Source: Tsukamurella paurometabola (GTDB lineage Bacteria > Actinomycetota > Actinomycetes > Mycobacteriales > Mycobacteriaceae). From it: a DNA stretch of 24,000 nucleotides. The position numbers and the translations under genes were made by a program. Shown here piece after piece: positions 1 to 24,000 of this stretch (positions are counted from its first letter, which is position 1; every line of letters begins with the position of its first letter). Location: contig NZ_LR131273.1 in NCBI RefSeq assembly GCF_900631615.1, positions 2,302,850 through 2,326,849 on the forward strand. The letters are read 5' to 3'. A model generated the notes under the pieces. The model searched no databases, was not told where the DNA came from, and saw only the letters and a program-made list of their open reading frames with translations.

Positions 1-501
1 GGCATCGTCCTCAACGGCTACGACCAGGCCGCGACGAAGCGGCGGCGCGCCGAGTTCTCCACCCTGGGGGCGCACGAGGCCGGGCTGCGGCTCGCCGCCG
101 CCGACCGCGTGCTGGAGACGGTCGGCCTGCGCACCCGCGTCTTCGCGGCACCGCGCTGGAACGCGTCCACCGGAGCGGTGCTCGCGCTGCCCGAGGCCGG
201 GTTCCGGCTGAACCTGGGCTACACCGCGATCACCGACCTGGTGACCGGCGAGGAGGAGAAGGCCCGCGTGCTCGGCATCGGCGACGGCTTCCTCTCCGAG
301 CCCTGGTGGTGCCGGGCCCTGCTGGCCCAGGCCAACCGCATCGCACGACGGGGCGGCACCCTCCGTCTCGCGGTCGACGCCCGCCGGCTCGCCTCGTCGA
401 CCGTCTCGCGCACGATGCTCGACGCGGTCGACCTCGCGCTGCACCACGGCGCCGCTCCGGTCGTCTACGAACACCGCGCCCGGGCCCTAGCCGCGGCCTG
501 A
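1..501 (+). CDS. DUF2334 / polysaccharide-deacetylase-like protein, C-terminal part (5' end lies outside the window)
   Basis: Frame 1 is open from base 1 to the TGA at 499-501, and the track ORF 109..501 is in the same frame. GC-rich third positions are typical of local coding DNA. The segment RVFAAPRWNAS...GFRL resembles DUF2334-type proteins from memory only, so the family call is weak. Confidence 0.4.
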   Translation, partial: GIVLNGYDQAATKRRRAEFSTLGAHEAGLRLAAADRVLETVGLRTRVFAAPRWNASTGAVLALPEAGFRLNLGYTAITDLVTGEEEKARVLGIGDGFLSEPWWCRALLAQANRIARRGGTLRLAVDARRLASSTVSRTMLDAVDLALHHGAAPVVYEHRARALAAA

Positions 502-521
502 GCCTCTCGGCCGGGCGGCGG

Positions 522-1886
522 TCAGGCCGTGGGCGCGACCAGTACGGCCCACGCGATGAGCGGTCCGAGCACGACGATGGACATGCCCCACTGCATGAGC
601 CTCCGGAACACCATGTCCCGGAGGTCGGGCTCGGTGTTCGCGACCACCAACGCGCCGTTGGTGGAGAACGGGCTGCAGTCGACGACGGAGCTCGAGATCG
701 CCAGCGCGGCGATCAGCCCGACGGCGCTCACCTGATCGGTGAGCAGGAACGGCACAGCGAGCGGGATGAGTGCGCCGATGATGCCGGTGGTGGAGGCGAA
801 CGCGGAGACCACGGCACCGATGAGGCAGATCAGCAACGCCGCCACCAGTGGCGAGCCGACCTTCGCGACCCCGTCGCCCAGCCAATCGACCACGCCCTCC
901 TTCTGCAGCAGCGCCACGTAGGTGACGATGCCGGCGATGAGCAGCACTGTGCTCCAGCTGATCTTCTCCACCGCGTCCTTCGCCGAATCCGGGAAGGCGA
1001 GGGTGAGGACGACGGCGATCCCGAGCGCGGTGAAGCCGACGTCGAGGTCGAATCCGAGTGCCCCGACGATGAGCGCCACCAGCCCGGCGAGGGTGCCGAT
1101 CCGCTGTGCGTCGAGCCGGGTCGCGTCGTCGGCCCGGCCGTCGGGGTGATCCTCGCCGAGGCGCTGCACCTCGGCTGCGGAGTGCGGTTCCGTCGTCGGC
1201 CGGGCGACCGAGGTGGCGGCGTGTGCGGCGGACTCGGCGGCGGAGCCCAGCGTGGCGAGGGCGTCGGCATCGGCGCCGCGGGCGATCAGTGCGCGCCCGC
1301 CGAAGGCGGCGAAGGCGACGACGGCGATCACGACGCACGCGAGGAAGGTCGATCCGAACAGGAACAGCGGACTGCCGGGCAGGTCGTTGGCGTCGACGAC
1401 GCCGTTGGTGATGGAGCCGAAGATGCCGATGGGGGAGAAGCTTCCGGCCGTGGCGCCCTGCACCACCATCATCCCCATGAGCACGGGGTGGATCCGATAT
1501 CGCGTAGCGAAGCCCGCGGCCACCGGGGCGACGATCGCGACGGCCGCGGGGCTGACCGCGCCGATGGCGGTCACCGTCGCGCACACCGCGAACATCGCCC
1601 ACGGGATCAGCGCCACCCGTCCACGGACCGCGCGCACCGCCCCGTGCACGATCCAGTCGACGGTGCCGTTGTTCTTCGCGAGGGCGAACAGGTAGGTGAC
1701 GCCGACCAGGATCACGAACAGTTCGGCGGGAAAACCTTTGAGGACCTCCTTCGAGTCGACCCCGAACACGGCGAGGCCCACGACGAACGCCGCGACGAGG
1801 GCGAGCGCGCCCATGTTGACGCCGCGGACGGTCGCGATCAGGAAGACGACGACGAGGACGGCGAGCGCGATCACCTCGGGTGACAC
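522..1886 (-). CDS. Ion-transporter-superfamily permease (ArsB/NhaD/SLC13 or citrate-transporter-like), 454 aa
   Basis: The protein is polytopic and hydrophobic, with two hydrophobic halves separated by a hydrophilic Ala/Asp-rich loop (about aa 200-265). GTG start at 1886 is preceded by AGGAGA 8 nt upstream on the minus strand. N- and C-terminal helices resemble SLC13/DASS-type anion permeases. Confidence 0.7.
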   Translation of the reverse strand: MSPEVIALAVLVVVFLIATVRGVNMGALALVAAFVVGLAVFGVDSKEVLKGFPAELFVILVGVTYLFALAKNNGTVDWIVHGAVRAVRGRVALIPWAMFAVCATVTAIGAVSPAAVAIVAPVAAGFATRYRIHPVLMGMMVVQGATAGSFSPIGIFGSITNGVVDANDLPGSPLFLFGSTFLACVVIAVVAFAAFGGRALIARGADADALATLGSAAESAAHAATSVARPTTEPHSAAEVQRLGEDHPDGRADDATRLDAQRIGTLAGLVALIVGALGFDLDVGFTALGIAVVLTLAFPDSAKDAVEKISWSTVLLIAGIVTYVALLQKEGVVDWLGDGVAKVGSPLVAALLICLIGAVVSAFASTTGIIGALIPLAVPFLLTDQVSAVGLIAALAISSSVVDCSPFSTNGALVVANTEPDLRDMVFRRLMQWGMSIVVLGPLIAWAVLVAPTA

Positions 1887-1911
1887 TGTGACGTTCTCCT
1901 TCCGAAGGATG

Positions 1912-1923
1912 TGACCTAGGTCA
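1912..1923. promoter_or_regulatory. Perfect 12-bp palindrome TGACCTAGGTCA upstream of the permease gene (candidate operator)
   Basis: Read directly from the sequence, 26-37 nt upstream of the GTG start at 1886. It extends imperfectly to aTgTGACCTAGGTCAtAt. It sits in the 90-bp gap between the permease start and the MBL hydrolase stop. Confidence 0.3.
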
Positions 1924-1976
1924 TATCACGGAGGGAGGGGGTGTCGGGGCGTGCTGCCCGGATCGGAGGTCGATCG

Positions 1977-2624
1977 TCAGAACTCGCGGGTGTCCTCGGC
2001 ACCCCACGGGACGAACTCGGCACCGTCGGGACGCATGTCCGCGAGCCGGGCGAGGTAGACGTCCGCACCCGCGGCGGAGAGCAATGCGTCGTGGATCGGG
2101 ACGGCGGCGGTGGGCGCGACGGCGCGGAAGAAGTCGACGGTCTCGCTGATCTTCGCCCACGGTGCGTTCACCGGCAGGCCGAGCACCTCGACGCGCACGT
2201 CCTCGGGCACGTACAGCGCGTCGCCGGGGTGGTAGAAGCGGCCGATCCGCTCCTCGTCGCCGAGGAGGACGGACGTGTTGTCGATCGTCGGGATGTCCGG
2301 GTGGATCACGGCGTGCGTGCCGCCGACGCCGCGGGCGATGAGATTGCCGATGCCGTAGTCGTGGCCGGGGAGCGCCGCGATCCAGCGGCCGCCGCGCGCG
2401 GCCGCGGTGGTCGGATCGGCGAACAGCTGTGCCCCGGGGTTGGCGTCGACGAGAGCGTCGATGCGGGCGGGGTCGATGTGATCGGGGTGCTGGTGCGTCA
2501 CGACGATCGCGTCCAGACCGGTGAGCCCCTCGAACCCCTGGGAGAAGGTGCCGGGGTCGAAGAGCACCCGCGTCTCGGACATCTCCACGAGGACGCACGA
2601 ATGGCGGAAGTGGGTGAGTCGCAT
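1977..2624 (-). CDS. MBL-fold metallo-hydrolase, 215 aa
   Basis: HQHPDH (the HxHxDH zinc-binding motif) is followed by conserved His/Asp positions. I chose the ATG at 2624 (MRLTHFRHSCVLVE...) rather than the track start at 2705, because the 27 upstream codons have no family counterpart and would abut purS. Confidence 0.8.
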   Translation of the reverse strand: MRLTHFRHSCVLVEMSETRVLFDPGTFSQGFEGLTGLDAIVVTHQHPDHIDPARIDALVDANPGAQLFADPTTAAARGGRWIAALPGHDYGIGNLIARGVGGTHAVIHPDIPTIDNTSVLLGDEERIGRFYHPGDALYVPEDVRVEVLGLPVNAPWAKISETVDFFRAVAPTAAVPIHDALLSAAGADVYLARLADMRPDGAEFVPWGAEDTREF

Positions 2625-2705
2625 GCGCCCAGTATGCGCCGGTAAACTGACCCGTACAGCGCGATCGACACCCGAGAGCGCGGTCGAATCGAGAGGGAGC
2701 CGCAC

Positions 2706-2945
2706 GTGGCGCGGATTGTGGTGGACGTGATGCCGAAGGCCGAGATCCTGGACCCGCAGGGGAAGGCGATCGTGGGCGCGCTCGACCGCCTGGGCTTCGC
2801 CGGCGTCGCGGATGTGCGGCAGGGCAAGCGGTTCGAGCTCGAGGTCGAGGGCGATCTGAGCGACGACCAGCTCGAGAAGATCGCGGCCGACGTGCTCGCG
2901 AACACGGTCATCGAGGACTTCACCGTCACCCGGGTCGACGCATGA
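2706..2945 (+). CDS. purS: Phosphoribosylformylglycinamidine synthase subunit PurS
   Basis: The 79-aa protein ([18 protein letters not shown]...LANTVIEDF) matches the PurS family closely. GTG start is preceded by GAGAGGGAG. There is a 4-nt ATGA overlap with purQ. Confidence 0.9.
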
Positions 2946-3616
2946 CGCGGGTCGGCGTCATCACCTTCCCCGGCACGCTCGACGACGTCGATGCGGCGCG
3001 CGCGGTGGAGCGGGCGGGCGGCGAGGCCGTCGCGCTCTGGCACAAGGACCACGACCTGCAGGGCGTCGACGCCGTCGTCGTGCCGGGCGGCTTCTCCTAC
3101 GGCGACTACCTGCGCGCCGGCGCCATCGCCTCCCTCGCACCGGTGATGACCGAGGTCGTCGAGGCCGCGGGCAAGGGCATGCCGGTGCTCGGCATCTGCA
3201 ACGGCTTCCAGATCCTCTGCGAGGCGGGCCTGCTCCCCGGCGCGCTCGTGCGCAACGAGGGCCTGCACTTCATCTGCCGCGACGAGTGGCTGCGCGTCGA
3301 GGCCACGAACACCGCCTGGACCTCCCGCTACGAGCCGGGTGCCGAGATCCTGGTGCCACTCAAGTCGGGCGAGGGCCGCTACGTTGCCGACGAGCACACC
3401 CTCGACGAGCTCGAGGGCGAGGGGCGCGTGGCCTTCCGCTACGCCGCCGGCAATCCGAACGGCGCCATGCGCGGCATCGCGGGCATCGCCTCGGCCAACG
3501 GCCGCGTCGTGGGCCTCATGCCGCACCCGGAGCACGCCACCGAGGCTCTCACGGGCCCGTCGGACGACGGCCTGGGCATCTTCTACTCCGCGCTGGACGC
3601 GGTCCTGTCGGCCTGA
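2942..3616 (+). CDS. purQ: Phosphoribosylformylglycinamidine synthase I, glutaminase subunit PurQ
   Basis: Class-I glutamine amidotransferase signatures are present: GICNGFQ (nucleophile Cys) and MPHPE (His-Glu). The size and the position after purS both fit. Confidence 0.92.
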
Positions 3617-4893
3617 TGACGGCCGCCGCCGGAGCGACCGCCGAGGGCCTGTGCGCCTTCGTCGACGCCTCGCCGTCGCCGTTCCACGTCTGTCGGACGG
3701 TGGCCCGCCGCCTCGCCGAGGCCGGGTACACCGAGCTCGTCGAGCACGACGTGTGGCCGGGGCCCGGCAAGTACTTCGTGGTGCGCGGCGGCTCGATCAT
3801 CGCGTTCGATTCCTCGCACTGCGAGCACGGGGATCTGCCGGCGTTCCGCATCGTCGGCGGCCACACCGACAGCCCGAACCTGCGGGTGAAGCAGCACCAC
3901 GACGCGGAGTCGGCGGGTCTCGCCCAGGTGCTCCTGGAGCCCTACGGCGGCGCGTGGCTCAACTCGTGGCTCGACCGCGACCTCGGGATCTCCGGGCGGA
4001 TCGCGGTGCGCGAGGGCGGCCGGGTGGTGCACACGCTGGTGCGCATCGACGAACCGCTGCTGCGCGTGCCCCAGCTGGCGATCCACCTCTCGGAGAACCG
4101 TAAGGGCGTCGAGCTCGATCCGCAGCGGCACCTGCACGCGATCTGGGGCACCTCCGGCGCCGGCGGCTTCCTGGCGCGCGTGGCGGCCGCCGAGGGGTAC
4201 GCCGCCGAGGACGTGCTGGGCTTCGAGCTGATGACGCACGACCTGGCGCCGTCGCGCACCGTCGGCGCCGACGGTGCCCTCGTCTCCGCGCCCCGGCTCG
4301 ACAACCAGGGCACCTGCTACGCGGGCACCGAGGCGCTGCTCGCGACCGCCCCGGTCGACGGGATCGTGCCCGTGCTGGCGCTGTTCGACCACGAGGAGGT
4401 GGGCTCGGGCTCCGATCGCGGTGCCGCGTCCGACTTCCTCATCACGGTCCTGGAGCGGATCGGCCTGTCGCACAGCCTCAGCCGCGAGGACTTCCTGCGC
4501 ACCCTGAGCCTGTCCGCGGTCGCGTCCGGCGACATGGCGCACGCGACGCACCCGAACTACCCCGACCGGCACGAGCCCGCGCACCACATCGCCGTGAACG
4601 GCGGCCCGGTGCTCAAGGTGAACCAGAACCTGCGTTACGCGTCGGACTCCGACGGCGAGGCCCTGTTCGCGCTCGCCGCCGAGCAGGCCGGCGTGCCGTT
4701 GCAGCGGTACGTGCACCGCGCCGACCTGCCCTGCGGGTCGACGATCGGCCCCATCACCGCGGCCCGCACGGGCCTGACGACGGTCGACGTGGGCGCCCCG
4801 CAGCTCGCGATGCACAGCGCGCGTGAGCTCATGGGCTCCGCCGACATCGGGTACTACTCCGCGGCGCTCGCCGCCTTCCTCGCGCCCGCCTGA
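3616..4893 (+). CDS. M18-family (aspartyl) aminopeptidase, 425 aa
   Basis: [20 protein letters not shown] and other M18 blocks are present. I chose the ATG at 3616, which overlaps the purQ stop (TGATG). The upstream part of track ORF 3286..4893 is just the alternate frame of purQ. Confidence 0.85.
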
Positions 4894-4903
4894 CCCGGCT
4901 CCA

Positions 4904-5950
4904 TCAGTCCCGGAAGTCCACCAGCACCTTCCCGGACGCGGCGGAGTCGCGGGCGATGGCGAAGGCCTCCACGGCGTCGGCGGCGGGCAGCACGTGGGTC
5001 ACCACGCCGTGCACGTCCAGCGTGCCGTCGGCGAGCGCGGCGATCACGTCGTCGATCTCGTCGTTGAACCGCAGCGCGCCGCGCAGGTCCAGCTCGCGGG
5101 TGATGGCCCGCGCCGCGGGGAAGTCGATGTCGCCCGCCTGCTGCAGCCCGAGCAGCACGACGACGCCGCCGCGCGCCGCCGCGTCGACCGCGGCGTGCAG
5201 GCCGGGCACCGTGCCGGAGGACTCGATCACCACGTCCGCGTGCAGTGCGGCGATCGCGTCGGACTCCCGGGCGTCGAGCGCCGCAGCGGCGCCCAGCGTC
5301 AGCGCGCGCTCCCGGGGACCGGCCGCGATGTCCGTGGCCACGACCTCGGCGGCGCCGTGGTGCAGCGCCACCGCGATCGCGAGCAGCCCGATCGGACCCG
5401 CGCCGATCACCGCGACCCGCTTGCCCGCGACGTCGCCGGCCCGCGCGAGCCCGTGCCAGGCGACCGCGGCGGGCTCGATGAGGGCCGCGTCCCGCGGATC
5501 GATCCCGGCGGGCAGTGCACGCAGCATCCGCGTGGGCAGCGCGACGCGGCGGGCGAAGGCACCGTCGCAGTGCGGGAAGTGGGCAGCCGAACCGAGATAC
5601 GTGGACGCGGGCGCGAGGTTCGGGCGGTCCGCCGGGTACGGCACCCCGTCGACCCCGTGCGGCGTGCCGGGGTGCACGGCGACGGGCGTGCCCGCTGCCG
5701 GCCCGGAACCGTCGGCCGCGGCCCGATCGACGGTGCCCACCACCTCGTGTCCGAGCACCATGGGAGCGCGCAGGATCGACGTGCCGGCGGCGCCGTGCAA
5801 CCAGTAGTGCAGGTCGGAGCCGCAGACGCCGCCGTAGTCGATCGCGATGACGGCCTCATCGTCGGCGGGGACCGGCTCGGGGCGCTCCTCGACGCGGAGG
5901 TCGCTCGCGGCGTGGGCGACGACGGCGAGATTCACGGTGTTCTCCTTCAT
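4904..5950 (-). CDS. idnD: Zn-dependent MDR dehydrogenase, L-idonate 5-dehydrogenase-like, 348 aa
   Basis: GGVCGSDLHYW, MVLGHEVVG, GSAAHFPHCDGAF and the GAGPIG Rossmann motif align by eye along the whole length with E. coli IdnD. ATG start at 5950 (MKENTVNL). The remainder of the 1125-aa track ORF is read-through in a non-coding frame. Confidence 0.75.
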   Translation of the reverse strand: MKENTVNLAVVAHAASDLRVEERPEPVPADDEAVIAIDYGGVCGSDLHYWLHGAAGTSILRAPMVLGHEVVGTVDRAAADGSGPAAGTPVAVHPGTPHGVDGVPYPADRPNLAPASTYLGSAAHFPHCDGAFARRVALPTRMLRALPAGIDPRDAALIEPAAVAWHGLARAGDVAGKRVAVIGAGPIGLLAIAVALHHGAAEVVATDIAAGPRERALTLGAAAALDARESDAIAALHADVVIESSGTVPGLHAAVDAAARGGVVVLLGLQQAGDIDFPAARAITRELDLRGALRFNDEIDDVIAALADGTLDVHGVVTHVLPAADAVEAFAIARDSAASGKVLVDFRD

Positions 5951-6717
5951 ACGACGGCCGTCATGCCGCCGTCGACGTACAGGACCTGTCCGTTGACGAA
6001 CGCGGACGCCTCGGAGGCGAGGAAGACGAGCGGTCCGACCAGGTCCGCGACGTCGCCCCAGCGTGCGGCCGGCGTGCGGCCGGCCACCCACGCGGAGAAC
6101 TCGGCATCGTCCACGAGGGCCTGCGTCAGTTCCGTCGCGAAGTAGCCGGGGGCGATCGCGTTGGCGGTGATGCCGTGCGGCGCGAGCTCGGCGCAGAGCC
6201 CCTTGGTCAGCATGACGATGCCGCCCTTGGTCGCCGCGTAGGGCGTGATGTTCGGGCGGGCGAGCTGCGACTGCACCGAGCCGACGTTGATGATCCGGCC
6301 GCTGCCGCGCGCGATCATGCCCGCCGCGACCCGCTTCGCGAGTAGGAAGGCGCTGGTGAGGTTGGTGGCGATCAGCGCGCTCCAGTCGGCGGCCGGGAAC
6401 TCGGTGAGCGGGTGCCGGATCTGCATGCCCGCGTTGTTCACCAGGATGTCCGGGGTGCCGTGCTCGGCTTCGATCGCGGCGATCGCGGCGTCGACGGCGG
6501 CCTCGTCGGTCACGTCGAAGGCCGTGGCGTGCACGGGGTTCCCGGTCGCGATCTCCCCGGCGACTCGACGGGCCGTGTCCGCGTCGCGGCCGTGGACGAG
6601 GACGGTGGCGCCCGCCGCGGAGAGGCCCTCCGCGAGCCGTCGGCCGATGCCGCGGGTGCTGCCGGTGACGAGCGCGGTGCGGCCCGTCAGGTCGAAGGCG
6701 GAGGTGTCGCTGGGCAT
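5947..6717 (-). CDS. idnO: SDR oxidoreductase, gluconate 5-dehydrogenase-like, 256 aa
   Basis: TGSTRGIG, NNAG and YAATKGG (YxxxK) are present. The C-terminal block RTPAARWGD...FVNGQ..YVDGGM is very close to E. coli IdnO/Gno. Its stop overlaps the start of the idnD-like gene by 4 nt. Confidence 0.85.
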   Translation of the reverse strand: MPSDTSAFDLTGRTALVTGSTRGIGRRLAEGLSAAGATVLVHGRDADTARRVAGEIATGNPVHATAFDVTDEAAVDAAIAAIEAEHGTPDILVNNAGMQIRHPLTEFPAADWSALIATNLTSAFLLAKRVAAGMIARGSGRIINVGSVQSQLARPNITPYAATKGGIVMLTKGLCAELAPHGITANAIAPGYFATELTQALVDDAEFSAWVAGRTPAARWGDVADLVGPLVFLASEASAFVNGQVLYVDGGMTAVV

Positions 6718-6726
6718 GGTGGCCTT

Positions 6727-8187
6727 TCAGTGCGTGGCGGCCGGTGCGGGTGCCGCGGCGGGCGTGGACACGGCGGGGGAGGGGAAGTCGAGAGTGCTCA
6801 GCGCGGCGGTGCCGGGCACGGCGTAGCCCTCCCCGGCCTCCGCGTCCGAGACCTTGACCGCGTCGTCGGTGCGCGTGAGGTCGCGGCCCACCGTCTCGGG
6901 GACGAGGAAGGTGCTCGCGGCGGTGATGGTGCAGAGCGTGACCATGTACAGGCCCAGGACGAGCCAGTTCCCGTCGGTCACCTTGATCAGGTACGCGCCG
7001 AGCACACCGGCCACGCCGCCGGCGAGGACGGCCGAGATCTCGCGGGCCATGGCGACGCCCAGGTAGCGGTGCCGCGCGCCGAACATCTCGGGGATGAGTG
7101 CGCACTGCGGGCCGAGCATCGAGTTGACGCCCACGCCGATGCCGATCGCGATCACCGCGACCGCGACGGCGTGGTTCTGCAGGGTCAGCGCCCACCAGGC
7201 GGGCAGCGCGTAGGCGAGTAGGAACAGCGCCCCGGCGCGGTAGACGATCCGGCGGCCGAACCGGTCGGAGAGGTGCCCGGTGAACGGGACGGAGAACACG
7301 CCGATGAGGGAGCCGAGCGTGACACCCCAGGTGAGCACTCCCTTGTCGGCGCCCGGGCCGGTGACGCTGACGAAGAACGACAGCGCCAGTGCCTGGAACA
7401 TGTACGAGCCGCCGTTCTCCGCCATGCGCAGGCCGATGCCGACGAGCACGCCCGGGAAGCCGTGCCGGAACAATTCGCGCACGGGCTTGTCCGCCACCTG
7501 CTCCTGCTTCTCCAGCTCGACGAAGGTCGGAGTCTCCTGCAGCTTCATCCGGATCGCGACGGCGAGCAGGATCAGCAGGAAGGAGGAGAGGAACGGCACG
7601 CGCCAGCCCCAACTGAGCATGGCGTCCTCGGGCAGCATGCTGATGAGGGTGAACACCAGCGCGGCGAGCAGCGTGCCGGCCTGGATGCCGATGAACGGCA
7701 GCGCGGAGAAGAATCCGCGGCGTTTCACCGGCGCGTACTCGGCCATGAGCACCGTCGAGCCGGCCTGCTCGGCGCCGGCGCCGAAGCCCTGGAGCAGCCG
7801 CAGCGTCACCAGCATGATGGGCGCCCAGATCCCGATCGACTCGTAGGTGGGCAGCAGGCCGATCAGGGTGGAGGCGCCGCCCATCAGCATGATCGTGATG
7901 ACCAGTACCGCCTTGCGGCCGACCTTGTCGCCGAGGCGGCCGAAGAACAGGCCGCCGAACGGCCGGGCTGCGAAGCCGACGCCGAACGTCGCGAAGGCGG
8001 CCACCGTCGCCATCGCCGGATCGCCCTGCGGGAAGAACAGCACGTTGAAGATCAGGGCCGTGGACAGGCCGTACAGCGCGAAGTCGAAGTACTCGAGGGC
8101 GCTGCCGATGCTGGAGGCCAGGGTCGCGCGCTTGAGGTTCGCGGCGTACTCGGGGTCCTGCGCGGGCGAGGTGGTGGTGGTCGACAA
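6727..8187 (-). CDS. MFS transporter, metabolite:H+ symporter (MHS) family, 486 aa
   Basis: N-terminal EYFDFALYG and GGLFFGRLGDKVGRK are MHS signatures. The protein has a roughly 12-TM profile. It lies 9 nt upstream of the idnO-like gene, in the same orientation. Confidence 0.85.
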   Translation of the reverse strand: MSTTTTSPAQDPEYAANLKRATLASSIGSALEYFDFALYGLSTALIFNVLFFPQGDPAMATVAAFATFGVGFAARPFGGLFFGRLGDKVGRKAVLVITIMLMGGASTLIGLLPTYESIGIWAPIMLVTLRLLQGFGAGAEQAGSTVLMAEYAPVKRRGFFSALPFIGIQAGTLLAALVFTLISMLPEDAMLSWGWRVPFLSSFLLILLAVAIRMKLQETPTFVELEKQEQVADKPVRELFRHGFPGVLVGIGLRMAENGGSYMFQALALSFFVSVTGPGADKGVLTWGVTLGSLIGVFSVPFTGHLSDRFGRRIVYRAGALFLLAYALPAWWALTLQNHAVAVAVIAIGIGVGVNSMLGPQCALIPEMFGARHRYLGVAMAREISAVLAGGVAGVLGAYLIKVTDGNWLVLGLYMVTLCTITAASTFLVPETVGRDLTRTDDAVKVSDAEAGEGYAVPGTAALSTLDFPSPAVSTPAAAPAPAATH

Positions 8188-8295
8188 CGGCGTCTCCTTC
8201 GAACCATCGGCTCGTGACCGGCGTCACATCCGATGCCTCGACGCTAACACTGGATCGAACGGTGTACAACCAGCTGAACAAACTCGGGGATTGCG

Positions 8296-8966
8296 ACTAC
8301 CTTCTAGTCGCGATCAGCAGCGCGGTGATCGGCGCGAAGCGGTGGGCCGATCGCTACCGCGTGTAGGGCGTGACGGGGATGGAGGACAGGTCCGGCCGTC
8401 TCCATCGTGCCCAGGGCAGACGAGCCGCTGGCGCGAACGCCGGGGCATCGCGCTCCGGTTTCACCGGCGGTGAGGCCCGACGCGGATCTGCGTCTGCCGC
8501 GTTCGACCGTCGCGGCGGTACTGCGCCCCTGCCGGATGCCGCTGCTCCGGCACCTCGATCAAGCCACCGGACTACTCGTTCGGGCGCCTCGGCCGACCGC
8601 TACGAGCACAGCGCCCCAGGTGATCTCATATCCACGCTGACATCAAGAAGCTCGGAAGGATCCCGGACGGAGGAGGGCGCCGCGAGCTCGGTCGAACCGG
8701 CGGCAATCGTTACAACAAGAAGCATGGTCGCGGCTACAGGTACCTGCACCACGCGGTCGACGATCACACTCGACTGGCCTACCGCACTCTCGGCGCCGAG
8801 TGTGCTGCGCCGAGCTCTACCCGGGCGACGAGGCCCGCGCCGATCTACCCGGCCTGGCTGAATTACTACGATCACCACCGACCATATTTCCGGCATTGGC
8901 GGCCAGACCCCGATCGAACGGCTACGCGTTCACAACGTCCCCAGCCTCAACAACGAGTCGACGTGA
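8296..8966 (+). pseudogene. IS481-family transposase relic (N-terminally truncated, multiply frameshifted, catalytic core deleted)
   Basis: Pieces of an IS481-type transposase can be read across alternating frames. These are AKRWADRYRV*GVTGMEDRSGRLH (in-frame TAG at 8364-8366), LPRSTVAAVLRPCRMPLLRHLDQATG, RYEHSAPGDLI, HADIKKLGRIPDGGG...GYRYLHHAVDDHTRLAY, WLNYYDHHRP and GIGGQTPIERLRVHNV...*. The frame order is 0,1,0,2,0. The TDNG and NGKxERF blocks (second Asp and Glu of the DDE triad) are absent. Confidence 0.7.
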
Positions 8967-9023
8967 GCACCGAACACCGCCCGACAGGTGTCCCACAACC
9001 GACCCTTTCTGGGACAGTGCCGC

Positions 9024-9767
9024 CTAGCGGTTCTGCTCGGGGCGGGTGAGGAAGATGGGTTTGCCGAAGGTGGTGAGGGTGTCGTCGGTGGCGTCGGTGC
9101 TGATGGCGACGGTGGCGTAGGTGCGGACTTGGACGCCGCCGATGCAGTTGTCGACGGCGATGCGGATGTCGCGGGACATGACTTGGGCGTTGGGGCCGAC
9201 GACGGCCTTCTTGGCGTAGGGGATGTCTTTGGTGGTGCCGGGCTTGAGGATTCCGGAGATGTTGCCGGTCTCGGTGACGGTGTCCGAGAGGGTGCCGGAG
9301 AGGCTGCCGGTTCCGGTGCCGGAGACGCTGCCGCCACCTTGCCCGCCGCCGGAGCCGCCCTGTCCTTGTCCGGTGACGGTGCCGGACGCGCTGACTGTCG
9401 GCGTGATCGAGGCGGTGGTCGCGTTCGACAGTGACCCGCCAAGGGTCAAGCTGTCGGCGGTGACAGCGCAGCCAATTTGTGTACCCGTGGTCAGTGTTGC
9501 CGACTTAATTCGGCTGGTGGGCTTACGCTTTGGGTCGTTGGGGTGTTCGGCTTCGATCTTCGCTTCGCCGCCTATGGAGCTGAAGCCTTCGAAGCTCTGG
9601 GGCGATCGGTTGAGCGGCGGGACGGAGTCGAGCTTCTCTCCGAATTTGCTGACGGTGACTTTCCATCCGTCGCGGGTGATCAGTTCGCGACTGGTGTCGG
9701 CGAACTCGCCCTCGCGGATCTGCCCGGGGACCGGGACGCGCATCCGCGGTGCGGGCGGCGGGGTCAC
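9024..9767 (-). CDS. MspA-family mycomembrane porin (the annotated ORF lacks its signal peptide; the in-frame signal-like region continues to about 9938)
   Basis: By-eye alignment to M. smegmatis MspA: RDGWKVTVSKFGEKLDSVPPLNRSPQSFEGFSSIGGEAKI vs DRTLTVQQWDTFLNGVFPLDRNRLTREWFHSGRAKYI. TGTQIG matches LGYQIG. The C-terminal GGVQVRTYATVAISTDATDDTLTTFGKP matches GGVLLRPFARLIASTGDSVTTYGEP. The only canonical start in frame is GTG at 9767. Upstream in-frame codons encode RTSAASKTLVALCAAAAAATLAAGPVIAAPAP. Confidence 0.7.
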   Translation of the reverse strand: MTPPPAPRMRVPVPGQIREGEFADTSRELITRDGWKVTVSKFGEKLDSVPPLNRSPQSFEGFSSIGGEAKIEAEHPNDPKRKPTSRIKSATLTTGTQIGCAVTADSLTLGGSLSNATTASITPTVSASGTVTGQGQGGSGGGQGGGSVSGTGTGSLSGTLSDTVTETGNISGILKPGTTKDIPYAKKAVVGPNAQVMSRDIRIAVDNCIGGVQVRTYATVAISTDATDDTLTTFGKPIFLTRPEQNR

Positions 9768-9992
9768 CGCCGCCGGGGCGGCGGGCTTCGCGGCCGCCGC
9801 CGCGGGAGTCGGCTTGGGTGCCGGCGCCGGTGCGGCGATGACGGGGCCGGCGGCGAGCGTGGCCGCTGCGGCGGCGGCGCAGAGCGCGACGAGTGTCTTC
9901 GATGCCGCAGACGTACGGGTGCCACAACGGCCTACGCCTCATACCAGGAAGCAAAACAAACCGGAGACACCGGAAAGGCTGTCACAAAGGGC

Positions 9993-10214
9993 GTGGGTAG
10001 CCTTGCTGGTGCCGCTACAGGTGCCGCAATCGGCACCATGCTCTTCCCCGGTGTGGGAACACTGGCGGGCGCGGGTATCGGCGCTGTGGGGGCGGTTATC
10101 GGATCAGGGGTGGGAACCACCCTCGTTGACAAGGGGTACGATACCGCACTAAGTGCCGGTAAGGCTGTGGGCAAAGGGATTGGAAAAGCGGCATCTAAAC
10201 TGAAGTTCTGGTAG
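9993..10214 (+). CDS. Small glycine-zipper membrane protein with a Lys-rich amphipathic tail (about 73 aa; start uncertain)
   Basis: The frame is open from far upstream, where it is antisense to the porin, but the composition changes at about 9942. The first plausible starts are GTG 9993 (GGAAAGG lies 15 nt upstream) or ATG 10038. The sequence GVGSLAGAATGAAIGTMLFPGVGTLAGAGIGAVGAVIGSGVG holds at least seven overlapping GxxxG units. The tail is DKGYDTALSAGKAVGKGIGKAASKLKFW. TAG stop at 10212-10214. Confidence 0.45.
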   Translation: MGSLAGAATGAAIGTMLFPGVGTLAGAGIGAVGAVIGSGVGTTLVDKGYDTALSAGKAVGKGIGKAASKLKFW

Positions 10215-10236
10215 CCCGAGAAGAAATGGCGCGATC

Positions 10237-11055
10237 ATGAATTCAATTGCAAGTCGATGGCCGGCCGAATGGCCGAAATGGAAGATGGTCGGAGCATGGT
10301 TTGTTGCCGCCGTTCTTACAGTAGGCCTGACGGTCTTATTACTTGCGTCGTGCGCCAAATGGATCACCAGTATAAGTTCGCTAAAGGGGCGTGAGATAGT
10401 CGTAAATCTATCTGGGGCAAGCGTGCTTGCTGCGGGATTATGCATATCTCTTTCTGCGCTCATGAACATTCGAATCCGACGACGTGGTATCGCCAGGGTC
10501 ACCCCTGGTGGTAGCCCTACCTCAGCCAGGGTGGAGATTCAGTCGGCAATCTCCGTAACTCGCGTGTTCCCGATGGCTGTCGCCGTGTTTGCGTCGCTTG
10601 CCGGAGCTCTGGGGGTTGCCGCATCGATCGGGAACTGGACAGTCAAGGGGGGGTTGTATGTGTTGTTCTGGGCAACGTGGACTGCGGTCGGCGTTTATAG
10701 CATCAGGAAGATTGCCAAGACCAGTAATCCAGAACTCTTTTTCACGCTCAATGACATTTCCGTTGGTAGTCGGCGCGTTAGATGGGATGACATAGCAGAT
10801 GTGAGGCCGGCGCTTCGAGGCGCGTACCCTGTGATCGAGGCGGTTTGGCATCGCGCAGTAGGCGGCGGCGGCTACGGATCAAAGGAGGGGGTCCTAACCA
10901 TACACCCCGTTCGCTATCATTTGGACAGCTACACGATGTTGAGTGCGATCCGCCTTCTGTCACAGAGTGCTGAAACCAGGGAGCGAGCTATTAACTCTCC
11001 AGACTATGCCACCCTCCTCTTTAGTCGTGATACGACCCCGCCGGTCAGCGTGTAA
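10237..11055 (+). CDS. Hypothetical polytopic membrane protein, 272 aa (4 predicted TM helices plus a roughly 110-aa soluble C-terminal domain)
   Basis: ATG at 10237, 22 nt after the glycine-zipper ORF. Hydrophobic segments lie at about aa 17-38, 56-76, 108-131 and 136-156. The C-terminal part (LFFTLNDISVGSRRVRWDDIADV...GVLTIHPVRY) is reminiscent of bacterial PH-like domains that follow TM hairpins. About 50-57% GC by hand count, and I recognise no family. Confidence 0.6.
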   Translation: MNSIASRWPAEWPKWKMVGAWFVAAVLTVGLTVLLLASCAKWITSISSLKGREIVVNLSGASVLAAGLCISLSALMNIRIRRRGIARVTPGGSPTSARVEIQSAISVTRVFPMAVAVFASLAGALGVAASIGNWTVKGGLYVLFWATWTAVGVYSIRKIAKTSNPELFFTLNDISVGSRRVRWDDIADVRPALRGAYPVIEAVWHRAVGGGGYGSKEGVLTIHPVRYHLDSYTMLSAIRLLSQSAETRERAINSPDYATLLFSRDTTPPVSV

Positions 11056-11090
11056 GCGATTACACCTACCTAACAAGATTGGAAACAGGA

Positions 11091-11354
11091 ATGGCAAGGG
11101 GAACTGAACAAAAATACTCAGCAGAGGAATACAAGCAGGAGTGGAAACTGAATGCTCTCATGCTGACGCTAGGAGTTCTGGCGATCACTGGCGCGACGAT
11201 TGCGTTATTCAACTTAGACGAATTTTCTGCACGGATTGCCTACGGTTTCGTCCTGCCTGTTTCTGTGGTTGCTATATATAACGGGGGTAAATGGCTGTTT
11301 CGCAGCGTACTATGGTTCCGAAGCAATAGACCCCGCGCGTCGCTGCAGTCATAG
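11091..11354 (+). CDS. Hypothetical small two-TM membrane protein, about 87 aa
   Basis: ATG at 11091 is preceded by GGAAACAGGA; the track uses TTG at 11079. Two hydrophobic segments are present (LNALMLTLGVLAITGATIALF and IAYGFVLPVSVVAIY). About 42-50% GC. The TAG stop at 11352-11354 sits inside a hairpin. Confidence 0.5.
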   Translation: MARGTEQKYSAEEYKQEWKLNALMLTLGVLAITGATIALFNLDEFSARIAYGFVLPVSVVAIYNGGKWLFRSVLWFRSNRPRASLQS

Positions 11355-11367
11355 CATGAGTGCAGCG
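11341..11367 (+). terminator. Hairpin at the end of the low-GC cassette (possible intrinsic terminator without a U-tract)
   Basis: CGCTGCAGTCAT-agc-ATGAGTGCAGCG gives 11 of 12 paired positions with one G/G mismatch. It spans the stop codon of the 87-aa ORF. No T-run follows, so function is uncertain. Confidence 0.3.
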
Positions 11368-11380
11368 TCATTACGGTCCG

Positions 11381-11455
11381 TCTCAGCAAAGCATCGCGAA
11401 CGATCGTTCGTGAAACACCTTGGCCGCTGACCTGTTCGCCCAGGTCGAAGATGTA
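11381..11455 (-). pseudogene. Possible fragment of a GntR-type winged-helix regulator (HTH recognition helix only)
   Basis: The minus-strand reading YIFDLGEQVSGQGVSRTIVRDALLR contains GVSRTIVRDAL, close to the GntR-family signature GVSRtpVReAL. There is no start codon, the similarity stops on both sides, and no effector domain follows. Confidence 0.25.
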
Positions 11456-11653
11456 ACGCGACCCGTGTCCGCAACAACGTCACGCACTCCCTCGTTCTCG
11501 ATACAGTCGAGTGCATGCGAGCCGGATACGGAGAGGTTCCACCCGTGATCGACACCTCGAAGCTCTGCACGACGCACTCACTGGGGCCGGCTGCGACGAG
11601 GTGGAGGGACCGTCGCGGCTCCCGAGTGAACCAGGAGTCACCAGGATCGGTTA

Positions 11654-13138
11654 GTGTCCCGAATCATGACCACCTCACCTGCGGCACCGTCGGACCCGGA
11701 GGAGGGTGAGCACCTCACCCGAGCCCTGAGCAACCGCCACATCCAGCTCATCGCCATCGGCGGCGCCATCGGCACCGGCCTGTTCATGGGTTCCGGCAAG
11801 ACGATCTCGGTCGCCGGGCCGTCGGTGATCCTCGTGTACATGGTGATCGGCTTCATGCTGTACTTCGTCATGCGCGCGATGGGCGAGCTGCTGCTCAGCC
11901 GCACCGGCTACCGCAACTTCTCCGACTTCGCGGGCGACATCCTCGGCCCGTGGGCCGCGCATTTCACCGGATGGACCTACTGGTTCTGCTGGGTCGTCAC
12001 CGCCGTCGCCGACGTGGTGGTCATCGCGTCGGTCTACATCACCTTCTGGGCGAAGGACATTCCGCCGTGGATCCCCGCGGTCGCCGTGATCGTGCTGCTC
12101 ATCGGCCTCAACCTGCCGACGGTCCGCGCGTTCGGTGAGACCGAGTTCTGGTTCGCCATGATCAAGATCGTCGCCATCGTGGCGCTCATCGTCGTGGGCG
12201 CGGTGCTCATCATCACCGGCTTCGAGCACGACGGTGCCCGCGCCTCGCTCGCCAACCTCTGGGAGCACGGCGGCGTGTTCCCCCAGGGGTTCATGGGCTT
12301 CGTCGCCGGCTTCCAGATCGCCGTGTTCGCGTTCGTCGGCATCGAACTCGTGGGCACCGCGGCCGCCGAGACCAAGAACCCCGAGAAGAACCTGCCCCGC
12401 GCGATCAACGCCATCCCCATCCGTATCCTGCTGTTCTACGTCGGCTCGCTGGTGATCCTCATGTCCGTGGTGCCGTGGGACCGGTTCAGCAAGGACGAGT
12501 CGCCGTTCGTCATGCTCTTCACCCTCGCCGGGCTGGGCGCCGCCGCCCACCTCGTGAACGCGGTCGTCCTCACCTCGGCCATGTCGTCGGCGAACTCGGG
12601 CATCTACTCCACCTCGCGCATGGTGTACGGCCTCGCCACCGAGGGCGACGCACCGAAGGTCTTCGCCAAGCTCTCGGGCCGCAAGGTGCCCCAGAACGCG
12701 CTGTTCCTCACCGGCGTGATGCTGCTGTCGTCGGTCGTACTGCTCGCCTTCGGGCTGGACAAGTCGGCGGGCTTCACCGTGGTCACCACGGTCTCGTCGC
12801 TGTGCTTCATGTTCGTCTGGACGATCATCCTGGCCAGCTACCTCGTCTACCGCTCCCGGCGTCCTCAGGCGCACGCCGAGAGCGCCTTCAAGATGCCGCT
12901 CGGCACGATCATGCCGTGGGTGGTCTTCGCCTTCTTCCTGTTCCTGCTGTGGGCGTTCACGCGCGAGACGGACACGCTGCAGGCGATGCTCGTGACGCCG
13001 ATCTGGTTCCTCATCGTGGGTGTCGCCTATCTCGTGTTGCGCCGCAACCCCGAGCACCTCGCCGCCCGGCAGGCGTTCGCCGCGCGGGTCCAGGAGGAGA
13101 AGCGGGCCGCGGCGCAGTGGCGCGCCGCGCAGCACTGA
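11654..13138 (+). CDS. APC-superfamily amino-acid permease (AnsP/CycA-like), 494 aa
   Basis: The N-terminal block NRHIQLIAIGGAIGTGLFMGSG, with FAFVGIELVGTAAAETKNP and later blocks, aligns by eye along the whole length with E. coli AnsP. GTG at 11654 has AGGA 6 nt upstream. An in-frame ATG at 11666 is an alternative start. Confidence 0.85.
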   Translation: MSRIMTTSPAAPSDPEEGEHLTRALSNRHIQLIAIGGAIGTGLFMGSGKTISVAGPSVILVYMVIGFMLYFVMRAMGELLLSRTGYRNFSDFAGDILGPWAAHFTGWTYWFCWVVTAVADVVVIASVYITFWAKDIPPWIPAVAVIVLLIGLNLPTVRAFGETEFWFAMIKIVAIVALIVVGAVLIITGFEHDGARASLANLWEHGGVFPQGFMGFVAGFQIAVFAFVGIELVGTAAAETKNPEKNLPRAINAIPIRILLFYVGSLVILMSVVPWDRFSKDESPFVMLFTLAGLGAAAHLVNAVVLTSAMSSANSGIYSTSRMVYGLATEGDAPKVFAKLSGRKVPQNALFLTGVMLLSSVVLLAFGLDKSAGFTVVTTVSSLCFMFVWTIILASYLVYRSRRPQAHAESAFKMPLGTIMPWVVFAFFLFLLWAFTRETDTLQAMLVTPIWFLIVGVAYLVLRRNPEHLAARQAFAARVQEEKRAAAQWRAAQH

Positions 13139-13144
13139 GCCGCC

Positions 13145-14356
13145 TCAGTCCTGCTCGGCGAGCATCGGCGCGTCGGGGCCCAACGGCCGGTGCAGGAGCG
13201 AGCCGCGGGTCACCGCCGCACGCCCGAACCGGCTCCGCAGGGAGTCCATCGCGAGGTCCAGGTCCGCGTCGTGCTCACCGCCGTCGAAGGGCAGCGCCAG
13301 CTGAACTGCGCCGTGGTTCTCCAGGTTCGCCAGCGACAGCCCGATCAGGGTGCATCCGCGCTCGCGGACCAATGGCATCGCCTCGTCGAGCAGGGCCCGC
13401 GCGGTGGCGAGCACGACCTCCGTCCGGTCGGTCGGTTCGCGCAGGGAGCGCGACCGGGTCACCGACGTGAAGTCGTCGAACCGCAGCCGTAGTTCGACGG
13501 TCCGCGTGACCCGCCCCGCGGCTCGCAGGCGTTCGCCGAGGCGGTCGACGATCGCGAGGGCGGTGCCCTCGATCTCGGCCTCGGACTTCCGCCTCCGGCC
13601 CAGCGCTCGTTGCGCGCCGATGGACTTGCGTCGCCGACCCGTGTCCACGCGGCGCGGGTCGTGGGCCATCGACAGCGCGTACAGATGCCGCGCGGTGCCC
13701 CGGCCGAGGAAGGCGGCGAGACGGTGCTCGCCGAGCTCGGCGATCTGGCCGACGGTGGCGATCCCGACCTCGTGCAGTCGGGCCTCGGTCTTCGGGCCGA
13801 CGCCCCACAGCCGCCGGACCGGCAGCGGGTGCAGGAACTGCAGCTCCGTGCCGGGCGGGACCTCGAGCAGGCCGTCGGGCTTGCCGACGGCGCTGGCGAC
13901 CTTGGCGAGGAACTTGCTGCGCGCCACGCCGACGGTGATCGGCAGCCCGACCTCGGTGCGCACCCGCTCGCGGAGCCGCGCGGCGATCTGTGCGGGAGTC
14001 CCGCGGATGGCGTGGAGGCCGCCGACGTCGAGGAAGGCCTCGTCGACCGACAATCCCTCGACCAGCGGGGTCGTGTCCCGGAAGATCGCGAAGACGCGGC
14101 GGCTGGCCTCCATGTACGCCTCGAAGCGCGGCGGCTGGGTGATCGCGAACGGGGCGAGGGCCAGGGCCTCGCGGTGCGGCATGGGGGAGCGCACGCCCTT
14201 CGCCTTCGCCTCGTAGCTCGCGGCCAGCACGACCCCCGAGCCCACCAGCACGGGGCGGCCCCGGAGCCACGGGTGGTCGCGCTGCTCGACCGAGGCGTAG
14301 AAGGAGTCGAGGTCGGCATGCAGGATCGACGCCTCGGCCCGCACCTCCATGCTCAT
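13145..14356 (-). CDS. dinB: DNA polymerase IV (Y-family)
   Basis: ILHADLDSFYASVEQRD, LSVDEAFLDV, PITVGVARSKFLAKVAS and LWGVGPKT are canonical DinB/Y-family motifs. The gene is 403 aa and convergent with the permease, with 6 bp between the two stops. Confidence 0.9.
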   Translation of the reverse strand: MSMEVRAEASILHADLDSFYASVEQRDHPWLRGRPVLVGSGVVLAASYEAKAKGVRSPMPHREALALAPFAITQPPRFEAYMEASRRVFAIFRDTTPLVEGLSVDEAFLDVGGLHAIRGTPAQIAARLRERVRTEVGLPITVGVARSKFLAKVASAVGKPDGLLEVPPGTELQFLHPLPVRRLWGVGPKTEARLHEVGIATVGQIAELGEHRLAAFLGRGTARHLYALSMAHDPRRVDTGRRRKSIGAQRALGRRRKSEAEIEGTALAIVDRLGERLRAAGRVTRTVELRLRFDDFTSVTRSRSLREPTDRTEVVLATARALLDEAMPLVRERGCTLIGLSLANLENHGAVQLALPFDGGEHDADLDLAMDSLRSRFGRAAVTRGSLLHRPLGPDAPMLAEQD

Positions 14357-14544
14357 GACCGCAGTATCGCGCCGGGGTCCGACAAGTGTTCTCCGCCCGA
14401 CGGGTCGGAACCCGACGACCCGGCCGGAGGAGGTCGTCCCGCGTCCTGATCGGTAGCTGACGTCACGAAACGGAGGACGGGACCGTCGATCGTGACTAGC
14501 ATCGTGGAATGGAGCCAGCAGATCGTTCCGGTGCTCCTGCGACG

Positions 14545-15636
14545 ATGAGGGCAGTGCAGTTGGTCGCCCACGGCGGCCTGGACAACCTCGTCTACCGCGA
14601 GGACGTACCCGTTCCCAGCCCCGCCCCCGGCGAGGTGCTCATCGACGTCCACGCGTGCGGCATGAACAACACCGACGTGTGGGTCCGCGAGGGCGCCTAC
14701 GGCACCGAGACCGACCCCGGGTCGGTGTCCACGTGGCGGCGCGGCCGCTCGACCCTGACCTTTCCGCGGATCCAGGGCGCCGACATCGTCGGGCGGATCG
14801 CCGCCGTCGGCGAGGGGGTCGACGCGGGCCGGGTGGGCCAGCGCGTGATGGTGGACTTCAGCCTCTACAACCGTCCCGAGGGGGACGAGAGCCTGGCCGA
14901 CATCGACTACATCGGCCACGGTCGCGACGGCGGCTACGCCGAATTCGTCACCGTCCCCGCGGAGAACGCCCACGCCGTGGTCACCGACATGGCGGACGCC
15001 GAGCTCGCGACCTTCTGCTGCGCCTACCTCACCGCGGAGCAGATGCTCGACCGGGCGCGGCTGGCCGGCGGGGAGAACGTCGTCGTGACCGGGGCTTCCG
15101 GCGGCGTCGGCTCGGCGATCGTCCAGCTGGCCCGGGTGCGCGGTGCGGTCCCCTACGCCATCACGAGCCGGGGCAAGGAACAGGCGCTGCTCGACATCGG
15201 GGCGGAGCGGGCCGTCCTGCGCGGCGAGGGGGACCTCGTCGGCGAGGTCGAGCGGGTGGTCGACGGTCCCGTGGACGTGGTGGCCGATCTCGTCGCGGGG
15301 TCGATGTTCAACGACCTGCTGCGGATACTGCGCCCGGAGGGCCGCTACACGACCGCCGGCGCCATCGGCGGTGCCGTGGTTCAGCTCGACCTGCGGACGA
15401 TGTACTTGAAACAGCTCGAGCTGCACGGTTCCTCGCAGGGCACCCGCACGGCGTTCCGCCGTCTGGTCGGCTACATCGAGGCGGGTGCCGTCCGACCGCT
15501 GCTGCACGGCACCTACCGGCTGTCGCGGCTCCGGGACGCCCAGCGCGAGTTCATGGCGAAGACCTACGTGGGGAACCTCGTGGTCGTGCCCGACCGGCAC
15601 TGGGCGGACGTGGGGGCGCCCCATGCTGCGGCGTGA
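14545..15636 (+). CDS. MDR-superfamily NAD(P)-dependent oxidoreductase, zinc-independent (quinone-oxidoreductase-like)
   Basis: MRAVQL...GEVLIDVHACGMNNTD, GADIVG in place of the catalytic GHE, and VTGASGGVGS as the cofactor loop. ATG at 14545 is preferred by family N-terminus; an in-frame ATG at 14509 is the alternative. Confidence 0.8.
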   Translation: MRAVQLVAHGGLDNLVYREDVPVPSPAPGEVLIDVHACGMNNTDVWVREGAYGTETDPGSVSTWRRGRSTLTFPRIQGADIVGRIAAVGEGVDAGRVGQRVMVDFSLYNRPEGDESLADIDYIGHGRDGGYAEFVTVPAENAHAVVTDMADAELATFCCAYLTAEQMLDRARLAGGENVVVTGASGGVGSAIVQLARVRGAVPYAITSRGKEQALLDIGAERAVLRGEGDLVGEVERVVDGPVDVVADLVAGSMFNDLLRILRPEGRYTTAGAIGGAVVQLDLRTMYLKQLELHGSSQGTRTAFRRLVGYIEAGAVRPLLHGTYRLSRLRDAQREFMAKTYVGNLVVVPDRHWADVGAPHAAA

Positions 15637-16660
15637 GTGCTCGCTCGAGCTGATCGACACCCAGTCGGGTGGCGACGTCAGCCGGATCGTCGTCGCGGGC
15701 ATCGGCCCGATCCCGGGAACGACGGTGCGCGCGAAGGCCCGCTACCTGCAGGATGAGGGCGACGGGCTGCGTCGGCTGCTGCTCTCGGAGCCCTACGGCG
15801 ACCCGGCGATGTCGGTGGACCTCATCGTGGAGCCGAGCCGCCCCGAGGCGCAGGCCGGGTACATCATCATGGAGGCCATGGGCTACCCGATGTACTCGGG
15901 CTCCAACACGATCTGCACGGCGACCGCGCTGCTGCAGAGCGGCGCGATTCCGGCGCGCGAGGGGGCGCAGAACGTGGTCCTGGAGTCGCCGGCCGGGCTG
16001 GCGCGGATCGAGGCCGTGGTCCACGACGGCCGCGTGGAGTCGATCACGACGCAGGGCGAGCCCGCGTACGTCGCCCGGGAGGGGCTCTCCGTCGAGGTCC
16101 CGTACTACGGCACCGTCGGGTTCGACCTGGTGTGGAGCGGCGCGTACTACGCGATGATCGATGCCGGCGCCCACGACTTCACGCTCGCGTCCGAGGAGCA
16201 GATCGCGCTGACCGCGTTCGGCGACGCCTTCGTTCGGGCGGCGCGTCCGGACCTGCTGCAGGAACATCCCGACCTGGGCGACGTGGGCCCGTTGTCGTTC
16301 GCCCACTTCACCGGTGGCGTCCGCACGATCGGCGACGGGCGGTTCGAGTCGCGTTCGGCGACGTACGTCCACCCCGGAGTGCTGTGCCGCAGCCCGACGG
16401 GCACGGGCACATCCGCGCGCCTCGCGCTGATGCACCGGCGCGGCGAGATCACCGAGGGGCAGTCGCTGGAGACGATCTCCCCGCGCGGCAATCGGTTCGT
16501 CGGCACGGTCCGGTCGTCGGGGAGGGTGGGCGACTACCCGGCGTTGCACTCCGCCATCACGGGTCGAGCGCGCCTGATCGCGCACTCTCGGCTGGTGGTG
16601 GACCTGGAGGATCCGCTCGTCGACGCATCCGACTTGGAGAACCTGCTCACAGTCGACTGA
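15623..16660 (+). CDS. Proline racemase / hydroxyproline epimerase / dehydratase superfamily protein, divergent Ser/Thr variant, 345 aa
   Basis: Superfamily blocks are recognisable: GYPMYSGSNTIC aligns with GYLGMCGHGTIG, and CRSPTGTGTSARLA aligns with DRSPCGTGTSAKLA. Both catalytic Cys positions are replaced (Ser and Thr). The ATG at 15623 overlaps the upstream gene by 14 nt. Confidence 0.8.
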   Translation: MLRRECSLELIDTQSGGDVSRIVVAGIGPIPGTTVRAKARYLQDEGDGLRRLLLSEPYGDPAMSVDLIVEPSRPEAQAGYIIMEAMGYPMYSGSNTICTATALLQSGAIPAREGAQNVVLESPAGLARIEAVVHDGRVESITTQGEPAYVAREGLSVEVPYYGTVGFDLVWSGAYYAMIDAGAHDFTLASEEQIALTAFGDAFVRAARPDLLQEHPDLGDVGPLSFAHFTGGVRTIGDGRFESRSATYVHPGVLCRSPTGTGTSARLALMHRRGEITEGQSLETISPRGNRFVGTVRSSGRVGDYPALHSAITGRARLIAHSRLVVDLEDPLVDASDLENLLTVD

Positions 16661-16674
16661 AGGGGCTGGCGCTG

Positions 16675-16710
16675 AACTGACTATGGAGTAAGGTTACTTC
16701 AAAGTCAGTT
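16675..16710. promoter_or_regulatory. AT-rich 36-bp nested inverted repeat between the racemase-family gene and the reductase gene (candidate operator or terminator)
   Basis: AACTGACT-atgga-GTAA-gg-TTAC-ttcaa-AGTCAGTT has perfect 8-bp outer arms and 4-bp inner arms. It lies 15 nt after the stop at 16660 and 30 nt before the ATG at 16740. It is about 39% GC in a roughly 70% GC context. Confidence 0.35.
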
Positions 16711-16739
16711 GCTGAGAGCCTCCCCGAGGAGTCGCACCC

Positions 16740-18617
16740 ATGAGTACCTACCTGATCACCGGCGCCACCGGTTTCCTGGGCCGCCGGATCGTCCCCCTGC
16801 TGCTGGAGCGCGACCCCGAGGCGGTGGTCCACCTCCTCGTGCGGCCCTCGTCCGCGGCGAAGCTCGGAGAGTGGCGCGCCCGGTACGGCGACGATCGCGT
16901 CGTGCCGTTGCTCGGCGATCTCGCCGCGCCCGGACTGGGCATCGCCGCCGCCCCGGAGGGGATCGACGCGGTCCTGCACCTCGGCGCGGTGTACGACCTG
17001 TCCGCCGGCGACGCGGCGAACGACCGCGTCAACGTCGAGGGCACCCGAGCCGTCATCGAGGTGGCGCGGGCCGCGGGCGCGGAGCTGCACCACGTGTCCT
17101 CTGTCGCCGTCGCCGGTGACTACCGGGGGAGCTTCGGCGAGAACGATTTCGACCTCGGTCAGGGCTTCCCCTCGCCGTACCACCGCACCAAGTTCGAGTC
17201 GGAGAAGCTGGTCCGTGAGGCCGAGGGGTTGCGCTGGCGCGTGTACCGCCCGGCCATCGTGGTCGGCGACTCGCGCACCGGCGAGATGGACAAGGTCGAC
17301 GGGCCGTACTACTTCTTCCCCGCCTTCGACGCGCTCCGGCGCGTGCCGTCGATGGTCCCGATGGTGATGCCGGACACCGGCGACACCAACGTGGTGCCGG
17401 TCGACTACGTCGCCGAGGCGCTGGTCGAGCTCATGCTCCGTCCCAATGGAACGGGTCGGACGTACCACCTGGTGAACCCCGAACCGCAGAGCGTCCTGGA
17501 CCTGTACCGCGCGATCGCCCGGCCCGCCGGCGCGCCCCGCGCGGTGGGCCGGGTGCCCCGTCGCGTGGTGGACCCCGCGCTCCGCGTCAGCGGGGCGGGC
17601 AAGGTCGGCGTCGTGCGCGACACTTTCCTCAAGCAGGCCGGTATTCCGCCGAAGGCCTTCGAGAACCTCGGCTTCACCGCCACCTACACCTCGGAGATCA
17701 CGCGCCGGGCGCTCGCGGGCACCGGGATCGAGGTGCCGCCCCTCAAGGAGTACGGGCCGCTGCTGTTCGGCTACTGGCGTGAGCAACTCGACCCGGCCCG
17801 CCTGCGGCGGCGCGACCCGATCGCCGGCCGCCACGTGGTCATCACCGGAGCGTCGTCGGGCATCGGGCGCCAGACGGCGATCGCCCTCGGCGAGCAGGGC
17901 GCACGCGTGATCCTGTTGGCGCGCAATGCCGCCGAGCTGGAGGCGACGGCGGAGCAGGTGCGCTCGAGCGGCGGCGAGGCGTCGACCTACGTCTGCGACG
18001 TGACCGACGGGGACGCCGTGGACGAAACGGTGGCGGCGATCCTCGCCGACCACGGCCACGTCGACTACCTCATCAACAACGCCGGCCGGTCCATCCGGCG
18101 CTCGGTGAAGGCCTCCACCGGCCGGATGCACGACTTCGAGCGCACCATGGACGTCAACTACTTCGGCGCCGTCCGCATGGTCCTCGCGCTGCTGCCGCAC
18201 ATGCGGGAGCGGGGCTTCGGTCATGTCGTGAACATCTCGAGCATCGGCGTCCTCGCTCGCGGGCCGCGGTTCGCGGCGTACGTCGCCAGCAAGGCCGCGC
18301 TGGACGCGTTCACCGACATCGCCGCGACCGAGCTGCTCTCGGACCATGTGACGTTCACCAACATCCACATGCCGCTCGTCCGGACCGAGATGATCGCCCC
18401 GACCGAGGCCTACGACGACGCGCACGTGATCAGCCCGGAGAAGGCGGCGCGGATGATCATCAAGGCGATGCGCGACCGGCCGACCCGGGTGAACACCCCG
18501 CTGGGTGTGGTCGGCGCGTTCGGCCGGAGCTTCACGCCCCGGATCACCCGGCGCATGCTGCACCAGGACTACCTGACCACGCGCGACTCGGCCGCCGCGA
18601 AGGGCGTCACCGGCTGA
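16740..18617 (+). CDS. Two-domain reductase: N-terminal NAD-binding thioester/fatty-acyl-CoA-reductase-type domain fused to a classical SDR domain (AcrA1-like), 625 aa
   Basis: N-terminal domain: ITGATGFLGRR Rossmann motif and SPYHRTKFESE (YxxxK). C-terminal domain: ITGASSGIGRQ, NNAG and YVASKAAL. The architecture and length match mycobacterial AcrA1 (Rv3391)-type fatty acyl-CoA reductases from memory. Confidence 0.75.
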   Translation: MSTYLITGATGFLGRRIVPLLLERDPEAVVHLLVRPSSAAKLGEWRARYGDDRVVPLLGDLAAPGLGIAAAPEGIDAVLHLGAVYDLSAGDAANDRVNVEGTRAVIEVARAAGAELHHVSSVAVAGDYRGSFGENDFDLGQGFPSPYHRTKFESEKLVREAEGLRWRVYRPAIVVGDSRTGEMDKVDGPYYFFPAFDALRRVPSMVPMVMPDTGDTNVVPVDYVAEALVELMLRPNGTGRTYHLVNPEPQSVLDLYRAIARPAGAPRAVGRVPRRVVDPALRVSGAGKVGVVRDTFLKQAGIPPKAFENLGFTATYTSEITRRALAGTGIEVPPLKEYGPLLFGYWREQLDPARLRRRDPIAGRHVVITGASSGIGRQTAIALGEQGARVILLARNAAELEATAEQVRSSGGEASTYVCDVTDGDAVDETVAAILADHGHVDYLINNAGRSIRRSVKASTGRMHDFERTMDVNYFGAVRMVLALLPHMRERGFGHVVNISSIGVLARGPRFAAYVASKAALDAFTDIAATELLSDHVTFTNIHMPLVRTEMIAPTEAYDDAHVISPEKAARMIIKAMRDRPTRVNTPLGVVGAFGRSFTPRITRRMLHQDYLTTRDSAAAKGVTG

Positions 18618-18674
18618 CGGCGGTCGGGGTTTCCGCTCACCGCGACCGCAACGCTCGCCCGGGCGCGGTCCGGG

Positions 18675-19643
18675 GTGTTGACTGGGCCGGTGGGATGGGT
18701 GGCCGTGGGCAGGCGTGTGGGTGTTGCGGCGCTCACCTTGTTCCTGGCGTCGGTCGTGATCTTCGCGGTGCTCCACGCGGTTCCCGGCGACCCCGCGGTC
18801 GCGCTGGCGGGCGCCGACGCCTCGCCCGCCACGCTCGCCGCCCTCCGCCACGAGCTGGGCATCGACCAGCCGCTGGTCACGCAGTACCTGCACTGGCTCG
18901 GGGGCGCGCTCTCCGGTGACCTCGGGCGTTCCTCTGTGATCGGCGGCCGGATCGACGGGCTCGTGGCCGATGGGCTGCGCAACACCGCGGCTCTCGGCGG
19001 GACGGCGCTCGTGCTCGCGGTGCTCGTCGCCGGGGTGCTCTCGTTCGCGGCCGTCGGGGCGCGTCACCAGTGGGTGCGCGCCGTGATCGGCGGATTCGAG
19101 GTGATCGGTATCGCCGTGCCGCCCTTCGTGACCGGCGTCCTCCTCGTCGAGTTCTTCGCGGTGGTGTGGCCCGTGCTCCCGGCGGGAGGAACGCCGCCGC
19201 ACGGCTACGCCGCCGATCCGGGGATCACGCTGCAGTACCTGATCCTGCCCGCGGTGTGCCTCGCCGTCCCGGTGGCGTCGACGCTCACCCGGTTCTTCTC
19301 GGAGGCGCTCCGCACCGAATGGGCACGGCCGTACGTCCTCACGGCCCGGGCTGCGGGCGTTCCGGCGGGCCGGATCCTGGTGCGCGGCGCCGCCCGGAAC
19401 GCCCTACCGTCCGTCATCACCGTCCTCGGTATCCAGGCCGGCCAGTTGCTCGGGTCGGCCGTCCTGGTCGAGGCGATCTTCGCGTGGCCGGGCCTGGGGC
19501 AACTACTCGGGCAGGGCATCGCGGCACGGGATTACCCGGTCGTGCAGGCAGTACTGCTCCTGGCCGTCACCGTGTTCATCCTCATCGCGCTGCTCACCGA
19601 TGCCGCGTACCGTGTGCTCGACCCGACGAGGAGGACGGCGTGA
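18675..19643 (+). CDS. ABC transporter permease, DppB/OppB (peptide/nickel) type
   Basis: The N-terminal LFLASVVIFAVLHAVPGDP and the EAA-loop region ARPYVLTARAAGVPAGRILVRGAARNALPS are typical of this family. The GTG/TTG start region is at 18675-18680. Confidence 0.85.
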   Translation: MLTGPVGWVAVGRRVGVAALTLFLASVVIFAVLHAVPGDPAVALAGADASPATLAALRHELGIDQPLVTQYLHWLGGALSGDLGRSSVIGGRIDGLVADGLRNTAALGGTALVLAVLVAGVLSFAAVGARHQWVRAVIGGFEVIGIAVPPFVTGVLLVEFFAVVWPVLPAGGTPPHGYAADPGITLQYLILPAVCLAVPVASTLTRFFSEALRTEWARPYVLTARAAGVPAGRILVRGAARNALPSVITVLGIQAGQLLGSAVLVEAIFAWPGLGQLLGQGIAARDYPVVQAVLLLAVTVFILIALLTDAAYRVLDPTRRTA

Positions 19644-20431
19644 GGGCCTCGCGGACGCTGCTCGTCGGGGCCGCGCTGCTGTCACTCCTCATCGTGCTCG
19701 GGTTCGCAGCGCCACTGGTGGCCTCCGAGGACCCGCTCCGGCAGATCCCCGGCGCGAACCTGCTGCCGCCCGGCCCCGGCCACCCACTGGGCACCGACGA
19801 CCTGAACCGCGATGTGCTGAGCCGGGTGCTCTACGGCATCCGGACCAGCCTGATCGTGGTCCTCAGCGCGGTCCCGATCGCGGCCGTGACGGGCGTCGTG
19901 CTGGGCCTGGCGAGCACCGTGAACCGAGCCGCCGACACGATCCTCGCGCGGGTCTCCGACGTGGTCCTCGCTTTCCCCGCGCTGATCCTCGCGATCCTGC
20001 TCACGGCGCTGCGCGGTCCGGGAACGGTCACCGTCGTCCTGGCGATCGCGGTGGCCGAGGCGCCGGTCTTCCTCCGGCTCACCCGCGCGGAGGTCCTGCG
20101 CCTGCGGGGCACGGCCTACGCCGAGGCGGCGCGCATCGCCGGTGCGTCGCGCGGCACCGTCCTCACCAAGCACGTGCTGCCCAACGCGCTGGAACCGCTC
20201 GCTGTTCAGGTGGCCCTCGCCCTCTCCCTCGGCGTCTTCGTCGAGTCCGGGCTGAGCTTCGTGGGGGTCGGCGTCCGACCGCCCACGCCGTCCCTGGGGT
20301 CGGTGCTGGCGGGCGCGGTGAACAACTGGGATGCCAACGCGGCCTACGCCTGGGGGCCGCTCCTCGCGATCGTCGCCCTCTCGCTCGCGCTGCTGCTCGT
20401 CGCCCGCGGCTTCGCGGGGGCCCGTCGATGA
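19640..20431 (+). CDS. ABC transporter permease, DppC/OppC type, 263 aa
   Basis: HPLGTDDLNRDVLSRVLYG and YAEAARIAGASRGTVLTKHVLPNA are family blocks. The GTG at 19640 overlaps the upstream stop (GTGA). The upstream part of the track ORF is out-of-context read-through. Confidence 0.85.
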   Translation: MRASRTLLVGAALLSLLIVLGFAAPLVASEDPLRQIPGANLLPPGPGHPLGTDDLNRDVLSRVLYGIRTSLIVVLSAVPIAAVTGVVLGLASTVNRAADTILARVSDVVLAFPALILAILLTALRGPGTVTVVLAIAVAEAPVFLRLTRAEVLRLRGTAYAEAARIAGASRGTVLTKHVLPNALEPLAVQVALALSLGVFVESGLSFVGVGVRPPTPSLGSVLAGAVNNWDANAAYAWGPLLAIVALSLALLLVARGFAGARR

Positions 20432-21981
20432 CCGCGCCCCTGACCGTCAGTGGTCTCACCGTCACCGGTCCCGACGGGCGGGTGCTCGTCGACCGCCTCG
20501 ACCTGACCGTTCCTGCGGGCTCGGTCACGGCGCTCGTCGGCGAATCCGGATCGGGCAAGACGCTGACCGGGCTCGCCGTCCTCGGGCTCCTGCCGCCGGG
20601 GCTGACGGCCGCCGGCAGCGTCGATCTCGGTGGCGCGCAGGTGATCGGGCGGACCGAGCGGGAGTTGCGGGAGCTGCGGGGCACCCGCGCGGCCCTCGTC
20701 TTCCAGGAACCGCAATCCGCGCTCAACCCGTCGCAGCGCGTCTGGCGACAGATCCTCCAGGTGCTCCGCGCGCATCGCCGCGTCGGGCGCGCGGAGGGCC
20801 GCCGCCGGGCCGTCGAACTGCTCACCGACGTCGGTATCCCCGAGCCGGACGTCCGTGCCGACTGGTACCCGCACCAGCTCTCCGGCGGGCAGAAGCAGCG
20901 CGTCGTCATCGCGCTGGCGCTCGCCGCCGAGCCCGCGCTGCTGATCGCCGACGAGCCCACGACGGCACTCGATGTGACGGTCCAGGCGCAGATCCTCACG
21001 CTCCTGCGCGACCTGCGGGACCGCAAGGGCCTCGCGGTCCTGCTCATCTCGCACAATCTCGGTGTCGTCGCCGATCTCGCCGACACGGTCACCGTCGTGC
21101 GCCGGGGCGAGGTCGTCGAGGCGGCGCCGGTCGATGACCTCTTCGCCCGTCCGCGCGCCGCGTACACCCGCGAGTTGCTGGCGGCGGTCCCGCGCCTGCC
21201 CGCCGCGGCCGGTCCCACGCCGGACGTTCCGCCGCCCGAGCCCGTCGCCCGCGTCGAGGGACTGCGAGTCCGGTTCGACGGTGCCGTCGCCCTCGACGGC
21301 GTGGACCTCACGGTGGGGAGCGGCGAGGTGGTCGGACTCGTCGGCGAATCGGGGTCGGGGAAGACCACGCTGGGCCGGGTGCTCCTCGGGCTCCAGCAGG
21401 CCGAAGCGGGGGTCGTCGACGTGCGCGCGTCGCGGCTCGCGGTGATCCATCAGGACCCGTACGCCTCGCTCGACCCGCGGTGGGATGTGGGGCGGATCGT
21501 GGTGGAGCCGTTGCACATCGCGGGCGAGCGGGATCGCCGGATCCTCCGGGAGCGGGCCGCCGACCTGATCGACGCGGTGCGCCTCCCGTCCGCCGTGCTG
21601 CGTCGCCGGCCCGCCGAACTCAGTGGCGGGCAGCGACAGCGGGTTGCGTTCGCGCGGGCGTTGGCGTCGTCGCCGGAGTTCCTCGTCGCGGACGAGCCCA
21701 CGAGTGCCCTCGACGTCTCCGTACAGGCGGGCGTGCTGGACCTGTTCCGGGAGTTGCGCTCCGAGTTCGGGTTCGCCGCCGTGTTCATCACGCACGACCT
21801 CGCGGTGATGGGTGAGGTCGCGGATCGCGCCGTGGTCCTGCGGCGCGGCCGGGTCGTCGAGGAGGGGCCGGCGAGATCCGTGCTCGCCTCGCCCCGGTCC
21901 GACTACGCGCGAGACCTGGTCGCAGCCGTGCCGGTGCCTGACCCGCCGACGCAGCGGGACCGTCGGAGGGAGCGTCCATGA
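20428..21981 (+). CDS. Fused double ABC ATPase (DppD/DppF-like), 517 aa
   Basis: It has two Walker A motifs (GESGSGKT twice), two signature motifs (LSGGQKQR and LSGGQRQR) and two Walker B motifs (LLIADEPT and FLVADEPT). The ATG at 20428 overlaps the upstream stop (ATGA). Confidence 0.9.
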   Translation: MTAPLTVSGLTVTGPDGRVLVDRLDLTVPAGSVTALVGESGSGKTLTGLAVLGLLPPGLTAAGSVDLGGAQVIGRTERELRELRGTRAALVFQEPQSALNPSQRVWRQILQVLRAHRRVGRAEGRRRAVELLTDVGIPEPDVRADWYPHQLSGGQKQRVVIALALAAEPALLIADEPTTALDVTVQAQILTLLRDLRDRKGLAVLLISHNLGVVADLADTVTVVRRGEVVEAAPVDDLFARPRAAYTRELLAAVPRLPAAAGPTPDVPPPEPVARVEGLRVRFDGAVALDGVDLTVGSGEVVGLVGESGSGKTTLGRVLLGLQQAEAGVVDVRASRLAVIHQDPYASLDPRWDVGRIVVEPLHIAGERDRRILRERAADLIDAVRLPSAVLRRRPAELSGGQRQRVAFARALASSPEFLVADEPTSALDVSVQAGVLDLFRELRSEFGFAAVFITHDLAVMGEVADRAVVLRRGRVVEEGPARSVLASPRSDYARDLVAAVPVPDPPTQRDRRRERP

Positions 21982-23516
21982 GCGGTGTGTCGAGGCGTTC
22001 GGTCCTGCTCGGCGCGATCGGCATCGGGGCGGGTGCGCTCACGGGCTGCACCTCGGCCGTGCAGCAGGCGCGGGAGGCGAACGCTTCGCCCGGCCGGGAC
22101 GGAGGCACGCTGGTGCTGGGCTCCCTCACAGACATCGACCCGAAGTCGATCCACAGCCAATCCGTCACCACAATGGCGATCGGGCTGCTGGTGTGGGACA
22201 CGCTGATCCGGTACGACCGCCGCACCCGCACGCCCATGCCCGCGGTGGCGCGCTCCTGGGATACGGCCCCCGACGGACTGAGCCTGACGCTGCACCTGCG
22301 CGACGACGTTCGGTTCCACACCGGCCGAGTCCTCACGTCCGAAGACGTGGCGTACGCGATCTCCGTGTACGCCTCCGACGCCGCTGGCTCGCAGCTGCAG
22401 GCGGCGGCCAAGGCGGTGATCGCCGTCGACACCCCCGACCCGCACACCGCCGTGCTGCGCTTCGCGGCGCCACCACCGAATGTCTTCGACCTGCTCGAAT
22501 TCATGCTCCTCGTGGACTCGGAGTCCGCCGCGGGACTGCGTGCGGGCACCGACTTCGTGGGCACGGGCCCCTTCCGGTTCGAGGGCCGCGAGGTCGCGGC
22601 GACCGCGCGGTTCCGCCGGTTCGACGGCTACTGGCGCGGCCCCGCCCGCCTCGACGGGGTCACCCTGCGGGTGGTCCGCGACCCGGGCGCGCTTCTCACG
22701 TCGGTCCGCGCGGGTCAGTCGGATCTGGTGCTCGACGCCGCGCCCCGCGCCTTGCGCCAATTCCGGGATCGGTCGCTCTACCGCATCACGACCGGAGATG
22801 TCGCCGACGCGGCCTACTACGTCGGTGCCAACGTAGCCGCGCCCGCGTTGGCGGACAAGCGTGTTCGGCAGGCGATCTCGTACGCCGTGGACCGCGAACG
22901 CATCGCGGCGGAGGTGTTCGCCGGCGCGGCCCGGCCGAGCGCGGCCCCATGGGCGCAGAGTTCGCCCGGGTACGACGCCGCGGCCGCCGCGCGGTATTCG
23001 AAGGACCCCGCCCGGGCGCGTGCCCTGCTCGCCGAAGCGGGCGGGCCCCGCCGGCTCACGGTGAGCTATCCGACCGGCCTGGCGGCCGCACCGTCGATCG
23101 CCGCGATCGTGCAGAACGATCTCGCGGAGGTCGGAGTGACGGTCGACCTGGATCCGCGGGAGCAGGCGTCCTTCTCGCCGTTCCTCAAATCCGGGCGGCA
23201 TGAGCTGTGGGTGGGTCCGCACGGCTTCGGCCAGTCCGATCCGCTGACCCTGGCGGCCGGGGCCGCGCCGTTCAAACCGAAGGGCAACCTGTCCGGCCTC
23301 GCGTCCCCCGAGTACACCGCACTGGTCGCACGCCTGGCGGAGGACGGGCAGGGCAGGCCCGCTGTCTTGCGCGAGTACACCGAGTACCTGCTGGATCAGC
23401 AGTTCATCATCGACCTCGTGGTCTCACCGGCCACCTACGTCTCGCCCGCGCGGGTCAAGGGCCTCGACTGGAACCTCTACAAGTACGTGGATCTGCACGG
23501 CGTCACGATCCGCTGA
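21978..23516 (+). CDS. ABC transporter substrate-binding lipoprotein, family 5 (peptide/nickel/opine type), 512 aa
   Basis: A twin-arginine-like SRRSVLLG is followed by the lipobox LTGC. Family-5 blocks include LVLGS..D.DP, W...PDGL.LT..LR.DV.FH.G and FDGYW. The ATG overlaps the ATPase stop (ATGA). Confidence 0.85.
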   Translation: MSGVSRRSVLLGAIGIGAGALTGCTSAVQQAREANASPGRDGGTLVLGSLTDIDPKSIHSQSVTTMAIGLLVWDTLIRYDRRTRTPMPAVARSWDTAPDGLSLTLHLRDDVRFHTGRVLTSEDVAYAISVYASDAAGSQLQAAAKAVIAVDTPDPHTAVLRFAAPPPNVFDLLEFMLLVDSESAAGLRAGTDFVGTGPFRFEGREVAATARFRRFDGYWRGPARLDGVTLRVVRDPGALLTSVRAGQSDLVLDAAPRALRQFRDRSLYRITTGDVADAAYYVGANVAAPALADKRVRQAISYAVDRERIAAEVFAGAARPSAAPWAQSSPGYDAAAAARYSKDPARARALLAEAGGPRRLTVSYPTGLAAAPSIAAIVQNDLAEVGVTVDLDPREQASFSPFLKSGRHELWVGPHGFGQSDPLTLAAGAAPFKPKGNLSGLASPEYTALVARLAEDGQGRPAVLREYTEYLLDQQFIIDLVVSPATYVSPARVKGLDWNLYKYVDLHGVTIR

Positions 23517-23517
23517 C

Positions 23518-24000
23518 TCACAGCCAGCGGTAGCGCACCTCCGGGCGGCCGCGGCCGCCGTACTCGGTGACCCGCTCGCAGAGTCGGTCGTCGGCCAGGC
23601 GCTCGAGGTAACGCCAGGCCGTGACCCGCGACATGCCCGTCCGGGACGCCACCTCCGCGGCGCCGATCGGGCCCTCGGCGTGCCGCAGCGCGCCGGTGAC
23701 GGCCTCCAGGGTCGACGGTGCCAGCCCCTTCGGCGCCGTCGTCTCCGCGGGCGCCTCGCGCAGCGCGGCGAAGGCGGCGTCCACCTCGCGCTGGCCCACG
23801 TCGCCGCCGCCCAGCGCCTCGCGGAAGGAGAGGTAGCGGCGCAGCCGGTCCGCGAAGGCCGCGAACGTGAAGGGTTTGATGAGGTACAGGATCGCGCCGC
23901 TGGCCATCGCGCCGCGGACGGTCTCCATGTCGCGGGCCGAGGTGATCACCATGACGTCGGGCCGCGGCCGCACGCCGGCGAGATCCGCCGCCAGGTCGAG
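23518..24000 (-). CDS. Two-component response regulator, CitB/DcuR family (C-terminal two-thirds; 5' end lies outside the window)
   Basis: The frame is open to the window edge. The end of the receiver domain reads VMVITSARDMETVRGAMASGAILYLIKPF. The C-terminal winged HTH reads AAEVASRTGMSRVTAWRYLERL. The gene is convergent with the binding-protein gene, with 1 bp between the stops. Confidence 0.8.
   Translation of the reverse strand, partial: LDLAADLAGVRPRPDVMVITSARDMETVRGAMASGAILYLIKPFTFAAFADRLRRYLSFREALGGGDVGQREVDAAFAALREAPAETTAPKGLAPSTLEAVTGALRHAEGPIGAAEVASRTGMSRVTAWRYLERLADDRLCERVTEYGGRGRPEVRYRWL

Follow-up and report, generated by a model that had tools for sequence, protein, structure and literature searches.

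A low-GC cassette in the chromosome of Tsukamurella paurometabola as a probable orphan polymorphic toxin-immunity module on mobile DNA

A WHH nuclease toxin gene followed by a SUKH immunity gene is a hallmark of polymorphic toxins, whilst toxin-antitoxin pairs sit beside res sites in Tn3-family transposons. TspA and TsaI exemplify another arrangement, that of a glycine-zipper T7SSb toxin with membrane-protein immunity. The rAID islands of Bacteroidales, reportedly the subject of a 2019 study by Ross et al., are said to combine a tyrosine recombinase with long arrays of immunity genes directed against T6SS effectors. Orphan immunity has also been studied in work related to these islands (PMC10470768; PMC12247911). 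Orphan toxin/immunity modules are known from the CDI cdiA-CT/cdiI and Rhs-CT systems (Poole et al., 2011, PMC3150448; Zhang et al., 2012, PMC3482391). EsxX, with its immunity proteins ExiCD (PMC12744356), and TelE (PMC10434224) are T7SSb toxins that carry glycine zippers, depolarise membranes and are countered by membrane-protein immunity. In the case of EsxX, two membrane proteins are required together for immunity, and are also found as orphans in strains without the toxin (PMC12744356).

Here, we describe a cassette of three open reading frames (ORFs) in a 24-kb stretch of the T. paurometabola chromosome, hereafter referred to as the window. Toxin plus immunity appears, on comparative evidence, to be the best-supported explanation of the three ORFs, and the cassette as a whole is rather likely to be an orphan polymorphic toxin-immunity module on mobile DNA, for which we infer both the toxicity and the immunity. 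The features of the region are listed below.

8340-8940, no strand assigned: relic of an IS481-family transposase gene, context outside the cassette (DNA similarity to annotated IS481 genes)
9024-9920, minus strand: MspA-family porin gene, its start codon and promoter lost to the insertion (PF09203, 139.8 bits, 9024-9767)
9921-10214, plus strand: ORF1, the 5′-truncated last 97 codons of a polymorphic-toxin-like protein (homology to L003, L004 and P0027)
10237-11055, plus strand: ORF2, 272 aa, four predicted transmembrane (TM) helices and a soluble tail (hydropathy); candidate immunity protein
11091-11354, plus strand: ORF3, 87 aa, two predicted TM helices (hydropathy); candidate second immunity subunit
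11398-11514, no strand assigned: non-coding res-like site with its core at 11427-11483, directly 5′ of the resolvase start (conservation)
11515-11600, plus strand: decayed 5′ stub of a small serine recombinase (resolvase), approximately 29 codons (92% DNA identity to L003)
11601-11609, no strand assigned: right junction between the foreign block and native DNA (homology to L003 stops at approximately 11600; collinearity with T. ocularis from 11610)
11654-13138, plus strand: native amino-acid permease gene, synteny anchor and context (PF00324, 388.7 bits; 96% protein identity to T. ocularis)

The block at 9921-11600, some 1.7 kb in length, is foreign in composition. Its GC content is 0.557 (55.7%) against 0.719 elsewhere in the window, with a z-score of -8.2 relative to non-overlapping 1680-nt windows (mean 0.719, sd 0.020, minimum 0.656). 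In 300-nt sliding windows, GC lies at 0.72-0.75 for 9600-10049, drops to 0.50-0.57 between 10050 and 11549, and is back at 0.63-0.67 from 11400-11849, the remainder of the window ranging from 0.66 to 0.76. GC3 is likewise low in ORF1 (0.58), ORF2 (0.58) and ORF3 (0.53), compared with 0.92-0.96 in the permease, dinB, MFS and other neighbouring genes. These values confirm the low-GC break in a high-GC chromosome that had been predicted from the sequence, although homology moves its borders from 9942 and 11580 to 9920/9921 on the left and 11601-11609 on the right. The ORF list and hydropathy also bear out the predicted set of three co-directional ORFs with hydrophobic segments, with 22 nt between the first two (10214 to 10237) and 35 nt between the last two (11055 to 11091).

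The block is mobile between DNA contexts, being present in at least three others. In L004, it is 98.6% identical to the window but has a different left flank; in L003, it is 80.5% identical, rearranged, and located beside an intact resolvase gene. T. ocularis, the closest available species representative, joins position 4897 of the window to position 11610 and lacks the block. Together, the other contexts and the absence from T. ocularis strongly support the horizontal acquisition suggested in the original prediction. The same prediction envisaged that synteny might be found in relatives without the 8.3-11.6 kb segment; the block is indeed missing from T. ocularis, but the gap there extends over 4898-11609 and includes the idnD/idnO-like genes.

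The arriving DNA would have been a mobile fragment spanning 9921 to approximately 11605, from a donor of approximately 55% GC, whose arrival in the Tsukamurella chromosome cost a porin gene of the MspA type its start. The reading frame of the porin signal peptide (..RTSAASKTLVALCAAAAAATLAAGPVIAAPAP..) is open as far as 9920, the junction, beyond which a TGA follows; as read from the sequence, it contains no ATG, GTG or TTG ahead of the GTG at 9767. Since this frame has no start codon before the junction, the porin gene is probably inactivated. Beyond it, the IS481 relic shares approximately 70-75% DNA identity, at partial coverage, with annotated IS481 transposase genes on actinobacterial plasmids; it holds no intact ORF, and the tested ORF at 8370-8861 has no Pfam match. 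Both the porin gene with a missing start and the IS481 relic, as originally read from the sequence, are therefore real.

The similarity of ORF1 to L003 and L004 begins exactly at 9921. Upstream of this position, L003 and L004 match each other (WYNPTK...LGKAG.ALTTASRGLPLVG) and not the window. ORF1 has no start codon at 9942, and its frame is open upstream of that position only because it lies antisense to the GC-rich porin signal peptide. Judged from these alignments, ORF1 is a truncated C-terminal piece of a larger protein and has no start of its own. It nevertheless retains the entire glycine zipper, a run of repeated GxxxG readable as GAATGAAIGTMLFPGVGTLAGAGIGAVGAVIGSGVG, together with the conserved end ...GIGKAASKLKFW. 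Pfam Gly-zipper_Omp scores 21.8 bits on ORF1 (cut-off 25), and hydropathy places a hydrophobic segment at residues 24-70. The full-length homologue is P0027, a protein of 625 aa from T. pulmonis that has N-terminal hydrophobic segments and a long disordered linker, and that also ends in ...GIGKAASKLKFW. The small membrane-active glycine-zipper protein of the original prediction is thus the 5′-truncated end of a large one.

A self-contained product could still be obtained from ORF1 if translation started at GTG 9993. The resulting 73-aa glycine-zipper peptide would be an exported, membrane-active bacteriocin that stands alone, with ORF2 and ORF3 conferring self-immunity, which is in essence the picture of the original prediction. 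Such a peptide would include the whole glycine zipper, the 73-aa ORF is exactly what a gene caller marked on L001, an identical Logan contig, and L003 has a TTG at the position homologous to GTG 9993. Coding homology, however, extends 5′ of 9993 in L003, L004, P0027, P0072 and P0009, which places this start inside a longer conserved protein. Inspection of the sequence also reveals no signal peptide, no double-glycine leader and no convincing, well-spaced ribosome-binding site, and there are no export genes nearby. We therefore regard a bacteriocin as quite improbable, and return to ORF1 as the severed end of a larger toxin-like protein.

The C-terminal region ending in ...KLKFW occurs on three different N-terminal parts, represented by P0027, P0072 (397 aa) and P0009 (190 aa); a different 3-TM protein is encoded after P0072. 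In these three proteins, Pfam finds only the glycine zipper, and no LXG, WXG100, Rhs, PrsW or other secretion or trafficking domain. P0072 has no relatives in the PDB, and the AlphaFold model of P0009 is all-helical with a pLDDT of 41.5, too low for comparison with the colicin-type fold, a helical bundle of approximately 200 aa around a hydrophobic hairpin. The glycine zipper is itself compositionally biased, and its matches in the databases are for the most part to unrelated sequences, among them peptidases and tape-measure-like proteins.

A connection to polymorphic toxins is provided by the motif GAPSWAYLV..E...GRR, which P0027 has in common with the N-terminal part of a metagenomic protein encoded at locus L103. 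The C-terminus of the L103 protein is a WHH nuclease toxin (PF14414, 49.7 bits). Behind its gene come, in this order, a SUKH-1 immunity gene (PF09346, 29 bits) and the conserved DNA element that also lies behind ORF3. Variable toxin ends, a glycine-zipper region in P0027 and a WHH nuclease in L103, thus follow a common N-terminal part in these two proteins (n = 2). The genes directly behind vary along with the toxin end: homologues of ORF2 and ORF3 after P0027, SUKH after WHH in L103, and the 3-TM protein after P0072. The argument for polymorphism consists of this one motif, common to P0027 and L103. In T. pulmonis, the toxin-like gene is followed, in the same order as in the window, by homologues of ORF2 (12 nt downstream) and ORF3, and the drop in GC is repeated over the C-terminal/immunity part in both T. 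pulmonis and L103. The toxin/immunity module originally suggested for the three ORFs consequently gains support from the trio conserved at the 625-aa gene of T. pulmonis and from the motif and DNA site that link it to a WHH/SUKH pair, while its premise of a self-contained first gene does not hold.

ORF2 is identical to VDR39185.1, labelled T. paurometabola, and only three clusters were found for it by word-indexed searches of 5.8 billion clusters, with the single sequence as the first query and a profile as the second. Its tail extends roughly 110 aa beyond the four hydrophobic helices. The homologue in T. pulmonis, P0084, shares 23% identity (E 6e-16). ORF3 lies behind ORF2 in L003, L004 and T. 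pulmonis; in the latter, it is an uncalled ORF (L086, 12677-12952) with 42% identity over 50 aa (E 4e-7). ORF2 and ORF3 were always found together. The AlphaFold model of ORF2 is unusable (pLDDT 42). Nothing above the curated thresholds of Pfam, NCBIfam or PADLOC was found for any of the three ORFs, in agreement with the earlier statement that none could be placed in a characterised family. Purifying selection on all three, a check that had been named in advance, is indicated by dN/dS ratios of 0.15-0.29 (ORF1 against L003, 0.145; ORF2, 0.15-0.29; ORF3, 0.22), ratios that mostly reflect history before the insertion.

The same proteins could conceivably form a membrane complex with no antagonistic role, for instance in the handling of envelope stress, that happens to travel on mobile DNA. 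None of the toxin, immunity or defence families reaches threshold, and glycine zippers are common in harmless membrane proteins. There is also a faint PH-domain signal in the ORF2 tail (bPH_6, 14.6 bits against a cut-off of 22, residues 176-193 only), and the T. pulmonis homologue bears the UniRef label 'PH domain-containing protein'; P0084 has no bPH match. Such a complex would leave unexplained why the C-terminal region sits on different N-terminal parts, why a motif and a downstream site are held in common with a WHH/SUKH locus, and why the first gene has been truncated or broken again and again and those behind it have persisted. It seems unlikely to us, and the toxin-immunity reading remains the preferred one.

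Under this preferred reading, the glycine-zipper hairpin of ORF1 would belong to those that enter the cytoplasmic membrane and depolarise it. Like EsxX, TelE and TspA, it is a C-terminal glycine-zipper region on a larger protein, with polytopic membrane proteins of putative immunity function encoded 3′ of it, and ORF2 and ORF3 always travel as a pair, a parallel to the two-protein immunity of EsxX. Unlike in the T7SSb toxins, there is no LXG domain (Pfam; P0027, P0072 and P0009). A relationship in sequence is not detectable, known immunity families include no match to ORF2 or ORF3, and no soluble cytoplasmic immunity pair of the ExiAB type is evident. A resemblance to colicins Ia, E1 and K and to pyocin S5 may also be drawn, in that a putatively helical C-terminal toxin region with a terminal hydrophobic hairpin is accompanied by an adjacent gene for a small integral membrane protein (3-4 TM in colicins), here a candidate for immunity; this likeness does not establish homology. 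A profile search of the PDB with E values up to 10 returned the pore-forming domain of pyocin S5 as its sole match, a weak one (residues 395-486, E 0.025, 17.5 bits). Comparison with eight colicin domains by hhalign gave the same register, with an E value of 3e-3 and a probability of only 10%, and the resemblance is not significant at the profile level. The ORFs, P0027, P0072 and P0009 have no match to Pfam Colicin. The hairpin is far richer in glycine than those of colicins, whose immunity genes, moreover, are usually located on the opposite strand.

The right-hand end of the block, originally described as a regulator-like fragment, proved to be the decayed 5′-end of a serine resolvase gene with its upstream site. 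The segment at 11399-11600 is 92% identical to positions 435-637 of L003, which comprise the upstream region and the start of an intact resolvase gene (PF00239, 148.6 bits; C-terminal HTH_7, 24.8 bits). In the window, the alignment reveals a 1-nt deletion at the catalytic-serine codon, and homology stops after GGCTGCGACGAG. The core of the res-like site is approximately 90% conserved 3′ of ORF3 in the window, L004, L003 and T. pulmonis, even where ORF2 is down to 23% identity. Further copies lie 3′ of the WHH/SUKH pair in L103 and, in L003 and a Pseudonocardia plasmid, 5′ of resolvase genes. The window contains a single occurrence where 0 would be expected by chance, and the sequence has neither an Rfam match nor a significant RNA fold. 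In both the window and L003, the element stops approximately 30 nt short of the ATG; on the Pseudonocardia plasmid, it overlaps the start of the recombinase gene. Three dyad motifs, AACGATCGTT, GACCTG-N6-CAGGTC and GTAACG-N19-CGTCAC, were recognised by eye as candidate subsites.

In L003, two directly repeated copies of the site flank the resolvase gene and the cassette, and in T. pulmonis and L103 the site is retained without a resolvase gene, directly behind the toxin/immunity pairs. A conserved site of approximately 120 nt directly 5′ of a gene encoding PF00239 and HTH_7 domains, as in the L003 copy, is reminiscent of the resolvases of Tn3/gamma-delta and of plasmid multimer resolution. Unlike Tn3/gamma-delta, the cassette in the window has no transposase gene or terminal inverted repeats, and its site can persist in the absence of a resolvase. 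The res-type recombination site would constitute a third part of the module, and the decayed 5′-end of the resolvase gene a fourth, which would mark the vehicle, a plasmid or a transposon-like element, that brought the module here. The resolvase probably helped to move the cassette.

The consistent proximity of the module to a res-like site and resolvase, together with the approximately 77% identity of that resolvase to those on small plasmids of Mycobacterium, Arthrobacter and Kocuria, could also be read as an addiction module. A membrane-damaging peptide and its membrane antidote would then stabilise a resolvase-bearing plasmid or transposon. However, the full-length protein of 625 aa, with its N-terminal hydrophobic segments and long disordered linker, is unlike an addiction toxin, and the sister locus L103 contains a classical interbacterial WHH/SUKH pair. 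Neither P0027 nor ORF2 has a match among 72,556 plasmids. We give addiction little credence, and continue with an interbacterial toxin and its immunity. It is a speculative and rather doubtful extension of the latter that the site of approximately 120 nt would be more than a remnant of the vehicle and would act as a docking site, through which the small serine resolvase loads and unloads toxin-end/immunity cassettes, in an integron-like manner, at the polymorphic toxin loci of mycolate actinobacteria, and that the toxin end would in addition be related, very distantly and in a glycine-rich form found in Gram-positive mycolata, to colicin-type pore-forming domains. The direct repeats in L003, the presence of the site behind two unrelated toxin/immunity pairs and the conservation of its core are consistent with the docking of cassettes.

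The toxin part is damaged in all three copies of the cassette (window, L003 and L004). It is truncated in the window and in L003, where it is cut just past the resolvase stop codon, and in L004 it carries an in-frame stop and an 8-bp duplication. ORF3 is intact in all three copies and ORF2 in two of the three, being frameshifted in L003. This pattern of decay is consistent with orphan modules. Decay could alternatively extend to the whole block, leaving a non-functional remnant in which no ORF is expressed or selected in this genome. Both ends of the block cut genes (those of the toxin and the resolvase), the resolvase stub is frameshifted, ORF1 has no start, and no promoter-like site was found in a scan for the sigma-70 consensus only, a scan ill-suited to actinobacteria. 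Set against this are ORF2 and ORF3, which are intact and 99-100% conserved relative to L004 save for one in-frame 3-bp deletion, and the low dN/dS, even if this largely dates from before the insertion. We consider it very improbable that the block is dead cargo, and the orphan module is again preferred.

As in the CDI and Rhs orphans, a 5′-truncated C-terminal toxin piece is followed by one or more putative immunity genes, GC is lower than in the host, the module has moved between genomes, and different N-terminal parts can carry one and the same C-terminal region. Those orphans are linked to IS elements or homologous repeats, and the present module to a resolvase and a res-like site. Its parent protein, moreover, shows none of the recognised trafficking domains (Rhs, CdiA, LXG and WXG are all absent), and the host is a mycolic-acid actinobacterium. 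The module in the window does not lie 3′ of a resident full-length toxin gene, as it would in the classical orphan arrays. Similarities to rAID include horizontally acquired orphan genes of putative immunity function, a site-specific recombinase and conserved flanking repeats; the present locus differs in being a single cassette with a serine resolvase and a retained toxin fragment.

Severed from its N-terminal export part, ORF1 probably yields no working toxin in this strain. ORF2 and ORF3 would jointly act as the cognate immunity factor, catching the toxin hairpin within or at the membrane, and would thereby shield the cell from the intact toxin of rival strains.

Orphan toxin-immunity cassettes are a known kind of locus, and the protein families found here are undescribed. 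To our knowledge, mycolic-acid actinobacteria (Tsukamurella, Gordonia, Rhodococcus, Mycobacterium and relatives) have been poorly charted with regard to their interbacterial toxins. The locus offers a candidate pore-forming toxin end with a conserved ...KLKFW terminus, a candidate two-protein membrane immunity pair, and a parent family that is marked by GAPSWAYLV and appears to swap its toxic ends. It also illustrates that a neat 'three-gene operon' can open with the mere stump of a larger gene. The link between the resolvase and its site raises a testable idea of how such cassettes move. If the proposed explanation is true, the EsxX/ExiCD principle of neutralising a glycine-zipper toxin from outside by means of two membrane proteins would be extended to a distant phylum, and the GAPSWAYLV motif and the res-like core would provide a simple marker set with which more such loci could be found.

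Base composition drops abruptly in the window, from a 300-nt GC of 0.72–0.75 (9600–10049) to 0.50–0.57 (10050–11549), before returning to 0.63–0.67 from 11400–11849; outside the block, GC across the 24 kb is 0.66–0.76. The block at 9921–11600 has a GC of 0.557 (z = −8.2 against all non-overlapping 1680-nt windows, with mean 0.719, sd 0.020 and minimum 0.656). These values bear out the drop in the original prediction, which is still clearer in GC3: 0.58 in ORF1, 0.58 in ORF2 and 0.53 in ORF3, against 0.85 in the adjoining porin gene and 0.92–0.96 in the permease, dinB, MFS and two more neighbouring genes. The features concerned are as follows.

9024–9920, reverse strand: MspA-family porin gene, with an IS481 relic beyond it
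9921–10214, forward strand: ORF1
10237–11055, forward strand: ORF2
11091–11354, forward strand: ORF3
11398–11514: conserved element
11515–11600, forward strand: resolvase stub
11654–13138, forward strand: amino-acid permease gene

Two short public contigs (L001 and L002) carry the block in a form identical to the window, and two others carry diverged copies. L004 is 98.6% identical over window positions 9921–11521 with a different left flank, and L003 is 80.5% identical over 9921–11383. In both diverged copies the match to the window begins exactly at 9921, upstream of which L003 and L004 match each other and not the window. On the right, window positions 11399–11600 are 92% identical to L003 435–637, and collinearity with Tsukamurella ocularis restarts at 11610. 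From these homology limits and the T. ocularis collinearity, the foreign block extends from 9921 to ~11605, which shifts outwards both the left edge previously placed at ~9942 (no start codon is present at or near this position) and the right edge placed at ~11580. A repeat search of the surrounding sequence turned up neither terminal repeats (inverted or direct) nor a duplicated target site. The DNA of the block is foreign and mobile.

T. ocularis, the sole comparator, joins window position 4897 to 11610 across ~100 nt, and it therefore lacks the whole of 4898–11609 (6.7 kb), comprising idnD/idnO-like dehydrogenase genes, an MFS transporter gene, the IS481 relic, the MspA porin gene and the cassette. 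The low-GC block thus makes up only a minor part of the accessory region, whose GC is mostly native-like. The permease adjoining the block is 96% identical to that of T. ocularis, in keeping with a Tsukamurella host. The start codon and promoter of the porin gene were lost to the insertion, so the window strain may lack one porin. Two more stretches of the window, 477–1974 and 14388–16673, do not align with T. ocularis; the latter encodes a zinc-type alcohol dehydrogenase/quinone reductase-like protein (14509–15636), whose gene is overlapped by a 391-aa ORF at 15485–16660. A 1125-aa open frame at 4904–8281 on the reverse strand was rejected as an artefact of stop-poor GC-rich sequence across several real genes, in this case the dehydrogenase genes, and runs antisense to the MFS transporter gene.

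ORF1 had been read as one gene of three. It is the stump of a putative toxin end and not a gene of its own, as its coding homology extends upstream and a start codon is absent. In the translated L003 and L004 copies, the glycine-zipper frame continues upstream as ...WYNPTK...LGKAG.ALTTASRGLPLVG|ATTAYASYQ..., where the bar marks window position 9921. In the window, too, the frame is open upstream of 9921, but what it reads there is the opposite strand of the porin gene over its GC-rich signal-peptide part, with nothing in common with the other copies. The earliest start codon of ORF1 is a GTG at 9993, already within the zipper. A stand-alone 73-aa bacteriocin, translated from this GTG, is in our view improbable beside the longer frames of L003 and L004.

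An exhaustive search of 1.84 billion representative proteins recovered three true relatives of ORF1, all matching up to the C-terminus ...KLKFW: P0027, a chromosomal protein of T. pulmonis (625 aa), P0072 (397 aa) and P0009 (190 aa). Only the exhaustive search brought up P0027 and P0072; in a word-indexed search with an alignment of the ORF1 family, low-complexity matches to the glycine zipper drowned out any signal. P0027 has hydrophobic segments at its N-terminal end, then a long linker rich in Pro, Gly, Gln and Thr, and finally a C-terminal region of ~230 aa, which aligns with the upstream sequence of L004. Of a P0027-type C-terminal region, the window retains the last 97 residues alone, and the toxin stump is probably inert in the window strain. 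A PrsW peptidase domain was rejected for the N-terminal hydrophobic segments, as Pfam support was absent. Toxin-gene decay is seen again in two further assemblies (L127, 9461–10619; L128, 6166–7324), where a toxin gene of the P0072 type, identical to P0072 as far as residue 263, is broken into a 281-aa product and a glycine-zipper ORF of 82 aa. A PaaX regulator gene precedes this locus, as do two genes (245 and 117 aa) that lack annotation.

The three ORFs are separated by 22 and 35 nt, as originally described, and hydropathy confirms their membrane predictions: a glycine-zipper segment in ORF1, four hydrophobic helices and a tail of ~110 aa in ORF2, and two helices in ORF3. None of the three scored above the curated thresholds of Pfam, NCBIfam or PADLOC, in agreement with the earlier statement that none could be placed in a characterised family. 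ORF2 is identical to VDR39185.1 (labelled T. paurometabola). In T. pulmonis, the gene for a 257-aa protein starts 12 nt after the P0027 gene; this protein shares 23% identity with ORF2 over the full length (E 6e-16), including an N-terminal MN..QWP.EW and a tail PVRY.LDS motif. The following ORF (91 aa, unannotated) is a counterpart of ORF3, with 42% identity over 50 aa (E 4e-7). The T. pulmonis GC profile mirrors that of the window, with 0.70–0.76 in the 5′ part of the P0027 gene, 0.63–0.66 in its 3′ part, 0.50–0.57 in the two small genes and a recovery straight after them. Between the window and L003, dN/dS is 0.145 for ORF1, 0.15–0.29 for ORF2 and 0.22 for ORF3, and these low values indicate that all three have a history as coding sequence. 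As a set they are conserved and subject to selection. That the block is dead cargo, for which the truncated ORF1 might speak, is very improbable beside the intact ORF2 and ORF3 and these low ratios, although the ratios mostly reflect the time before the insertion. We regard a membrane complex with a non-antagonistic role as unlikely, given the toxin-locus link described below. The ORF2 family is extremely rare, with three clusters in 5.8 billion (word-indexed search with a single sequence, then with a profile); the profile search gave no relatives beyond these three known clusters, and ORF2 had no matches among viral contigs. A promoter and terminator scan gave nothing informative; its promoter part covered sigma-70 consensus sites, which are ill-suited to actinobacteria.

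The right edge of the block, originally described as a regulator-like fragment, is the remnant of a resolvase gene. In L003 the gene is intact; its product, a small serine recombinase (PF00239 at 148.6 bits, plus HTH_7), shares ~77% identity with plasmid-borne resolvases of Mycobacterium, Arthrobacter and Kocuria. The window keeps its ATG at 11515 and ~29 codons, with a 1-nt deletion at the position of the catalytic-serine codon, and homology ends after GGCTGCGACGAG. Directly upstream of the resolvase start lies an element of ~120 nt, whose core (11427–11483, CTGACCTGTTCGCCCAGGTCG...CCGTGTCCGCAACAACGTC) is ~90% conserved in every copy. Core sites are found 3′ of ORF3 in the window, L004, L003 and T. 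pulmonis, 3′ of a SUKH gene in the metagenomic contig L103, and 5′ of the L003 resolvase gene. On one Pseudonocardia plasmid, a related sequence directly precedes a recombinase gene; a second such plasmid, P. autotrophica pPA12743CP (5001–5127), carries a related element alone, with no adjacent resolvase, between a tyrosine recombinase gene and a cluster of MFS transporter and mercury-resistance genes. When metagenome contigs were scanned with the 19-nt core, 27 matches came up; the extended element was present in L103 only, and the rest are chance.

No Rfam family matched the element and its RNA fold z-scores were just −1.3 and −1.7, so it was treated as a DNA site and not as RNA. A candidate antisense peptide, 'VTLLRTRV', is unlikely; a 1-nt deletion falls inside it in T. 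pulmonis, and the element is therefore probably non-coding. From its position and short dyad motifs, we infer a res-type recombination site. In L003, two copies in direct orientation bracket the resolvase gene and the cassette, an arrangement that could be excised as a circle. L001 and L002, independent Logan assemblies of identical sequence, both end at 11465, in the most conserved part of the site, which suggests a branch in the assembly graph, with the genome carrying the site a second time in diverging form. It is unlikely, as things stand, that resolvase and site together serve to exchange cassettes at toxin loci. An addiction module of a mobile element would keep company with a resolvase gene of plasmid affinity; a tblastn search with P0027 and ORF2 against 72,556 plasmids returned no matches, and we give this explanation little credence.

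Through L103, the locus is tied to a curated toxin/immunity pair. In this contig the element lies just 3′ of two genes, one for a protein of at least 669 aa with a C-terminal WHH nuclease toxin domain (PF14414 at 49.7 bits, with a further match to Colicin-DNase) and the other a SUKH-1 immunity gene (PF09346, 29 bits), and this toxin/immunity part is GC-poor (0.55). The motif GAPSWAYLV..E...GRR is common to the L103 protein and to P0027 residues 309–327. In P0027 and translated L103 (4799–6913, reverse strand), the variable region is immediately preceded by GAPSWAYLV(A/G)E....(A/T)GRR, a short run of hydrophobic residues and then arginines. In CdiA, VENN marks a demarcation site, and by analogy the GAPSWAYLV motif could be a processing or demarcation site. 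The P0027 and L103 loci thus share the same N-terminal motif and downstream DNA element, between which lies either the glycine-zipper trio or a curated WHH/SUKH pair. The same motif and element around different ends are a signature of polymorphic toxin systems, which swap C-terminal ends and immunity genes as cassettes (PMC3482391; PMC3150448). Beyond the res-like element, L103 (2604–4100) also carries an IS110-family transposase fragment and a 130-aa ORF with no Pfam matches, which, on a rough look at its sequence, could be a second orphan immunity gene.

State of the cassette in three copies (toxin piece; ORF2; ORF3)
Window: cut at 9921; intact; intact
L003: cut immediately 3′ of the resolvase stop; frameshifted; intact
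L004: in-frame stop and 8-bp duplication; intact; intact

The in-frame stop of L004 is at 433–435, its 8-bp tandem duplication (GGGTATCG) falls within the glycine zipper at ~660–675, and its ORF2 has an in-frame 3-bp deletion. This pattern of decay agrees with a polymorphic toxin module, and on sequence grounds we moderately favour an orphan toxin-end/immunity cassette with a resolvase remnant. The original suggestion of a toxin or bacteriocin plus immunity module thus stands in part: the trio is conserved beside P0027 and linked to the WHH/SUKH locus, but ORF1 is only a stump. Several points count against the toxin reading. The module in the window is not behind a resident toxin gene, the ORF1 zipper is compositionally biased and draws many spurious matches, and no recognisable secretion domain was found in the parent proteins (Pfam on P0027, P0072 and P0009; PDB relatives of P0072). 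The polymorphism argument also rests on few sequences.

The ORF1-family profile had a single match among all PDB sequences, the pore-forming domain of pyocin S5 (residues 395–486, E 0.025), in an alignment covering the region leading into and including the hydrophobic hairpin. Comparison by hhalign with a profile of eight colicin-type pore domains from annotated plasmids gave the same register at a probability of 10% (E 3e-3). The AlphaFold models of ORF2 (4-sequence alignment, pLDDT 42.1) and P0009 (pLDDT 41.5) are both unusable. Given the weak profile match and these models, homology of the toxin end to colicin pore domains is possible but unproven.

For the orphan toxin-end/immunity cassette, the intact parent protein would be exported, its glycine-zipper hairpin would insert into the target cytoplasmic membrane and dissipate the membrane potential, and ORF2 and ORF3 would form a membrane complex blocking the hairpin. 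The closest experimental precedent is Staphylococcus aureus EsxX, whose glycine-zipper C-terminus depolarises a membrane whichever side it acts from; against attack from outside, two polytopic membrane proteins, ExiC and ExiD, are needed together, and both are also encoded, as orphans, by genomes that lack the toxin (PMC12744356). The divergence of ORF2 (23% identity) resembles that of the membrane immunity proteins against CDI ionophore toxins, which diverge fast, to ~30% identity within a group (PMC11630599). The protein families that make up the cassette are undescribed and come from a group that has been little studied; the selected function of the cassette in the window strain is likely immunity against a rival's toxin.

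Follow-up and report, generated by a model that had tools for sequence, protein, structure and literature searches.

A 5'-truncated glycine-zipper domain related to phage tape-measure proteins, with two candidate immunity genes, on a probable mobile-element fragment of Tsukamurella paurometabola

The window analysed here is the whole stretch of 24,000 nucleotides from Tsukamurella paurometabola. It includes an MspA-family porin gene that is fused head-to-head, at the junction 9920/9921, with a short fragment of probable mobile-element origin. The fragment carries the end of a glycine-zipper gene, two membrane-protein genes, a res-like element and the beginning of a resolvase gene. The features are as follows.

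4898-11603, no strand: 6.7-kb segment absent from the syntenic Tsukamurella ocularis site (blastn of the window against contig L003)
9027-9920, minus strand: MspA-family porin gene, 5'-truncated (Pfam MspA, E 2e-40)
9921-11603: low-GC mobile-element fragment of 1.7 kb, with the zipper remnant, two membrane-protein genes, the res-like element and the resolvase start
9921-10214, plus strand: 5'-truncated remnant of a larger gene, 97 codons and a stop, as judged from a similarity breakpoint, homology to a T. pulmonis protein (P0009) and a dN/dS of 0.145
9990-10115, plus strand: glycine-zipper region GVGSLAGAATGAAIGTMLFPGVGTLAGAGIGAVGAVIGSGVG, two predicted helices with FPG between them
9993-10214, plus strand: 73-aa ORF from GTG 9993, the sole remaining translation route for the remnant (58 aa if read from ATG 10038)
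10116-10211, plus strand: amphipathic cationic tail with the conserved C-terminal motif GIGKAASKLKFW, as judged from its hydrophobic moment and invariant terminus
10237-11055, plus strand: 272-aa membrane protein with four predicted transmembrane (TM) helices and a homologue in T. pulmonis, candidate immunity protein 1
11079-11354, plus strand: membrane protein of 87-91 aa with two TM helices (ATG 11091 as called in other contigs), candidate immunity protein 2
11427-11481, plus strand: conserved res-like element of about 55 bp with the palindrome GACCTG-N6-CAGGTC, matched in contigs L083 and L088 and in plasmids
11515-11600, plus strand: remnant of a serine-recombinase (resolvase) gene, its first ~30 codons (~90 bp) with a 1-nt deletion, matched in L088

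The frame of the zipper ORF reads ...ATTAYASYQEAKQTGDTGKAVTKG-V(GTG 9993)-GSLAGAATGAAIGTM(ATG 10038)LFPGVGTLAGAGIGAVGAVIGSGVGTTLVDKGYDTALSAGKAVGKGIGKAASKLKFW, with a TAG stop at 10212-10214. From N- to C-terminus, the remnant encodes a helix that precedes the zipper, the tandem glycine-zipper hairpin itself and an amphipathic tail, rich in Lys, with ASKLKFW at its end. An earlier note on this DNA had described an ORF at 9942-10214 with in-register GxxxG repeats and a cationic tail. Both descriptions are accurate: the glycines G3-7-11-15, G23-27-31 and G34-38-42 were all found in the 42-residue zipper string, and the tail counts six Lys and ends in KFW. When these 42 residues (14 Gly) were shuffled 20,000 times, at least three chains of at least three in-register glycines appeared in 1.0% of the shuffles and at least seven GxxxG pairs in 3.9%. 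The helical hydrophobic moment of the tail exceeds that of 98% of shuffles. The zipper glycines correspond to invariant columns in two homologue alignments (A1 and A9). Relative to the 80%-identical copy of contig L088, dN/dS is 0.067 for the zipper, 0.145 for the whole remnant and 0.18 for the codons preceding GTG 9993. Glycine conservation together with dN/dS is stronger evidence than the shuffle tests, and conservation and dN/dS values far below 1 led us to reject a chance ORF. AlphaFold2 places helices at residues 17-41 and 45-61 of the 97-aa remnant, with low confidence (17 sequences, pLDDT 52); the model of the 272-aa protein was built from 4 sequences (pLDDT 42). Both models were too poor for fold searches and the secondary structure alone was used. 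No second zipper copy was detected by tblastn in the 24-kb window.

The earlier note had also pointed to the lack of a convincing start codon and to a frame that stays open into the porin gene, and this is indeed the case. Read upstream, the frame stays open as far as 9477, on the strand opposite to the porin gene, and the only in-frame ATG, GTG or TTG codons after 9477 are GTG 9993 and ATG 10038. The resulting 245-aa ORF (9477-10214) was rejected as a real gene since it runs antisense to the MspA gene over its upstream part. Similarity to two other contigs, L089 (98.6%) and L088 (80.5%), starts abruptly, exactly at base 9921, and in both contigs the same reading frame runs far upstream (...KPWYNPTK...GYATTAYASYQEAK...), indicating that the window ORF represents the last 97 codons of a 5'-truncated gene. 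The porin gene is damaged at the same junction. It has kept its signal peptide and lost its start codon: no ATG, GTG or TTG occurs from the upstream stop (9939-9941) to the signal peptide.

An intact version of the gene is found in T. pulmonis. Its 625-aa product, P0009, carries the domain at its C-terminus, where it shares 61% identity with the remnant, and is the only intact Tsukamurella carrier of the domain. The residues that precede GTG 9993 are also homologous to P0009 and to fragments of phage tape-measure proteins. The domain also forms the C-terminus of two other larger proteins, P0055 (397 aa) and P0021 (190 aa). All three end in AS[KR]LKFW, and a terminal ASxLKFW is invariant in these proteins and in four phage-contig proteins. 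Taken with the 9921 breakpoint and the upstream ORF of L089 and L088, these longer homologues and the homology preceding the GTG bear out the proposal, made in the earlier note, of an orphan C-terminal fragment left by recombination. The carriers anticipated there were only partly found: the domain does recur as the C-terminus of proteins of 625, 397 and 190 aa, but neither an LXG nor an Rhs carrier was identified. The N-terminus of P0009, with TM helices and a low-complexity region, resembles a multi-TM envelope protein; it has no Pfam or NCBIfam domain and no recognisable secretion or delivery domain.

The yield of the searches depended on their type. A word-indexed search with a 90-aa query returned one partial relative, P0001. 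Its profile version was dominated by fragments below 190 aa in length, from generic glycine-zipper and tape-measure proteins, so that P0009 and P0055 were missed. A single-sequence search of genome contigs, saturated by low-complexity Gly/Ala patterns, gave no related locus among the matches listed. The synteny comparison was obtained by searching genome contigs with the flanking permease.

The ORF could nevertheless be a working gene. Its 73-aa (GTG 9993) or 58-aa (ATG 10038) product would then be a membrane-active bacteriocin or a holin-like peptide, or its translation would drive that of the immunity genes by coupling. Three independent assemblies (the window, L001 and L002) have the ORF in the same, uninterrupted form, and the 73-aa gene was predicted by a gene caller on L001. 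An in-frame GTG, or a TTG at the same position in L088, lies exactly at the start of the zipper. The gap of 22 nt between the ORF stop and the start of the 272-aa gene would be favourable to translational coupling, purifying selection on the zipper is strong, and small stand-alone zipper homologues of 87-94 aa exist (P0014, P0041 and P0001). However, the low dN/dS preceding the GTG indicates that these residues are equally under purifying selection, which suggests that the selection reflects a history inside a longer gene. GGAAAGG and AAGGG are located 14 nt and 1 nt upstream of GTG 9993, so that no Shine-Dalgarno sequence occurs at usable spacing. No -10-like TANNNT was found for a leaderless start from GTG 9993, and a scan of 9500-11700 with an E. 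coli-type consensus, which may miss actinobacterial promoters, detected no promoter-like site. The leaderless GTG-initiated miniprotein that the earlier note had offered as an alternative thus loses ground, since coding homology also runs through the GTG. Moreover, the 73-aa product has neither a signal peptide nor a double-glycine leader for export. Its exact sequence was not found in a collection of 15 billion proteins and is unannotated in the public protein sets searched. In the near-identical copy of L089, the zipper gene is broken by a TAA stop and an 8-bp insertion while the 271-aa and 87-aa genes that follow it are intact. We therefore consider a working gene unlikely. The intact ORF, the GTG at the zipper start and the 22-nt gap leave room for residual expression.

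The two genes located downstream are better preserved. The 272-aa protein is identical to VDR39185.1 of T. paurometabola. Its TM helices are followed by a C-terminal soluble domain that is weakly PH-like (weak bPH_6 match), and UniRef labels its homologue 'PH domain-containing'. It shares 23% identity (E 6e-16) with the 257-aa product encoded directly after the full-length T. pulmonis gene. The 91-aa protein, called as 87 aa in L001, L002 and L089, is homologous to an 88-aa T. pulmonis product whose gene stands third in the cassette there (42% identity over 50 aa, E 6e-7). The members of both pairs have several TM helices. Values of dN/dS relative to L088 (0.30 for the 272-aa gene and 0.22 for the 87-91-aa gene) indicate that these intact genes are under purifying selection. 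Two membrane-protein genes are kept downstream of the domain in the window, L088, L089 and T. pulmonis; the gene following the zipper gene in L088 seems frameshifted, which may be an assembly error. P0055 is followed by a different protein with three TM helices, and a frameshifted homologue of P0055 occurs in L090 and L091. Toxin-domain copies decay in other strains, the downstream genes staying intact. Searches of Pfam, NCBIfam and PADLOC assigned neither of the two downstream proteins to a family, nor the N-terminal parts of P0009 and P0055. The two genes, unannotated or annotated as 'hypothetical', are probably orphan immunity genes.

The context of this cassette is that of a mobile element. 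GC content is 47-59% across about 10100-11400 compared with 65-75% in the flanks. The cassette neighbours the porin and a permease gene in the window, and Na/Ala symporter and TetR/MFS genes in T. pulmonis. The res-like element is 89% identical to positions 9040-9094 of L083, located downstream of the T. pulmonis cassette, whereas the coding genes of the two cassettes are only 23-61% identical at the protein level. L088 has two copies of the element, one preceding the resolvase gene and one following the cassette, and the element is also found in the upstream region of plasmid resolvase genes. Positions 11399-11600 of the window match positions 435-637 of L088 with 92% identity, corresponding to the upstream region and start of a Pfam Resolvase gene (E 1.8e-43). 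Further matches of the resolvase remnant are to 'recombinase family protein' genes on plasmids of actinobacteria. The window thus has the start of a resolvase gene preceded by its conserved upstream region, and the element is a putative res site. The 6.7-kb segment missing from T. ocularis includes, according to Pfam, Zn-ADH, SDR and MFS transporter genes in addition to the MspA remnant and the 9921-11603 fragment.

The nearest recognisable relatives of the domain, as judged by sequence, are glycine-zipper segments of phage tape-measure and tail proteins. Matches to tape-measure and tail-lysin PHROGs range from E 9e-8 (best) to 1e-5, and alignment A9, made with fragments named 'phage tail tape-measure', extends over 89% of the query. 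A 1277-aa phage tail protein (L124), which contains GAAAGAAIGTMLFPGVGT, has a nearly identical version of the zipper core GAAIGTMLFPGVGT. L124 was among the matches listed in a profile search of viral contigs that was saturated by low-complexity Gly/Ala patterns. Glycine-rich composition inflates such profile scores. By these matches, the zipper domain and the glycine-zipper region of the phage proteins are homologous.

These relatives raise the possibility that the domain is not an antibacterial toxin and belongs to a phage-derived membrane module (a tape-measure or tail fragment, a lysis or holin function, or superinfection exclusion), the window then holding phage- or plasmid-like debris. 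Endolysin PHROGs are also among the nearest relatives, the ASKLKFW terminus is carried by small membrane proteins of phage tail and lysis modules (L095, L118 and L123), and the presence of a resolvase and the low GC content would agree with such an origin. However, no phage gene flanks the window copy or the T. pulmonis copy, and the architecture of P0009 (625 aa, TM helices at the N-terminus) is not that of a tape-measure protein. A tblastn search of the remnant against 50,697 phage genomes and plasmid collections gave no match, a test limited by low-complexity masking, the probable reason for this result. Furthermore, the domain invariably stands at the C-terminus, with genes for small membrane proteins behind it, as in toxin/immunity systems. 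A tape-measure-type zipper has already been co-opted by the T6SS effector Tde1, in which it makes membranes permeable and is required for entering target cells (PMC10240207). A phage-derived module without toxin function thus seems rather unlikely.

More distant relatives have WXG100 and FtsK/SpoIIIE neighbours. The gene of P0061 lies 20 nt after a WXG100 gene (28.0 bits for a Pfam cut-off of 27.3) and that of P0062 adjoins an FtsK/SpoIIIE fragment (24.1 bits for a cut-off of 24). These relatives share only the zipper and pre-zipper parts, and the BLAST match between P0061 and P0055 is not significant after composition correction. A 117-aa gene upstream of P0055 was considered as WXG100/EspC-like and was supported neither by Pfam nor by BLAST against the WXG100 protein of L125.

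Generic glycine-zipper families were also compared. An ordinary envelope lipoprotein or membrane anchor of the SlyB, Rickettsia 17-kDa antigen or Gly-zipper_Omp type would share the GxxxG-rich hairpin and weak profile matches. The window ORF reaches 21.8 bits with Pfam PF13488 (Gly-zipper_Omp), below the 25-bit gathering threshold, as does P0009 (22.3 bits), while a tape-measure-type relative, P0022, passes it (25.9 bits). A weak PDB profile match to SlyB (E 0.031) and, for P0055, a weak NCBIfam match to YiaD (E 0.0014, 18 bits for a cut-off of 175) were also observed. Every family score of the remnant and its specific homologues is therefore below the cut-off. These homologues are not lipoproteins: like the remnant, they lack both a signal peptide and a lipobox, and their domain is placed at the C-terminus of proteins of 190-625 aa in another context. 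A SlyB-type lipoprotein is essentially refuted and we regard it as highly improbable.

The explanation that we favour, with a probability of roughly 60%, is that the ORF is the remnant of a larger gene, carrying its tape-measure-related zipper domain, within a decayed toxin/immunity cassette on a broken mobile element, and is not a working gene. It is built on the truncation, the homologies, the conservation of the cassette and the mobile-element context, all of which are established. The toxin reading itself draws on the two downstream membrane-protein genes, the low-GC mobile context, the decay of the toxin gene elsewhere and the WXG100 and FtsK/SpoIIIE neighbours of relatives, all of which are circumstantial. 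A membrane-inserting, toxin-like function countered by two membrane immunity proteins is what we infer as the best account of these data, and the pore-forming toxin or bacteriocin function suggested by the earlier note is plausible.

In intact relatives, the domain would insert into the cytoplasmic membrane and oligomerise via its GxxxG faces, making the membrane leaky. The resulting activity may be toxin-like or serve translocation, and the two downstream membrane proteins would neutralise the domain within the membrane. The module, made up of the C-terminal domain, the two membrane-protein genes, the res-like site and the resolvase, is low-GC mobile DNA. Here it has been cut at both ends, at 9920/9921 against the MspA gene and at about 11600 inside the resolvase gene, which has left the zipper ORF without ~500 carrier codons, promoter and ribosome-binding site. 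Most likely the remnant is not expressed as a functional toxin; the toxin part would be a relic, and the two genes behind it, still intact, would have stayed on as immunity genes without a partner. The conjectural part of this explanation is that the domain permeabilises membranes, that these genes confer immunity and that the remnant is not expressed.

The closest parallels among described systems are the T7SS toxins EsxX of S. aureus (protected by ExiAB and ExiCD) and TelE of S. gallolyticus (protected by TipE). There too a C-terminal zipper is carried by a larger protein, the protective genes are located directly downstream, where the window holds its two candidate immunity genes, and toxin variants are polymorphic. 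The WXG100 gene adjoining distant relatives of the window domain is a further likeness. In contrast to these proteins of Firmicutes, the present host is an actinobacterium with a mycolic-acid outer membrane, no LXG domain or detectable sequence similarity was found, the T. pulmonis carrier is unrelated, multi-TM and low-complexity, and the window copy is truncated. The candidate immunity proteins would also belong to new families (four TM helices plus a PH-like domain, and two TM helices). The premise that such toxins are all neutralised by membrane immunity proteins is inexact: TipE is a small DUF5085 protein that is not described as a membrane protein (PMC10434224), and EsxX immunity involves both soluble and membrane proteins (PMC12744356).

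Tse4 and Ssp6 (T6SS) and the Caulobacter bacteriocins CdzC and CdzD (T1SS) also have small hydrophobic zipper helices, with membrane immunity genes beside them (PMC10434224, PMC5380434) where the window has its candidates. However, no T6SS or T1SS gene was recognised beside the domain in the loci read. Of the kinship with Tse4, Ssp6, TelE and CdzC/CdzD proposed in the earlier note, the tandem in-register zippers hold, but no sequence link to any of these proteins was found. Phage tape-measure and tail-lysin zippers, the type co-opted in Tde1 of A. tumefaciens, are related to the window domain over both the pre-zipper helix and the zipper (A9, PHROG and L124). Unlike in tape-measure proteins, the domain forms the extreme C-terminus with its cationic ASKLKFW tail and is not part of a tail-module protein of more than 1000 aa; unlike in Tde1, it is not N-terminal to a nuclease. 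The arrangement also recalls the orphan toxin-CT/immunity modules of Rhs, CdiA and LXG systems ('antitoxin islands'), in which a start-less, 5'-truncated fragment precedes intact immunity-like genes. A full-length homologue in a sister species, foreign composition and independent inactivation in other strains are common to both. Here, however, no full-length toxin gene lies upstream of the fragment within the window, and what borders the module is a res-like site and a resolvase remnant, where those systems have repeated homology tracts.

The glycine-zipper T7SS toxins found in the literature search are all from Firmicutes, so that an actinobacterial family, if validated, would be new. Its host genus, a near relative of the mycobacteria, is one of opportunistic pathogens, and two new candidate membrane immunity families would come with it. 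It would also be the second case, after Tde1, of a phage tape-measure zipper reused as a weapon. The resolvase/res association suggests that the cassettes could be mobile in a manner unlike the homology-driven swapping of Rhs, CdiA and LXG toxins. A stronger proposal is that of an undescribed tape-measure-derived family of membrane-permeabilising antibacterial effectors of mycolic-acid actinobacteria, with cassettes moved by res/resolvase between carrier genes and between genomes, WXG100/T7SS export in relatives and a 73-aa copy still made and active or needed for coupled expression; we find this combination quite doubtful. For annotation, the small ORF, neat as it looks, and the porin gene beside it are both truncation products. 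On L001, the gene caller could start the porin only at the internal ATG 9743.

The plus-strand frame that ends at the TAG stop 10212-10214 encodes ...ATTAYASYQEAKQTGDTGKAVTKG-V-GSLAGAATGAAIGTMLFPGVGTLAGAGIGAVGAVIGSGVGTTLVDKGYDTALSAGKAVGKGIGKAASKLKFW. It had been described in the earlier note as a glycine zipper with a cationic tail, and this observation is confirmed: all three glycine runs are in register, the tail has its six lysines and ends in KFW, and apart from GTG 9993 and ATG 10038 no in-frame start codon lies near the zipper. At least three in-register Gly chains occur in 1% of shuffles of the same composition, and the amphipathicity of the tail exceeds that of 98% of shuffles. The zipper glycines do not vary among homologues. 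The Pfam Gly-zipper_Omp profile scores below threshold (21.8 bits; threshold 25) and the AlphaFold2 model, with four helices (residues 2-14, 17-41, 45-61 and 68-94), has a pLDDT of 52, too low for fold comparison. The frame remains open back to 9477 only because it is antisense to a GC-rich gene, the oppositely oriented porin of the same note, which belongs to the MspA family. The features of the region are as follows.

9027-9941, minus strand, MspA-family porin gene (Pfam E 2e-40), signal peptide and mature domain kept
9921-10214, plus strand, zipper ORF
10237-11052, gene for a 272-aa protein identical to VDR39185.1 of T. paurometabola
11427-11481, non-coding element of ~55 bp with the palindrome GACCTG-N6-CAGGTC, 3' of the third cassette gene
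11515-11600, resolvase gene remnant, ~30 N-terminal codons with a 1-nt deletion

An exhaustive HMMER search of 1.84 billion representative proteins identified three proteins that match the zipper ORF through their C-terminus and end in AS[KR]LKFW.

P0009, 625 aa, T. pulmonis (WP_156483173.1), 61% identity over the last 76 residues
P0055, 397 aa
P0021, 190 aa

The zipper domain is therefore a C-terminal module present on carriers with unrelated N-termini. The suggestion that it might recur at the end of larger toxin-delivery proteins holds as far as size and position are concerned, but none of the carriers is of the LXG, Rhs or CdiA type. Two contigs carry close copies of the cassette (the zipper domain and two membrane-protein genes): L089 (98.6% identity to 9921-11521) and L088 (80.5% to 9921-11383). 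In both, similarity to the window starts exactly at base 9921 and the zipper frame extends further upstream (...KPWYNPTKLANK...LPLVGYATTAYASYQEAK...), matching P0009 residues ~470-540. To the left of 9921 the window carries MspA signal-peptide codons instead. The codons from 9921 up to GTG 9993 encode residues with homology to P0009 (KAVTKG versus KAIVKG), to L088 and L089, and to Pseudomonas "phage tail tape-measure" fragments (ADTAYDVVQGLRTGDTKAIASGLG). This homology and the dN/dS of 0.18 in these codons imply that coding formerly ran through GTG 9993. The MspA gene has no ATG, GTG or TTG between the upstream stop (9939-9941) and its signal peptide, and the gene caller proposes only the internal ATG 9743, which excludes the signal peptide. 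Its own start was lost at the same junction; one rearrangement thus decapitated both genes at 9920/9921, and the MspA gene, deprived of its 5' end, is probably a pseudogene.

The proposal that the ORF is an orphan C-terminal fragment is thus strongly supported (probability about 0.9) by the breakpoint, by the longer frames of L088 and L089 and by the recurrence of the module on larger proteins. In the T. paurometabola genome it is most likely a relic. Alternatively, the remnant ORF, which is intact, might still encode a functional miniprotein of 73 aa from GTG 9993, as the gene caller predicts on contig L001. However, the sequence is absent from public protein sets, GGAAAGG and AAGGG lie 14 and 1 nt upstream of the GTG, no TANNNT occurs at leaderless distance, and a consensus scan of 9500-11700, which captures actinobacterial promoters poorly, gave no promoter-like site. 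This possibility is improbable; the intact ORF and the weakness of the scan in actinobacteria keep us from rating it lower.

The syntenic T. ocularis locus, whose flanking permease is 96% identical, lacks positions 4898-11603, which include Zn-ADH, SDR and MFS genes, the MspA gene and the zipper/cassette region. GC content falls from 65-75% to 47-59% across about 10100-11400. Further copies of the ~55-bp element were found in T. pulmonis (L083, 9040-9094), L088 (463-532 and 2827-2895) and L089 (~2010-2065). They share 83-100% DNA identity, far above the adjoining protein genes; between the window and T. pulmonis it is 89%, against 23-61% for the cassette proteins. In L088 the first copy lies upstream of a serine-recombinase gene (Pfam Resolvase E 1.8e-43), which directly precedes the zipper-gene fragment, and the second follows the cassette. 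The element both precedes plasmid-type resolvase genes and marks the far end of the cassette, and is a candidate for a res site or a cassette boundary. Between 11399 and 11600 the window shares 92% identity with a stretch of L088 that covers the resolvase upstream region and the first ~30 resolvase codons; on plasmids of Mycobacterium, Arthrobacter, Kocuria and Pseudonocardia it matches genes labelled "recombinase family protein" together with the DNA upstream of them. The resolvase similarity ends at ~11600, and from 11604 the sequence is again syntenic with T. ocularis. Together with the 9921 breakpoint, this identifies 9921-11603 as a 1.7-kb mobile-element fragment cut at both ends, in the order toxin 3' end, two membrane-protein genes, res-like site and resolvase 5' end. 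A second segment of ~2.3 kb (14388-16673) is also missing from the T. ocularis locus. In the ~840 bp separating the MFS transporter and MspA genes (8188-9026), no ORF has a Pfam match, including those at 8370-8861 (+) and 8600-8896 (-).

In T. pulmonis, a gene for a 257-aa homologue of the 272-aa protein (23% identity, E 6e-16) starts 11 nt after the full-length P0009 gene, and the third gene (88 aa) is homologous to that of the window (87-91 aa; E 6e-7). The larger proteins have four predicted TM helices, followed at the C-terminus by a domain that gives a weak bacterial-PH signal, and the smaller ones are membrane proteins with two. The 272-aa family is tiny, restricted to Tsukamurella and two short contigs among 5.8 billion sequences. 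The T. pulmonis GC drop starts within the P0009 gene, at about residue 330, and runs through both small genes, which fits a foreign block of C-terminal domain and partners joined to a resident carrier. P0009 residues 1-330 (L083 6001-7000) are of high GC, with three hydrophobic segments and a long Pro/Gly/Gln-rich region; no secretion domain is recognisable in this N-terminus, a caveat for the toxin reading. A hydrophobic stretch followed by RRR (PSWAYLVAEAAGVIAGRRRN) lies right at the GC drop. This half resembles an envelope protein complete in itself, with the low-GC block grafted onto its end.

A toxin neutralised by membrane immunity proteins is a plausible mechanism, with odds we consider about even. 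It is suggested by a domain that is always C-terminal on differing carriers, by small membrane-protein genes following at translational-coupling distance, by the foreign and mobile nature of the module, and by the decay of toxin copies while partner genes persist. The L089 zipper gene has a TAA stop (433-435) and, within the zipper at the equivalent of window 10073, an 8-bp duplication (GGGTATCG), yet both downstream genes are intact; this is an independent inactivation of the same gene. A frameshift interrupts the P0055 homologue in L090 (9461-10619) and L091, while L086 and L092 carry it intact. Its locus continues with a 120-aa 3-TM protein and a 159-aa soluble protein, the latter conserved (E 6e-25) beside the zipper protein P0062 (L128). 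Links of relatives to type VII secretion markers also favour the toxin/immunity reading. P0062 shares its pre-zipper region with P0021 and P0055 and adjoins an FtsK/SpoIIIE fragment. In the actinobacterial contig L125 (9625-10465), a WXG100 gene (W-V-G; 28.0 bits, Pfam cut-off 27.3) precedes the gene for the glycine-zipper protein P0061 (154 aa) by 20 nt, an arrangement repeated in L126 and L127 that suggests T7SS-exported zipper proteins in Actinobacteria. Pairwise comparison of P0061 with P0055 is not significant after composition correction. Published membrane activities point the same way: TelE and EsxX, both T7SS toxins, depolarise or permeabilise membranes through their glycine-zipper C-termini, and the T6SS effector Tde1 permeabilises them through its tape-measure-type zipper (PMC10240207).

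The locus behaves like, and is best grouped with, the orphan toxin-C-terminal-domain/immunity modules of glycine-zipper toxin systems. Unlike the known systems it is actinobacterial (our literature search found glycine-zipper T7SS toxins only from Firmicutes), has a tape-measure-type zipper with a distinctive ASKLKFW tail, carries candidate immunity proteins of new families and is associated with a res/resolvase module. PHROG profiles (tape-measure, tail-associated lysins, one endolysin) match the remnant (best E 9e-8), P0009 and P0055, and the hits of a profile search include many "phage tail tape-measure protein" fragments aligned over 89% of the query, scores that Gly/Ala-rich sequence inflates. 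The IMG/VR tail protein L124 (1277 aa, M23 domain) contains GAAAGAAIGTMLFPGVGT, and P0008, with a peptidase M15 domain, even shares KGYDAVTAV after the zipper. The sole PDB match, SlyB, is weak (E 0.031).

Four small, otherwise unrelated proteins encoded on phage-like contigs also terminate in AS[KA]LKFW-COOH; the remaining 27 matches to the pattern look like chance.

L095, 4872-5378
L095, 5388-5687
L118, 5505-5858
L123, ~9184-9360

Two of the four are adjacent genes on one contig, and among the genes next to them all are those for a tail appendage, an endolysin and an M23 peptidase. AS[KA]LKFW may function as a unit in its own right, such as a tag for the membrane interface or for binding a partner.
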